The position numbers and the translations under genes are program-made. Shown here one piece after another: positions 1 through 64,000 of a stretch of 64,000 bases of DNA. Position 1 is the first letter of the stretch, and each line of letters starts with the position of its first letter. The DNA lies in contig OY729431.1 in the NCBI GenBank assembly GCA_963422395.1, positions 1,152,001-1,216,000 of the forward strand, read 5' to 3'. The stretch comes from Vicinamibacteria bacterium (GTDB lineage Bacteria > Acidobacteriota > Vicinamibacteria > Marinacidobacterales > Marinacidobacteraceae). The notes under the pieces were generated by a model that searched no databases, was not told where the DNA came from, and was given only the letters and a program-made list of their open reading frames with translations.

Positions 1-269
1 AGCGCCAGGCTGGTGATGCTCTTCGGGGCGAGGTCGGGACGGAGCAGACGGGCGGGATGGGGATCGAAGGTGACGGCGGCCAGCGCGGCGTCCCGTTTCT
101 CGGCTTCGCGGTGCGCGAGAAGCAGGGCCCGGCGATGTCCGAGATGCACCCCGTCGAAGTTTCCGATCGTTGCGACCGTCGGTTGGAGCTGGCGTTTCTG
201 CAGCGGCTGGCGGCTCTCCAGGACGCCGAGCCCCGCCGGCTCCAACTGGCGAATGCGCTCGATCCTCAT
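1..269 (-). CDS. ribF: Bifunctional riboflavin kinase/FAD synthetase, N-terminal part (runs off window start)
   Basis: Not in the ORF track. Manual translation from ATG at 269 gives [19 protein letters not shown]...AVTFDPHP, the FAD synthetase signature. Confidence 0.93.
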
Positions 270-276
270 GCGCGCC

Positions 277-810
277 TCATGCGGACGGGGGCCGGCTGGG
301 GGCCGGGGGGCGGGCGCGCTCCATGTACGCCAGGCGCAGCTGGTAGAGCATCTGGGAGAGCAACCGGACATCGCCCGGGGCCAAGCGGCCGCGGGTCTTC
401 TCCTCGAGGACCTCGAAGAGCCCGATCACCATCTGCAGGCCCGCGAGCACCTCGCTGCCGGCCGCGTCTGCCGTTTCCCCTGCCGTTTTTCCCGAGGTCC
501 TTCCTGCTGTCCTGGGCTCTCGTTCCAGCAGGGCCGCCGCCTGGCTGAACAGCAGAGACACCAGCTGTCTGAAGCGCGGCTCTTCTTGCAGCGAAGGCCC
601 ATCCAGAGAAGGCGTACCGGCCGACTCCAGTTTCGGCGATGGAGGTGCCGCCGCCGGCCTCGGCTTCGGGGCAGGCTCGCTGGAAGTCCCGGAGGGCACC
701 TCGGGCGGGGATGACGCCGGCGCTTCGGGGGTCTCGCGGCGGGAACCGTCGCGGGCGAAGGCGCGGCGGTCCCGGACGACGATACGCGGTTTCTCTTCGC
801 CGTCGCTCAT
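277..810 (-). CDS. DUF1844-family protein
   Basis: VVRDRR N-terminus, Pro-rich linker, C-terminal [15 protein letters not shown]...LYQLRLAYM typical of DUF1844. Confidence 0.75.
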
Positions 811-932
811 GTTCGTCACGCGCCCTCGGGACGACCGGCGCGCCGGAATCCTAACGATCCTGACCGTGGAAGGGATCGGGGTGCCGTCGCGCCTTGAGGC
901 GATTCGGCGCGAAGGGAGAGAATCCGCCCGCC

Positions 933-1706
933 ATGGACCAGCCTGCCGACGACGCCGCTTCGGGCTCCCCGCCGAGCTCTGCGGCTGCGAGCGCTGCTGC
1001 GGTCGTCCGGCTGATGGGGGTGATGGCCCGCCTGCGGGCGGAGGATGGCTGCCCCTGGGATCTGAAGCAGACTTGGCGATCGCTCACCCGCCATGTGCTG
1101 GAGGAGGCGCACGAACTGGTGGACGCCGTGGATCGAGGGGACCCTGATGCCGTCCGCGAGGAATGCGGCGACCTGCTGCTCGAAGTCGTCTTCATGGCGC
1201 AGATCGCCGCCGAGGAAGGCCGGTTCGGGATGGCCGAGATCGCCCGGGGCATCGCCGACAAGCTGATCCGGCGCCATCCCCACGTATTCGGCGGAGGAGA
1301 GCGCGCGAAGGACGCCGCGGCGGCGCTGGCGAGCTGGGAAGCGGTCAAGGCAGAGGAAAGGGCCGAGCGCTCCTCCCCGGCCGACGGTCTGCCCCGCGGC
1401 CTGCCGGCATTGCTCTTCGCGGTGAAGGTGATCGAAGGGCGAGTCGGTCGGCAGGGTGGGGACGCGGACGAAGGGGCACCGCGCCCGGGCGGACTTTCGA
1501 GCGCCGCCGCCCGCTTGGAAGCGGCGCGCCGGAGCGGGGACCGCGGCGGCCTCGAGCGAACCTTCGGCGACTTCCTCTTCGCGGCCGCTGCCGAAGCCCA
1601 CCGCCTCGGGCTCGACCCCGAAGCCGCCCTGCGCCAAGCCGCCCGCCGTTCCGCGGCCCGGGAGGCCTACCGCGCCGGCCCGGCGCTCCCGACGGAGGGG
1701 GGATGA
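933..1706 (+). CDS. mazG: Nucleoside triphosphate pyrophosphohydrolase MazG
   Basis: GCPWDLKQT, EEAHELVDA, EECGDLL and KLIRRHPHVFG motifs. Confidence 0.93.
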   Translation: MDQPADDAASGSPPSSAAASAAAVVRLMGVMARLRAEDGCPWDLKQTWRSLTRHVLEEAHELVDAVDRGDPDAVREECGDLLLEVVFMAQIAAEEGRFGMAEIARGIADKLIRRHPHVFGGGERAKDAAAALASWEAVKAEERAERSSPADGLPRGLPALLFAVKVIEGRVGRQGGDADEGAPRPGGLSSAAARLEAARRSGDRGGLERTFGDFLFAAAAEAHRLGLDPEAALRQAARRSAAREAYRAGPALPTEGG

Positions 1707-2526
1707 CCCCAGACCGCATCGCGGGTTTCCTCTGGGGGATCGCCGACGATGTGCTCCGCGATGTCTTCGTACGCGGCAAGTATCGGGATGTGATTCTGCC
1801 GATGACGGTCATCCGGCGCTTCGATGTGGTGCTCGAACCGGTGCAGGATCGGGTGCTGGAGAGGAAGAAAATGCTCGATCGAGCGGGGGTGGTGGAGCAG
1901 GACAGCGCGCTCCGCGGGGCAGCCGGGCAGGACTTCTACAACACCTCTTGCTTCACCCTGCACGATCTGCTCTCCCTCAGCAGCCGGCAACAGCAGCACG
2001 ACGACTTCCTGGCGTATCTCGACGGCTTTTCCCCGAATGTCCAGGACATCCTCGAAACTTCGATTTTCGCAATCAGCTCGGACGGCTCCGGAAGAATGAC
2101 GCCATCGGGGCGCTGATCGAGAAGTTCCTCTCCCCGGCGATCAACCTGAGCCCGGAAACCGTCCTGAACGACGACGGCTCGATCCGCCTCCCCGGTCTCG
2201 ACAACCACGCGATGGGCACCATCTTCGAAGAGCTGGTCCGGCGCTTCAACGAGGAGACCGACGAAGAGGCAGGGGAGCACTGGACTCCCCGCGACGCGGT
2301 GCGGCTGATGGCGAATCTCGTCTTCCGCCCGGTCGCCGACCGCATCGAATCCTCGACCTATCTGCTCTACGACGGCGCTTGCGGCACCGGCGGGATGCTC
2401 ACCGTGGGCGAGCAGACCATGCGCCAGCTTGCGGCGGAGCGGGGTAAGAACATCTCGACCCATCTCTACGGGCAGGAGATCAACTCCGAGACCTACGCCA
2501 TCTGCAAGGCCGAACTGCTGCTCTGA
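1703..2526 (+). pseudogene. hsdM: Type I restriction-modification M subunit, frameshifted (~2055) and 3'-truncated
   Basis: FLWGIADDVLRDVFVRGKYRDVILPMTVIRR in one frame, then NHAMGTIFEELVRRFNE...GEHWTPRD...YDGACGTGGML...YGQEIN in another. It stops before the NPPY catalytic motif. No hsdS or hsdR nearby. Confidence 0.9.
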
Positions 2527-2899
2527 CAAAAAAGGCATCTTGATCAGACCTTCCTTCGATCCTCGTTCTAGAAGAGGTAAGTGGAAAAGAGCAGTTCCTG
2601 GATTGAAATGAAAGCAGAAACATGGAAGACGAAAGAAACCCGGATAGCAACGGTTGCGTCAGTAGCCGGGACGATCCTGTGTGCTGCCAAAGTAAAGCAA
2701 GACTCCAGAAACGCGAAGATAGCCCGTGCCAAATCGGCTACCGAAGCGGGATGGTGGAGCCGAAGGAGGAGCTGACGGCGAACGCGGGCGACCGAGGCAG
2801 CTACCAGCGCTGCTGGACCGGGTGCGAGAAGTTGGGGGCGGCGCAAGACGCAAGGGGGGAATGGATCTGGTCTGCCTGGCGTCGAATCTGCGGCGGAAA

Positions 2900-3964
2900 T
2901 CCTGACAGCCTCGGGGTCGTGGCGGCGGCGGTGGAGTGGTTCGGCCTCCCGGTCTGCGAGGTCGATTCGGCGGAGGCAGCACCCGCCGGGCCCTTGACTC
3001 TCGGTCGCTTCGCGAGCTCGTGGAGGCGGTTCGGTGCCGGAATCCGGAGGGGCCGTACCGCGGACCGGGGCCGGATGGGAGTGCGCTGGCGGGAGGCGGG
3101 CCGCCCGCGGTGGGCCGGCTGCTCGCCGAGGGCCTCTTCGACCCCAGCGAAGCGGGTCTCGATCCCCGACGGGCGGTGAGCCGCCGGGAGGTGATCGGTT
3201 TCGCTGCCCGCCTGCTCGGTCGGGATCCAGGCCTCTTCCGGCGCGGGCAGGTCCGCGAGGCCGGCGCCGGCGGAATCTCGGTAGAGCCCGAGAGGAGCGG
3301 CTCTCCCGATCGGGATCCTGACCTTCTCTGGATCGAACCGGCTCCGGAGGCCCGGCTTTTTCGAGAGGTGCGTCCGGTTCGGATCCCGGGACGCGCGGAT
3401 CCTGCTCCCCTCGCCGTCCCGGTCGGGCGCCTCCGCCTGCGGGTGGGCGACTTCGTGCGATACCGGTCCCGGCCCGGGGAGGTCGTCTCCCGGTCCGGCG
3501 GCGAAGTCGGGATCGAGTTCGAGGCTCTGATCCTCGAAGACCGCGGTGACGCGCTCGACCGCTTCTCCCGGCAGAGCAGCTGGCTGGTTCCGAAGAACAA
3601 CCGCGATCTCTCCGCCGCGGTCGCCCGCGTGCGCCCGATCGGAGAGATCGTGGCGCTCGAGCCGCTGGAATACGGCCGATCCGGGCGGGTCGTGCGACTC
3701 CGCTTCGTGGGCACCGAAGGGGAATGGGAAGCTCGCGGGCTCCAGATCCGGCGGCTCCTCGGGATCTCCGAGAATCTGTTCTTCGCCGAACCGCGGCGGC
3801 GGGGCGAAGGAGAAGTGATCGAGTGGTGGTTCACCGGACGCGGCTGGGGACACGGGCTCGGGTTGTGCCAGGCGGGTGCGTACGGGATGGCCGCGGCCGG
3901 CGCCGACTACCGTGAGATCCTGGCGCACTACTACCCCGGGACCAGCATCGCCCCTGCCCGATGA
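2900..3964 (+). pseudogene. SpoIID/LytB-domain protein, C-terminal remnant (5' part missing, frameshift ~3011)
   Basis: C-terminal GRGWGHGLGLCQAGAYGMAAAGADYREILAHYYPG is the SpoIID/LytB signature. Upstream SLGVVAAAVEWFGLP...TLGRF is in a different frame. The N-terminal catalytic segment is not visible. Start is approximate. Confidence 0.72.
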
Positions 3965-3992
3965 GTTTTAGCAGGGGGCTTATGAAGATGAC

Positions 3993-4020
3993 TTGACAGC
4001 AGGGCGGGGGTCGCGATGAT
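3993..4020 (+). promoter_or_regulatory. Possible sigma70 promoter for the orphan ORF
   Basis: TTGACA at 3993-3998 with a weak -10 (GATGAT) 16 nt downstream. Confidence 0.3.
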
Positions 4021-4026
4021 GGCGGG

Positions 4027-4494
4027 ATGCGGATTCTTACCTTCACGGGGAAAGGTGTTGCGGTTGCTGCCGGAGGAATTGGCGTGATCACCGCCCCGTC
4101 CGATTTAGCCCGACTCCTGCGCTCGACCGCCGATTGGTTCGATGGTGGCGGGAATGTGGAGCTGATTTTGTGGGGCGTGATCATTGTCTTCGGCATCTGG
4201 ATGGTGCTCGATATTTGGACATTATTTGCGCGCGGGCAACGCCGCAAACGCAAGCCGCCATCTGGGGCGACTGTGGGCTATGCAACAGCGTCCGTGATCG
4301 CAAACGGCTACATCGATCCCGATAACACCGGGCGAGATGGTGTGAGAATCGCCGTGCGGAGTCAGATTCTTAAGAAGTTCGAGGACGTGCCGGGGGCGAA
4401 GGTCGGTGACGAATACAACGCCGATCTTTTGCATCGATGGCTTCAGAAGAACGCGGCGCGAGCGCTCGTGAAGCACCAAAGCGAGATCAGATGA
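4027..4494 (+). CDS. Hypothetical membrane protein, lower GC
   Basis: 155 aa ORF with a TM segment (LILWGVIIVFGIWMVLDIWTLF) followed by a basic patch. Base composition differs from the flanks. Confidence 0.6.
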   Translation: MRILTFTGKGVAVAAGGIGVITAPSDLARLLRSTADWFDGGGNVELILWGVIIVFGIWMVLDIWTLFARGQRRKRKPPSGATVGYATASVIANGYIDPDNTGRDGVRIAVRSQILKKFEDVPGAKVGDEYNADLLHRWLQKNAARALVKHQSEIR

Positions 4495-4519
4495 TCGTTC
4501 TCCCAGGGGACCGGTTTCG

Positions 4520-4624
4520 ATGAGCGCGAGATTCCGCTTCGGCTTCAGTCCTGCCCAGCTGCGCGCCGGGGCGTTCTCGGTGCTGGCCCTGCTCCTGATC
4601 GCCGGAATCCGCGCGCTCGTCTGA
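4520..4624 (+). CDS. Putative 34-aa single-TM small protein
   Basis: MSARFRFGFSPAQLRAGAFSVLALLLIAGIRALV with an AGGGGA RBS-like site upstream and GC3-rich codons. Shorter than any ORF in the track. Confidence 0.4.
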   Translation: MSARFRFGFSPAQLRAGAFSVLALLLIAGIRALV

Positions 4625-4630
4625 CGGGCG

Positions 4631-5695
4631 GTGGTTGATGGCAGCGAAGTCGGAAAACGGCGCCGAGCCTCGGAAGCGGCGATGGGTTCTCCTCCCCTCA
4701 TCGTTTTGGCGCTCGTCGGGCCGACGGCCTCCGGCAAATCGAATCTCGCGGTCCGGCTCGCCCGCCGCCTTCCCTTTCCGGTGGAGATCGTTTCCTGCGA
4801 TGCCTTTCAGGTGTATCGCGGGCTCGACATCGGTTCGGGGAAACCTCCTTTCGCCGCGCGTGGAGGTCTTCGACATCATCTTTTCGATACCCTGGAGCCG
4901 GATGATCCGTGCACTGCGGGCCGGTACGCCGAGCTCGCTGCGGCAGCCATTCGGGGGATCGCGAACCGGGGCGCGATTCCCCTGGTCGTGGGGGGAAGCG
5001 GCCTCTACTTCCGCGCCCTGCGGGACGGAATCTTCTCGGGACCCGGGCTCGATCCGCGCCTCCGCGAGCGGCTCCAATCGCTGTACCGCCGGCCCGCCGG
5101 CGGCCGCTGGCTCTCCCGACTACTCGCCCGGCTCGACCCCGAATCCCACCGCCGCATCCATGGCAACGACCAGGTGCGCCGGGTGCGCGCCCTCGAAGTA
5201 GCCATCGCTTCCGGGGAACCGATTTCAAGGCTTCGGGAGGAGCGCCGCCCTCCGCTTCCGGGTGCCTGCTGGCGGGTTGCCGGCCTGGACCTTCCGCGCC
5301 CGGAGCTCGATGTGCTCATCACCGCGCGCGTTCGGGGGATGTTCGATTCGGGTCTGGTGGAGGAGGTTCGCGGTCTTCGGGACCGTTTCGGCGACCGCTG
5401 GCCGGGACGCTTCGCCATCGGGTACCGGGAGGTTCTCACCGCCCTCGTCGAAGCGTCCGACGCTTCGGAGGTCGAACGGAGCCTGGCAGCGAGCGAGGCG
5501 CGGATCGTCAGCGCGACCCGCCGTTATGCCCGGCGGCAGCGGACCTGGTTCCGCGCCGAGCGGGAAGTGCGGTGGTATCCGGGCGGCGGCGAGGATTCCG
5601 CGGTACTGGAATCGGTGCTGCGGCAGTTCGCGGCGCCGAGAGTTCGAGGAGGAGCCGGGCCCCGGTCGGCTACCCTTCCCCTGGTAGCAACTTGA
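4631..5695 (+). CDS. miaA: tRNA dimethylallyltransferase
   Basis: GPTASGKS, DAFQVYRGLDIGSGKP, VGGSGLY, TRRYARRQRTWF. Start may be the ATG at 4682. Confidence 0.96.
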   Translation: MVDGSEVGKRRRASEAAMGSPPLIVLALVGPTASGKSNLAVRLARRLPFPVEIVSCDAFQVYRGLDIGSGKPPFAARGGLRHHLFDTLEPDDPCTAGRYAELAAAAIRGIANRGAIPLVVGGSGLYFRALRDGIFSGPGLDPRLRERLQSLYRRPAGGRWLSRLLARLDPESHRRIHGNDQVRRVRALEVAIASGEPISRLREERRPPLPGACWRVAGLDLPRPELDVLITARVRGMFDSGLVEEVRGLRDRFGDRWPGRFAIGYREVLTALVEASDASEVERSLAASEARIVSATRRYARRQRTWFRAEREVRWYPGGGEDSAVLESVLRQFAAPRVRGGAGPRSATLPLVAT

Positions 5696-6330
5696 ACCAT
5701 CCAAGACGCCCGCGCGCCGGAAAGGTCCGCCTCCGGATCCTGGCGGGATGCCTGCTCGCGGTGCTGGCGCCGCTCGGGATGGCGCGCGAAGTCCGACCTT
5801 GGCAGCAGCAGCCGCCGGATCCCGTAGAAACCGGCGCCTGGTTCAAGGTGCTCGGACTGAGCTCCGGGTCGCCGGAGCCGGTGGTGCTCTCCGAAGCGGA
5901 AACGAACGCCTTGCTGGGATCGGTCCAGCTTTCCGCCCTCTTCGCCGAACGGGCCGGCCTCTTGGGGCTGAGCGCACGGCTGCTGCCCGATGAGGTGCGA
6001 CTCTCGGGGATGCTGGACGGCGGCCTCGCCGCCCGGATCCTCGGCCCCCTGGCCCCCGCGGGCGGCCAGCAGCCATTCGAGACCGTGCTCCGGCTCGAAG
6101 GCACTGACGGATCGGGGGAAGCGAAGGTCCTCCGCGGCACGGTGGCGGGTCTCGAGGTGCCGGCTCCCCTGCTGACCGGCGTGATCGTTTCGGTGATCCA
6201 CGAGATTCTTCAGGACTCGGGGTCCTCCGAGAGTTTCGATCCGGACGCGTCTTTCCCCCTGCCGCGGGCCATCGCGGGCTTCGAAGTGAGGAGCGGCGAG
6301 ATCCTGCTGACTCCGGCGCCGCCCGGCTGA
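5692..6330 (+). CDS. Hypothetical exported protein (LmeA/DUF2993-like lipid-binding fold possible)
   Basis: TTG start overlaps the miaA stop. Hydrophobic N-terminal segment, then LSEAETNALL and a beta-rich C-terminus (FPLPRAIAGFEVRSGEILL). Confidence 0.6.
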   Translation: MNHPRRPRAGKVRLRILAGCLLAVLAPLGMAREVRPWQQQPPDPVETGAWFKVLGLSSGSPEPVVLSEAETNALLGSVQLSALFAERAGLLGLSARLLPDEVRLSGMLDGGLAARILGPLAPAGGQQPFETVLRLEGTDGSGEAKVLRGTVAGLEVPAPLLTGVIVSVIHEILQDSGSSESFDPDASFPLPRAIAGFEVRSGEILLTPAPPG

Positions 6331-6354
6331 GGGGAAGCCCGAAATCCGGCTTCG

Positions 6355-8520
6355 TTGCCCGCCACCGGACCGGATACCGAGGTCCGCGACCTTCCCGGGG
6401 TCGGACCGCGCCGGGCGCGGGCCCTCGAAGACGCCGGAATCCACCGGGCCGGCGATCTTCTGCTCCGCCTTCCGTTCCGCTACGAGGACCGGAGCGCCCG
6501 CCGCCGGGTCTCCGAGATGTCGGATGGCGAGGCGGCCTCGGTGGAAGTGGCGGTCGAGTCGCTGGAGGTCCGACCGACCCGCCGCCGCGGGCTCCGCATC
6601 GTCGAGCTGCGCGGGTACGACGGGAGCGAACCGGTGCGGGCGACCTGGTTCAACCAGGTCCATCTGAAACATATTCTGCGGCCGGGGCGGCGGGTTCTGC
6701 TGTTCGGCCCGGTCAAGCGGGCGTTTGCGGGCGGCGCGCCCATGCTGAACAACCCGCGCTACGAACTCGTGGAACCCGGACAGCTGGAACCCGGACTGAC
6801 GGCGCCCCGGGGGGACGGCGCTGCCCCCCAAGAGCCGGGGGGCAGCCCTCATGTCGGCCGGATCGTGCCCATCTACGAACGGATCGGAACCCTCGACCCG
6901 AGGGCGCTGCGGGGGATCCTCCATCATCTGATCGGCTCGGAATCTGCGGCCGGGGCCGGTTACCTGCCCGCTGCGCTCGCTTCCCGGCTGCAGCTGCCGT
7001 CGCGGAAGAGGGCACTCGAAGAGGTCCACTTCCCCCCGCCCGGCGCTTCGCTCGAGACCTTCGAGCGGCGAAGGTCTTCCGGCCACCAGCGGCTGATCCT
7101 CGAGGAGTTCTTCCTCTTCGCTCTCGGCCTCGAGCTCCGACGCCGGCAGGACCGCACTGCTCGGGCTGGCGGATCCACTTTCGCCGTGGACGACGGCCTC
7201 CGCAGCCTGGTGCGGCGGGTGCTCCCGTTCCGCCTCACCCCTTCGCAGCGGGAGGCGCTCGCCACCATGGCCCGGGAGTTCCAGTCGCCGTTGACCATGA
7301 GGCGATTGCTGCAGGGCGATGTGGGTTCGGGAAAGACCATCGTGGCGGTGATCGCCGCGCTCATCGTGATGCACCACGGAGCGCAAGCGGCCCTCATGGC
7401 GCCGACCGAAGTGCTCGCCGAGCAGCACTTCACCACGATCCGGGGGCTTCTCGAACCGCATGGGATCCGGGTCGCTCTGCTGACCGCGGGACTCGGCGCC
7501 GCCGACCGCCGCGACACGCTGACCGCGGTGGCTTCCGGCTGGACCCAGTTCGTGGTGGGGACCCATTCCCTGATCCAGGAGGGCGCGAAGTTCCGCAACC
7601 TCGGTTTCGCCGTCGTGGACGAGCAGCACAAATTCGGCGTCGCCCAGCGCAGCAGCCTGTTGGAACGAGGAGGCGGCTGCGATCTGCTGGTCATGACCGC
7701 GACGCCGATCCCTCGCTCGCTCACCATGGCGCTGCACGGGGATCTCGATCTTTCGGAGTTGCGGGAGCTCCCCCCCGGCCGCCAGCCGATCCGGACCCTC
7801 GTTCGCCCCAGTGCGGAACTGCCGGGGGTGTACCAGAGCGTGCGCAACGAGGTTCGGCAGGGGCGGCAGGCGTTCCATGTGTGTCCCACGATCGACGAGT
7901 CCGAAGAGAGCCCGGGGTCTGGCGTCGAGGCCCGCTTCCGGCAGCTCGCCGACGGGCCGTTTCGGGGGCTGAAGGTGGATTTCGTCCACGGCCGGATGCC
8001 CTCGGTGCGCCGGGAACGGACGATGGCCGCCTTCGTCCGGGGAGAACTGGAGGTGCTGGTCGCCACCACGGTGATCGAGGTCGGCGTGGATGTCCCGAAC
8101 GCGACGATGATGGTGGTGGAAAACGCCGAGCGGTTCGGCCTGGCGCAGCTGCATCAGCTGCGGGGCCGCGTCGGTCGGGGTGCCCATCCAGCCACCGCGG
8201 TGCTGGTGGTCGGGGGCCGGCCCACCGAAATGGCTCGCCGCCGGCTTCGAGTTCTCGAGGAGACCAGCGACGGATTCCGAATCGCCGAGGAGGACCTCGC
8301 GATTCGTGGACCGGGCGACTTCTTCGGCACCCGCCAGTCGGGAATCCCGCCCTTCCGTGTCGCCGACATCGTGCGCGACGCCGATTTCTTGCGCCTCGCC
8401 CGCAAAGAGGCCGCGTCTTTCCTCGCTTCGAGCGCCATCGGAACCGCGGAAGGGCGGCGAATCCTCACCCATGTGCGCGCCATCTGGGGAGAGCGGTTTC
8501 GTCTGGCCGCGGCGGGGTAA
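6355..8520 (+). CDS. recG: ATP-dependent DNA helicase RecG
   Basis: LQGDVGSGKT, DEQHKFG, MTATPIPRSL, QLHQLRGRVGRG, DGFRIAEEDLAIRGPG. Confidence 0.98.
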   Translation: MPATGPDTEVRDLPGVGPRRARALEDAGIHRAGDLLLRLPFRYEDRSARRRVSEMSDGEAASVEVAVESLEVRPTRRRGLRIVELRGYDGSEPVRATWFNQVHLKHILRPGRRVLLFGPVKRAFAGGAPMLNNPRYELVEPGQLEPGLTAPRGDGAAPQEPGGSPHVGRIVPIYERIGTLDPRALRGILHHLIGSESAAGAGYLPAALASRLQLPSRKRALEEVHFPPPGASLETFERRRSSGHQRLILEEFFLFALGLELRRRQDRTARAGGSTFAVDDGLRSLVRRVLPFRLTPSQREALATMAREFQSPLTMRRLLQGDVGSGKTIVAVIAALIVMHHGAQAALMAPTEVLAEQHFTTIRGLLEPHGIRVALLTAGLGAADRRDTLTAVASGWTQFVVGTHSLIQEGAKFRNLGFAVVDEQHKFGVAQRSSLLERGGGCDLLVMTATPIPRSLTMALHGDLDLSELRELPPGRQPIRTLVRPSAELPGVYQSVRNEVRQGRQAFHVCPTIDESEESPGSGVEARFRQLADGPFRGLKVDFVHGRMPSVRRERTMAAFVRGELEVLVATTVIEVGVDVPNATMMVVENAERFGLAQLHQLRGRVGRGAHPATAVLVVGGRPTEMARRRLRVLEETSDGFRIAEEDLAIRGPGDFFGTRQSGIPPFRVADIVRDADFLRLARKEAASFLASSAIGTAEGRRILTHVRAIWGERFRLAAAG

Positions 8521-8571
8521 TTCCGGAAATGGACTGCTCGCTGTCCCCAGTCCACCGTCCCGGACTCGAGC

Positions 8572-9774
8572 TCAGCCGGCGCGGGAGACCGCCAGCGGCT
8601 GTCCCGAGGCTTGCGCCTCCTCTCCGATGTCCGGATCTTCACCGGCGCCGAGCGGGTGGAGCCGGTCGCCGTCCCGGGTGGGGACGCCGAGGGCGCTGGT
8701 GAATGGGTCCGCAGCACAACGCGAAACCTCCGGGAACTCCCTTTCCACCGCTTCGGGCAACCAGTGTTTCCGCGGCGTCTGGAAAACCACGCTGGCCCGG
8801 GCGGCCTCCCGAGCCAGAAACCCGGCGAACTCGAGGGGTCCGCCGGCTGTCCAGTTCCGCACCGTTTCGGCGAGCGCCATCGGGTGTTCGAGCGACCTGG
8901 CGCCGATCACGCATCCGGGGCGGTAGGTGCGGACGGCGTTGCCGAAGACACTGAAGTTGCGTCCCACCCGGTCGGAGAGCGCATAGGTCATCGGACCGGT
9001 GAGCACGACCACATGGGCGAGGCCGGCGGTGCGGTGCGCCAGATCCCACAGATCCATGGGAGATTCCTCGGGATTCGTCGCGCCCCCGCCGAGGCCGGTG
9101 GCGAACACGGGGCGGGTGCGGTGGGGATCGCCGATGAGGTGGATCAGCCCCTCGACCCCTTCTTCATCTTGGATGATCCAAGGGACGGGATGGATGCGCC
9201 AGCCGTAATCGATGAGCCCCGGCGAATGGGCGAGACCGTGAACGACCCCGGGAACCCAGGCCCCCGGACGCCGCCGCCGAGGGGTGAGCAGCGCTGCCCG
9301 GAAGTAACTGGTCTCGTCGGCGCGCGCGAGGATCACGACCGCTTTCCAGGACGGGAGTCCGGAAGCGGCGCCGACCTCGAGCGAAACTGCGAAGTACCGC
9401 AACGATCCAGCGCTGCGGTCCACTGCCGCAACGAGTGCGCCGGATGCCCGGTGCCGCTCGACCGGACGCCCGGAAGCCGGGTCCGTTCGGTCCGCGGCGA
9501 AGCTCGCGGGGAGGGGGCCCGCATGGGCTTCCACCCAGTGCAGCACCCGATGGCGAGCGCGCGCGAACTCCCCGCCTTCGCCGTCCGCAGAGACCTCTGC
9601 CGAGACCACCGCCCGGTGCTCGAGTCTTGGCGGGGCTACGGGCTCACGGACCGCCTGGGGCCTTCGCGCGCGGGAACTCATGGGACCGTTCGGCAGCAGC
9701 CGGAGGGCGGGCGTGGGGGGAACTGCCCGGGAAACGGCCGGCGGGGCGGCCCGAGAAGGCGATGGGGTGGACAT
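8572..9774 (-). CDS. Hypothetical protein
   Basis: 400 aa ORF with a GGAG RBS and globular-looking sequence (DPHRTRPVF...LAHRTAGLAHVVVL...SVFGNAVRTYRPG). Confidence 0.75.
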   Translation of the reverse strand: MSTPSPSRAAPPAVSRAVPPTPALRLLPNGPMSSRARRPQAVREPVAPPRLEHRAVVSAEVSADGEGGEFARARHRVLHWVEAHAGPLPASFAADRTDPASGRPVERHRASGALVAAVDRSAGSLRYFAVSLEVGAASGLPSWKAVVILARADETSYFRAALLTPRRRRPGAWVPGVVHGLAHSPGLIDYGWRIHPVPWIIQDEEGVEGLIHLIGDPHRTRPVFATGLGGGATNPEESPMDLWDLAHRTAGLAHVVVLTGPMTYALSDRVGRNFSVFGNAVRTYRPGCVIGARSLEHPMALAETVRNWTAGGPLEFAGFLAREAARASVVFQTPRKHWLPEAVEREFPEVSRCAADPFTSALGVPTRDGDRLHPLGAGEDPDIGEEAQASGQPLAVSRAG

Positions 9775-9848
9775 GGCGTCTCCTTGGGAAAAAGGTTGCG
9801 GGGAGGTGGCGTCGAGGAGTCGTCCTCCATCCTCGGAGGGCTGGCGGC

Positions 9849-10514
9849 GTGAGTGTGCGGATCACCGGCGGCGCCTTCGCCGGCCGGCTGCTCTTCGGCC
9901 CGCCGCACCGCGGCGCCCCGCTCCCGGGCCTCCGTCCCACGGCTGCCAGGCTCCGAAAAAGTCTTTTTTCGGTGCTTGCCGACGAGGTGCCCGGATCCTG
10001 GGTCCTCGATCTGTGCGCCGGAGTCGGGACTCTCGGTTTCGAGGCTCTGTCCCGAGGCGCCGGGCAGTGCGTCTTCGTCGAACGTGCGCCGCGAATGTGC
10101 CGGCTCATCGAACGCAATGCGGAGCATCTCGGCGTCCATTCGCTCCGGCTCGTGGCCGGCGGGGCGGCCCGGGAGCTGCGTCGCCTCGCCGGCGTCGGGA
10201 CGGAGTTCGGGATCGTCTTTCTGGACCCACCCTGGCGGGATTGGGAGGCCGGCCCCGGGCTTTCGCTTCTGGAAGCCGCCGCCCGGCTCGGCCCCGGAGT
10301 GATTGCGGCGGAGCATCGTTCCGGCTGGGCGGCGCCGGTGCGCATCGGAGGGGGGGAGTCCGAGGCCGCCCCGCGGAAGGCATTCGTCCGGACACGGACT
10401 CTCACCGCCGGAGACGGCGCGGTTTCGCTGTACCAGCGAGAATCGGGGGAGGGGAACCCGCTCACACCGTTTACAGACGGAAATCGAGTCCGCTTCTTCC
10501 CGCCCCCGAAGTGA
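9849..10514 (+). CDS. rsmD: 16S rRNA m2G966 methyltransferase
   Basis: VRITGGAFAGR, LRPT, LDLCAGVGTLGFEALSRGA, FLDPPW. Lies upstream of coaD. Confidence 0.9.
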   Translation: MSVRITGGAFAGRLLFGPPHRGAPLPGLRPTAARLRKSLFSVLADEVPGSWVLDLCAGVGTLGFEALSRGAGQCVFVERAPRMCRLIERNAEHLGVHSLRLVAGGAARELRRLAGVGTEFGIVFLDPPWRDWEAGPGLSLLEAAARLGPGVIAAEHRSGWAAPVRIGGGESEAAPRKAFVRTRTLTAGDGAVSLYQRESGEGNPLTPFTDGNRVRFFPPPK

Positions 10515-10621
10515 TTTCGCCCGAATTGTGGAAAACTCTCCCCCGGACTCCGCCTCGACGGCTGATTCGGGCCCTATGTGTTAGGTTCCGCCGGCACCGC
10601 CCGCCGGCGCGGTGCCCTTCT

Positions 10622-11128
10622 TTGGAACCAACATCGCGGCTTGCCATCTGCCCGGGTTCCTTCGATCCGCTCACTCTCGGGCATGTGGACATCATCCGAC
10701 GAGCCGCCCGCCTCTTCGAGAGGGTCGTGGTCTCTGTTCTCCACAACACCGAGAAGGCGCCTCGGTTCACGGTGCCGGAACGGCTCGACTTCATCCGCGC
10801 CACCTTCGCGGATGATCCGCGGGTGGAGGCCGCAGCGTTTTCCGGCTTGCTCGTCGCCTATGCGCGTCGGCAGGGCGCCTCCGCCATCGTGCGGGGTATC
10901 CGGGCCGTTTCCGATTTCGAATACGAGTTCCAGATGGCTCTCATGAACCGCCGGCTGGCGCCGGAGGTGGAAACTGTCTTTCTCACTCCCGCCGAGGAGT
11001 ATTCCTATGTGAGCTCGAAGCTCATCAAGGAGATCGCAGCTCTCTCGGGCGATGTGACCGGACTCGTGCCCGCGCCGGTGGCCCGCCGGCTGGCGGAGAA
11101 GTTCCCCCGCGACCCGGCCGTCGTCTGA
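10622..11128 (+). CDS. coaD: Phosphopantetheine adenylyltransferase
   Basis: AICPGSFDPLTLGH, RGIRAVSDFEYEFQMALMN, VSSKLIKEIA. TTG start inferred. Confidence 0.96.
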   Translation: MEPTSRLAICPGSFDPLTLGHVDIIRRAARLFERVVVSVLHNTEKAPRFTVPERLDFIRATFADDPRVEAAAFSGLLVAYARRQGASAIVRGIRAVSDFEYEFQMALMNRRLAPEVETVFLTPAEEYSYVSSKLIKEIAALSGDVTGLVPAPVARRLAEKFPRDPAVV

Positions 11129-11194
11129 TTCGGCGGGCTGCCTGCCGCGCGACTCCATCCACCGGCTGCCAGTCTTGCCTGCCTCCCGACATCT

Positions 11195-12385
11195 GTGAGC
11201 GACCCCTCGATCCGCCTCGCCTCCCGGGTCGGCACGATCTCATCCTCGCCGACCATGGCGGTCATGGCGGAGGCGATGCGGCTTCGGGCCGCTGGCGAGG
11301 CGGTGGTGGATCTTTCGGCTGGCCAGCCGGATTTCGACACCCCCCAGGTCGCCCGGGATGCCGGGATCGCGGCTATCGAGTCCGGGTACACCCGCTATAC
11401 GCCGAATCCCGGCGCTGCCGAGCTGCGGAGCGCCGTTGCCGCTGGTTACCGACGCGACTTCGGTCTCGATTGCACCGCCGGCGAGGTGCTGATCACCTCG
11501 GGGGGGAAACACGCCCTCACCGGCCTGCTCCTCGCCACCTGCGAACCGGGCGACGAAGTGGTGATTCCGACCCCGTACTGGCCGACCTTTCCCGAGCAGG
11601 TCCGGATCGCCGGAGCCCGTCCGGTGTTCGCGGGCACGGACGAAGCGAGCGGGTTCCGGCCTACCCGCGCTGCGCTCGAACCGGCCGTCTCGGATTCGAC
11701 GCGGGCCATCATCCTGAACATCCCGGGGAATCCCTCGGGCGTCGTTCTTTCTCCCGAAGAACTCGAAGCGGTCGCTCGCCTCGCGGCCGGGGCGGACGCC
11801 TGGCTGCTCTGGGACGACACTTACGCGCGGCTCACTTTCGAGCCGGCTCCCGAAGGCGCATACCGGCGACTCGCAGACATTCTCGGCCACCGACTGCTCA
11901 TCGCCGGCGGGGCGTCCAAGTCGTACGCCATGACCGGCTGGCGGCTCGGCTGGGCGATCGGTCCCGAGCCGGTCATCGAAGCAGCCGCTTCCCTCCAGAG
12001 TCAGATGACATCGAGCGCCTGCGCGATCTCGCAAAAGGCGGCGCTCGCCGCGGTCCGCGCGGACCCCGCAGATTTCGCCTGGATGTCCCGGGAGTTCGCG
12101 CGGCGGATGACGCGGATGCGCGAGGGGCTGCTTCGGATCGAAGGAGTCCGCTGCGGCGCACCGGACGGCGGCTTCTATCTGTTTCCCAACTTCGCCGGAT
12201 GTCTGGCGTCCGGCGAGGGCTCGATCGCTCTCGCTTCCGCGCTGCTCGACCGCGAGCGCGTCGCCGCCGTTCCCGGCGCCGCGTTCGGTCACGACACCCA
12301 TCTCCGACTGAGTTACGCAACTTCCGACGACGAGATCGCCGAAGGCGTGTCCCGCCTCCAGCGTTTCTTCGCTCAGCGCGCTTAG
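11195..12385 (+). CDS. PLP-dependent class I/II aminotransferase (aspartate aminotransferase-like)
   Basis: GQPDFDTP, NIPGNPSG, SKSYAMTGWRLG. Confidence 0.93.
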   Translation: MSDPSIRLASRVGTISSSPTMAVMAEAMRLRAAGEAVVDLSAGQPDFDTPQVARDAGIAAIESGYTRYTPNPGAAELRSAVAAGYRRDFGLDCTAGEVLITSGGKHALTGLLLATCEPGDEVVIPTPYWPTFPEQVRIAGARPVFAGTDEASGFRPTRAALEPAVSDSTRAIILNIPGNPSGVVLSPEELEAVARLAAGADAWLLWDDTYARLTFEPAPEGAYRRLADILGHRLLIAGGASKSYAMTGWRLGWAIGPEPVIEAAASLQSQMTSSACAISQKAALAAVRADPADFAWMSREFARRMTRMREGLLRIEGVRCGAPDGGFYLFPNFAGCLASGEGSIALASALLDRERVAAVPGAAFGHDTHLRLSYATSDDEIAEGVSRLQRFFAQRA

Positions 12386-12491
12386 CGCAGCGCGCAGGCG
12401 CTGCCGTGCGTGCGGGGAGGAGACTCCCTCATTCCCCGCGAAAAGAGAAAGGGGGCGGAGGGAGCCGCCGAAGCGATGCGCACCGCTGCTA

Positions 12492-12520
12492 TTGCCCTGC
12501 CAAGCCCCGCGCCGTAGAAT
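12492..12520 (+). promoter_or_regulatory. Sigma70-type promoter upstream of the icd operon
   Basis: TTGCCC-N17-TAGAAT. Confidence 0.5.
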
Positions 12521-12754
12521 TCCCCGGTTTCCGGAGCCGGCCCGGGGATCAGCCAAGCGGCCCCGGGGGCTCTGGATACGCTCCGGCAGGAGCGGGAAGG
12601 CCCCCTCCCAACAGGCAGATCCAGACGCTGGCAAGGCGCAACTTCTGGTCGGCTTTCTGGTCGGCTCGTGGGCAGCGGCTTCGACCAGCGGGGGATTCCC
12701 CCCGCACGAAAGCGCGCAGACCAACCGGCGAAAGGCCGGCTGACAGAGGAGTCC

Positions 12755-14155
<1,401 letters not shown>

Positions 14156-14200
14156 CGGGCGCGGTTCCCGAGAGGGTCGGAAAAGAGGGGTTCAGTCGGA

Positions 14201-15127
14201 ATGCTTCCGAAAGTCACCGTCATCGGCGCCGGGAATGTCGGCGCCACGACCGCGCAGCGGCTCGCCGACGCCGAGCTGAGCGATGTCGTCCTGATCGACA
14301 TCATCGACGGAATTCCGCAGGGCAAGGGTCTCGACATGCTGGAAGCCCGTCCGATGACCGGCGTCGATGTCCGGGTCTCGGGAACTTGCGACTACGCCGA
14401 CACCGCCGGTTCCGATGTGGTGGTCATCACCGCCGGACTGCCGCGGCAGGCGGGGATGAGCCGCGACGACCTGCTTCGCAAGAACCACGACATCGTGAGC
14501 AGCGTGACCCGTCAGGCGGTCGCCCATTCGCCGGAGGCCATCCTGGTGGTGGTCTCGAATCCGCTCGACGCCATGGCGCAAAGCGCCCTGCGGGCGAGCG
14601 GACTGCCGAAACAGCGGGTGGTCGGGATGGCCGGCGTGCTCGATGCGGCGCGGATGCGGACCTTCATCGCTGCCGAACTCGATGTCTCGGTGGAGAATGT
14701 CCACGCCTTCGTGCTCGGCGGCCACGGCGACGACATGGTGCCGCTCCCCCGGTATTCCACCGTTGCCGGCATCCCGCTGCCGGACATTCTTTCCGGGGAG
14801 GCCGTTGCCCGCATCGTGGAGCGCACCCGAAAAGGGGGCGGGGAGATCGTGGCCTTCCTGAAGACCGGATCCGCCTACTACGCCCCTTCCGCCGCCATCG
14901 TCGAGATGGTGGACGCCATCCTGAAGGACAAGAAGAAGATCCTCCCCTGTGCCGCCTTCCTCGAGGGCGAATATGGTGTGCGCGGCCTCTATCTCGGCGT
15001 GCCGGTGAAACTCGGCCGCGGCGGCGTGGAGGAGATCGTTCCGATTCGCCTCACCGACGCGGAGCAGGAAGCCCTGGACCGTTCGGCAGCCTCGGTTCGC
15101 GAGCTCACCGGGAAGATCGGCGTCTGA
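14201..15127 (+). CDS. mdh: Malate dehydrogenase (LDH-like)
   Basis: [36 protein letters not shown]. Confidence 0.96.
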
Positions 15128-15139
15128 AGTCGCGCTGCG

Positions 15140-16303
15140 ATGAATCTCCACGAACACCAGGCCAAGACCCTGCTCGCCGGCTACGGCGTGCCCGTTCCCC
15201 GGGGAAAGGTGGCCCACACCGTGGAAGAGGCGGAGGCCGCCGGTTCGGAGCTCGGCCTGCCGGTGGTGGTGAAGGCCCAGATCCACGCCGGGGGGCGGGG
15301 AAAGGCGGGAGGCGTGCGGCTCGCCCGGACGGCAGGGGAGGTCCTCGCCGCGGCCGAAGCGCTCCTCGGCTCCACGCTCATCACGAAACAGACGGGCCCG
15401 GACGGCAGGCTCGTCCGCCGGCTGTTGGTCGAGGAAGGCGTGGAGATCGCCCGGGAGTTGTATGTCAGCTTCGTGATCGATCGGTCGAGCGGTCGGCCCC
15501 TCTGCATCGCGAGCGCTGCCGGAGGGGTGGACATCGAGGAGGTGGCGGCGAGCTCTCCGGAAAAGATCCTGAAGGTGACGGTGGACCCGGCGATGGGGAT
15601 GCAGGGCTTCCAGGCCCGCCAACTCGGGTTCGGGCTCGGCTTCGAAGGGGAGGTGCTCCGGAACGGAGTGTCCTTCCTGCTCTCCCTCTACCGCGCCTTC
15701 GCGGGACTCGACGCCAGCCAGATCGAGATCAATCCGATGCTGGTCACCGGAAGCGGGGCCGTCATCGCGCTCGACGCCAAGGTCTCCGTGGACGACAGCG
15801 CGCTCTTCCGCCAGCCGCGGGCGGCGGCCCTGCGCGACATCCACGAGGAGTCGCCGCTCGAAGTCGAAGCCAGCCGGCACCGCCTGCACTACATCAAGCT
15901 CGACGGCGAGATCGGCTGCATGGTCAATGGCGCCGGGCTCGCGATGGCCACCATGGACATCGTGAAACTCGCCGGCGCCTCGCCCGCCAACTTCCTCGAT
16001 GTCGGCGGCGGGGCGAGCGCGGAACAGATCGAGAACGCCTTCCGCATCCTCTCGTCCGACGGTGCGGTGCGGACCGTCCTCATCAACATCTTCGGGGGCA
16101 TCCTGCGCTGCGATCGTCTCGCCGAGGGACTCATCGCCGCGGTCCGCAAACTGGATGTGCGCACCCCCATCGTGATCCGGATGGAGGGAACGAATGTAGA
16201 GATCGCACGTCGGATGCTCGAGGAATCGGGGCTCGATTTCACCACTGCGGACGGGATGCGCGACGCGGCCGATCAGGTGGTTCGCAAACTGGAGGCGGCA
16301 TGA
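15140..16303 (+). CDS. sucC: Succinyl-CoA ligase beta subunit
   Basis: [34 protein letters not shown]. Confidence 0.98.
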
Positions 16304-17175
16304 GCGTTCTCGTCGGGCGCGAGACTCGCCTCCTGGTGCAGGGCATCACCGGGCGAGAAGGTGCCTTCCATGCCGCAGCCTGCCGGGATTACGGCACTCG
16401 GGTGGTCGCCGGAGTCACACCCGGCAGAGGCGGACAGGAGGTTTTCGGGGTGCCGGTGTTCGATACGGTGGCGGAGGCGGTGGCGCGGACTGCGGCGAAT
16501 GCCGCCTTCGTGCTCGTCCCGCCCGCTTTCGCAGCCGACGCCATCGCCGAGTCGGTGGACGCCGGGGTGGAGCTGGTGGTGTCGATCACCGAGGGAGTCC
16601 CCACCTTCGACATGGTGCGGGTGCTGCGTGCGGCGGAGGGCTCCCGGACGCGTGTCCTCGGGCCGAACTGCCCCGGCGTCATCTCTCCGGGGCGCGCCAA
16701 GGTGGGGATCATGCCCGGCTTCATCCATCGGGAGGGCTCGGTGGGAGTCGTTTCCAGGAGTGGAACGCTCACCTACGAGGCGGTCCACCAGCTCAGCCAG
16801 CGCGGGATCGGCCAGAGCACCTGCGTCGGCATCGGCGGGGATCCGGTGATCGGCACCTCGTTCCTCGAGGTCCTGGAGCTGTTCGCCTCCGATGAGGGGA
16901 CCGAGGCGGTGGTTCTGATCGGCGAGATCGGCGGCGGCGCCGAGGAGGAAGCCGCCGGGTTCATCCGGAGGGAATTCGGCAAGCCGGTCGTGAGTTTCAT
17001 CGCCGGCCAGACCGCTCCCCCCGGCCGGCGGATGGGTCACGCCGGGGCCATCGTGATGGGCGGAAAAGGAACCGCAGCCGACAAGATGGAAGCACTTCGC
17101 TCGGCAGGTGCCCAGGTCGTCGAAAGCCCTGCCGACCTCGGCGCCGCCATGCAGGCGATGCTCGAAAACAGCTGA
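16300..17175 (+). CDS. sucD: Succinyl-CoA ligase alpha subunit
   Basis: ATGA overlap with sucC. VQGITG, GPNCPG, RMGHAGA. Confidence 0.98.
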
Positions 17176-17189
17176 CCTGGAGATCTCCG

Positions 17190-17600
17190 ATGCGAACCCT
17201 TGCGATCGTGAAGCCGGACGCCGTGGCCGCCGGCCACACCGGCGAGATCCTCTCCCTTCTCGAGGGGTTCGGGTTCCGGTTCGCCGCGATCCGGCTCTAC
17301 CGGCTCAGCCGCGCCGAGGCGGAGGGTTTCTACGCTGTCCACCGCGGGCGGCCCTTCTTTTCGAGTCTGACCGAGTTCATGTCCTCGGGGCCCTCGGTGC
17401 CCCTGGTGCTGGAGCGCGAGGACGCGATCCCGAAACTCCGCGAGGTGATGGGAACGACGAATCCTGCCGAGGCGGCGCCGGGGACGATCCGCGCTCGATT
17501 CGCTTCCTCGATCGGAGAAAATGCCATCCACGGGTCGGACTCTCCCGAATCGGCGGCCTTCGAGATCGGCTACTTCTTTCCGGGGATCGAACTGACCTGA
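17190..17600 (+). CDS. ndk: Nucleoside diphosphate kinase
   Basis: [20 protein letters not shown]. Confidence 0.98.
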
Positions 17601-17613
17601 ACGAGGTGCAGCC

Positions 17614-18207
17614 GTGCCCAGCATCAAGCCGGACCGCTGGATCCGGAAGATGGCGAGAGAGAAAGGCCTGATCGATCCCTTCGTGGACCACCAGGTGGGG
17701 GAGGGGGTGATCTCGTACGGGCTCTCCGCCTACGGCTACGACATCCGGGTGTCGAACGAGTTCAAGATCTTCACGAATGTCTATGCCGCCGTCGTGGACC
17801 CGAAGAACTTCGACGAACGCAGCTTCGTGGACTACGAGGGCGAGGTCTGCGTGATTCCGCCCAACTCGTTCGCGCTCTCGAACACCATCGAGAACTTTCG
17901 GATTCCCAAGAATGTATACGGAATCTGCATCGGCAAGTCCACTTACGCTCGCTGCGGAATCCTCATCAATGTGACCGGATTCGATGCTGGGTGGGAGGGC
18001 AACGCGACGCTCGAAATCTCGAACACCACGCCTCTCCCCTGCCGCATCTACGCGCGCGAGGGTATCGCTCAGGTCCTCTTCTTCGAGAGCGACGAAGCGT
18101 GCGAAATCAGCTACCGCGATCGGAAGGGCAAGTATCAGGGGCAGCAGCACATCACTCTTCCCACCATTCTGCCCTCCCCGAAAAAGGACCGCAGCAGCGG
18201 GAAGTGA
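17614..18207 (+). CDS. dcd: dCTP deaminase
   Basis: [30 protein letters not shown]. Confidence 0.95.
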
Positions 18208-18244
18208 GCGCCCTTCGGGGCCGCCCGGGGTGCGAGTGCCCGGC

Positions 18245-18754
18245 ATGCAACTGATCGCCGGCTCCGAGCTCCGCCGGCGCCTCGGAGCGGCTCCCCCCCT
18301 GCTTTCCGGGCTCCCCGACCCGGAGATCCAGATCCAGATGAATGGCGTGGACCTCACTCTGGCCGAAGTGGCGGCCTTCGGCTCGGGGCCGGGTCGGGTG
18401 GACTTCGACAACCGGACCCGCAGGACCCCCGCCCCGGAGGCGATTCCCCCAGACTCCGACGGGGTGTGGCGGCTTTCTGAGGGCGCCTACTGGATCCGCT
18501 ACAACGAGATCGTGAGCATTCCGGCGGACATCTTCGCCTTGGGCCGCACCCGCTCCTCGCTGCTGCGGTGCGGAGCCCAGATCGGCACCGCGCTGTGGGA
18601 TTCGGGCTACCGCGGCCGCAGCGGTTCGCTCCTCACCATCCACCACCAGGATGGCATCGAACTCACCCGGAACGCCCGCGTCCTCCAGCTCGTCTTCTTC
18701 CTGCTCCCGGCTCCAGCAGACCGCAGCTACGCCGGTGCCTACCAGGACGAATAG
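18245..18754 (+). CDS. Dcd/dUTPase-superfamily protein, probable archaeal-type dUTP diphosphatase
   Basis: QIQMNGVDLTL, RSSLLRCG, ALWDSGYRGR, YAGAYQ. Trimeric dUTPase/Dcd fold motifs. Confidence 0.8.
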   Translation: MQLIAGSELRRRLGAAPPLLSGLPDPEIQIQMNGVDLTLAEVAAFGSGPGRVDFDNRTRRTPAPEAIPPDSDGVWRLSEGAYWIRYNEIVSIPADIFALGRTRSSLLRCGAQIGTALWDSGYRGRSGSLLTIHHQDGIELTRNARVLQLVFFLLPAPADRSYAGAYQDE

Positions 18755-18756
18755 AC

Positions 18757-18876
18757 CCGAGCGGTCCGGAAACGAGGCGTGATGCCGCGTTGCATCTTGC
18801 GATTTCGTGAGAGCGGGGACGCCCCATTCCGCGGCGCCGCCCCCGAAGCGAAGCTTCGGCCGCAACGGATGTTTTT
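18757..18876 (-). repeat. Structured repeat family A, diverged and internally deleted copy
   Basis: Reverse complement reads AAAAACATCCGTTGCGGCCGAAG...TCGGGGGCGGCGCCGCGG...TCACGAAAT...CGGCATCACGCCTCGTTTCCGGACCGCTCGG. This matches both ends of the 56019-56260 copy. Confidence 0.8.
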
Positions 18877-18910
18877 AGCGCGGTAGGTCTTCGGGGCCGA
18901 CCGCGGTCCG

Positions 18911-19894
18911 CTACAGCAGGCGGAACTCCACCTCGATTTCGGCAAGCACATCCACCGCCTCGCCCCGGAAGCTGCCCGGCAGGAAGATCCATTCTCGAAC
19001 CGCGGCGATAGCCTTGGCGTCGAGGCCGGCGTCGAGGCTGCGGATCACTCTCGACGGGCCCACCCGACCGTTCTTGAGGATCACCACCTCGAGAATCACG
19101 ATGCCCTCGATTTTCCGCGACAGCGCATCGTCGGTGTATTCGGGAGTGATCCGGCGGCGTAGCTGGGGCGGCTCGACACCGCTGCCGATGCGGTAGGCGC
19201 CGCCGCCGAAACCGCCGCCGGTGCCCGCTCCGATCCCGTCGCCGTCTCCCTCGCCGAGGCCGCCGCCGCTGCCGGTGCCCGCTCCACCGTCGCGCCCGCT
19301 TCCCGCCCGCTGGAAGGTCAGCAGCTCCGAGGCGCCGCGGATCAGCCCCGCTAGCGATTCCGGATCGGGCATCGCCGCTGCGAAGGGCGCCTGAACGGCG
19401 TCTTCCAGGAATTCTTCCACCAGCTCCTCGGGATCCTCGAACATGAGCTCTTCCGGTTCGGGGGCGGTCGAAACGGCGACGAGTGCCTGGTCTTCCCCCT
19501 CCGCCTGGAGCTCCGCAGGGTCCACCGCGGACTCGTCACCGCCGCCTCCGCCGCCGCCCCCCGGCCCCGGCTCGACCAGGAAGACGAGGCCCGGCAGGTC
19601 CAGTCCGGCCTCCTGGATCTCTTCGACAGCAAAAATTCCGAAAACGATCAACGCCAGGATGACGCTGTGGACGGCGAGCGCGGAGGCGAAACCGCCGCGT
19701 CCGCTGTAGAGACCGGAATCGAGATGGACGAGCGGACGCCCGGTGATCGCGCTGACCTCGGGCTCCGCCGGCTTCCAGAAGGTCCGGGCCGCCGCTACGA
19801 GGCGCGAAGTGAAGGACGAAGCCGGAGAACCGTCCGGAGACGAGCCGTTCGGAGACAGTGGAGAATGCGTGCGACGGGACCGCTGTTCCCGCAT
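18911..19894 (-). CDS. TonB-family energy transducer
   Basis: TM helix with SALAVH, Gly-rich linker, C-terminal PEYTDDA...IEGIVILEVVI...GLDAKAIAAVREWIFLP. Start uncertain. Confidence 0.88.
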   Translation of the reverse strand: MREQRSRRTHSPLSPNGSSPDGSPASSFTSRLVAAARTFWKPAEPEVSAITGRPLVHLDSGLYSGRGGFASALAVHSVILALIVFGIFAVEEIQEAGLDLPGLVFLVEPGPGGGGGGGGDESAVDPAELQAEGEDQALVAVSTAPEPEELMFEDPEELVEEFLEDAVQAPFAAAMPDPESLAGLIRGASELLTFQRAGSGRDGGAGTGSGGGLGEGDGDGIGAGTGGGFGGGAYRIGSGVEPPQLRRRITPEYTDDALSRKIEGIVILEVVILKNGRVGPSRVIRSLDAGLDAKAIAAVREWIFLPGSFRGEAVDVLAEIEVEFRLL

Positions 19895-20031
19895 TGTAGC
19901 GACCGGATCGGGACCGCTGCGTGGTACCCTCCGCACCCCGCGCGCGGCTTCCCGATCGGACCGGGACCCGGTGCGCCGGTTCCCGGGTCTTCGTTCTTCA
20001 TCTGTTCGACCGCCCCGAACCGCCCGCTTCC

Positions 20032-20547
20032 ATGCTTCTTTCCTTGGGCGGCCACTCGCCGGTGGTGCCTGTTTCCGCTTTCGTCGCCCCGGGCGCCGTG
20101 CTCATCGGCGATGTCGCCCTCGGCGAGGACGCGTCCATCTGGTTCGGCGCCGTGCTGCGGGGTGATGGGTGCGCCATCCGCTTCGGCGCCCGCTCGAATC
20201 TGCAGGACCAGGCGGTGGTCCACGGGAACGGAGGTGCCGAGCCGACGCTCATCGACGAAGAAGTGACTGTTGGCCACCAGGCAGTGCTCCATGGGTGCCG
20301 CCTGGGCCGGCGGTGCCTCGTCGGGATGGGTGCGGTGGTCCTCGATGGCGTTTCGGTGGGCGCTGAAGCGATGGTAGCCGCCGGCACGGTCGTTCCGCCC
20401 GGCCTTCGGATTCCCTCGCGCGTCCTCGTCCGGGGAGTGCCCGGCCGGGTGGCTCGTCCGTTGGCCGATGCCGAAATCGCACACCTCGAGGCGTCGGCGG
20501 CACAGTACGTCGCCCTCAAGAATCGCTATCTCGGGGAGCACCGGTGA
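20032..20547 (+). CDS. Gamma carbonic anhydrase-family (YrdA-like) protein
   Basis: IGDV...SIWFGAVLRGD, SNLQD, VGHQAVLHGC hexapeptide repeats. Confidence 0.92.
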   Translation: MLLSLGGHSPVVPVSAFVAPGAVLIGDVALGEDASIWFGAVLRGDGCAIRFGARSNLQDQAVVHGNGGAEPTLIDEEVTVGHQAVLHGCRLGRRCLVGMGAVVLDGVSVGAEAMVAAGTVVPPGLRIPSRVLVRGVPGRVARPLADAEIAHLEASAAQYVALKNRYLGEHR

Positions 20548-22355
20548 CCGTCCCGACCGCTCCCTCGCACCACTGCGCCGAACTCGGCCCGGAAGACGCC
20601 GGAAGCCGGGTCATCCTGATGGGCTGGGTGGAGCGCATCCGCGACCTGGGCGGTCTGCTCTTCCTCGATCTCCGTGATTACCGCGGCATTACCCAGATCG
20701 TGGTCGGCCCCGATTCGGAAGCCCTCGGCGAGGCGAAGCGAGCAGCTCCGTGGTGGGTGCTCGCGGTCGAGGGGAAAGTCCTGGCGCGCGAGCCCGAAAC
20801 CGTGAACCCGTCGATCGCCACCGGAGAGATCGAGGTCGCCGCGGAGCAGATCCAGGTGCTCAGCCAGTCGCGGACCCCGCCGTTCGCACCGACCGATTCG
20901 GAAGGAGTCGCCGAAGACCTGCGCCTCCGCTATCGATACCTCGACCTCAGGAATCCGCGCCTCCAACGCAATCTTCGTATTCGCGGCAGGTTGGCTGCCG
21001 AAGTGCGCAGGCACCTCGACGACCACGGATTCCTCGAGATCGAGACCCCGTTTCTGACCCGCTCGACCCCCGAGGGAGCGCGTGATTACCTGGTGCCCTC
21101 GCGGGTCCATCGCGGCCGTTTCTACGCACTTCCGCAATCTCCCCAACTCTTCAAGCAGCTGCTCATGATCGGCGGGATGGACCGCTATTACCAGATCGCG
21201 CGCTGTTTCCGGGACGAAGACCTTCGTGCTGACCGCCAGCCGGAATTCACCCAGGTGGACATCGAGATGTCCTTCACCGATCCCGATCAGGTCATCGGCA
21301 TCACCGAGGGGCTTTTCGAACGCGCCCTCTCTGCGGTGGGCATCGAGGTGCGGCCGCCCTTCCCGCGTTTTACCTACGAAGAGGCGCTGGAGCGTTTCGG
21401 AGTGGACCGCCCCGATCTCCGCTACGGCGCCGAGATCACCGACCTCACCGAAATCGGCCGAGGGGCCGCCCACCCGGTCCTCGACCGCGCGCTTTCCGCC
21501 GGCGGCACCCTCCGCGGTCTCGCGGCGCCGGGCTGCGCGGGGCTTTCGCGGAAGCGCCTCGGAGAACTCGAGGCAACTGCGATCGATGCGGGCGCGGGCG
21601 GCCTCTTCTGGGCGGCGTTCCGGGACGGAGAGATCCGTTCGCCCCTGCGCAAGGCTCTGGGCCGCGACCGGCTTCGCCGCCTGCTCGAAGCTGCGGGCGG
21701 CGGGTCGGAAGATCTGCTACTGATGGTGGCGGGAGAGAGCCGGACTGCCTGTCGGGCGCTCGGGGTGCTGCGGCGCCAGCTCTCCGTGAGCGAAGGCTGG
21801 ATCGGGACGGGAGATTTTCGAATGGCGTGGGTGACCGATTTCCCCCTGTTCGAGACTTCGGAGCAGGGGCAGCGGCTCACCTCGGTCCACCACCCGTTCA
21901 CCAGCCCTCATCCCGAAGATCTGGACCGCATCGAAAGTGACCCCCTTCGGGTTCGTTCCCTCGCCTACGATGTTGTCGCGAACGGGCACGAACTCGGCGG
22001 GGGAAGCATCCGGATCCATGATCGGGCGCTTCAGCAGCGGATCTTCGATGTTCTCGATATCCCTTCTGCGGAAGCGGCCGAACGCTTCGGATTCTTCCTC
22101 GAGGCTCTCGAATACGGCACTCCTCCGCACGGCGGGATCGCTCTCGGCTTCGACCGAATCGCCATGCTCGCCTCGGGAAGCTCGAGTCTGCGCGAAGTGA
22201 TCGCCTTCCCCAAGACCACCTCGGCCATGGATCTCATGACGGGGTCCCCCGCCGGAGTCCGCGACTCCCAGCTCGACGAGGCGGGGGTCAGCCTGAAATC
22301 GCCCGACTCTCGGGCCGGGCGGACCGGGAACGCCCTGGCAGAGGTCGAAGAGTGA
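20544..22355 (+). CDS. aspS: Aspartate-tRNA ligase
   Basis: RDLGGLLFLDLRD, STPEGARDY, ALPQSPQLFKQ, PPHGGIALGFDR. Confidence 0.98.
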   Translation: MTVPTAPSHHCAELGPEDAGSRVILMGWVERIRDLGGLLFLDLRDYRGITQIVVGPDSEALGEAKRAAPWWVLAVEGKVLAREPETVNPSIATGEIEVAAEQIQVLSQSRTPPFAPTDSEGVAEDLRLRYRYLDLRNPRLQRNLRIRGRLAAEVRRHLDDHGFLEIETPFLTRSTPEGARDYLVPSRVHRGRFYALPQSPQLFKQLLMIGGMDRYYQIARCFRDEDLRADRQPEFTQVDIEMSFTDPDQVIGITEGLFERALSAVGIEVRPPFPRFTYEEALERFGVDRPDLRYGAEITDLTEIGRGAAHPVLDRALSAGGTLRGLAAPGCAGLSRKRLGELEATAIDAGAGGLFWAAFRDGEIRSPLRKALGRDRLRRLLEAAGGGSEDLLLMVAGESRTACRALGVLRRQLSVSEGWIGTGDFRMAWVTDFPLFETSEQGQRLTSVHHPFTSPHPEDLDRIESDPLRVRSLAYDVVANGHELGGGSIRIHDRALQQRIFDVLDIPSAEAAERFGFFLEALEYGTPPHGGIALGFDRIAMLASGSSSLREVIAFPKTTSAMDLMTGSPAGVRDSQLDEAGVSLKSPDSRAGRTGNALAEVEE

Positions 22356-22364
22356 ATCCGATGC

Positions 22365-22516
22365 AAAAAACAGCTTGTTGCGCCCGAGGCTACGGCTCGG
22401 GCGCGGCGCAGCGGGGGAAAGTGTGAAAGGGGGTTCACCCCCGTTCACCGAATGGTGACTTCGAATCGCACTCGCTGCCGCCCGATCCGGTGCTGGCTGC
22501 GAACCGAACCGCTCGG
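22365..22516 (+). repeat. Structured repeat family A copy
   Basis: AAAAAAC...GTTGCGCCCGAG-loop-CTCGGGCGCGGCGCAGCGGGGGAAAGTGTGAAAGGGGG..CCCCCGTTCAC and the 3' end GAACCGCTCGG are shared with 56019-56260. Confidence 0.85.
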
Positions 22517-22554
22517 CCTTGCCGCGGTTCTGGAGTGTGTGCTAGCGTCTTGGC

Positions 22555-22738
22555 CGTTCATGAGGCGCGCGGACGGACTCTCTTCCCGGGCGCGCTTTTG
22601 CGGCATTCCGTGCTGAACCGGTCCGGCGGCCTGTCCTCCGTGGGACTGCCGGCAGTTGATCCGGGGCCTCTGGCGATGGCCTTTTCGCCTGCCGGTGCGA
22701 GCGAGCCCCCTGGGTTTCGGGACTTGTGCCGCCCATGA
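22555..22738 (+). ncRNA. Candidate structured RNA (6S-like rod) or phoH leader
   Basis: GCGGCA (22600-5) pairs with TGCCGC (22727-32), CTGAACC with GGTTTCGG, and CCGGCAG (22649-55) with CTGCCGG (22689-95). Promoter-like TTGCCG-N18-TAGCGT with an extended TG lies upstream. Confidence 0.3.
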
Positions 22739-23748
22739 CCCGCATCCCCATACCCGGGGAAGGTGGTCTCGCCTTCTTCGGCATCCGCGACCGCAACCTG
22801 CGCGCGCTCGAAGAGATCCTCGGGCTCACCCTGTCCAGTCGGGGAGAGGTGCTGCTCGCCGAGGGACCCGAGGATCAGATCGCGCTGCTCGCCGCGGCGC
22901 TCGAGGGCCTTGCGGCACTCCACCGTGACCTGGACCAGCGCTACCGGATGGCGGACCTGCGCGCTGCCCTCCGTATCCTGGGGCAGGATCCCGGCGCGTC
23001 CTTGCGCGAGTATTTCATCGAAACCGTGATCAACCCGTCGCCCGGGAAGGCGGTGCGGCCCCGCAGCTTGCGCCAACTCGAATATATCCGGGCGCTGCGG
23101 GCCAAGGACCTGGTGCTGGGGGTCGGCCCCGCGGGTACCGGCAAGACCTGGCTCGCGATGGCGGTGGCGGTGGAGGCGCTCAAAAGCCAGCAGGTGCGCC
23201 GCATCGTCCTCACTCGGCCGGCGGTCGAGGCAGGAGAAAAACTCGGCTTCCTGCCAGGCGATCTGATCGACAAGGTGGACCCCTATCTCCGCCCGCTCTA
23301 CGACGCTCTTCACGACATGATGGATCCCGAAAGAGCGCAGCGGCTCCGGGAACGGGGAGTGATCGAGATCGCGCCCATCGCCTTCATGCGGGGAAGGACC
23401 CTCAACGACGCATTCATCATCCTCGACGAGGCGCAGAACACGACTTCGGAGCAGATGAAGATGTTCCTCACCCGCATGGGCAACGGGACTCGCGCGGTGG
23501 TCACCGGGGACATCACTCAGAACGACCTCCCGCCGGGGCGGATCAGCGGGCTCGTGGAATCGCTCGAAGTGATCGGCCATCTCGAAGGTGTCGGGCTCGT
23601 ACAGCTGGAAGAGAGCGATGTCGTCCGCCACCGGCTCGTCCAGGCCATCGTCCGCGCCTACGCCCGAAGCGAACAGGCGCGAAAGCGGTCCCGGCCCCAG
23701 GCAGGCTTCGAGGTTCGGCCGGCCCTCGCAGCCGGCACCTCCGGATGA
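22735..23748 (+). CDS. phoH: PhoH-family ATPase
   Basis: GPAGTGKT, RPAVEAGEKLGFLPG, AFMRGRT, LDEAQN, DVVRHRLV. Confidence 0.95.
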   Translation: MTRIPIPGEGGLAFFGIRDRNLRALEEILGLTLSSRGEVLLAEGPEDQIALLAAALEGLAALHRDLDQRYRMADLRAALRILGQDPGASLREYFIETVINPSPGKAVRPRSLRQLEYIRALRAKDLVLGVGPAGTGKTWLAMAVAVEALKSQQVRRIVLTRPAVEAGEKLGFLPGDLIDKVDPYLRPLYDALHDMMDPERAQRLRERGVIEIAPIAFMRGRTLNDAFIILDEAQNTTSEQMKMFLTRMGNGTRAVVTGDITQNDLPPGRISGLVESLEVIGHLEGVGLVQLEESDVVRHRLVQAIVRAYARSEQARKRSRPQAGFEVRPALAAGTSG

Positions 23749-23761
23749 CGACCGCCGCGCG

Positions 23762-26008
23762 ATGATGGGCCGGCAGCCCGCTTCCCGTCTGTCGCTGCGC
23801 TCTCTCGCACTCCGCGCCCGCGACGCGCTCTTCGAGCGGACCCGGCTCGTCGTATCCCTTTTCGCCCTCGCTATCGGGCTTCTCATCTGGCCGGGGCTCG
23901 GCCTCCGGGCGCCCCTCTACGAAATCGGGCAGGTCGCTCCGCGCACCGTCCGCGCTGCGAGCGATCTGACCTACGAGGACGCTGCGGCCACCGAGATGCG
24001 ACGGCGAGAGGCCGTGGAACTAGTGCCGGATGTGTATGACTTCGACGCCCAGGCCCGGGAGCGGGTGCGCTCGCAGATCGCCCGGGCTTTCGAGTTCGGG
24101 AGGGCGGCGTTCGAATCCGGAACGGCCGGAGATCCGGAGTTCTCCGAGACCTTCGCGGTGACCCTGGGCTCCGAAGTGACCGCGCTCGAAATGCAGCTCC
24201 TGGTCGAGCTCGAGTTCGCCGAGGAAGTGGAACAGAGTCTCGCCGATACGGTGGCCAGCCTTCTCGCCCGCGACATCCTGCGGCAGAAGGGGGCGCTGGC
24301 GGCGCTCGGTCGGCCGATCCAGCGCCACGATGCTGAAAGCGGGCAGTCGACCGTCCTCGTGGACTATTCCAATGCCCTCTCCCTCGAGGAAGCCCGCGAG
24401 GCAGCCCGACTGCAGATTCTCGCGCTCTCCGATCTGAGCCGCACCCGCCGCCAGGCGCTCGCCGAGTTCGGGGCGTCGCTCCTCATGCCGACTCTCGAGC
24501 GGGACGAGGTGGAAACCCTCCACCTGCGCAGTGAGGCGGAGCGGACGGTGGACCCGGTCGTCATCCAGGTGCGCCGCGGGCGGACCATCGTGCGGGCCGG
24601 CGACGAGGTCACCGAGCTGGCACACCGCCAACTCCAGGAGATGCGGGCTCCGGAGGTGGGGGCTTCCGGCTGGGCAGGGGGCGGGGCGATGGTTTTCGCG
24701 CTGGTGCTCGTGCTGCTCCTGCAAACGCTGCTGATTCCCGCACGAACCGTCCGGCGTTGGCAGGTTCTCGCCTTCGTCATGGCCGGGACGGTGATCGTGC
24801 TCCATCTCGGCCTCACCCGAATCCTCGGATTCCTGGGCCGCGCGGTGGCCGCCCAGATGGTCAGCGAGCCTTTCTCCGATCCGTCGGTCTATGTCTGGGT
24901 GGTCCCTTTCGCCTCGGCGGCGCTCCTGATGGTGATCCTCGAGAATCAGCCGTCGGCGGTCGTCACCCAGACCCTCTTCGCCACCGCGCTGGCGCTGATG
25001 ACCGGGAACCTCACTCTCGGCCTCTTCGCGCTGATGACCGGCTTCGCTGCGATCTTCTTCTACCAACGCTCGGAACGGCGGGCGCAACTGCTCGGAGTCG
25101 GCGCGCTCGTGGGCCTGACCGGCGCTGGACTCATCATCGCCATGGAACTGGTGCGCGGTGGGTTCGAGGGGGTTCCCCGGCTGTCCCTGGAGGCGGCGAG
25201 TGCGTTCTTCGCCGGGCTGCTCTCCGCCCCGCTGGTCATCCTGCTCCTTCCGCTCTTCGAAGTGCTCTTCGAGCGGACGAGTGAAATGCGCCTGATGGAG
25301 CTTTCGCAGCGCGACAATTACGCCCTGCGCCAGCTGGCGCTCAGCGCTCCGGGCACCTACCAGCACAGCGTCACGGTAGGGATGCTCTCGGAAACCGCTG
25401 CCAATGAGATCGGGGCGAACGGGGCCTTTTGCGCTACCGCGGCGCTCTACCACGACATCGGCAAGCTGCACCGCGCCGGATACTTCGTCGAGAACACGCG
25501 CGGCGAAACGCCGCACGATCAGCTGGCCCCGGAGAAGAGCGCCGACATCATCCGCAAACATGTGACCGAGGGGGTCGAGACCGCCGAGCGATTGAATCTC
25601 CCGAAAGACATCGTGGATGTGATCCCCCAGCACCACGGCACCCGGATCATCCGGGTCTTCTACGAAAAGGCGAAGGCGGCGGCGGCGGAGAACGGACACC
25701 CTGTCGATGAGAGCTGCTTCCGCTACGACGGCCCGAAGCCCCAGACTCGGGAAGCGGCGATCATCATGATCGCGGACAGCGTCGAGGCCGCCGCCCGCAG
25801 CCTCAAGGATCCGACTCGATCCGAATTCGAGCAGGTGATCGACAGGATCAGCGAAGCGATCGTCCAGGACGATCAGCTCACCGAATGCGACCTCACCCTG
25901 AGCGACATGGACCGCATCCGGAGGAGTTTTCTCGCGACCCTCGAAGGGGTCCATCACGAACGGTTGCCGTATCCGGGGTTCGATTTCAGGAAGCGGCCGC
26001 GTGGGTGA
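23762..26008 (+). CDS. 7TM-HD phosphohydrolase (PgpH-like)
   Basis: N-terminal TM, large extracytoplasmic domain, multiple TMs, then APGTYQHS, YHDIGK, QHHGT, ADSVEAAARS. Confidence 0.9.
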   Translation: MMGRQPASRLSLRSLALRARDALFERTRLVVSLFALAIGLLIWPGLGLRAPLYEIGQVAPRTVRAASDLTYEDAAATEMRRREAVELVPDVYDFDAQARERVRSQIARAFEFGRAAFESGTAGDPEFSETFAVTLGSEVTALEMQLLVELEFAEEVEQSLADTVASLLARDILRQKGALAALGRPIQRHDAESGQSTVLVDYSNALSLEEAREAARLQILALSDLSRTRRQALAEFGASLLMPTLERDEVETLHLRSEAERTVDPVVIQVRRGRTIVRAGDEVTELAHRQLQEMRAPEVGASGWAGGGAMVFALVLVLLLQTLLIPARTVRRWQVLAFVMAGTVIVLHLGLTRILGFLGRAVAAQMVSEPFSDPSVYVWVVPFASAALLMVILENQPSAVVTQTLFATALALMTGNLTLGLFALMTGFAAIFFYQRSERRAQLLGVGALVGLTGAGLIIAMELVRGGFEGVPRLSLEAASAFFAGLLSAPLVILLLPLFEVLFERTSEMRLMELSQRDNYALRQLALSAPGTYQHSVTVGMLSETAANEIGANGAFCATAALYHDIGKLHRAGYFVENTRGETPHDQLAPEKSADIIRKHVTEGVETAERLNLPKDIVDVIPQHHGTRIIRVFYEKAKAAAAENGHPVDESCFRYDGPKPQTREAAIIMIADSVEAAARSLKDPTRSEFEQVIDRISEAIVQDDQLTECDLTLSDMDRIRRSFLATLEGVHHERLPYPGFDFRKRPRG

Positions 26009-26528
26009 AATCGGAGGCGCCGCGGTTCTCGGAAACGGGGCTTGCGAAAGCGCGGACGGAGAGGATCACCCCCCCGAACCGGCGCGGTTCGTGATCCAGA
26101 ACCGCCAGCGCGCCCTCCCGGTGGACCGGCGGGGCCTGGCGGATTTCCTCGAAGGCGTTGCGGACGATGTCGCACCGGGAGATCGACGCGGTGCGACCGT
26201 GCGGATCGTTCCCGACGAGGGCATCCGCCTGCTGAACCGGTGCTATCGGAATCGGGATGGCCCCACCGATGTGCTCGCTTTTCCCGCCGATCCGTTTCCG
26301 CCCGGGGAGCCCCCCTATCTCGGCGATCTGGTGATCTCGGCGGAAACGGCGGTGCGGCAGGCCCGCGCGCGCGGCTGGCCGCTTCATGTCGAGCTGCGCA
26401 CGCTGGCGCTCCACGGATTGCTCCACCTGTTCGGATACGACCATGAGCGGGACCACGGCGAGATGGCCCGCCTCGAACGCCTCCTTCGCCGTCGGCACGG
26501 CTTGGATGCCCGGGGAGGCTCCGAGTGA
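26001..26528 (+). CDS. ybeY: rRNA maturation endoribonuclease YbeY
   Basis: LNRCYR..PTDVLAF, LGDLVIS, HGLLHLFGYDH. Confidence 0.95.
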   Translation: MGEIGGAAVLGNGACESADGEDHPPEPARFVIQNRQRALPVDRRGLADFLEGVADDVAPGDRRGATVRIVPDEGIRLLNRCYRNRDGPTDVLAFPADPFPPGEPPYLGDLVISAETAVRQARARGWPLHVELRTLALHGLLHLFGYDHERDHGEMARLERLLRRRHGLDARGGSE

Positions 26529-27772
26529 CGCTCATGTGGATCCTGGGCCTTGCGGCCGCCGCCGGGCTCGTCGCTCTCTTCGCGCTCTTCGAGATCGCCT
26601 TCTTCGCGTCCGGCCCGATCGTCATCCGCGCCTTGGGGGAAGGGGTGGAAGAGGGAAGAACCCTTCGGGAGCGTCTCGCCGATCCAATCGCGATACTCCT
26701 TCCGGCCCGTCTGGGCCTCTTGACCGCCGCAGCGCTCGCGGTGGCGGCTCTCGACGGGTTGGGCCTCGGGAGGTCCCCGTTCCTCTGGGGGGTCGGGCTC
26801 TTCCTTCCCGGCTGGTTCGTCTTCCGGGAGCTCGTTCCGGCGGCGGTATTGCTCCGCGATCCCGAAGATGTGCTGCCGCCGCTGCTGCCGTGGTTTCGGA
26901 GGTGGGAACGCTTGGTCCGACCCGTCGCCGAGCCGCTCCGCCGTCTGCTGCGGCGAGGGGTTCCGCTTTCCGCCGAGCCGGACGACGAGGCGTCCGAGGA
27001 GGAAGTCGAAGCGTTTTTGGAGACCGGCGAAGAGGAAGGCATTCTGGAAGCGGAGGAGGCGGCCATGGTGCGGGGAGTGCTCGAACTCGACGAGATGCTC
27101 GTGCGCGAGGTCATGACTCCCCGTCCGAATGTCGTCTCGGTGTCCGGTGAGGCCGGGCGCCCCGAGGTCGAGACCCTGATCGCGGGGAGCCGCCACCACC
27201 GCATCCCGGTATTCGGCGCGAGGGATCAGGTGTTCGGAGTGGTGGACGCGGTGGACCTCATCGCGGTTCCGCAGGACGGCGGCGGGCTCGACTCGCTGCT
27301 GCGCGAGGTTCCGGTGGTTCCGGAGACCAAGCGGGTGGACGACCTGCTGCGTGAGTTCAAGCTGACGAAGCAGACTTTCGCCGTGGTGGTGGACGAGCAC
27401 GCGAGCGTTTCCGGAATCGTCACTCTGCGTGACATCTCCGAAGAGATCGTCGGAGAGGTGCGCGAGGACCCCGGTCCGGAAGAGGCCGACCTCATCCCCG
27501 AGCCCGGTGGATCTTTCCTGGTCCGGGGCGGGGCCGAACTCGACGGCGTGGCCCAGGCGACCGGTTTTTCCTTCCCCGAGTCCCTCAACGGAGCGTCCTT
27601 CGACACCATGTCCGGTTTCGTGCTGGCGGCCTGGCGCCGGATTCCCGCGGCAGGCGAGATGATCGAGCGGGACGGGATCACCATCGAGGTCGTGGATGCG
27701 GATGAACGGCGAATCCACCGGGTGCGCATCACCCCCGCCGGCGCCCTCGGCACACCGCGGGCAACCTCCTGA
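26525..27772 (+). CDS. Hemolysin/CorC-family CBS-domain membrane protein
   Basis: N-terminal TMs, VREVMTPR, HHRIPV, VVDEH..SGIVTLRDI, C-terminal CorC_HlyC-like domain. Confidence 0.9.
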   Translation: MTLMWILGLAAAAGLVALFALFEIAFFASGPIVIRALGEGVEEGRTLRERLADPIAILLPARLGLLTAAALAVAALDGLGLGRSPFLWGVGLFLPGWFVFRELVPAAVLLRDPEDVLPPLLPWFRRWERLVRPVAEPLRRLLRRGVPLSAEPDDEASEEEVEAFLETGEEEGILEAEEAAMVRGVLELDEMLVREVMTPRPNVVSVSGEAGRPEVETLIAGSRHHRIPVFGARDQVFGVVDAVDLIAVPQDGGGLDSLLREVPVVPETKRVDDLLREFKLTKQTFAVVVDEHASVSGIVTLRDISEEIVGEVREDPGPEEADLIPEPGGSFLVRGGAELDGVAQATGFSFPESLNGASFDTMSGFVLAAWRRIPAAGEMIERDGITIEVVDADERRIHRVRITPAGALGTPRATS

Positions 27773-28738
27773 ATGGAGCCTCCACCGGCCGAATTGCCGG
27801 AGCTTCTCGCGGACACCGGTCATCGGGCCGGTTTCGTCGCCATCATCGGCCTTCCTGGAGCGGGGAAGTCCACTCTCCTGAACCGTCTCGTCGGTCAGCA
27901 GCTCGCGATCGTCAGCCCGAAGCCTCAGACCACCCGCCGTAGAATTCTGGGGATCGCCCGCCGCCCCGGCGTCGAGATGATCCTGCTCGACACTCCGGGA
28001 ATCCATCGGCCGCGCACCGGTCTCGGGCGCGTCATGATGCGCACTGTCACCCAGAGTCTCGGAGGAGCCGATCTGGCGCTTTGTGTGGTGGACGGCACGA
28101 AACCGGTATCGGGAGGTGTCGCCTCGCTGTTCCGACGCCTCGATGGCTTTCCCGGCCCGCAGGTCGTCGGCATCAACAAGATCGATGCGGCGCCGCCAGC
28201 CCGGATCCGGGAGCTCCTGGCTTTTTGCCGGGAACGCCGCCCGGACGGGGTCCTCGCCTTCTCGGCGCGCACCGGCGCGGGTGTGGAAGGCGGCGGACCG
28301 GACGGGGGCGTTCCCGCGCCCCTCGTCGAGACCCTCGTGGACCGCCTGCCGTTGAGCCCGCCGCTCTACGCCGAAGATCAGATCACGGATCTCCCCGAAG
28401 CGTTCTTCGCGTCCGAGATCGTGCGCGAGCGGCTCCTGGGGAACCTGCGTCAGGAGGTGCCCCATGCAGCAGCGGTCCGGATCGAGGGATACGACCACCG
28501 CGGCGATCTGGTGCGCATCGCCGCTTCCCTGCTGCTCGACCGCGATTCGCAGCGCGGTATCGTGATCGGCCGCTCCGGCCGGATGCTGAAGCGCATCGGG
28601 ACCGAGGCGCGCCTCGCGATCGAAAAACGGCTCGGCAGGCGCGTCTTCCTGGATCTCACGGTCAAGGTGCGGGCAGGCTGGCGGGACAACCCCGGAATCC
28701 TCCGGGATGTCCTTGACTGGCCGGGGGATTCCGCCTAA
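27773..28738 (+). CDS. era: GTPase Era
   Basis: GLPGAGKSTLLN, KPQTTR, DTPG, NKID, KH domain with GIVIGRSG. Confidence 0.96.
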   Translation: MEPPPAELPELLADTGHRAGFVAIIGLPGAGKSTLLNRLVGQQLAIVSPKPQTTRRRILGIARRPGVEMILLDTPGIHRPRTGLGRVMMRTVTQSLGGADLALCVVDGTKPVSGGVASLFRRLDGFPGPQVVGINKIDAAPPARIRELLAFCRERRPDGVLAFSARTGAGVEGGGPDGGVPAPLVETLVDRLPLSPPLYAEDQITDLPEAFFASEIVRERLLGNLRQEVPHAAAVRIEGYDHRGDLVRIAASLLLDRDSQRGIVIGRSGRMLKRIGTEARLAIEKRLGRRVFLDLTVKVRAGWRDNPGILRDVLDWPGDSA

Positions 28739-28795
28739 AATTCCCCTCTCCCGGATGGGTGCAGCGGTGCCCTTCGGGATTCGAGTCCCCCTACT

Positions 28796-29113
28796 ATGCT
28801 GAACATCAGGCTTGCCAGGACCGGCCGGAAGCGCGATGCCCATTTCCGGGTCGTTATCTCGGATTCCGTCCAGGGGCGGGTGGGGCGCATCGTGGAAACC
28901 GTGGGCCATTACCACCCGCGGCTGCCCAACGACGCGGAGGATCGGCTCCACATCGATCGGGACCGGGTTCGCTACTGGCTCGGGAACGGGGCGAAGCCGA
29001 GCCCTACGGTACGGAGTTTCCTGAAGGGTCTGTCCACCGATCCGATCGATTCTGCTCCGGAAAGACTCGAAGAAACAGAAGAGACACTCGAACCGGCCAG
29101 CCAGACCGGGTAG
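28796..29113 (+). CDS. rpsP: 30S ribosomal protein S16
   Basis: IRLARTGRK..FRVV, YWLGNGAKPSPTV. Confidence 0.93.
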   Translation: MLNIRLARTGRKRDAHFRVVISDSVQGRVGRIVETVGHYHPRLPNDAEDRLHIDRDRVRYWLGNGAKPSPTVRSFLKGLSTDPIDSAPERLEETEETLEPASQTG

Positions 29114-29311
29114 CGCGGTCGGAAGCGGTCCCGGGTCGCGCCGGGTCTTGGATCGCCGATACTGGCGGAGGCGGCCTTGCTGACAATCCCTCGGAACGAC
29201 ATCCTCTGAAGAGTTGCTGACGAGCTCCTGAAGAATCCCTTACGGATCGAATTCCCCACCGGACGAGCGTGACCAGGGATCCGGGGACCCGAACGGAAGG
29301 CATTCAGGATC

Positions 29312-29908
29312 ATGGCTCGCACCGAAACGCCCCCGAATTCCGAATCTCCTCCGGGTGTCGCATCGCCTGCGGAGCGTGAAACCGCCGATGTAGTCGTCGG
29401 GCGGATCGTCCGGCCTTTCGGCAGGCAGGGCGAGGTCGTCGTCGAGCCGCTGGTCGACGACCCCGGCCGTTTCCTCGAACTCGCCGCCGCCGAGGTCGGC
29501 CGCGCCGGGGTCGAGGGCGTGCGGCGCACCCTCGATTCGGTGCGCCTCCACAAGGGGCGCCCGGTCGTCGGGTTCTCCGGGATCACCGATATCGGCGGGG
29601 CGGAGGGGTTGCGGGGCGCAGAGGTCCGCATCCACTCCACGGAGCGGGCCCCGCTGCCCGAGGGCCGCTTCTACCACGACGATCTGGTCGGCTGTCAGGC
29701 TGAGAGCCCGGAGGGAATCCGGCTCGGCGAGATCGTCGCGGTGGAGGACACCGCAGGCCCCAGCCTGCTCGTCCTCGAAACCCCCGCCGGCTCGGAAGAC
29801 CTGGTTCCTTTCGTCGAGGCGCTCTGCGTCTCGGTGGACCTCGACGAGGCGCGCGTCGTCCTCGATCTGCCGGAAGGCCTCGTCGGCCTCAACAGCCATG
29901 CGCGTTGA
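29312..29908 (+). CDS. rimM: Ribosome maturation factor RimM
   Basis: VGRIVRPFGRQGEV, FYHDDLVG, LVPFV. Synteny with rpsP and trmD. Confidence 0.94.
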   Translation: MARTETPPNSESPPGVASPAERETADVVVGRIVRPFGRQGEVVVEPLVDDPGRFLELAAAEVGRAGVEGVRRTLDSVRLHKGRPVVGFSGITDIGGAEGLRGAEVRIHSTERAPLPEGRFYHDDLVGCQAESPEGIRLGEIVAVEDTAGPSLLVLETPAGSEDLVPFVEALCVSVDLDEARVVLDLPEGLVGLNSHAR

Positions 29909-30653
29909 CATCCTGACGCTCTTCCCAGACATGTTCCGCGAGGTCTTCGACCACGGAATCGTCCGGAGGGCGCGGCAGGCGGGGCTCATCGAAATCGGGA
30001 CGCACGCACTCACCGCCTGGACCGGGGGGAGTTTCCAGCGGGCCGACGACGCTCCCTACGGCGGCGGGCCGGGCATGGTGATGCGGGTGGAACCGTTGCT
30101 CGCCGCGGTGGAAGAGATCGCCGAGCTCGACTCGCGTCCGGCCCGGATCGTGCTCCTGTCACCCCGCGGCCGCCCCCTGTGCCAGACCTTCGTCGGGGAA
30201 CTCGCCGGCGAACCGCGGCTGCTGCTGGTCGCGGGACGCTACGAAGGGGTGGACGAGCGCTTCGTGGGGCTTGCGAGAGCGGAGGAGGTTTCCATCGGGG
30301 ACTATGTCCTTTCCGGCGGCGAGATTCCGGCGATGGTCCTGGTGGATGCGGTGACCCGGCTGCTTCCCGGCGCCGTCGGCGGCTCCGATTCGGTCGCCGA
30401 CGAGTCGTTTTCCAATGGGTTGCTGGAACACGCCCAGTACACCCGTCCGCCGATGTTCCGGGGGCAGGCGGTGCCTCCGGTGCTTCTCTCGGGCGATCAC
30501 GAAGCGGTGCGGCGTTTTCGCTTCGAGCAATCCGTGGAGCTGACCCGGCGGCGCCGCCCCGACCTCTACCGATCGTCGCCGGCTGGGTTTCGAGCTCGCC
30601 GGAACCGCTGCGATCCGCGAGGTCTTGACGATTCCAAGGAGAGAACATCATGA
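29898..30653 (+). CDS. trmD: tRNA (guanine37-N1)-methyltransferase
   Basis: DDAPYGGGPGMVM, GRYEGVDER, SIGDYVLSGGE, YTRP. Confidence 0.98.
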   Translation: MRVDILTLFPDMFREVFDHGIVRRARQAGLIEIGTHALTAWTGGSFQRADDAPYGGGPGMVMRVEPLLAAVEEIAELDSRPARIVLLSPRGRPLCQTFVGELAGEPRLLLVAGRYEGVDERFVGLARAEEVSIGDYVLSGGEIPAMVLVDAVTRLLPGAVGGSDSVADESFSNGLLEHAQYTRPPMFRGQAVPPVLLSGDHEAVRRFRFEQSVELTRRRRPDLYRSSPAGFRARRNRCDPRGLDDSKERTS

Positions 30654-31123
30654 GTTCGAGCCAGCAGAGAGAGCCTCTCGCCAAGGCTGCGCCTTCCGCT
30701 GCGGAGGCCGGAGCGCTCGCCGTTTCGGCGGAAGATGCGAAAGTCGCTGGGGAGACGGCGCGCCGTCTGTCGCCCGCCGCCGAGGTGATCCGGGCGTTGG
30801 AGGCCGCAGATCTGAAGGCCGACCGACCCGGGCTCCATCCCGGCGATGCGGTCCGGGTCCACGCGACCATCCGCGAGGGAGACCGGGAGCGCATCCAAGT
30901 CTTCGAAGGAATCCTGATCGCCATGAAACACGGCGGCAACCGCCGCACGATCACGGTGCGGAAGACATCCTTCGGAGTGCCCGTCGAGCGGATCTTCCCC
31001 CTGCATTCGCCGCTCATCGCCAAGGTCGAAGTAGTCCGTTCGCACCATGTACGGCGGGCCAAGCTGTATTTCCTGCGCAAGCGCAAGGGCAAGGCAGCCA
31101 GACTCCGCGAAAGGCGTCGTTAA
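30650..31123 (+). CDS. rplS: 50S ribosomal protein L19
   Basis: GDAVRVH..IREG..ERIQVFEG, VERIFP, VRRAKLYFLR. Confidence 0.97.
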   Translation: MSSSQQREPLAKAAPSAAEAGALAVSAEDAKVAGETARRLSPAAEVIRALEAADLKADRPGLHPGDAVRVHATIREGDRERIQVFEGILIAMKHGGNRRTITVRKTSFGVPVERIFPLHSPLIAKVEVVRSHHVRRAKLYFLRKRKGKAARLRERRR

Positions 31124-31368
31124 CAGCCCGTGGACAAAGTCACACGGCATTTGCCGAGTAGCGAGGGGCTTCCGGTCGAGGACACCCGATCGGGAACCTC
31201 CCGCTCTCCGGTGTGTTCGCGGGGCCTTCCTGGCTCCGCAGGGAGCACCCGGCGAAAGGCCGGGCGTTGCGATTCGGTCGGAATACGCCCGGTATGCCTC
31301 CCGAATCGCGCCTCGTCCGCCGCGCGCCTCTCCGGTCTCGGGGCTCGCGCCACTTCATCCTCAGACTG
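31124..31368 (+). mobile_element. MITE-like structured repeat family B, copy 1
   Basis: Left end CAGCCCGTGGACAAAGT and right end ACTTCATCCTCAGACTG form an imperfect 17-bp inverted repeat. Internal hairpins. Homologous to 38881-39077. Confidence 0.65.
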
Positions 31369-31415
31369 CTGGCAGGACGAAGGCACGGACTGCTAGCGCT
31401 GGCCGCGGCGGGCGG

Positions 31416-32099
31416 GTGTCGTTTCGAGAAGGTTTCGGCGGGCCGTTTCCGGGTTCGCCGCAGCGGGTCGTCTGCTGTGCCATTTCCCGGGTCCGGGAGC
31501 AAACGCCGGTTCGACTCGAAGCGCTCCGCCGGGTCGGGGTGGACTTCTTCCAGCTTCGAGATCGGGAGGTTTCGGATCGCGAGTTCGAGACCTTCCTCGA
31601 ACGGCTGTCCGCCGAAGCCCCGGGAGTGCTCCGGCGAGTGCTCGTGAACGACCGGCTCGCGCTCGCTGCATCCTTTCCGGTGGCCGGGGTTCACCTGCCC
31701 GAGGACGGCCTTCCGATCGCGTCGGTCCGATCTCGGTTTCTTCGGGGCGGCCTGCTGCTCGGACGGTCGGTCCACGGAGTGGAGGGGGCGTGCGCCGCGG
31801 CCCGCGCTGGCGCGGACTATCTGATCCTGGGACCGGTCGCCGCGACGGGGAACAAGTCTCCGCTGCTCCCCGGAACCTTCGGCGAGGCCTGCCGGCGGGT
31901 CCGCATCCCGGTTTGGGTGGTCGGTGGCCTGACGCCGCGAAACCTGGAACCTCTCGCTGGAATCGGCATCTCGGGAATCGCCGCGATCCGCGCTTTCAGG
32001 GATCCGGAGGCCGCCGAGGCCCTGCTCGAGGCTCGAAACGCTTCCTTTCCCCGGGGAAAACTTCGAGCGCCTCGCACCAGCGGCGGGTACACTCGATAA
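31416..32099 (+). CDS. Thiamine phosphate synthase/TenI-family protein
   Basis: FQLRDRE, LVNDR, GVHL, GRSVH, ADYLILGPV, VWVVGG, GIAAI. Confidence 0.85.
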   Translation: MSFREGFGGPFPGSPQRVVCCAISRVREQTPVRLEALRRVGVDFFQLRDREVSDREFETFLERLSAEAPGVLRRVLVNDRLALAASFPVAGVHLPEDGLPIASVRSRFLRGGLLLGRSVHGVEGACAAARAGADYLILGPVAATGNKSPLLPGTFGEACRRVRIPVWVVGGLTPRNLEPLAGIGISGIAAIRAFRDPEAAEALLEARNASFPRGKLRAPRTSGGYTR

Positions 32100-32107
32100 T
32101 TCGGTCC

Positions 32108-33688
32108 ATGACCCCCCGGGCGGCTTGGAGCGCGGCAGTCGCCGCCTTTTTCATCGGAGCGCCGCTTTTCGCTCAGCCGGCCGACCCCCAGCTCGAGCGC
32201 GCCGCCGATCGCCGATTTCTGAGCGCCGAGCAGTTCTATGCCGGGGGGCGCCATGCGCAGGCGATCCGCGATTTCGAGGCGATTCTCGACGCGATGACGG
32301 AGAGCCGGCTCGCCGACGATGCTGCCTTGCGCATCGCCCGTCATCGTTTCGAGGTCGAGGGGGACCCGGCGGGAGCGGAAGCGATGGTGAGCCGCCTGCT
32401 CCGCGAGTTTCCCGCCAGCGATTCGGTTCCCGGCGGCCACCTGCTGCTCGGCCGGATCGCCGCCGACAGCATTCCTCCCCGCCCTGCCGCTGCTCTCGCC
32501 GAGTTCGAGCGGGCGTTGACGGCTGCCGGGCCTTCGAGCTCTCCCTGGTCCTTTGCCGCGTTGATGGGGATCGCCCGGATCTCGTGGGACCGCATGGAGG
32601 ACCGTACGGCTGCCGGCGCTCTTCTTTCGGCGCTCCACGAGACGGACGGAGCGTCGGTGACGCCGTCGAAACGGTTCGAGGCGCGGTTCCTGCTCGCCCG
32701 CAGCCTGGCCCGATTGGGGGAGGCAGACGCGGCGCTCGGCGAGATCGCGAGTCTTCGCGTGGACTTGCTGCGGACCGCAGAGAAAGAAGATCTTCCCTCC
32801 GACCCGCCGGAAGGGGAGCCGAGGGAGTTCGATGCCGGAGAGCTCGCCGAGCGCGCCAGCGAGCTCGCGACCCTGGTGGCGCGATATCGCGCGCCCGACG
32901 GTCTGGAGTGGCGTTTCAGCGGAGCGCTCAAGCCGCCGAGGGATCTTGAGGAACCGCGCCGGATCCGGATCGCCGACGGAGTTCTCCATCTGCTCGATCG
33001 GGACGCCGATGCGTTGCAGGTCTTCTCGACCACGGGAGAGTTTCGGAGCGCCTTCGGAATCGAGGATTCATGGGATCTGGAGTTCGACGAAGCTTCGCCG
33101 TTCGCTACCGGAGGGGCGATCCCGGTGGTTGCGGCGGAAGAGTCGCTGGTGGTGGGCGGGAACGTCATGCGCCTCCAGGCGGCGGCCGGCGGCCGCGGCT
33201 CCCAGCCGCTGCGGCGGATCCGTGCGGTGACGGTCTCGCCGGAGGGCTACTGGATCTGGGACGACCGGGAGAAAGCAGTTCTGCGCTTTGCCCGCTCGGG
33301 ACTCTTTCTCGGCAGGGTTCCGCATCCGCGCCTCGACGAGGTGCGCCGCATCGCCCGCCACCCTGCCGGGGGGCTCGTCGTCCTCGATGAACGGCAGGGA
33401 GTGCTCGCCTTCGATGCCGAAGGCCGGCGGGTGCTCCATATCTCCTCGCAGCTCGGTATCGGCGAGCCGTTGGATTTCGTCTTCGACGACCTGGGCCACC
33501 TGCTCGTTCTCGGCAGCGAAGGGCCGTCGCTCGCGGTCCACGACCGGGACCTGGCCCCGGTGACGACGCTCGCCGGCGCCGCTTGGTCGGGCGGCTCGCT
33601 GCGGCGTCCGCGTTCGCTCGATGTGGGCGCCGACGGAACGCTCTTCGTGCTCGACGAGTCCACCCGGACGGTGGCCGTGCTGCGGTGA
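32108..33688 (+). CDS. Exported TPR (BamD/CpoB-like) plus NHL/beta-propeller protein
   Basis: Signal peptide, helical TPR-like repeats, and C-terminal repeats such as PRSLDVGADGTLFVLD and PLDFVFDDLGHLLVL. Confidence 0.78.
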   Translation: MTPRAAWSAAVAAFFIGAPLFAQPADPQLERAADRRFLSAEQFYAGGRHAQAIRDFEAILDAMTESRLADDAALRIARHRFEVEGDPAGAEAMVSRLLREFPASDSVPGGHLLLGRIAADSIPPRPAAALAEFERALTAAGPSSSPWSFAALMGIARISWDRMEDRTAAGALLSALHETDGASVTPSKRFEARFLLARSLARLGEADAALGEIASLRVDLLRTAEKEDLPSDPPEGEPREFDAGELAERASELATLVARYRAPDGLEWRFSGALKPPRDLEEPRRIRIADGVLHLLDRDADALQVFSTTGEFRSAFGIEDSWDLEFDEASPFATGGAIPVVAAEESLVVGGNVMRLQAAAGGRGSQPLRRIRAVTVSPEGYWIWDDREKAVLRFARSGLFLGRVPHPRLDEVRRIARHPAGGLVVLDERQGVLAFDAEGRRVLHISSQLGIGEPLDFVFDDLGHLLVLGSEGPSLAVHDRDLAPVTTLAGAAWSGGSLRRPRSLDVGADGTLFVLDESTRTVAVLR

Positions 33689-35763
33689 GTCCGGCGAACA
33701 TCCGGCTGCGGCTCCCGCTCCGCCGTCTTGGCCTCGCGTCCTGCCTCTCGCTGGTGGGGTGGTCGTTCCTGCCGGGGGGGGCTCTGGCCGGGCAGGGAGG
33801 TTCTTCCTGGGACCCGGCGGCGGTCGCCGCGGAGCTCCTGACGCTCCGCTCCGCGGCATCCGATCCGGACGAGGCCGCCGTCGCGGTTCCCGCATTGACC
33901 CGGATCCTCGAAGAGCTCGACGAGCGGCGCGGCCCGGCGGGAGAATTGCCGCCGACCGAGGCCGAGCTGTTTCTGCGGGCCCTCGAATACCGAGCCCGGG
34001 GCCACGCCGAACGCGGAGCCCGGGAGGCAGCGGCCGATGACCTCCGCATCCTCATCCTCGCCGACCCGGCGCGGAGACTCGATCTCGTTGGATTGTCGCC
34101 GGCGGTGGTGGATCTCTTCGAAACCCAGCGCGGCGAGCTGCTCGCCCACCTCACGGTCCGCACCGAGCCTTCCGGAGCCACGGTGCTGGTGGGAGATGAA
34201 CCGATCGGCGAGACGCCGATCGTCGGGCGGCCGGTGCTCGCCGGATCCCTGGACATCCGGCTGGAGCGGCCCGGATACGCCGCGGCGCGGGAACCGCGGC
34301 GCGAAGTGTTCGCCGGGGAGATGGTCGCGATCGAGCGCGCGTTGGAGCGCGCAAGCCCCGTCCTGTCGGTGATGACCGCCCCTCCCGGGGCAATCGTCCG
34401 GGTTGCCGGCCGGGTGACGGGGACCACGGCCGGCCGGCTTCCCGAGGACCTGATCCCGCTGGTCCCGCCGCGCTTCTCCGAGGAGGAATTCTCGGCGCCC
34501 CTCGCACTCTCCGATCTGACGCTCGGCGCCAACGAGATCACCATCGAAGCCCCCTGCCGCCGCCCGGCGCGGTTCACTTTCCACGCCGATGAGGTCCGCG
34601 ACTATCTGCCGCGCTTCGTTCGTCTCGGCCCCTCGACCGGCGGGCTGCGCATCGAGAGCGAACCCGAGGGCGGGAGGGTGCTGCTCGACGGGGAAGAGCG
34701 AGGCGTCACTCCGCTCGCCTTCTCGGCCATGTGTTCCGGCGAGCATCGGGTCGAGATCCGTCACCCGGCGGGCCGCTGCGTCCGGTCGTTCACGGTTTCG
34801 CGCGCGGCGCGGACGGCGATCCGCTGCGAAGTCCGCCCCGTCCTCTCGTTCGTTCCGAGCGGTCCGCAGTCGGAACCGTCGGTGGACGAAGCCGTCCGGC
34901 GGGCGCTCGAAGGTCGGGAAGGATTCTTCCTGGCAGCCGAGGACGACGAGGAAGTGCAGGCGCGGCTCCGGGTGATGGTTCCCGAACTCGGGGCCGGGCC
35001 CTCGCGGATCGAATTTTTCGCTGCGGGTTCCTTGGTTCCGGATACTGCCGGTTTCGACCGGTTCGCTCCGGAAAGCGCGGCGCGGGCGGCCCTCGAGCTG
35101 CTGACTCCGCCAGTGCGCCGCCGCCCCTGGCTCGGGCTCACCGCCGCGGTCCGCCGGTCCTTCGGGGCGGAAGAGGCCGGATTCCGACTGGAAGTGTCCA
35201 GCGTTCATCCGGCGGGTCCGGCGGTGCTCGCCGGTATCGAACCGGGGGATGGGCTGATCGAGGTGGAAGGCAGGCTGGTCCCGGAGGAAGCCTCGCTGGC
35301 CATGATCGTGGATTCGCTCTCGCCTGGCGCCTCGGTGGACATCCTGGTGCGTCGAGAAGGAGCTGCCCGGACGCTGCATCTGACCCTCGACGAGACCCCG
35401 GTGCTGGCTTCGCTTCGGAGCAGGCAGTGCAACCGTCGGCTGGTTGCCCTCGAAGGAGAGTTCGCCCGCAGTCAGCGCGACGCGGCCCGGGAGCTGGAGG
35501 CGGGCATCTGCTGGATCATGCTCGGGGATCCCAGCCGCGCTCTGCGAGAGCACCTGAACGATCTGCGTCTCTCCGGGAGCGCGGGGATCGGCGAGGGTAC
35601 GGTTCTCTACTATCGGGGTCTCGCTCTTCTCGCCGCTGCGGAACCCGCGCGCGCGGCGGCGGCGTTCGAAGCCGCCGCGGCGGTTCCGGGAGCCACCCTC
35701 GTGACCCACGACGGCCCGCTCCTCGCCCCGCTGGCCCGGCGCCGTGCCGCGATGCCCCGCTGA
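33685..35763 (+). CDS. Exported PEGA-repeat plus PDZ plus TPR protein
   Basis: PEGA motifs (LTVRTEPSGATVLV..GETP, LRIESEPEGGRVLLDG..GVTP) and PDZ (WLGL...VHPAGPAVLAGIEPGDGLIEVEG). GTGA overlap with the upstream gene. Confidence 0.8.
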   Translation: MSPANIRLRLPLRRLGLASCLSLVGWSFLPGGALAGQGGSSWDPAAVAAELLTLRSAASDPDEAAVAVPALTRILEELDERRGPAGELPPTEAELFLRALEYRARGHAERGAREAAADDLRILILADPARRLDLVGLSPAVVDLFETQRGELLAHLTVRTEPSGATVLVGDEPIGETPIVGRPVLAGSLDIRLERPGYAAAREPRREVFAGEMVAIERALERASPVLSVMTAPPGAIVRVAGRVTGTTAGRLPEDLIPLVPPRFSEEEFSAPLALSDLTLGANEITIEAPCRRPARFTFHADEVRDYLPRFVRLGPSTGGLRIESEPEGGRVLLDGEERGVTPLAFSAMCSGEHRVEIRHPAGRCVRSFTVSRAARTAIRCEVRPVLSFVPSGPQSEPSVDEAVRRALEGREGFFLAAEDDEEVQARLRVMVPELGAGPSRIEFFAAGSLVPDTAGFDRFAPESAARAALELLTPPVRRRPWLGLTAAVRRSFGAEEAGFRLEVSSVHPAGPAVLAGIEPGDGLIEVEGRLVPEEASLAMIVDSLSPGASVDILVRREGAARTLHLTLDETPVLASLRSRQCNRRLVALEGEFARSQRDAARELEAGICWIMLGDPSRALREHLNDLRLSGSAGIGEGTVLYYRGLALLAAAEPARAAAAFEAAAAVPGATLVTHDGPLLAPLARRRAAMPR

Positions 35764-35773
35764 TGGAATCCGG

Positions 35774-36427
35774 TTGAGCGAAAGCCGATCCGGGCACGCC
35801 GCTCCGATCTATACGCTGGTGGTGGAGACGGCTCCGTCCGGGACCGCTCCCAGGGAGCAGCAACCGCCGCCGGCGCGCCACGAGATCGCGTCCCGGGAGA
35901 CCGTGATCGGGCGCTCTCCGGCGGCTACGGTGCGGCTCGACGATCTCTTCGTCAGCATCCGGCACGCGCGGCTGCTGCTCCGCGATCACGACCTGCACCT
36001 CGAAGATCTCGGCAGCACGAACACCACTCGCCGGAACGGAGTCGTGGTCCGGACCCGGGTGCGGGTGAACGCCGGCGATGTCCTCGAATTCGGACCGGTC
36101 CGCTGCCGCGTCGAGGGAGAGGGAACCGCCCCCGGAGAACGGGCGGCCTCGTCCGAAGCTCCCGCCGCTGCGTCTCCTCCCGCCGAGACGGCGCCCCGGC
36201 GGCCGGCTTCCGGGGCTGCGCCGCCCTCGAGCCCGGAACCGAATGGGCCGGACCCCGTGCCCGCCGGCCCGCGAGCGCCCGCTCGGCCGGCGGCTGAACC
36301 GCCCCGCGTCTTCGCGGCCGGCCCGTTTCCCGGGGAACCGCGCCGCACGCGGATCCGGGCAGCTCTCTGGCTCGCGGCGGTGCTCGCGGTGCTTGCGGCG
36401 GTTTCTTCGGCAGGGCTCTTCCGATGA
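35774..36427 (+). CDS. FHA-domain membrane-anchored protein
   Basis: VIGRS, VSIRHARL, EDLGSTNTT..NG, Pro-rich linker, C-terminal TM. Start uncertain. Confidence 0.85.
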   Translation: MSESRSGHAAPIYTLVVETAPSGTAPREQQPPPARHEIASRETVIGRSPAATVRLDDLFVSIRHARLLLRDHDLHLEDLGSTNTTRRNGVVVRTRVRVNAGDVLEFGPVRCRVEGEGTAPGERAASSEAPAAASPPAETAPRRPASGAAPPSSPEPNGPDPVPAGPRAPARPAAEPPRVFAAGPFPGEPRRTRIRAALWLAAVLAVLAAVSSAGLFR

Positions 36428-37335
36428 AACCGCGCGCGGTGCTTCCCGGCGCCGTCCTCGGCATCCTGGCCCCGGCGAGCCCGGTCCAGCTGCGCTGGCT
36501 CGAAGCCGGCGAGCGAGAGTTGCGCGAGCGAGGCTTTCACCCGCGCCGCGGATCGAATCTGCTCGCCCGCCGCGAGTACACCGCGGGTTCCGCCGACGAA
36601 CGCGCCGCGGACTTTCTGGAGCTCTGGGGCGATGCACGGGTGGCGGCCCTCTGGTGCGCCCGCGGGGGCTACGGCAGCCTCGACCTGCTCTCCCGGATCC
36701 CCCCGGATCGTATGCGCCAGGACCCCAAGGCGATCCTCGGCGCGAGCGATGCGACGGCGCTGCTGGCGCTGGCGTCGAGCGCCGGGGTCGTCTCCTTCCA
36801 CGGCCCGATGGTGGCCCAGCAGATAGCACGGGGAGTAGGTTCTTGGGACGCCGAAGAGACCCTCGCGGTCCTGGGCGCCCGGGAGGCGGGCCTCCAGCTG
36901 CCCTGGCGCGGGGCGAAGCTGCTGCACCCCGGCACCGCGGAGGGGGTGCTCCGGGGCGGGTGCCTTTCGCTCCTGGCGGCGCTCGCCGGAACTCGCTTCG
37001 CGGTGGGCTTCGGGGGAGCGATCGCGGTACTCGAGGACATCGCGGTCAAGCCCTACCAGATCGAACGAATGCTGACCCAACTGAGGCTCGCCGGACTCCT
37101 CGACGGAGTGCGGGGCATCGTCTTCGGAGAGATGCCGGGCTCGATCCAGCACCCGGACCAGGGATACACGATCGAGGAGCTCCTCCTCCGTCTCACCGAG
37201 CGGTTCGGCGTCCCGACCGCGATGGGTTTCGCGACTGGCCACACCGCGGCAGCCCCCGGCCGGACGATTCCGTTCGAGGTGCGCGCCCGGATGGACGAGC
37301 ACGGTCTGACTCTCCTCGAAGGCGCCGTTCGGTGA
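36424..37335 (+). CDS. ldcA: LD-carboxypeptidase (peptidase S66)
   Basis: APAS, ARGGYGS, GASDAT, HGP, LEDI, GH. Confidence 0.92.
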   Translation: MKPRAVLPGAVLGILAPASPVQLRWLEAGERELRERGFHPRRGSNLLARREYTAGSADERAADFLELWGDARVAALWCARGGYGSLDLLSRIPPDRMRQDPKAILGASDATALLALASSAGVVSFHGPMVAQQIARGVGSWDAEETLAVLGAREAGLQLPWRGAKLLHPGTAEGVLRGGCLSLLAALAGTRFAVGFGGAIAVLEDIAVKPYQIERMLTQLRLAGLLDGVRGIVFGEMPGSIQHPDQGYTIEELLLRLTERFGVPTAMGFATGHTAAAPGRTIPFEVRARMDEHGLTLLEGAVR

Positions 37336-37386
37336 TTTCCGGCGCTTCGATCCGGCCCGGACTCCTCGGCCGGTGATCCCCGCCCC

Positions 37387-38859
37387 ATGATCTTCGGCCC
37401 GACGCCCGGCGATCCGCTGCATTTGCTCGGCGTGGCGGGAACCGCCATGGCGTCTCTGGCGGGGCTTCTCTCCCGCTTCGGCTACCGGGTGACCGGCTCC
37501 GACCAGGGTGCCTATCCGCCGATGTCCACTTTGCTGGAAGGAGAGGGGATCGCGATCCGGGCGCCGTTTTCCCCGGACAACCTGCCCGACCCCTGCCGGG
37601 CGGTGATCGTCGGGAACGCAGTGTCGCGCGGAAATCCAGAACTCGAAGCTGCGCTCGACCGCAGGCTGCCGCTTTGGTCCTTCCCGGAAACCCTGCGCGA
37701 GATCTTGCTCCGCGCCCGCATCCCGGTGGTGGTCGCCGGAACCCACGGCAAGACGACGACCACGGCGCTGCTCGCCTGGATCCTCCGCTCTGCGGGCCGC
37801 GACGCCGGATTCCTCGTCGGCGGGGCGCCCGCGGACCTCGGGGGCAGCTTTCGAGCGGGCGCGCCCGGCGAGCCCTTCGTCGTCGAGGGGGACGAATACG
37901 ACACCGCCTACTGGGACAAGGGGCCGAAGTTCCTCCACTACCTCCCGGAGGTGGCGATCGTCGGCAATGTGGAGTTCGACCACGCCGACATCTACTCCGA
38001 TTTCGCTGCGGTGCGCCGGCAGTTCTCCTTCCTCGCCCGTTTGCCGCCGCGCCGCGGCCTCTTGTTGCTCGGTGCCGATTCCCCGGCGGCGCTCGATCTC
38101 CGGGAGTACGCTCACACCACGGTCCGGACCTTTTCGGTTCGAGACCCGGCCTCCGGTTCCCCTTCCGGGGGGGCGGACTGGACCGCGGCCCCGGAGGGGT
38201 CCGGCCCCGCCGGCACCCGCCTCGCGGCGGCGTTTCGGAGAGAGGCGAAGCCGCCGCTCGAAGGCCGTTTCTGGGGTGCGGCTTCGGCTCGCAATGTGCT
38301 GGCCGCCGCCGCTGCTGCAGACTGGCTCGGAGTCTCCTGGAGGCAGATCGGGGACGCGGTGCGGAGTTTTTCCGGGGTGGCCCGGCGCCTCGAGGTCCTC
38401 GCCTCCCGGGCGGATGGGAGCGTCGTGGTCGTGCGCGATTTCGCCCACCACCCCACCGCGGTGGAAGCCGTGCTCGAAGCTGCGGCAAAGCGCTGGCCGG
38501 ACGCCCGACGGGTGGCGGTCTTCGAACCGCGCTCCTTCACCGCCCGCAGCGCACACTTCCAGGGGCGTTTCGCGCAGTCCTTCCGGAACGCGGCCCGGGT
38601 GCTGCTCGCTGCCGATACCGGCGAGTCGCGCGGCCGCCACCCGGAAGAGGCTGCTCGCCTCGACCTCGACCGGCTCGCGGCCGATCTCGCGGCGCACGCC
38701 GTCCCCGCCGAGGTTCCGACCGGCCATGCCGCCCTCGTCGAGCGGGTCCTCGAACTGGCGGACTCTCCCGAACCCACCGTCTTCCTCTTCCTCTCGAACG
38801 GCCATTTCGACGGCATCCCCGAACGGGCCGCCCGAACTCTCGGGTTACCGCACAGCTGA
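37387..38859 (+). CDS. mpl: Murein peptide ligase
   Basis: GVAGTAMASLA, YPPMS, AGTHGKTTT, EGDEYDTAYWDK, DFAHHPTAV, FEPRS. Confidence 0.92.
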   Translation: MIFGPTPGDPLHLLGVAGTAMASLAGLLSRFGYRVTGSDQGAYPPMSTLLEGEGIAIRAPFSPDNLPDPCRAVIVGNAVSRGNPELEAALDRRLPLWSFPETLREILLRARIPVVVAGTHGKTTTTALLAWILRSAGRDAGFLVGGAPADLGGSFRAGAPGEPFVVEGDEYDTAYWDKGPKFLHYLPEVAIVGNVEFDHADIYSDFAAVRRQFSFLARLPPRRGLLLLGADSPAALDLREYAHTTVRTFSVRDPASGSPSGGADWTAAPEGSGPAGTRLAAAFRREAKPPLEGRFWGAASARNVLAAAAAADWLGVSWRQIGDAVRSFSGVARRLEVLASRADGSVVVVRDFAHHPTAVEAVLEAAAKRWPDARRVAVFEPRSFTARSAHFQGRFAQSFRNAARVLLAADTGESRGRHPEEAARLDLDRLAADLAAHAVPAEVPTGHAALVERVLELADSPEPTVFLFLSNGHFDGIPERAARTLGLPHS

Positions 38860-38880
38860 CGAAACGTTTGCCGCGGGAGT

Positions 38881-39077
38881 GTTGCCGACCGAATCACAAC
38901 GAAGAGCGAAGCGGTTCAGCCAGGGCCCCACCGGGAGGACTGGGCATCGCCGGTCGCTCCGAGCGGGGCCGAATATGGCCCCGCGAGCACGCCGGAGAGT
39001 GAGGGCTCCCGGTCGGGGAGGCTAGACCGGGAGCCCCTCGCTACTCGGCAATGCCGTGTGACTTCGTCCACGGGCTG
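38881..39077 (-). mobile_element. MITE-like structured repeat family B, copy 2
   Basis: Reverse complement CAGCCCGTGGACGAAGTCACACGGCATTGCCGAGTAGCGAGGGGCTCCCGGTC... aligns with the copy at 31124 onward. It begins right after the amidase TAG. Confidence 0.7.
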
Positions 39078-40772
39078 CTAAAGGCTCGGGTGGCGTTCGT
39101 GGTAGTCGGTTGCGTCCTGAAGCGCCTTCGCGGCGCGCAGGAGCCGTTCCTCTCCGTAGATCTGCCCCACGAGCGAGATGCCCGTCGGCGTACCGTCCGC
39201 GGTGAAACCGTTGGGTACGGTCACGACCGGGTGGCCGGTCATGCTCGTCAGCGGATTGATCGCGCGCCACGGAGACAAGACGGCGTCGATGTCCGCCATC
39301 TCGTCGGCCATCTCTTCCATGAACAGCCGCCGGATTCGGTTGGCCTGCAAGTACTCGACCGCGGGGACGAGATGGGACGCGCGGAGCTCGCCGCGATGCC
39401 GCTGCCGCTTCAGGTCTCGGTCTCGCCGGGTCCGCGCGAATTCGTCGAAACCGGCCGCGCGCTCCACGTACTCGATGAAATAGGTGAGGCGGCTCTGCGG
39501 GATCGCCACCGGTTTCAGGTCGTAGCCCAGCGACCGAAGAGTGGCCAGGCTCTCGCGGGCCGACGCCTCGTTCTCTTCGTCTCTTGAGGGCTCCGGATCC
39601 GCGAACGCGGACTCGAGATAGCCGAGCCGCAGATCGCGCGCGGAAGCGCTGCCGTCCCAATTGAACGGAACGCCGTCCACCACGGCGAGATCTCGGTCGT
39701 CGCGACCGGCGATGGCCCGCAGCACCAGCGCGTTGTCCTCGACCGTTCGGGTCATGGGTCCGATCTTGTCCAGAGAGTACCCCGCGGCCATCACCCCGTG
39801 CCGGCTGACTCTGCCGAAGGTCGGGCGGAGACCGACGATGCCGCAGCGCACCGCCGGCGAGAGGATCGAACCGCCGGTATCGGTTCCGATCGCGAACCCC
39901 ACCAGGCCGGCGGCGGTCGCCGAGCCCGAGCCGGCGGAAGACCCGCTGGAGCCTTCCTGCGGGTTCCACGGGTTGTTCGTGCGCCCGCCGAACCACTGGT
40001 CGCCGAAAGCGAGCTCACCCGTCGTGAGCTTGGCGACGAGGACTGCGCCCGCGGCATCCAGACGCTCGACGACGGCGGCGTCGATATCGAGGATCTGATC
40101 CTCGAAGGGGGCGGCACCCCAGGTCGTGCGATACCCGCGCACCGAGATGATGTCCTTGGCCCCCCAGGGAATGCCGTGGAGCGGGCCTCGGTAGCGTCCG
40201 GCAGCGATCTCGGCATCCGCTCGTTGCGCCTGCTCGCGAGCCCGGTCTCGGGTGAGAGTCACGACGCAGTTGAGGACCGGATTCAGTCGCTCGAGCCGCG
40301 AGAGATACATGTCGGTGAGCTCGATCGCGCTGACCTCGCGCGTCTCGACCAGGCGGGCCAGGTGGGTTACCGGCCAGAACGCGGCCTCCTCCAGATTCGC
40401 GGGACGCGGCACCGCGGGCACGGCTCCCAGGCGAACCCCCCGTTCGTTGCGGTCGAAACGCATCCCGGGAACGGCCGGGTTGAAATAGAGGGGAGGCGGG
40501 ACGGAGTTGTCGAGAGGCGTCTTCCGGATCTCCTGGTAGTGATCGAAATTCGCGTTCACCTCGTCCAGCATGAGGTCGTACTCCTCGTCGGTGAACTCGA
40601 GCCCGGCGAGAGCCGCGGCCTCCTGCATCATGCCGAGGTTCACGCGCTCGGCACCGGTTTCCTGCAGACGCGCCCAAAGCACGCCGGGGAACAGTGTCGT
40701 GGTCAGTCCGGCACTGGAAAAACAAGCGAGGAAATTCCTGCGCGAGTGGTCGTTCTCCGGAGAGAGTTTCAT
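39078..40772 (-). CDS. Amidase-signature-family protein with Tat signal
   Basis: SRRNFL Tat motif, GPLHGIPWGAKD, GSSGSSAGS, GTDTGGSI, GLRPTFGRVS. Confidence 0.93.
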   Translation of the reverse strand: MKLSPENDHSRRNFLACFSSAGLTTTLFPGVLWARLQETGAERVNLGMMQEAAALAGLEFTDEEYDLMLDEVNANFDHYQEIRKTPLDNSVPPPLYFNPAVPGMRFDRNERGVRLGAVPAVPRPANLEEAAFWPVTHLARLVETREVSAIELTDMYLSRLERLNPVLNCVVTLTRDRAREQAQRADAEIAAGRYRGPLHGIPWGAKDIISVRGYRTTWGAAPFEDQILDIDAAVVERLDAAGAVLVAKLTTGELAFGDQWFGGRTNNPWNPQEGSSGSSAGSGSATAAGLVGFAIGTDTGGSILSPAVRCGIVGLRPTFGRVSRHGVMAAGYSLDKIGPMTRTVEDNALVLRAIAGRDDRDLAVVDGVPFNWDGSASARDLRLGYLESAFADPEPSRDEENEASARESLATLRSLGYDLKPVAIPQSRLTYFIEYVERAAGFDEFARTRRDRDLKRQRHRGELRASHLVPAVEYLQANRIRRLFMEEMADEMADIDAVLSPWRAINPLTSMTGHPVVTVPNGFTADGTPTGISLVGQIYGEERLLRAAKALQDATDYHERHPSL

Positions 40773-40801
40773 CGGGCGCCTCGCTACTCGGCACTCGTCT
40801 G

Positions 40802-42496
40802 TCAGCGCCGGACGATGTGGGGGAGGAGGGTGTCGCGGTCGAGGTCGGCGCGGCGGGCGATCCGGGGGGTGATCGTCAGGATGATGTCGGACTCCAGCGC
40901 GGTTTCGGAGTTCTGGCCGAAGAGGCGGCCGAGCAGTGGGATATCGGCGATTCCGGGAAGCCCGTTGAGGCTCCGGCGCTCCTCTTGGCGGATCAGGCCC
41001 GCGAGCATGCTGGTCTCGCCGTTCCGGAGCCGGAGGGTGGTCTCCACGCTGCGGTTGCCGAAGGTGGGGAGTCCGGAGTAACCGGTTCCCGAAACATTGT
41101 CGAGGCGCACCTTCACTTCGAGGGTCACGCTGTCGTCGTGATGGAGGCGGGGCAGGATTTCGATGCTGACTCCCACATTCTCGTACTCGAAGGTGGTGGT
41201 GGGCTGCTGGGCGAGTCCGCCGGTCGCGATCGGAGCGAAGGTAGTGACCGGAACCGGCACCCGTTCTCCGAAGTCCGCAGTGGCGGTCTTGCCGTCGGAA
41301 GCGCGGAGCTGCGGGTTGGCGAGCACCTGGGTGTCGGCGTCGGTGCGGACCAGGTTCAGGATCGCTGCCGGCAGCCCGGCCACCCGCAGGTTCGAGCGGC
41401 GGTAAGGGTTTTCGAGGACGGTGTCGAGCCGGGGTGCGAGGGCGAGCTGGAGCCCTTCGGAGTCCGGCGACACCAGCGGGATGCCGTACTGCTGGAGGTG
41501 GGTTCGGTTCACCTCCATGAGCTCCACATCCACGAGAACCTCGCCGGGGCTTCGGTCGAGCGATTCGATGATGCGCGCGGCCGAGCGGACCTGTTCCCAA
41601 GTGTCCACCAGGGTGATCGAGTTCGTTCCGGGGTGCTGGGCGATCTGCCGGAGCCCCAGCACCACCCGCAGGGTATCGGTGGTCTCCACCAGGTCCGCGG
41701 TGGACAGATAGAAGGTCTGTGCCACCACCTGTTCGTACTGGGTTCGCTTCGTCTGCGTGTCGGGGACGATCGTGATCAGGTGCGGCGATTCGACCCGGAA
41801 GAAGTGGCCGGTGGTGGAGGTCAGCCCCCGGACCGCGTCCTCGAAAGTGGAGTCCTCGGCTTCGATGGAGACCGGCTGGTCCACGAAGTCCTCGTCGAAG
41901 ACCACATTCACCCCGCCGATCTCGCCGAGGGTCAGAAGCACATCCCGGAGGCTCGCGTCCCGGAATACGAAACTCGCGGGAGCTCGGGCGTCTCGGAGGA
42001 CATCGAGGCCGAGCGGACGGGAAAGCGCCTCCTCCTTGAGTGCGGCGAGAGTGCGGGCGCGAGCCTCGCGGTCCTGCCCGGCGGCGGCTTCGCGCACCTC
42101 CTGGAGCCGCTCCTGGTAGGAGGCTTCGTTCGGGGCGAAGAGGATCGCGCTTCGCAGTTCGTCCTCGGCCCCCCGGTAATCCTCCGCCGCCACCCGTCGT
42201 TCCGCCTCTCGGGCGTGTTCCTCGGCGGCCCGCAGCTTGGCGCGAGTCAGGGAGAGCGCCGCCGCCTGGTCGGACGGATCCTCGGAGACGGCGCGCGCAT
42301 AGTGGGCGACCGCTTCGTCGTAACGGCCGGTCCGTTCGGCGGTTTCGCCCGCGGCGAGGTGCCGGCTGCCGGCGCAGCCCCCGAGTCCGACGAGCAGCGC
42401 ACAACCGACGAGGAACGCGAAGCGAGAGCCTGCTGCATCTTCGATCGCCATGGGGGGCATCGAGCCTCCGGGCAGCGGTGGGCGCCGTCCGTTCAT
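40802..42496 (-). CDS. Secretin (GspD/PilQ family) with N-terminal TPRs and lipobox
   Basis: LVGLGGC lipobox, TPRs, N domains, then ANPQLRASDGKTA, YENVGVSIEILP, GLPGIADIPLLGRLF, IILTITPRI. Start could be 42460 or 42451. Confidence 0.9.
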   Translation of the reverse strand: MNGRRPPLPGGSMPPMAIEDAAGSRFAFLVGCALLVGLGGCAGSRHLAAGETAERTGRYDEAVAHYARAVSEDPSDQAAALSLTRAKLRAAEEHAREAERRVAAEDYRGAEDELRSAILFAPNEASYQERLQEVREAAAGQDREARARTLAALKEEALSRPLGLDVLRDARAPASFVFRDASLRDVLLTLGEIGGVNVVFDEDFVDQPVSIEAEDSTFEDAVRGLTSTTGHFFRVESPHLITIVPDTQTKRTQYEQVVAQTFYLSTADLVETTDTLRVVLGLRQIAQHPGTNSITLVDTWEQVRSAARIIESLDRSPGEVLVDVELMEVNRTHLQQYGIPLVSPDSEGLQLALAPRLDTVLENPYRRSNLRVAGLPAAILNLVRTDADTQVLANPQLRASDGKTATADFGERVPVPVTTFAPIATGGLAQQPTTTFEYENVGVSIEILPRLHHDDSVTLEVKVRLDNVSGTGYSGLPTFGNRSVETTLRLRNGETSMLAGLIRQEERRSLNGLPGIADIPLLGRLFGQNSETALESDIILTITPRIARRADLDRDTLLPHIVRR

Positions 42497-43233
42497 TCGC
42501 GCAGTGCCGAAGCGGTGACAACATCGGTTCCCGGAGGGATGGTGAAGGTGAACAGCGAGTCGTCCGGCGCCGGGCCGGTACGGTAGTCGCGGAATGCCAA
42601 GGTCGTGAGGTTGCCTTCGGGGTCTTCGGACTCGATCGTGAGGATCCGCCCGGTCTCCCCGTCCACACTGAGTCGGAGCGACTGGATCTCACCGCCCGTC
42701 CCGCGGGGGGTCAGCGACACCGTGCGATGGCCGACGCTTTCCTCGCCGACGGCGAACGCGTCGAAATGGTCGAGGATCGCTGCGCCTCCAGTGAGAAAGT
42801 CCAGCGGATTCACCGTGCTCTCGCCGGGAACCGCGGCAGCCGCAGCGTCGTCGCCGCCCGCGAAGGAACCCACGACCACCTGCTGATCGGCGGGAACATG
42901 GAACCAGGTGTTCGTCCCGTCGCTGACGAAGACCTTGGGCTCGGGCGTCTCGTAATCCCAGCGCATCCGGCCTGGCTGTTTCACGATGAGCCGGCCGGTC
43001 TCGATCCGGTCGCGCCCGAAGATCCGGGGGGAGAAGCGCTGCTCGAACCGGGCCTCGAAATGCGGCAGCGAACGGTGGTGGGCTTCGATCCGCTCGATCA
43101 GGGCGCGCGCACCGATCTCGGGCGCTGCTGGCTGCTCCGGAGCAGCGGGTACGGCGGCGGAGCTGCCGAGTGCCGCCAGCAAGCCTGGAAGAATGCCTGA
43201 AACGCTCGCAGGTTTCGAACAGGTCTGCCGCAT
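42493..43233 (-). CDS. lolA: Outer-membrane lipoprotein chaperone LolA
   Basis: ARFEQ, GRLIVKQPGRMRWDYETPEPKVFVSDG, FTFTIPPGTDV. Confidence 0.9.
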   Translation of the reverse strand: MRQTCSKPASVSGILPGLLAALGSSAAVPAAPEQPAAPEIGARALIERIEAHHRSLPHFEARFEQRFSPRIFGRDRIETGRLIVKQPGRMRWDYETPEPKVFVSDGTNTWFHVPADQQVVVGSFAGGDDAAAAAVPGESTVNPLDFLTGGAAILDHFDAFAVGEESVGHRTVSLTPRGTGGEIQSLRLSVDGETGRILTIESEDPEGNLTTLAFRDYRTGPAPDDSLFTFTIPPGTDVVTASALRE

Positions 43234-43273
43234 GCTGGCGAGTCCACCTCGGGAACCTCTCCTACTCCGGCGG

Positions 43274-43346
43274 TGGACGGCACGGGGCTCGAACCCGTGA
43301 CCTCGGCATTGCGAACGCCGCGCTCTCCCAGCTGAGCTAGCCGCCC
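43274..43346 (-). tRNA. tRNA-Ala (CGC), CCA not encoded
   Basis: GGGCGGC/GCCGTCC acceptor stem with G3:U70, D arm TAGCTCAGCTGGGAGAGC, anticodon loop TT-CGC-AA, T loop GGTTCGAGCCC. Followed by CCG. Confidence 0.97.
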
Positions 43347-43376
43347 CCCGGCAGGAACGATCCGCCGAAATTCTAG

Positions 43377-43393
43377 CAGCCCGTGGATGAAGT
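43377..43393 (+). repeat. Isolated terminal repeat of family B
   Basis: CTAG followed by CAGCCCGTGGATGAAGT, nearly identical to the family B ends. Confidence 0.65.
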
Positions 43394-43403
43394 CCCCCGG
43401 CGG

Positions 43404-44491
43404 TCATGGCGCCGCCGCGGTTCCCGCTTGCCGGATCGCGTGGTCGGCGAGGACCAGACAGGCCATCGCCTCGACGATGGGCACCGCCCGGGGGAGAACG
43501 CAGGGGTCATGGCGGCCGCGGGCTGCGAGCGTGACCTGTCGGCCTTCGGAGTCCAGGGTCCGCTGCGGCTTGCGGATGGTCGAGGTGGGCTTGAAGGCGA
43601 CTCGAAAGACGATCGGCATCCCCGTGGAGATTCCCCCGAGGACGCCTCCAGCGTGGTTCGTTTCCGTCTTCACCCTGCCGTCTTCCATCGTGAAGGCGTC
43701 GTTGTGCTGGCTGCCGAGGAGGCGGGTTCCGGCGAAACCGGAGCCGATCTCGAAACCCTTGCTCGCGTTGATGGCGAGCATCGCCTTGGCCAGATCGCTT
43801 TCGAGCTTGTCGAAGACCGGCTCTCCGAGACCTGCGGGGACCCTGCGCACCGAACAGCCGACGACGCCGCCCACCGAATCTCGATCTGCTTCATCGCGGC
43901 GATGAGTTCTGCGATCCGGGAAGCGGCTTCCTCGTCGGGGCAGCGGGTGGGGGTTCGCTCGACCGCGGCACGGGTGACCTGTCCCGGGTCCACTCGGGCT
44001 TCGAGGTCCCGGACCCGCTGCACCCAGGCGACGCATTCGGTGCCGAACCGCTCCCGAAGCAGGACGCGCGCCACCGCTCCGGCGGCCACATGAGCCACCG
44101 TGACCCGCGCCGACGCCCGCCCGCCCCCGTGTGGATCTCGGATTCCGTACTTCGCTTCGAAGGAGTAATCGGCGTGCCCGGGACGGTAGATGGTCTCGAT
44201 CTCCCGATATTCGGCGGGGCGGGCGTCGGTGTTCCGGACTACCATCGAGATGGGATGTCCGGTGGTCCGGCCGGCGAAAATTCCCGACTCGATCGCCACC
44301 CGGTCCGCTTCCATCCGGGGTGTGACGAGTGCACTCTGGCCCGGCCGGCGCCGGTCCAGATCCTCCTGGACGACGGCTTCGCTGATGGGCAGCTGCGACG
44401 GGCAGCCGTCCACCACCACCCCGATCGCCGGTCCGTGGGATTCGCCCCAGGTGGTGACCCGAAATGCCTGTCCGAGAGAGCTACCAGGCAT
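43404..44491 (-). CDS. aroC: Chorismate synthase with a 1-nt frameshift at ~43889
   Basis: TWGESHG, RPGHAD and GGRASAR in one frame. [16 protein letters not shown] and RHDPCV in another. Otherwise full length. Confidence 0.9.
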
Positions 44492-46592
44492 CGTCGGCTC
44501 GGCGCGCTTCCTCCGCTCTGCGGGCGGCCGCCACCATGGTTTCCAGCGGGGCCGACTTGCCGGTCCAGCGCTCGAATGCAGCCGCCGCCTGATGGATCAG
44601 CATCCGCAGGCCCGGCACGGTTTTCCTCCCGAGGCGGCGGGCGGTTTCGAGGAAGATCGTCTGCGGCGGCGAGAAGACCAGGTCGAAGACCACCTCGTGT
44701 CCCGCGATCGCCGCTTCCGGGGCCGGACAGCGATCCGCTGCGGGGGACATTCCCACCGGGGTCGCATTTACCAGGATGTCGCCGGCAAGACGCCCGAGCC
44801 GGGAGCGGGGGGCGTGCCGAGCGCCGAATTCCCCGGCGAGAGCCGCTGCCTTCCGCTCATCCCGCGAGACCACGAGGGCCTCCGCGCCGCGGCGAAGAAG
44901 GCCGTGGAGTACGGCGCGGGCGGCGCCGCCGGCGCCGAGTACGGTGGCGCGCCGGCCGGTGAGCGGCACCGTTTCCTCGAGCGCCCGCACCGCGCCGATC
45001 CAGTCGGTGTTCGCCCCGACGAGTCCGCCTTCCATCGGCAGGATGGTATTCACCGCGCCGATTCGCCGCGCGTCGGCATCGAGCCCATCGAGCAGCGGGA
45101 GAATCGCGCGTTTGTGCGGGATCGTCACATTCAGCCCCCGGACCCCGGTGAGCCGCGCGGCGATGAGGAAGTCAGCGAGCTCCCCGGGCGGCGCGTCGAA
45201 CGCCAGGTAGGCCCTATCGAGGTCCAACCGGCGGAACGCCGCTTCTTGCATCGGCGGACTCAGGCTGTGGGCGATCGGGCTGCCCACGACTCCATAGACC
45301 GGAACCGGTGCTCGGAGCCTCCGCCCCCAGCGGCGGTCGCGGTCGCGGATGGCTGCCGCGTCCAGCTGGCCCGGAGCCGTTGTGGGAAGGCCCGGCGGCG
45401 AGGCATAGCTTCCGATCGAGGCCCCGGCGCCCCGGGCGATCACCCGGAGCGCGGCCCCCGCCGGCCCGAGGGCGATCCCGACGATCGGTCTTCCGGCGGC
45501 GGCGCGGCGCCGGATCAGTGCGTGGATCCGGCGGACCTCGTTCTGCCCGCCGGCGGCGGCGATCTTGGTGATCGAGGGTTTCATCGCGGCCATCCGTTCG
45601 GGGAGTGTCTCCAGATCGTCGGGGACCGTGTCGAGGTCGTGCACCGAGGCGACCAGACGGACGCGGGGCGCCGCCTCCCGGAGCCGCCGGGAGATCGCGC
45701 CGCCGCTCTGCAGATCGGCTTCGTACTCGAGGTCCAGATATCCCGCGCCACGGTGCGCTGCTTCCAGGAGCAGCGAGATCCGCTGCTCTTCGCTGCCGCG
45801 AAAACGGCCCCCTTCCTCCCGGCGGCGTACGGTGACGATCAGGCGCGCGAGAAGGGATTCCGGCAGGCTTTCGAGAAGCTCGGCGAGTCCGGCGGCAGGA
45901 CTCTTCGGGGCGGGAATCCGGAGGGGATCGACGCGCAGCTCGATCAGGTCCTCCGGCCCGGCTTCCCGGGACGCCGCAGCGAGGCCGGCCTTCGCCTCCG
46001 ACGGAGTTTCGGCGGCAACCGAGAGTGCGAGCCGCGGCCCGAAATGAGCGGCGCGCAGATGCTCGGCCGCTTCGCCCGGACCGCTGCTCCAGATGTCGTA
46101 CCCCGCGGCTTCCCGGTAGAGCGGCGTCCGCCGTTCCAGTACGACCCCGGCCTCCTGCTCGGGGGCGGTCCCCGGAAGCGGCGGACGCGCGCGGCGGAGT
46201 GCTGGTCGGGAAAGGCGCTCCGCGAGCGTCGGAACCGGAGCGCGCATCCAGTACACCGTCCCGAGCGCTGCGAGACGCCGGATGTTCCCGGGCCGCTCCA
46301 CGATGCCGCCGCCGCAGTCCACCACGAGCTGCTCTCCGGAAATTGCTGCGAGAACCGCGCTCTCCTCGTTTCGGAACCGCTCCCAGCCATGGCGTTCCAC
46401 GAAAGCGGGGATCGGACCGAGACGCTCCTCGATCCGTTCGTCGGTGCTGACCCGCGTCCAGCCGGTGGCCTCGGCGAAGGCCCGTGAAGCCCGGCTCTTG
46501 CCGGAGGTACGGGCCCCGATGAGCACTACATTCGGATAGCGCGCCCCGCCGGGGAAGAGAGACGCCGGTGGCGGTGGCGCGGATTCGGTCAC
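44481..46592 (-). CDS. Trifunctional shikimate kinase / type I 3-dehydroquinase / shikimate dehydrogenase (AroK-AroD-AroE)
   Basis: One ORF of about 703 aa: GARTSGKS...FRNEE...CGGG (AroK), IELRVD...[11 protein letters not shown]...SVHD...TAPGQ (AroD), [10 protein letters not shown]...NVTIPHK...GAVNT...GAGGAA...NATPVGM (AroE). Confidence 0.92.
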
Positions 46593-47893
46593 GGCTCGGC
46601 AGCGGATCGACAGATCCGGCATCCGAGTCGGGAAAGCGCGCTCCAGAATCCGGGAAACGATTTCGCGACCACTTCGGGAGTCCCGATCCGCACTCCCGGG
46701 ACCCGAAGCCCGGGGAGCGCGAGCGCCATGGCGATTCGGTGGTCGCCCCGGGGATCCACGCTCCCCGGCCGGAGCGTCGAGGGGTGGATCGTGAGCCCGT
46801 CCGGGTGGGTGTCCACCCGGGCGCCGAGCGCCGCGAGCCCCTCGGCGAGCGCCGCGATCCGATCGCTCTCCTTGTGCCGCAGATGCGCGATTCCGCGGAT
46901 GCGGGTCGGGCTCGCGGCGAAGGGAGCGATCGCGGCGAGGGCGGGCGCGGCGTCGGGCAGGGAGCTCATGTCCACCGTGACCCCGCGCAGCGCTCCGGTG
47001 CCGGTGACGGTCGAGCGAAAGCCGTCCTCGCGTTCCTCCTCGGAGACTTCGCAGCCCATCTCCTCGAGGATTTTCGGAAAGCGCCGTTCCCCTTGCGGAG
47101 AAGCCGGATCGAGGCCCGAGACCGAGACTCTGCCCGGAGCGGCGGCTGCCGCGGCGAAGAAATTGCCGGCGGCGGTCCAGTCGCCCGACACCTGCCGGGA
47201 ACCCGGCGCGTAGCGTTCGCTGCCGCCGATCCGGAAACGCCGTCGGCCCTCCCGCTCGACGAAAACCCCGCAGCGGGCCATCACCGAAACCGTGAGATCG
47301 AGGTAGGAGCGGGAGACCGGTTCGTCGGCGAGTTCGACCACCAGCTCGCTCCGGGCGCGCGGCGCGGCGAGGAGCAGGGCGCTCGCGAACTGGCTGCTCT
47401 CTCGCGCGGCGACGCGGACCGTCCCGCCCCGGAGCTTCCCGGACCGCACGATGAGCGGCGCGAACCCGCTGCTCGTTTCCACCTCGGCGCCGAGTTCTGC
47501 GAGCGCCGTGACGAGTCCCGCGATGGGACGCTCGCCAATGCGGCCGCTCCCGAGGATTCGGACCGGATTCGGCACGGTGGCGGCCGCCGCGGTCGCAAAA
47601 CGAAGCAGGGTTCCCGACTCGCCCACCGAGACGGTGACGGGGTCGGACGACCGCCGCCGAGCCGCGCTGGGCCCTCGCACCCGCAGCTCGCCGGGAGAGT
47701 CGAGGATCGTCGCGCCGAGCGCCGCGTACGCGGAGACCGCCGCCTGGATGTCGTCGTTTTCCGGCGCGCCGGCGATCCGGCTTTCGCCGTCGGCGAAGGC
47801 TGCGGTGAACAGCAGCCGGTTCGCCTCGTACTTGCTGCCGGGTACGCGGAGCACCGCGTCCGGCGGCGACGGCCCCGGTGCGATCTCGATCAC
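46589..47893 (-). CDS. aroA: 3-phosphoshikimate 1-carboxyvinyltransferase
   Basis: PGSK..NR, GESGTLLRF, ESSQFASALLL, LRHKESDRI, DHRIAM, KSFPGFW. Confidence 0.95.
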   Translation of the reverse strand: MIEIAPGPSPPDAVLRVPGSKYEANRLLFTAAFADGESRIAGAPENDDIQAAVSAYAALGATILDSPGELRVRGPSAARRRSSDPVTVSVGESGTLLRFATAAAATVPNPVRILGSGRIGERPIAGLVTALAELGAEVETSSGFAPLIVRSGKLRGGTVRVAARESSQFASALLLAAPRARSELVVELADEPVSRSYLDLTVSVMARCGVFVEREGRRRFRIGGSERYAPGSRQVSGDWTAAGNFFAAAAAAPGRVSVSGLDPASPQGERRFPKILEEMGCEVSEEEREDGFRSTVTGTGALRGVTVDMSSLPDAAPALAAIAPFAASPTRIRGIAHLRHKESDRIAALAEGLAALGARVDTHPDGLTIHPSTLRPGSVDPRGDHRIAMALALPGLRVPGVRIGTPEVVAKSFPGFWSALSRLGCRICRSAAEP

Positions 47894-49056
47894 AGCCCGA
47901 TGGCCGAAAGCCCGGAATCCACCACTTCGGGAGAGAGGGGAAAGGAAACCGTGGTCCGTCCCCCGTTTTCCTCGCACCGGACGCGGCCGATGGCTTCGAG
48001 CAGCACGAAGCGGGCTTCGCCGCAGCGAGTCTTCTTGTCACTCGCGAGGGCGCTCAAGACCTGTTCGCGCGACGCTTCCGCCGGAGCTCTCCCCGGGAGT
48101 CCGGCGGCGGCGAGGAGCCGGCCGAGACGCTCTTCCTCGGAGGCGTCGAGAAATCCCGCGGTCCGCGCCATTCGGCTCTCCGCGATCATCCCGATCCCGA
48201 CCGCCATCCCGTGCGGAAGCCGGTATCCGGTGGCGTGCTCCAGGGCATGGCCGATGGTGTGTCCGAAATTGAGCACCTGCCGCAGGCCGCCTTCGCGTTC
48301 GTCGGCGGCTACCACTGCAGCCTTGATCCGCACGCTGGCGGCGACGAGACGGGCCAGCCCGCCGGGCTCGCGTCGGAGCAAGGTGGGCAGGTCCTGCTCG
48401 ATTTCGGCGAAGAGCCTGCCATCGCTGGTCGCTGCCATCTTGAACGCTTCGGCCAGCCCGTTCCGGAGCTCCCGGTCTGGCAGGGTCCCGAGCAGCGAGG
48501 TATCGGAGAGCACCGCCGCGGGCTGGCGGATGAGCCCGATCAGGTTCTTGCCGCGCGGAGTATCGACCCCGGTCTTGCCGCCCACCGATGCGTCCACTGC
48601 GGCGAGCAGCGTGGTCGGAACCGCGGCGAACGGCACGCCGCGGAGGTAGGTGGCGGCCACGAACCCCGCCAGGTCGAGGGCTACCCCGCCGCCGAAGCCG
48701 ACGATCACGCTGTCCCGTCCGAGACGGTGGGAAAGCAGTGCGTCCTCGAGACGCTCCTTCTGCGCTCTGGACTTGTGCTCTTCCCCCGCAGGGACTTCGA
48801 TCAGCGGCGCTCCCGGAGGCAGAGCGGCGCGGAACCGTTCGCCGTGGAAGCCGAGGGCTCCGGAATCGGCGATCCCCGCCGCCCGGTGCCCGGGGAAGAG
48901 TCCGGCGAGCAGCCCCGGGAGTTCGAGGAGGGCTTCCCCGCCGATGTGGACCTGGTACGAAGCGCGCTGTCCCGGCGTCTCTACCCCGACCGTGACCGCC
49001 GGTGGGGAAAGCGCCCCGCTATCCCGCGCCGCGGGTCTCGACCCGCCGACTTTCAA
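47890..49056 (-). CDS. aroB: 3-dehydroquinate synthase
   Basis: GGGVALDLAGF, PTTLLAAVDASVGGKTG, LNFGHTIGHALE, HGMAV. Confidence 0.96.
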   Translation of the reverse strand: MKVGGSRPAARDSGALSPPAVTVGVETPGQRASYQVHIGGEALLELPGLLAGLFPGHRAAGIADSGALGFHGERFRAALPPGAPLIEVPAGEEHKSRAQKERLEDALLSHRLGRDSVIVGFGGGVALDLAGFVAATYLRGVPFAAVPTTLLAAVDASVGGKTGVDTPRGKNLIGLIRQPAAVLSDTSLLGTLPDRELRNGLAEAFKMAATSDGRLFAEIEQDLPTLLRREPGGLARLVAASVRIKAAVVAADEREGGLRQVLNFGHTIGHALEHATGYRLPHGMAVGIGMIAESRMARTAGFLDASEEERLGRLLAAAGLPGRAPAEASREQVLSALASDKKTRCGEARFVLLEAIGRVRCEENGGRTTVSFPLSPEVVDSGLSAIGL

Positions 49057-49083
49057 CGAGGGCTGCCGAGAGTCATCGGAGAG

Positions 49084-50184
49084 TCAAATCCGCGAGGGCG
49101 GCTTCGCGGCCTCTCGGAACCCCGCCGTTCGGGAGCCCTCGGGCAGGACCCGTCGGTGGAGCGCGGCGCCGAGCCGTTTCAGGTCTCCCATCAGGTTGAC
49201 GAACTGGTGGGGATACAACGATTGGTCGCCGTCGCTCAGCGCGGCCGAGGGGTTGGGATGGACCTCGATGAGGAGTCCGTCTGCCCCTGCGGCCACCGCC
49301 GCGAGCGACAGCGCCGGGACGAGGGTCTTGTTGCCGGCGCTGTGGCTCGGGTCGGCGATCACCGGCAGGTGGGTCTCCTGCTTCAGCACCGCGATGGCGC
49401 CCACATCGAGGGTGTTGCGGTAGGCGGTCTCGAAGGAACGGATGCCGCGCTCGCAGAGGATCACTTGTTCGTTGCCCTGGAGGATGTACTCGGCGGCCAA
49501 CAGGAACTCGCGGATGGTGTTCGACATGCCCCGCTTCAAGATCACCGGGGCCGCGACGCGGCTCATTTCGCGGAGCAGATCGAAGTTCTGCATGTTCCGG
49601 GCTCCGATGCGAAGCACATCCACGAGCCCGGCGGCGGTCTCCACATCCCGCACATCCATGACCTCGGTCTCGACGAGCATCCCGGTCTGCTCCCGGATGC
49701 GGCTCAGGATGCGCAGCCCCTCGACCCCGAGCCCCTGGAAGGAATAGGGCGAAGTGCGCGGCTTGAAGGCCGAAGCGCGCATGATCTCGAGCCCGAGATC
49801 GCGCAGCATCCGCGCGGACTCCATGCCCTGCTCTTCGCTCTCGAGCGCACAGGGGCCGCCGAAGACGACCAGGTCCTCGCTGCCGAGTTGCTGGCTGCCG
49901 ATCTGGATCCGGGTGTTGGCCTTGCGATGGGTCTTGTTGGCGAGCCGGTACGGCTTGGCGAGCCCGTACACCTGCTGGACGCCGGGCTGGGTGCGCCAGA
50001 AAGCTTCGGTTTCCCCGGAGAGATCCCCCAGCACATGGATCTGGGCTCCCGTCTGGCTGCGGTAGATCGCGCGATCGAGGGCTCTTCGCTCGATCAGGCC
50101 GGTGAGGTGGGCGATGTCCTGGTCGGTGGCCCACGAGTTCAGGATGAGCACCATGGTGGCGGACTCTTGGGAGAGGGGATTCAC
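49084..50184 (-). CDS. aroF: DAHP synthase type I-beta with N-terminal regulatory domain
   Basis: GPCALES, FKPRTSPYSFQGLG, IGARNMQNF, CERGIR, DPSH. Confidence 0.95.
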   Translation of the reverse strand: MNPLSQESATMVLILNSWATDQDIAHLTGLIERRALDRAIYRSQTGAQIHVLGDLSGETEAFWRTQPGVQQVYGLAKPYRLANKTHRKANTRIQIGSQQLGSEDLVVFGGPCALESEEQGMESARMLRDLGLEIMRASAFKPRTSPYSFQGLGVEGLRILSRIREQTGMLVETEVMDVRDVETAAGLVDVLRIGARNMQNFDLLREMSRVAAPVILKRGMSNTIREFLLAAEYILQGNEQVILCERGIRSFETAYRNTLDVGAIAVLKQETHLPVIADPSHSAGNKTLVPALSLAAVAAGADGLLIEVHPNPSAALSDGDQSLYPHQFVNLMGDLKRLGAALHRRVLPEGSRTAGFREAAKPPSRI

Positions 50185-50783
50185 GGGATGTCCGGAGTGA
50201 GGTCGAGGAAGTTCTCCACGAGATGCCTGCCACAGCGGGTCAGGATGGATTCTGGGTGGAACTGGACGCCCCAGAGCGGGGCGCTTCGGTGCCGAAGGCC
50301 CATCACCTCGCCGTCGTCGTCGGAGCGGGCCGTCACCTCGAGTTCCGGCGGGAGCGGCTCGTCGGCGGCGAGCGAGTGATACCGGGTGGCGTCGAACGGA
50401 TTTTCGAGGTCGGCGAAGAGATCGCCTCCATTATGGCGCACCGGCGAGGTCTTGCCGTGGACGAGCTGGCGCGCTCGGCGGATCCGGCCGCCGAAGGCCC
50501 GCACCAGCGCCTGATGCCCGAGGCAGACGCCGAGGATCGGAGTGGTTCCGGCGAGGTCCCGGATCAGGTCCACGGAGATCCCGGCGGTGTCCGGCGTTCC
50601 GGGCCCCGGGGAGATCACGATCCGGCGGGGAGCGAGCTTGCGGACTCCGGTCGGAGTCAGAGTGTCGTTGCGGAAGACTCGGGGGGCGGCGCCCAGCTCG
50701 CCCAGCAGCTGCACCAGGTTGAAGGTGAAGGAGTCGTAGTTGTCGAGGACGAGGGTCAACGGAACCTCACGAAAGGCCGGCAT
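50181..50783 (-). CDS. trpG: Anthranilate/aminodeoxychorismate synthase glutamine amidotransferase subunit
   Basis: DNYDSFTFNL, SPGPG, GVCLGHQ, RYHSL, GVQFHPES. Confidence 0.93.
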   Translation of the reverse strand: MPAFREVPLTLVLDNYDSFTFNLVQLLGELGAAPRVFRNDTLTPTGVRKLAPRRIVISPGPGTPDTAGISVDLIRDLAGTTPILGVCLGHQALVRAFGGRIRRARQLVHGKTSPVRHNGGDLFADLENPFDATRYHSLAADEPLPPELEVTARSDDDGEVMGLRHRSAPLWGVQFHPESILTRCGRHLVENFLDLTPDIP

Positions 50784-52260
50784 GCGCCATCCGGAGAGCG
50801 CTCAGCACGGCTTCTGCCTTCCGGCAGCTCTCTTCGTACTCGGCGGCCGGATCGGAGTCGGCGACCACTCCGCCGCCGGCCTGGAAATATCCGACGCCGT
50901 CCTTGGCGACCAGGGTGCGGATGGCGATCGCGGTGTCCGAAGCCCCGCTGTAGGAGAAATAGCCCACCGCTCCGCCGTACACCCCCCGGCGTTCCCTCTC
51001 GAGTTCCTCGATGATTTCCATCGCCCGAATCTTGGGGGCGCCGGAGAGCGTGCCGGCGGGAAAGGTGGCGCGCAACGAATCGAAAGCGTCGAGGTCGGGG
51101 CGGAGGCGTCCCAGCACGCGGGAGACGATGTGCATGACATGCGAATAGCGCTCGATGCCCATCAGATCCTCGACCTCGACCTCGCCGTAGCGAGAGACCC
51201 GGCCCACATCGTTGCGGGCGAGGTCCACCAGCATCACATGCTCGGCGCGCTCCTTTTCGTCGGCGAGGAGTTCCCTGGCGAGTGTGGCGTCTTCCTCGGG
51301 CGTCTGCCCGCGGGGGCGGGTGCCGGCGATCGGGCGGGTCTCGATGCGGTCTCCCTGGGTACGGGTCATCATCTCTGGCGAGGCACCCGCGACCACCAGC
51401 CCATCGAAATCGAGGTAGTACATGTAGGGCGACGGGTTCACCACCCGCAGCGCTCGGTAGAAGTCGAAGGGGTGCACGGTCAGCGGAGTCTCGAACCGCT
51501 GGGAGGGGACGACCTGGATGATGTCGCCGGCAGCCACGTACTCCTTCGCTCGGCGCACCATTTCGAGGTATGCCTCCCGGCTCACATTGGAACGCGGTTC
51601 GGGGAAGGGGCCGCGGTCCGCCGGCGCACCTCTTCGGGGTGCGGCGGGAAGCGGCGCCCGCAGCTCGGCGACCGCAGCGGCGATCCGGGCTTCGGCTTCA
51701 TCGTAGGCTGCGTCGGCGCGGTCCGGCGTCTCGACGACGGAGTTCGTGATGACTTGGATCACATTCCGCACCCGATCGAAGACCAGGACGGTGTCGGCGA
51801 GTAGAAACGCCGCGTCGGGGAGCCCGAGCGAATCGTCCACCGTCTCTGGCAGGCGTTCGAACTGGCGCGCGGCGTCGTAGGCGAGGTAGCCGACGAATCC
51901 GCCGGGAAATGGCGGCAGGCCGTCCACCGGCACCGGGGTGTAGCGGCGGAGCAGATCCCGCAGCGCCGAGAGGGGGTCTTCGCTGCGAAGCGCCTCGGTT
52001 TTCCCCTCCCGCAGGAAGCGGCAAGTCACGCGGGCGCCGCGGCCCTCGATGATCGCCTGCGGTTTCGATCCCAGGAACGAATAGCGGCCGACGGTCTCTC
52101 CACCCTCGACCGACTCCATCAGGAAGGCTGGCCCCCGGTTGCCGACTCGGAGGAAGGCAGAGACCGGAGTATCGCAATCCGCCAGGATTTCGCGGCGGAC
52201 CGGGATCAGGTTGCCCTGTCTGGCCAGCGCCCGGAAATCGGAACGAGAAGGGAGGAACAC
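50767..52260 (-). CDS. trpE: Anthranilate synthase component I
   Basis: FLMESVEGG..GRYSF, NPSPYMYY, PIAGT, EHVMLVDLARND, GTLSGAPK. Confidence 0.9.
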   Translation of the reverse strand: MFLPSRSDFRALARQGNLIPVRREILADCDTPVSAFLRVGNRGPAFLMESVEGGETVGRYSFLGSKPQAIIEGRGARVTCRFLREGKTEALRSEDPLSALRDLLRRYTPVPVDGLPPFPGGFVGYLAYDAARQFERLPETVDDSLGLPDAAFLLADTVLVFDRVRNVIQVITNSVVETPDRADAAYDEAEARIAAAVAELRAPLPAAPRRGAPADRGPFPEPRSNVSREAYLEMVRRAKEYVAAGDIIQVVPSQRFETPLTVHPFDFYRALRVVNPSPYMYYLDFDGLVVAGASPEMMTRTQGDRIETRPIAGTRPRGQTPEEDATLARELLADEKERAEHVMLVDLARNDVGRVSRYGEVEVEDLMGIERYSHVMHIVSRVLGRLRPDLDAFDSLRATFPAGTLSGAPKIRAMEIIEELERERRGVYGGAVGYFSYSGASDTAIAIRTLVAKDGVGYFQAGGGVVADSDPAAEYEESCRKAEAVLSALRMAHAGLS

Positions 52261-52310
52261 GGAACCCTCCGGGCGGAGGGGCGCGGATTGTAGAGGGGCG
52301 GGCTTACGGA

Positions 52311-52352
52311 CCGAGCGGTTCGAGCGGTTCGAGCGCTCCGAGAGCGGGGCGT
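52311..52352 (-). repeat. 3'-end remnant of repeat family A with tandem 9-mers
   Basis: Reverse complement ACGCCCCGCTC...CGAACCGCTCGAACCGCTCGG matches the family A end ACGCCCCGCTCCCGAACCGCTCAG. Confidence 0.55.
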
Positions 52353-52384
52353 CAGGATGGCGTCGGGCGTTCTCGGGGGAAGAG

Positions 52385-53177
52385 TGAGGATGCCCCGCTC
52401 CCGAAGCGCCCGGCGCTGAGCGCCGCCCTCGAACAGGTGGATCAGGAGATCCTGGACGCCTGGGCGCGGCGGGACGCCATCACGGTGGCGATCGGGAGGG
52501 TGAAGCAGGAGTCCCGCCGGCCCATCCACGATTCCTCGCAGGAGGCGCGGGTCCTCGAAAGGGCCCGCGGCCTCGCCGCCGGCAGGGGCATCTCCCCCGA
52601 CCTCGCCGCGGCTTGATCTTCGACATCGTTCGGTCAAGGCGCCTCTCGCGCGTGGACTCGCCGCCCTGGTCGAGAGCGGCTGCCACGCGGCTTCGGTGCA
52701 TCCGATGTTCGGCCCGGATGCCCATGTCCTCCACGGCTGCCATGTGCTGGTCATGGATGCCGGCCGGTCGGAGGCCGCAGCCGAAGCCGCCTCTCGGTCT
52801 TCTCCGGCACCATGGCCGAGATCCTGTGCCTCCCGTTGGCGGAGCACGACCCGCTGATCGCCTATGTCCTCGGGCTCTCGCACGCCCTGAATCCGGCTTT
52901 CGTCACCGCCCTCATAGGGAGCGGGGAGCAGGCCCCGCGGCTCGCCCGGCTGTCCAGCGTCACCTTCGAACGCCAGCTGCGGGTCGCGGCGGCAGTCACC
53001 GGGGAGAACCCGCGCCTCTACTATGAGATCCAGCACTCCAATCCGCACGGCCCGGCGGCGATCCATCACCTCGCGGCCGCGGTTTCCCGCCTCGCTGCGG
53101 TCATCCACGATGACGACGAGGCTGCCTTCGTCCGCCTCATGAAGGCAGGGCGCGAGTACGTCCTCGGTCGCCGCTGA
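52385..53177 (+). pseudogene. tyrA: Chorismate mutase/prephenate dehydrogenase, decayed
   Basis: CM domain (LEQVDQEILDAWARR...IGRVK...QEARVLERAR) jumps directly to LIFDI/SVKAPL...SVHPMFGP.../HDPLIAYVLGLSH. The NAD-binding GxGxxG segment is absent. Frameshifts at about 52628 and 52795. Confidence 0.85.
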
Positions 53178-53199
53178 CCCGCGGCGCAGACTCCTAGCG

Positions 53200-54612
53200 C
53201 TAGCGGAGTTCGGGTTCCTGGTTTGCCAGCAGGCGTCGCAGGGCTTGGACGGCGCGGACGGCTTCGGCGCCGGAAGCGAAGCCGCGGGGCCCGAAGGTGT
53301 CCTTCGAGGGCAGCCGCAGCAGGCCGAGCTGGACGGCGACCTGGGCGGCACTGCGGTTCCGGTGCCCCTCGGGCATGTCGGTGAGTTGTCGATCGGCGGC
53401 GTCGCGCTGTGCCCGGTGGAGCGCTTCGGGATCGAAGGCGCCGAGTGCGGCGCCGAGCGCAGCGGCGAGTTCGGCGCGGCTCACGAAGGCACGCGGCTTG
53501 AAGGTGTGGTCGGGAAACAGCCGCAGGTATCCAGCGCCGAGTGCCGTCCGGATGAGGTTCGCCGCCCAGCTGCGTTCGATGTCGATGGCGATCCGGAGGT
53601 CCGGGCGTTCGGGTTCCGGCGCCTCGGGCGCGCCGAGTTCCGCTGACAGGATCGCCGCGAGCTGTTCGCGGGTGACCCGTTCGGCTTCGCGGATCCGGTC
53701 GTACCGCTCCGCGACGCGGGCGATTTCGAGGCGGCGTTCGAGTGCGCTCGCGCGGTCCGTCAGGTCGGCCAGTTTCCGGAGGCCCGGTTCGGCGAGGACC
53801 CGGTCGAGGCGGACGAGGCTCTCCGAGAGCAGGCCCGCGTCGGCCAGCAGCTCCGCGCCGGCGATGCGGGCGGTGAGCGCCTGGCGTTCGCTGGCCGAAG
53901 CGAGCGCCGGCACCGAGTCGAACCACTCCCGGGCGATCAGCACGCTGCCTCCGGCGGACGCTGCCTCGGCGGCTTCGAGGAGCAGATCGGCGGAATCCGG
54001 GATCACCTCGAGGGCCGCCCGATACGCGTCGGCGACTGTCGGATCCCCGCGGTCCCGGGCAGCAGTCTCGCGGGCGCGGCGCAGGCGGCGCTCAGCGACC
54101 TCCAGCGTGAGCGCCGGGAGCCGCTCGGCGACGATTACGGCATCGGGTTCGATTCCGGCGAGCCGCCGAAGCCTCCGGAACATGCTCTCGGGGTCTTCCT
54201 CGCCGAGGACTACCAGAACCTGTCCGAGCGCCGCGAAGCCATCCCCGGGCACCGCTTCGAGAGCCCGCCCGAAGAGGGAATCGGCATCCTCCCGCCGGCC
54301 GGCCCGGAGCGCGAGGAACCCGTCGACTCCGAGCACGCCCGAATCGCCGGGAGCGGTCTCGCGAAGCGGAGCGAGCGCCCGGTCGGCCTCTCCGAGCCTT
54401 CCTTCGACGACGAGCCGCCATCCTTCGTGGAGCGCGGCCCGGGCGGCTTCGGTCAACCCCGCTCCTGCTGTCGGGCGCCGCGGCGCCGCATGGTGAAAGC
54501 CGTCGAGCGGGACTGTCGGAATCACCGGCGCCGGGCGCGGCCCGCAAGCGGCGCCGACGATCGCAAGGCCGGCCAGAATGCAGAGCGCGGCAGCGCCGTG
54601 TTTGGGCAGCAT
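53200..54612 (-). CDS. Lipoprotein with TPRs and C-terminal SLH-like repeats
   Basis: IVGAAC lipobox, helical repeats, then DIERSWAANLI...FPDHTFKPRAFVSRAELA and a second similar repeat. Confidence 0.8.
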   Translation of the reverse strand: MLPKHGAAALCILAGLAIVGAACGPRPAPVIPTVPLDGFHHAAPRRPTAGAGLTEAARAALHEGWRLVVEGRLGEADRALAPLRETAPGDSGVLGVDGFLALRAGRREDADSLFGRALEAVPGDGFAALGQVLVVLGEEDPESMFRRLRRLAGIEPDAVIVAERLPALTLEVAERRLRRARETAARDRGDPTVADAYRAALEVIPDSADLLLEAAEAASAGGSVLIAREWFDSVPALASASERQALTARIAGAELLADAGLLSESLVRLDRVLAEPGLRKLADLTDRASALERRLEIARVAERYDRIREAERVTREQLAAILSAELGAPEAPEPERPDLRIAIDIERSWAANLIRTALGAGYLRLFPDHTFKPRAFVSRAELAAALGAALGAFDPEALHRAQRDAADRQLTDMPEGHRNRSAAQVAVQLGLLRLPSKDTFGPRGFASGAEAVRAVQALRRLLANQEPELR

Positions 54613-54773
54613 CCTTCCGAGTCTATCCAAGCAGCTCGGAGAGAAAGCCCCCGCTTCGCCAGCAGGCGCAAGTGAGGCAAAGCGCTGAGGCGGCGGCCCG
54701 GCAGGGCGGTTCCCTGCTCGGTTTCCGGAGAGTGCGCCCCGGAAGCCTCGAACGACCGGAATAGAATCGGGGG

Positions 54774-55679
54774 ATGCGTTCCCTCCTGCTCTTCGTCTCT
54801 CCTTTTCTCGCCACTCTCTTCCTGGCTCCGGCACTCGCCGCTCCGCAGGCGGAAGAAGATGCCGAGCGGCGGATTCTCGTGCATGTCGCGAACACCCTGC
54901 AGCCTGGCGAGAGGCTGCTGCTCTCGGAGCTCGTCGAGCGGTTTCAGGCGCCCGAAGAACAGCGGGCGCTCGATCGACTGAACGATGTCTTTTTTCGCAC
55001 TCCGTTGTTCCTGGTCGAGTTCGAAGGCCGCGAGGGGCGGCTGCCGACGCTCGGCGAAATCGCCGGGCAGTTCTCGCTCTACGGTGAGGAGGCAGCCGAC
55101 ATCGTGCTGCGGATCATGGAATCGGATCCACGGGTGCCGAAGTTCCTCGTGCGGGATGGAGAAGGAAAGCTGGTCTCGATCGACCAGGAGCTGGTGCGGG
55201 CCGACGAACGGTTTGCGCGCGCCGTGAGCCGGAGCCTGACCGGCTGGGAGGGCCGCAGCCTGCCGGCCATCGTCGGCGAGCGGTTCGGGGGCGGCGAAGC
55301 AGCGGTGGCCGACCTGATGGACGATGCCACCCTGGTCTATGTGTGGTTCACGAACTGCCCTCCCTGCGTCCAGATCGCGCCGGTGCTCCAGGCGCTCCAC
55401 GAGGACCTCGGAAGCGACGGGCTCGCGATCATCGGTCTGAACGCCGACCGGGTTCTCAAACTGCCCTTCGGGGACGAAGACCGTGCCGCGCACCAGGAGA
55501 AAGGCGGGGTCACCTTCGAAAATCTCCACTTGCGAGCGGAAGACCGCGCCGCCCTCGGCAATGTGAACATCTTTCCGACCCTGTTCCTCGCCTCGCGCGA
55601 TGGAACGGTCGCCCGGCACTTCGTGAACTTCCAGGCGCGCGAGGAACTCGAACCCGAAATCCTCGCACTGCTGCAATAG
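54774..55679 (+). CDS. Exported TlpA/ResA-like thioredoxin with an extra N-terminal domain
   Basis: Signal peptide, WFTNCPPC, cis-Pro motif IFPTLFL. Confidence 0.85.
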   Translation: MRSLLLFVSPFLATLFLAPALAAPQAEEDAERRILVHVANTLQPGERLLLSELVERFQAPEEQRALDRLNDVFFRTPLFLVEFEGREGRLPTLGEIAGQFSLYGEEAADIVLRIMESDPRVPKFLVRDGEGKLVSIDQELVRADERFARAVSRSLTGWEGRSLPAIVGERFGGGEAAVADLMDDATLVYVWFTNCPPCVQIAPVLQALHEDLGSDGLAIIGLNADRVLKLPFGDEDRAAHQEKGGVTFENLHLRAEDRAALGNVNIFPTLFLASRDGTVARHFVNFQAREELEPEILALLQ

Positions 55680-55793
55680 TTCTGGCAGCCGCTGCTCGCG
55701 GCCGCTGTGCCCCGGGTTCGACGATGGATAGCGGAAGGATGGGGGCCGTCCCTGCCTTGCAGAAGGCCCGGGTGCGAGGACCTCTCTCGTGGC

Positions 55794-55990
55794 CGGGCGC
55801 GGCGCAGCGGGGGAAAGTGTGAAAGGGGGGTTTCCCCCGTTCACGAGATGGTGGCTCAGAATCCGAACTGGCTGCCTGTGGCAGGAGTTCGGATTCCGGC
55901 GCGAAGCGCCGGGCGGTTCGGGAGCGGTGCGTCTCGCTCATCCCGCTCGCCCCATGGGAGTTAGACACGCTACGGCATCACGCCCCGCTC
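55794..55990 (+). repeat. Structured repeat family A, tandem copy 1 (3'-truncated)
   Basis: About 197 nt matching 56050-56247 apart from one homopolymer length. Confidence 0.95.
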
Positions 55991-56018
55991 GAGGGTCTCG
56001 ATCCTCATCTGTGGCCGG

Positions 56019-56260
56019 AAAAACGTCTGTTGCGCCCGAGCCTCAGGATCGGGCGCGGCGCAGCGGGGGAAAGTGTGAAAGGGGGGTTTCCCCCCGTTCA
56101 CGAGATGGTGGCTCAGAATCCGAACTGGCTGCCTGTGGCAGGAGTTCGGATTCCGGCGCGAAGCGCCGGGCGGTTCGGGAGCGGTGCGTCTCGCTCATCC
56201 CGCTCGCCCCATGGGAGTTAGACACGCTACGGCATCACGCCCCGCTCCCGAACCGCTCAG
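56019..56260 (+). repeat. Structured repeat family A, longest copy
   Basis: Stems GCGCCCGA/TCGGGCGC, GGGGGG/CCCCCC, GAATCCGAACT/AGTTCGGATTC and CGGTTCGGGAGCGG/CCGCTCCCGAACCG. Confidence 0.93.
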
Positions 56261-56263
56261 CTC

Positions 56264-56310
56264 TGAGTTGACAAAATATCACTCATATCTTATAGTTGCG
56301 TCCAACTAAG
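56264..56310 (+). promoter_or_regulatory. dnaK sigma70 promoter with overlapping inverted repeats (candidate HspR operators)
   Basis: TTGACA (56268)-N17-TATAGT (56291). Dyads TGAGT-N12-ACTCA and TAGTTG-N4-CAACTA. Confidence 0.8.
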
Positions 56311-56363
56311 GGCCGGGTCGTCCCGGTTCAGTATTCGTTTTCGATTCAGGAGTTCCAAGGCGC

Positions 56364-58289
56364 ATGAGCAAGATCATCGGTATCGATCTGGGTACCACGA
56401 ACTCGGTCGTCGCGGTGATGGAGGGTGGGCAGCCCACCATCATCCCGAACGCCGAGGGGGGGCGAACCACCGCCTCGGTAGTGGGAATCGCCAAGTCCGG
56501 CGAACGGCTCGTCGGGGAGGTGGCGAAGCGGCAGGCCATCACCAACCCCGAGAACACCGTCTTCTCCATCAAGCGCTTCATGGGGCGGCGTTACGACGAG
56601 GCCCAGGAGGAACGGGGGACGGCTCCCTACGAAATCATCCGCAAGGACGACGGCATCGAAGTGTCGATGAGCGGCAAGGGCTACAGCCCGCCAGAAATCT
56701 CGGCCATGGTGCTGCAGAAGATGAAGGCGTCCGCCGAGAAGTACCTCGGCGAGACCGTTGAGCGGGCGGTCATCACCGTCCCGGCCTACTTCAACGATTC
56801 GCAGCGGCAGGCCACCAAGGACGCCGGCGAAATCGCCGGACTCGAGGTCGTGCGCATCGTGAACGAGCCCACCGCGGCCGCGCTCGCCTACGGCCTCGAG
56901 AAGCAGAAGAGCGAGAAGATCGCGGTTTACGACTTCGGCGGCGGGACCTTCGACATCTCGATCCTCGAGGTCGGAGAGGGGGTGGTGGAGGTTCGTTCCA
57001 CGAATGGAGACACCTACCTCGGCGGAGACGACCTCGACAAGCGGGTGCGCGAATGGATCGTCGCCGAGTTTCTGAGGTCTGAGGGGATCGACCTCAGCGC
57101 CGATCGGATGGCGTTCCAGCGGCTCACCGACGCCGCCGAGAAGGCCAAGGTCGAGCTCTCGACCACTCACGAGACGGAGATCAACCTGCCGTTCATCACC
57201 GCCGACGCCTCCGGGCCGAAGCATCTGGTGCTGACTCTCTCCCGATCGCGGCTCGAGTCCCTGATCGGCGAACTCCTGGAGCGGACCCGCAAGCCCTGCC
57301 AGCAGGCGATCGAGGACGCCGGGCTCGGCGGGAGTTCCGTCGATCAGGTGGTGCTCGTCGGTGGCACGACTCGGATCCCGCGGGTCCAGCAACTCGCGGA
57401 GGAGATCTTCGGAGTCGAACCGCACCAAGGGGTGAACCCGGACGAGGTCGTCGCTCTCGGCGCCGCGATCCAGGCGGGAGTGCTCGGGGGCGAAGTCAAG
57501 GACCTGCTGCTGCTCGATGTCACCCCGCTGTCGCTCGGCATCGAGACTCTCGGCGGGGTCTTCACGCCGCTCATCGAGCGAAACACCACGATCCCGCATC
57601 GGGCCAGCAATGTCTTCTCGACCGCTAGCGACAACCAGACCGAGGTCGAGGTCCATGTGCTCCAGGGCGAGCGGTCCATGGCTTCCGACAACCGAACCCT
57701 CGGGAAGTTCAAACTGGTGGGGATTCCGCCGGCGCCGCGCGGGGTTCCGCAGGTCGATGTGGCCTTCGACATCGATGCCAACGGCATCGTGAATGTCTCG
57801 GCGAAGGACCAGGCGACCGGGCGGGAGGAGGCGATCACCATCACCGCCTCGAGCGGACTCAGCAAGGACGAGATCGAGACGATGAAAGCCGAAGCGGCCT
57901 CCAACGAAGACGCGGACCGGCAGCGCCGCGAGGATGTCGAGTTCCGGAACGAAACCGATGCCCTCGCCCACCAGGTCGAGAAGCTGCTGGAAGAAAACCG
58001 CGAAAAGATCGAAGGTTCCGATGCGGACACGATCGGCAAGGCGGTGTCGGCGGCGCGCGCGGCGCTCAAGGACGGCGACATGGACCGAATTCGCTCCGCC
58101 CGGGCCGAGCTGGAGAAGGCGAGCCACCGGCTCGCGGAAGTCATGTACCGGAAGACTTCGGGCTCCGGGGAAGAGGCTGCCTCAGATGCCCCGCCGCCCC
58201 CGCCGCCTCCACCCGGCGGTAAGAAGAGCAAGGGGAACGGCGCCGCCGACGGCGACATCATCGACGCCGAGGTGGTAGGAGACAACTGA
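56364..58289 (+). CDS. dnaK: Chaperone DnaK
   Basis: [38 protein letters not shown]. Confidence 0.99.
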
Positions 58290-58333
58290 GGGGTCGTGGG
58301 CGCCGCGCCCTCCGTCAGCAGTATCCCCGGAGG

Positions 58334-59491
58334 ATGAGCAGCCGGCCGAAGACCAGCCCCGGCGGCGCGGACTACTACGCCGTGCTGGGGGTGGTGCGCA
58401 CTTCCGACACCGCCCGAATCCGCCAGGCGTACCGGCGGCTGGCGCGCCGGATGCATCCGGACCTGAACCCGAACGACCGAACTGCCCGGGAGCGCTACCA
58501 GGAGATCCAGCGGGCCTGGGAAGTGCTCGGCGATCCGGAGCGGCGCGCCGAGTACGACCGCTGGGGCAGCCGCGAACCCGCTCCCGCGGTGGTGACCCAG
58601 GTGCACTACGGCTTCGCCGGCTTCGATTTCGGCGGCGACCCGGCCACCGATTCCGGGGCGCTCCACGAGATCTTCGACAGCCGCGGCGAGCCGGACCCGG
58701 GGGAGCCGGAAGCTGCTGCGGACATCCATGCCAGAGTGAGGGTCTCGTTCCTCGAATCGCTGGAAGGCAAGCAGATTCGGTTGCGGGCGGTACGGCAGGA
58801 GACCTGCGAACCCTGCGGCGGTCGCGGCGAACAGCCCGTCGGCGGATCGTTTCTCGACAGTGGAGCCGGTTGTCCGGCCTGCTCCGGGTCGGGACGGCGC
58901 ACCCGCCGGTACGGCCACATGGTGTTCGTGCGTCCCTGCCGGCGGTGTAATGGACAGGGAGTGCTGCTCCATGTCGCCTGCCGCCGGTGCGGCGGGAGCG
59001 GGCGCTGCGCCCGTCCGGCCCGGCTCATCGCCCGGCTTCCCGCTGGAGTGGCCGATGGCGCCACGATCCAGGTGGAGGGCAAGGGGCACCACCGGGGCCC
59101 GGGAGAGCCTCCCGGCGATCTCCAGCTCCATGTGGAGGTGGCTCCGCATCCGGTGCTCGAACGCCGCGGCGACAACCTCATCTGCCCTTTGCCGCTGACC
59201 CTCGCCGAGGCGGTGCTCGGCGGCCGGATCGAAGTGCCGACGCTCTCCGGGCCGGTCACGGTGCGCCTGCCGCCGGGAGTCCAGCCCGGTACCCGCGTCC
59301 GGCTCGCCGGCCGCGGCGTTCCCTCGACCCGGGGGGATGCGCGCGGCGACCTCTTTCTCGAGGTGCGGATCCACATTCCGGAGATCCGTGACGACCGGTC
59401 GCGGGATCTGGTGCGGGAGCTTTCGGCTCGTTATCCCGAGTCCCCCCGGGATGCTCTCCGTGAGAAGCTTCGGCCGGAGGATTCCCGATGA
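58334..59491 (+). CDS. dnaJ: Chaperone DnaJ
   Basis: J domain with HPD, four CxxCxGxG repeats, C-terminal domain. Confidence 0.93.
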   Translation: MSSRPKTSPGGADYYAVLGVVRTSDTARIRQAYRRLARRMHPDLNPNDRTARERYQEIQRAWEVLGDPERRAEYDRWGSREPAPAVVTQVHYGFAGFDFGGDPATDSGALHEIFDSRGEPDPGEPEAAADIHARVRVSFLESLEGKQIRLRAVRQETCEPCGGRGEQPVGGSFLDSGAGCPACSGSGRRTRRYGHMVFVRPCRRCNGQGVLLHVACRRCGGSGRCARPARLIARLPAGVADGATIQVEGKGHHRGPGEPPGDLQLHVEVAPHPVLERRGDNLICPLPLTLAEAVLGGRIEVPTLSGPVTVRLPPGVQPGTRVRLAGRGVPSTRGDARGDLFLEVRIHIPEIRDDRSRDLVRELSARYPESPRDALREKLRPEDSR

Positions 59492-59901
59492 GCGCGGAAC
59501 GCCGCCGGGGCGTGTACATGATCAGCGCCGTCGCCGAGATCTGCGGCGTCCACCCGCAGACGCTCCGACTCTACGAACGCGAGGGACTCCTCCGGCCCTC
59601 GCGCACCGAGGGGAACACCCGGGTGTACACCGATGAGGATCTCGAGCGACTGCGGACGATCCTCAACCTGCGGGAGCTCGGGGTGAATCTGGCCGGCGTG
59701 GACATCATCCTCGACATGCGCCGCAAGATGGAACGCATGCAGGAGGAGATCGCCCAATTCACCGAGTTCATCCACCGGGAACTGGCGCGGGAGGAGAGCG
59801 CGCTCAGCGAAAGGACCAGGAACGCGCTGGTCAGACTTCCCCGGCAGGACATGGTGCGCGTTGCCGAGGCGCCGGGGAAGGACGACGCCGCCGGAAGATA
59901 G
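59488..59901 (+). CDS. hspR: MerR-family heat-shock repressor HspR
   Basis: YMISAVAE..VHPQTLRLYEREGLLRPSRTEGNTRVY, LGVNLAGV. Follows dnaK-dnaJ. Confidence 0.88.
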   Translation: MSAERRRGVYMISAVAEICGVHPQTLRLYEREGLLRPSRTEGNTRVYTDEDLERLRTILNLRELGVNLAGVDIILDMRRKMERMQEEIAQFTEFIHRELAREESALSERTRNALVRLPRQDMVRVAEAPGKDDAAGR

Positions 59902-59923
59902 AGCCTGCCGGCAGAGAACATCG

Positions 59924-60661
59924 TTGCCGAAGAAGGAACGCTGTCCCGACTGCGCCGGTACCCGCTGGAAGCCGGCGGTCGGCCCGAACGGATCGAGCGG
60001 AGTCGAGCCCTGCCATTGCCGGCCATCGGCTCCGGTTCCAGCGAGCCTTGCCGAAGTCGGAGTGCCGCTGCGCTTTCGCGACAATGCCCGCTTCGAATAT
60101 TTCGACGAGAAGATCTCCGAGGATCTTCGGCGCGCCAAGCAGACGGTGCGGAAGTGGGCTGACGCCTATCCCGATGTGGAGACGGGGCTCGTGCTCACCG
60201 GTCCTGCCGGAGTCGGCAAGACGCATCTCGCGGTTGCAGTGCTCCGCCGCATCCTCCTGGAGCGAAAGATCTCTGCCCGCGTGGGCTTTTTGTATCTCCC
60301 GCAGTTTCTCCGAGACGGGCAAGGGAGCCGGCGGGAGGTCTTGGAGGCGGAAAGACGCTGCATCGAATGGGCCGCCAGGGCCGAGATCCTGGTGTTCGAC
60401 CAGCTCGGCGCCGATATGGCGAGCCGCTTCGGCCAGGAACGAGAAGAAAAGCTCCTCTATCTCCTGACCCGGTGCTTCAACAACGGAGTTCTGCTCCTCT
60501 GCACTACCGTCTATCCGTTCGAAGCCTCGGCCTATCAGCCGGCGCTCTCCGAGCGGATCACCCACCGCGCGGTTTCGCTGCTGCGGGAGGCATGTCGGAC
60601 GGTGCCCATCGTCGGCCAGGACTACCGCGATACTGTCTTGCGCCATGGGCTGGGCGTCTGA
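59924..60661 (+). CDS. DnaC/IstB-like ATP-binding protein with N-terminal Zn-binding motif
   Basis: CPDC...CHC, Walker A GPAGVGKTHLA, Walker B-like ILVFDQLG, C-terminal GQDYR. TTG start inferred. Confidence 0.82.
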   Translation: MPKKERCPDCAGTRWKPAVGPNGSSGVEPCHCRPSAPVPASLAEVGVPLRFRDNARFEYFDEKISEDLRRAKQTVRKWADAYPDVETGLVLTGPAGVGKTHLAVAVLRRILLERKISARVGFLYLPQFLRDGQGSRREVLEAERRCIEWAARAEILVFDQLGADMASRFGQEREEKLLYLLTRCFNNGVLLLCTTVYPFEASAYQPALSERITHRAVSLLREACRTVPIVGQDYRDTVLRHGLGV

Positions 60662-60703
60662 ACGCCCGGCGGACCGCTTCGCATCCCCAAAGGAGATCCG
60701 GCA

Positions 60704-61525
60704 ATGCGCCTTCTTTTCCCTTCCTTCGCTCTCGTCAGCGTGCTGCCGCTCGCCGCGGCCGCCCAGGGCCCGGCGCCCGACAAGCCGCGGCCGATCCCCA
60801 TCCGGGACAGCGTCTTCATCGAGGACCTCACCTGGATGGAAGTCCGCGACCTGATCGCCGCCGGGAAAACCACCGCCATCGTGGCCAGCGGCGGCGTGGA
60901 ACAGAACGGACCATACCTGGTCACCGGCAAGCACAATGTCCTGTTGCGCGGCGTCACCGAAGCGATCGCCCGCGACCTGGGCGACGCGCTCGTGGCACCC
61001 ATCCTGAAGCTGGTGCCGGAGGGGGACTTCGATCCCCCGAGCGGGCACATGCGCTATCCCGGAACCGTGGGGCTCAGCGAAGAGACCTTCCGAGCCGTGG
61101 TGCGGGATGTCTGCCGCAGCCTCCGCGCCAGCGGCTTCGCCGACATCGTCCTGATCGGCGACAGCGGCGGCAATCAGGCCGGGATGAAGGCGGTCGCCGA
61201 GGAACTGAATGCCGCGTGGGCCGGCGCTCCCGGCGTCCACTACATCCCGGAGTACTACGACTACTCCGGACTCCAGACCTGGCTCGCCGACCGCGGGATC
61301 GAGCAGACCCCCGAGGGGATCCACGACGACTACGCCATCACGGCGATGATGGCGGCGGTGGACCAGAACTCGATCCGCGCCTCGGAACGCCGCCAAGCCG
61401 ACCTCTTCTCGATCAACGGGGTCGAGGTGGACCCCCTCGACGAGACCAGGTCCTGGGGGCGCCAGCTCTTCCGCTACCGTGCCGAAGTCACGGTTCGGGC
61501 CATTCGCGACGCGATCGGTCGGTGA
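60704..61525 (+). CDS. Creatininase-family protein with signal peptide
   Basis: IEDLTWMEV, GGVEQNGPY, PGTV, GDSGGNQ. AAGGAG RBS. Confidence 0.85.
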   Translation: MRLLFPSFALVSVLPLAAAAQGPAPDKPRPIPIRDSVFIEDLTWMEVRDLIAAGKTTAIVASGGVEQNGPYLVTGKHNVLLRGVTEAIARDLGDALVAPILKLVPEGDFDPPSGHMRYPGTVGLSEETFRAVVRDVCRSLRASGFADIVLIGDSGGNQAGMKAVAEELNAAWAGAPGVHYIPEYYDYSGLQTWLADRGIEQTPEGIHDDYAITAMMAAVDQNSIRASERRQADLFSINGVEVDPLDETRSWGRQLFRYRAEVTVRAIRDAIGR

Positions 61526-61603
61526 GCGCTCCGGGCGCGCGGCGCCCGAGGCCCTCTGTCTGACGCACCGCTCCCCCTCCGGGGGGAGCGCGCTTCCCTT
61601 TTC

Positions 61604-62341
61604 TCAGCGACTCTTCCCGGAGCGGTCGAGGATCGCCGCGCGGCGCACCTGCGACTCTTCGGAACACCAGGAGTCGAGGAACCGCTCGCGGTTTTCGGCG
61701 CGGCTCTCGGCGGCGCGGGCCGCGAACTCCCTCCGGAGTTCTCGTTTCGTGTGGACATACGCCTCGCGCGGCAGCGCGCCGAGCTCTTCCGCCCGCTCTG
61801 CGGCACGGACGAGGAGCCCATCTGCCGGCGCGAGTTCATGGAGGAAACCGCTCCTCACCGCTTCCCCGGGGCCCGTCAGCCTCCCTCGGAGGAGCACTTC
61901 CGCAGTGCGGGACGGCGCGATGGCGCAGCGGAGGATTTCGAAGGCGGCCGCCGGGAAGATGACCCCCAGCTGGACCTCGGACACGCCGATCCGGTAGTCC
62001 CCTTCGGCGCCGATTCGGACATCGCTCGCGGCGGCGAGGATCGCCCCCCCGGCTACGGCGTGCCCGTTCACTGCAGCTACGGTCGGGCAGGGGAACCGGA
62101 AGAGCCGGAGCAGCAGATCCTCGAAGGCGTCCACGAACTCTCCGAGCTCTGTCCGGTCGGTGGGCAGTCCGGCGAGATCGAGGCCGGCGGAAAAGAAGCC
62201 ACCCGCCCCGGTCAGGACCAGCGGCCGACCGGCTGCTTCCGCCTCATCGAGGCTTTCGGCGAGCCGGGAAAGGAGGAGGGGGCCGATGGCGTTCGCGCGG
62301 CCGTGGCGAAGCGCCGCCACCACCGCCCGGTGCCGGGGCAT
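61604..62341 (-). CDS. Enoyl-CoA hydratase/isomerase-family protein
   Basis: FFSAGLDL, AAVNGHAVAGG, SEVQLG. Confidence 0.92.
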   Translation of the reverse strand: MPRHRAVVAALRHGRANAIGPLLLSRLAESLDEAEAAGRPLVLTGAGGFFSAGLDLAGLPTDRTELGEFVDAFEDLLLRLFRFPCPTVAAVNGHAVAGGAILAAASDVRIGAEGDYRIGVSEVQLGVIFPAAAFEILRCAIAPSRTAEVLLRGRLTGPGEAVRSGFLHELAPADGLLVRAAERAEELGALPREAYVHTKRELRREFAARAAESRAENRERFLDSWCSEESQVRRAAILDRSGKSR

Positions 62342-62399
62342 CGCGCGCTATTCGGACGGCTGTTTTCGACGGCTACTCGAGAATCTATCCGTCGAGAAC

Positions 62400-63077
62400 C
62401 TACTCGAGGGCATCGAGTGCTTCCATCAGGGGGCCGTAGTCCTCCCGGATCTGATAGTCGTAGTTGACATAGCGCAGGATTCCCTGCCGGTCGATCACGA
62501 AGGTGGCCCGGGAGGCGTAACGCGCCCCATTGATCTCGATGGGTTCGACGCCGTAAGCGTCCACCACCTGCGCCAGCCGGTCGGAGAGGAGAACCAGACC
62601 TGGAAGCTCGTCCCCTTCGGCAGCCGGTTCGTCGGCGCCGCCGCCGTCTTTCGAAAAACTCTCGAGCCAGTTCCACTGGGAGAAGGGGGAATCCACGCTG
62701 ATTCCGAAGACCTGGGTGTCCGCATCCAGAAACTTCCGGATGTCGTCCTGGTAGGACGAAAACTGCCGCGTTCAACCACCGGTCCAGTCGGCGACATAGA
62801 AGGCGAGAACGATGTTCTTGTTGCCGAGTACTTCTTCGAGTGCGATCGCCCGGGCGCCCGGACGCTCGCCGGCGGTCGAGGGCAGCGGGGCGGGAAAGGC
62901 CGGCGCCCGGTCTCCCACCTGCAGCGGGCCGTCCTGAGCCGCAGCTTTCGGCGTCATCGCTTCAGGCGCTTCCCCGGCAGCGGCGCCGCCTTCGGCAATG
63001 CCGGCGCTGAGGAGCGCCGCAGCCAGCGCCGACGCGGCGAGCCGCGCATCTCGCGGCTGGCGAGTGATTTCTTGCAT
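62400..63077 (-). CDS. AhpC/TSA peroxiredoxin-like protein, probable selenoprotein (in-frame TGA at 62772-62774)
   Basis: LQVGDRAPAF...VLAFYVADWTGG-TGA-TRQFSSY...VFGISVDS...LLSD...SRATFVID in one frame. GGGGAGG RBS before the ATG at 63077. Confidence 0.88.
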
Positions 63078-63237
63078 GGACGACCTCCCCGAACGAAAGC
63101 ACGGCAGCGGATCATGCCGCCTCGCCGCCCGCCCCGCAAGGGCTCTTCCGGGATGGAGGCCCGCCACCGTGGTGCTATTCTGAACTTTCGCTCCGACTAC
63201 GCTCCCGGCTCTCTTCCCGAAAGGCTTCGACCGATCT

Positions 63238-63714
63238 GTGACCCTGACCTTCCGCACCCGCATCGAGACCGAAGTGCGCGATCTCGAAGAGGAACTGCAC
63301 CTCCGGCTTCCCGAGCAGATCAAGGAAGCTCGGGAACACGGCGATCTGTCGGAAAACGCCGAATACGAGGCGGCCAAGGAGCGGCAGAACTATGTGGCGA
63401 TCCGGCTCGCCCAGCTCAAGAAACGGCTCGCCGATCTCTCCATGCTGAGTGTCGAGAACATCCCGGTGGACCGCATCTCGCTCGGCAGCGAGGTGCGGGT
63501 CTTGGACTTGGGCACGGATGAAGAGCACCGGTACGAGCTCGTGGTGAGCGAGGAGGCCGACGCGAGCAAAGGCCGAGTGTCTCTCGGTTCGCCGATCGGC
63601 CGAGCCCTCATGGGCTCGCGGGTCGGAGATGAAGTCAGCGTCCACACGCCGGCCGGCGAGCGGGAACTCGAGGTCGTCGCACTGCGCACGATCCACGATC
63701 GGGAGCAGCGTTGA
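63238..63714 (+). CDS. greA: Transcription elongation factor GreA
   Basis: AREHGDLSENAEYEAAKE, SLGSPIGRAL. Confidence 0.95.
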   Translation: MTLTFRTRIETEVRDLEEELHLRLPEQIKEAREHGDLSENAEYEAAKERQNYVAIRLAQLKKRLADLSMLSVENIPVDRISLGSEVRVLDLGTDEEHRYELVVSEEADASKGRVSLGSPIGRALMGSRVGDEVSVHTPAGERELEVVALRTIHDREQR

Positions 63715-64000
63715 GAGTGCGCGGCCCCGTCGGCCCGTCGTGCCGCCGCCCGCCCGGACACCGCTGCGGCTCGCCGGCCCGGCTCGTGCCGCGGCTCGCG
63801 GCCGCGCTCTTCGGCGTTCTGGTCGCCGGCCCGGCGGCCGCTTCCGAAGTGCGCCAGGTGGATGTGGTGGACATCATCCATTCGATCTCCGCCGAACGGG
63901 TGGCCAGCACCATCGTGGCCGCCGAAGAGGCCGGAGCAGCGCTCGTCCTCGTGCGTCTCGACACCCCGGGCGGCCTCGACACCTCCATGCGCGAGATCAT
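63711..64000 (+). CDS. NfeD-family membrane-bound ClpP-class protease, 5' part
   Basis: Not in the ORF track. Manual translation gives a signal peptide, then VDIIHSISAE...LVLVRLDTPGGLDTSMREI. Runs off the window. Start may be the GTG at 63786. Confidence 0.85.
   Translation, partial: MRVRGPVGPSCRRPPGHRCGSPARLVPRLAAALFGVLVAGPAAASEVRQVDVVDIIHSISAERVASTIVAAEEAGAALVLVRLDTPGGLDTSMREI

Follow-up and report, generated by a model that had tools for sequence, protein, structure and literature searches.

An interrupted gene on the minus strand of an Acidobacteriota contig probably encodes an exported selenocysteine (Sec) peroxiredoxin decoded at UGA102, a reading to which we assign a probability of roughly 0.7 as a whole. 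The gene lies at 63077..62400 (-) of the window, i.e. the whole 64,000 nt stretch of DNA that was analysed, and comprises 225 codons with a lone in-frame TGA as codon 102. Judged separately, this codon very likely specifies Sec, and the sequence makes export of the protein and a function as peroxidase each likely, if to a slightly lesser degree. Sec recoding is strongly supported by the pairing of Cys and TGA in one alignment column, the conservation of the TGA, the RNA constraint on a hairpin conforming to the bacterial SECIS model, and a tRNA-Sec at the locus of a distant family member (L021).

Translation confirms the proposal of the initial annotation that two called open reading frames are a single frame broken by a TGA. 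The coding sequence, supported by translation and Pfam, would yield 225 amino acids if TGA is read as Sec. The TGA itself is located at 62774-62772 (-) in the context FYVADWTGG-U-TRQ, and the second called frame begins 25 codons past it. Regarding the limits set by the ORF caller, the start at TTG 63377 is probably not the real one; the likelier start is an ATG at 63077, which has a putative Shine-Dalgarno sequence (GGGGAGG, 63084..63090 (-)) 6 nt ahead of it. A terminator-like stem-loop directly upstream of this start (63101-63120 (-)) may have arisen by chance at the GC content of the window (68.6%). The read-through product contains no Cys at all and carries the conserved catalytic Arg190 within SRATFVID (62508..62510 (-), Arg in 62/62 homologs), both as previously described, and it ends at a TAG stop.

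The Pfam domain AhpC-TSA is matched over its full length by the read-through product (1-124 of 124, 80.9 bits, cut-off 26). The 3’ half alone reaches 25.3 bits, which is below the cut-off, and the 5’ half alone gives no Pfam match. The domain is therefore complete only upon read-through, which supports one recoded gene. In PDB alignments the TGA falls on the peroxidatic Cys. An alignment with 62 full-length homologs of 29-43% identity, taken from the best 8000 candidates scored, shows Cys at this column in 51 of them and Trp in the remaining 11. Hence the Cys/TGA pairing that the initial annotation suggested looking for is present, and its placement of the TGA at the peroxidatic position holds.

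A search among shorter proteins resulted in 93 matches out of 99 candidates with identities of 50-92%. All 62 close N-terminal pieces stop exactly before the TGA column (61 at WTGG, one at WTGT). The remaining 31 matches cover the C-terminal part and all lack Cys. The GTDB genomes were scanned with a pattern open to either TGA or TGG at the column and unrestricted at the Pro site, which is thus unable to give a Cys-to-Sec ratio. At least 123 matches at no fewer than 120 loci were obtained. Among the matches listed the codon is TGA in 121 of 123 and TGG in two, and the downstream frame is open for at least 78 codons past all 121 TGAs. The taxa of the matches listed are mostly Acidobacteriota, with Poribacteria, Chloroflexota and Myxococcota also represented.

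These data bear on the most conservative explanation, namely that the TGA is a true stop (by pseudogenisation, a sequencing error or a two-gene split) or is read as Trp or Gly throughout the organism. The 11 database proteins with Trp at the column would fit, as would the two TGG codons, one of which (L035, at a contig end) belongs to an apparently peroxiredoxin-like match; the other (L005) is a chance match. Against a true stop, the same stop recurs in 62/62 close pieces and in the 121 genome matches listed. A split would lose the active site, as no start codon is found close to the TGA. Moreover, TGA terminates 6 of 7 neighbouring genes in the window and 3 of 4 genes checked in the related loci L017 and L048; it is therefore an ordinary stop in this organism, which argues against reassignment. 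We consider this explanation largely refuted and extremely improbable.

Trp as the genuine residue at the site was rejected on the basis of the genome DNA, where 121 of the 123 matches listed have TGA. Since the same motif carries TGA there and the Trp-bearing proteins are interspersed with TGA loci in the tree, Trp at the protein level is probably TGA read as Trp by gene callers. The Trp entries (P0002-P0004, P0007, P0018 and six more) all derive from contigs of ~1 kb. In the motif of L035 (59-94), close to the contig end, the codon at the catalytic column is indeed TGG, either by an assembly error or as a true Trp variant. Two family-like proteins, P0174 and P0255, exhibit Asp or Ser at this column and are possibly inactive members. 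In Poribacteria (L014 at 10001 and 10454, likewise L036 and L098) in-frame TGA motifs are paired at a distance of 453 nt, which by sequence represent a tandem two-domain, double-Sec peroxiredoxin. The two-domain protein P0157 has a V...C motif in its first domain and ends with FYVYAFTGG in the second, and probably combines a Cys domain with a downstream Sec domain. On the FastTree tree at least 22 swaps between Sec and Cys are counted.

Among the matches listed, the motif FYVADWTGG is common to the window and four loci (L017, L048, L101 and L112), all from Acidobacteriota and two of them named Ca. Marinacidobacterales or Marinacidobacterium. Pairwise identities across these five members range from 62 to 83%. 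They form one well-supported long branch in a quick tree and in the FastTree tree, both of which comprise few columns and long branches. The gene is preceded by a divergent greA (63238..63714 (+)) and followed on its own strand by a gene of the enoyl-CoA hydratase family (61604..62341 (-)), both assigned by profile matches. This order is retained in L017 and L048, which suggests a chromosomal, inherited locus. A plasmid search retrieved merely distant homologs with <60% identity, and no redox or reductase partner recurs across the 78 neighbourhoods examined. Further along the window (56364-61525 (+)), a series of genes is directed at the peroxiredoxin gene: dnaK, a dnaJ-like gene, a regulator that by eye is MerR/HspR-like, a DnaC/IstB-like ATPase and a creatininase-family gene with a signal sequence. 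The latter three have counterparts in L017, as judged by eye.

The RNA 3’ of the TGA folds into two abutting hairpins, in agreement with the initial annotation as far as their presence is concerned. Hairpin 1 (62743..62759 (-), +13..+29 after the TGA) has a stem of 7 bp and a loop ACC without G, and is conserved. Hairpin 2 (62723..62742 (-), +30..+49) has a stem of 8 bp, a loop AGUU, an energy of -9.7 kcal/mol and a distance of 37 nt from the UGA. The consensus for bacterial SECIS elements given in PMC13188914 (Fig 2) comprises a loop of 3-9 nt with G at loop position 1 or 2 and a stem of 4-16 bp, together with a spacing of 16-37 nt and an energy ≤ -7.5 kcal/mol. We applied these rules through an implementation of our own instead of bSECISearch. 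Hairpin 1 does not conform; it may be a spacer or a lower stack. Hairpin 2 conforms in every respect, its spacing being at the top end of the range, and does so in the window and in 4/4 close relatives. The SECIS prediction advised in the initial annotation is thus positive in all five clade members. Compared to the E. coli fdhF SECIS and the consensus model, the candidate shares a stem-loop 3’ of the UGA and G followed by U in the apical loop. It differs by consisting of two abutting hairpins with the AGUU loop 37 nt away, whereas fdhF has a single stem-loop with the loop GGUC.

Taken alone the hairpins are weak evidence. The same SECIS test is passed by 130 of 1011 TGA triplets in the window (13%). 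Fold stability and Rfam were dropped as evidence for a SECIS, as the fold of the 101 nt region reaches a z-score of only -0.79 (47 of 200 shuffles are as good) and no SECIS match to Rfam is found. Support for the hairpins comes from synonymous constraint. Considering residues invariant in the five sequences, codons are identical in 10/10 cases within +13..+49 vs 8/66 elsewhere (p = 5e-8). When matched for degeneracy, the values are 6/6 vs 6/18 (p = 0.007) and 3/3 vs 0/46 (p = 5e-5). The constrained codons include TTT, which the neighbouring genes use 7 times vs 46 times for TTC. Pairing is kept in 75/75 cells across the five sequences with two one-sided changes, and there are no compensatory pairs among these close sequences.

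In the family as a whole a strict test demanding a perfect stem is passed by 26 of the 121 listed genes and failed by 95. With the window included, 27/122 pass, compared to an expectation of 1.6 from synonymous resampling. Even higher pass rates (up to 0.42) are reached at sham positions 9-12 codons downstream, owing to a second hairpin at +53..+71. In L001, L058, L009, L044 and others this is an 8-bp covarying hairpin with an fdhF-like loop. In three subgroups of the listed loci, 38 of 40 members form all 8 pairs, and compensatory changes occur, for instance at pair 55-69 (AU 29, GC 10, UA 1). The hairpin stands behind a large-loop hairpin at +18..+46 and hardly ever occurs together with the proximal G-loop hairpin seen in other subgroups. 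This distal hairpin, located ~60 nt from the UGA in about a third of the listed family members and hence beyond the accepted SECIS range, is a candidate to act as SECIS. For comparison, 12.6% of the entries in BSepDB are reported to have no canonical SECIS (PMC13326102).

Searches with E. coli SelA, SelB and SelD (E 1e-5, positive control functional) revealed no selA, selB or selD in the 64 kb window or in 120 listed loci (1.39 Mb). The sole tRNA in the window is tRNA-Ala. A tRNA-Sec is found in only one of the 120 listed loci, L021, scoring 78.5 bits at a distance of 3.6 kb from the peroxiredoxin copy of a distant family member; L021 also has a weak match to the N-terminus of selB (E 1e-4). 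Adjoining this tRNA is a TlpA/redoxin-like ORF with CxxC and the end SG-TGA-SSKN-stop, the two features together being placed at 5433-6002 (+) and 6314-6404 (-) of L021. Judging by its sequence it is likely a second selenoprotein, and it is a possible reductant for the Sec-peroxiredoxin. A looser scan for other selenoproteins in the window resulted in 18 candidates; judged by eye, the target is the only one of them with a redox motif. PMC1794560 names Acidobacteria among the groups that have selenoproteins.

The UGA might also be read in a SECIS-dependent manner as Cys by a SelC*/tRNA-ReC, resulting in an ordinary 1-Cys peroxiredoxin. tRNAs of this type are described to decode UGA as Cys ahead of SECIS elements (PMC13582414), and such recoding would leave the identical sequence signature. 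However, the SelC* tRNAs reported in that source belong to Armatimonadota, Desulfobacterota and JAPLJL01 genomes, alongside canonical tRNA-Sec, and the one UCA tRNA found here (L021) scores as canonical tRNA-Sec. We regard Cys at codon 102 as very unlikely and retain Sec as the preferred reading.

The structure of the protein was predicted with the TGA residue folded as Cys (pLDDT 92, pTM 0.89). In the model this residue is at the start of the helix following the motif strand. A clade-specific insert at about residues 91-110 is of low confidence. TM-scores vs Bcp4, AhpE and BcpB are 0.76-0.77, and the best PDB matches of the family profile are 2ywn and AhpE. The superfamily residues T99, U102 (if Sec) and R190 are kept. 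The active-site motif V95-x3-T99-x2-U102 (62772..62795 (-)), derived from the sequence and from homolog and PDB alignments, has Val in place of Pro, a residue called absolutely conserved (PMC4749874, PMC3322552) and essential (PMC4749874) in these sources. Strict membership in Pxxx(T/S)xxC fails at this site, while fold and other residues hold. A residue other than Pro is present in 69 of the 121 TGA loci listed and in 16 of 154 Cys rows.

The replacement of Pro by Val looked at first like a perfect selenium adaptation, with Pro in 51/51 Cys homologs and Val in 11/11 Trp homologs. This was ruled out by the 52 of 121 listed TGA loci that keep Pro and by the 16 Cys rows without it, and over 12 independent pairs no coupling of Pro loss to Sec is found (median p = 1). 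The substitution pointed out in the initial annotation is hence real, yet not specific for selenium, being a lineage trait also present in Cys forms. In most members of the wider family (71 of 122 rows, some of which end at 100 residues) position +99 or +100 is occupied by Cys, which from its position is likely the resolving Cys and probably lies on helix alpha5. The window clade has no resolving Cys, as the protein and 31/31 close C-terminal pieces are free of Cys.

Loss of Pro and of the resolving Cys together with the clade-specific insert could have given an exported selenoprotein a selenol redox function other than that of a peroxidase, e.g. as a sensor or a persulfide or disulfide reductase. 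The long branch, the low confidence of the insert and the fact that none of the 10 matching NCBIfam models reaches its cut-off agree with this, as does the essential role ascribed to Pro (PMC4749874). On the other hand, the protein keeps Thr and Arg, the model shows an intact fold, and forms without Pro are common in the group with either Cys or Sec. A change of function appears unlikely to us, and a peroxidase is the favoured assignment.

Concerning the subfamily, the window protein is very probably, based on its sequence, an AhpE/BCP-like peroxiredoxin of an Acidobacteriota clade. AhpE and BCP/PrxQ proteins (M. tuberculosis AhpE 1xxu, Sulfolobus Bcp4 3hjp, 2ywn) are the best profile and fold matches at only 25-29% identity. 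The AhpE signature, PxAF(T/S)xxC with Glu after the catalytic residue region (PMC5302317), is absent from the window protein, which reads VADWTGGU followed by TRQ. The BCP/PrxQ signature, P(K/A/R)(D/A)xTxGC and G(V/I)SxD in the same source, corresponds to V-A-D-W-T-G-G-U and GISVD, departing at Pro and by Sec for Cys. Hence GISVD and the Gly that precedes the catalytic residue in PrxQ proteins are shared. The wider family shares the AhpE-type AF(T/S) motif and often the late Cys (PMC4749874, PMC5302317). The window clade differs by DW in place of AF, by the missing Pro, by Sec at the Cys position and by its leader. With these mixed motifs it may belong to either AhpE or BCP/PrxQ.

A signal-peptide-like N-terminus had been noticed before and is supported by a heuristic used in place of SignalP (at least 20 residues, a hydrophobic core and a non-negative n-region). 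The leader comprises about residues 1-34 (62976..63077 (-)) with A28, A34 or A47 as candidate cleavage sites, a best 11-residue hydropathy of 2.29 and a net n-region charge of +1. It shows neither a twin-Arg motif nor a lipobox. The heuristic is passed by the window protein, 58 of 62 close N-halves and 33 of 35 nearer full-length homologs vs 1 of 27 distant Cys homologs. A cytoplasmic selenoprotein would result if translation started at M41, an in-frame ATG at codon 41, or if the leader were not a signal peptide. The long polar n-region is compatible with this, as is the Met or Val that immediately precedes the core in many relatives. However, inspection of the sequence by eye reveals a strong Shine-Dalgarno before M1 and a weak one before M41. 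Moreover, the basic-hydrophobic-AxA leader is found in 58/62 relatives despite divergence, some of them with Ala at the M41 site. We thus hold a cytoplasmic location to be improbable and favour export. The putative 1-Sec nature (no Cys in the clade) and the export are both deduced from sequence only.

Sec-containing peroxiredoxins are known from other bacteria, PrxU of Eubacterium acidaminophilum reportedly being one. The window protein scores 36.8 with the NCBIfam PrxU model NF040737 (cut-off 270). It shares with bacterial Sec-Prx the domain and presumably Sec at the peroxidatic position, and differs in having VxxxTxxU instead of PxxxTxxU, a signal-like leader and no Cys. Sec-Prx (PF00578, TxxU) is listed as an experimentally supported selenoprotein family (PMC13188914), is treated as a known family in PMC9312934 and is represented by 43 genes in the Sargasso Sea data (PMC1088965). 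A precedent for peroxide reduction in the envelope is PprX of Caulobacter crescentus, a cell-envelope PrxQ with a signal sequence that is reduced by TlpA/ScsB (PMC3322552). As likened here by description, PprX has Cys, a complete PxxxTxxC and a resolving Cys. Unlike PprX, the window protein has no resolving Cys, and the neighbourhood scan found no ScsB/TlpA gene near it. BSepDB covered Acidobacteriota genomes by tblastn for Sec/TGA pairs (PMC13326102) and may already hold family members. In the portions of the literature covered (including PMC10778597, most subscription journals being outside its scope) we found neither an exported, Pro-less or Acidobacteriota Sec-Prx nor a natural coding-region SECIS at ~60 nt. 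Sec-Prx and exported peroxiredoxins are thus each known, while their combination was not found in the literature searched.

Based on these findings, SelB with Sec-tRNA would bind hairpin 2 and decode UGA102. The preprotein would cross the membrane through the general secretion pathway and have its leader cleaved. In the cell envelope, a selenolate held by Thr99 and Arg190 could then reduce H2O2 or organic hydroperoxides. As the protein has no resolving Cys, an outside thiol would be needed to recycle the oxidised Sec, by analogy with Caulobacter PprX. A periplasmic thioredoxin-like protein supplied via a carrier of the DsbD/CcdA/ScsB type is the likeliest reductant from this analogy, if with a somewhat less than even chance. 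If selenium is missing, translation would stop at codon 102 and no enzyme would be made.

We tentatively extend this reading to a widespread, mostly mis-annotated family of envelope seleno-peroxiredoxins in Acidobacteriota and others, although this wider claim has a somewhat less than even chance. The window clade would be a Cys-free, Pro-less branch that has to be recycled in the periplasm with no resolving thiol of its own. The family would use three or more SECIS layouts, including tandem hairpins with the SelB-binding loop 37 nt (this clade) or ~60 nt (38/40 members of three subgroups) from the UGA. If true, the ~60 nt layout extends the 16-37 nt rule for bacterial SECIS, and hairpins deviating from the model offer a test of how far from the UGA such an element can sit. 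A peroxiredoxin with neither the ‘invariant’ Pro nor a single Cys would be a natural test of peroxiredoxin catalysis and Sec recycling. The reading would restore an antioxidant enzyme whose database entries are split or mistranslated for well over a hundred genomes, mostly of Acidobacteriota, and points to a selenium-dependent peroxide defence in their cell envelope.
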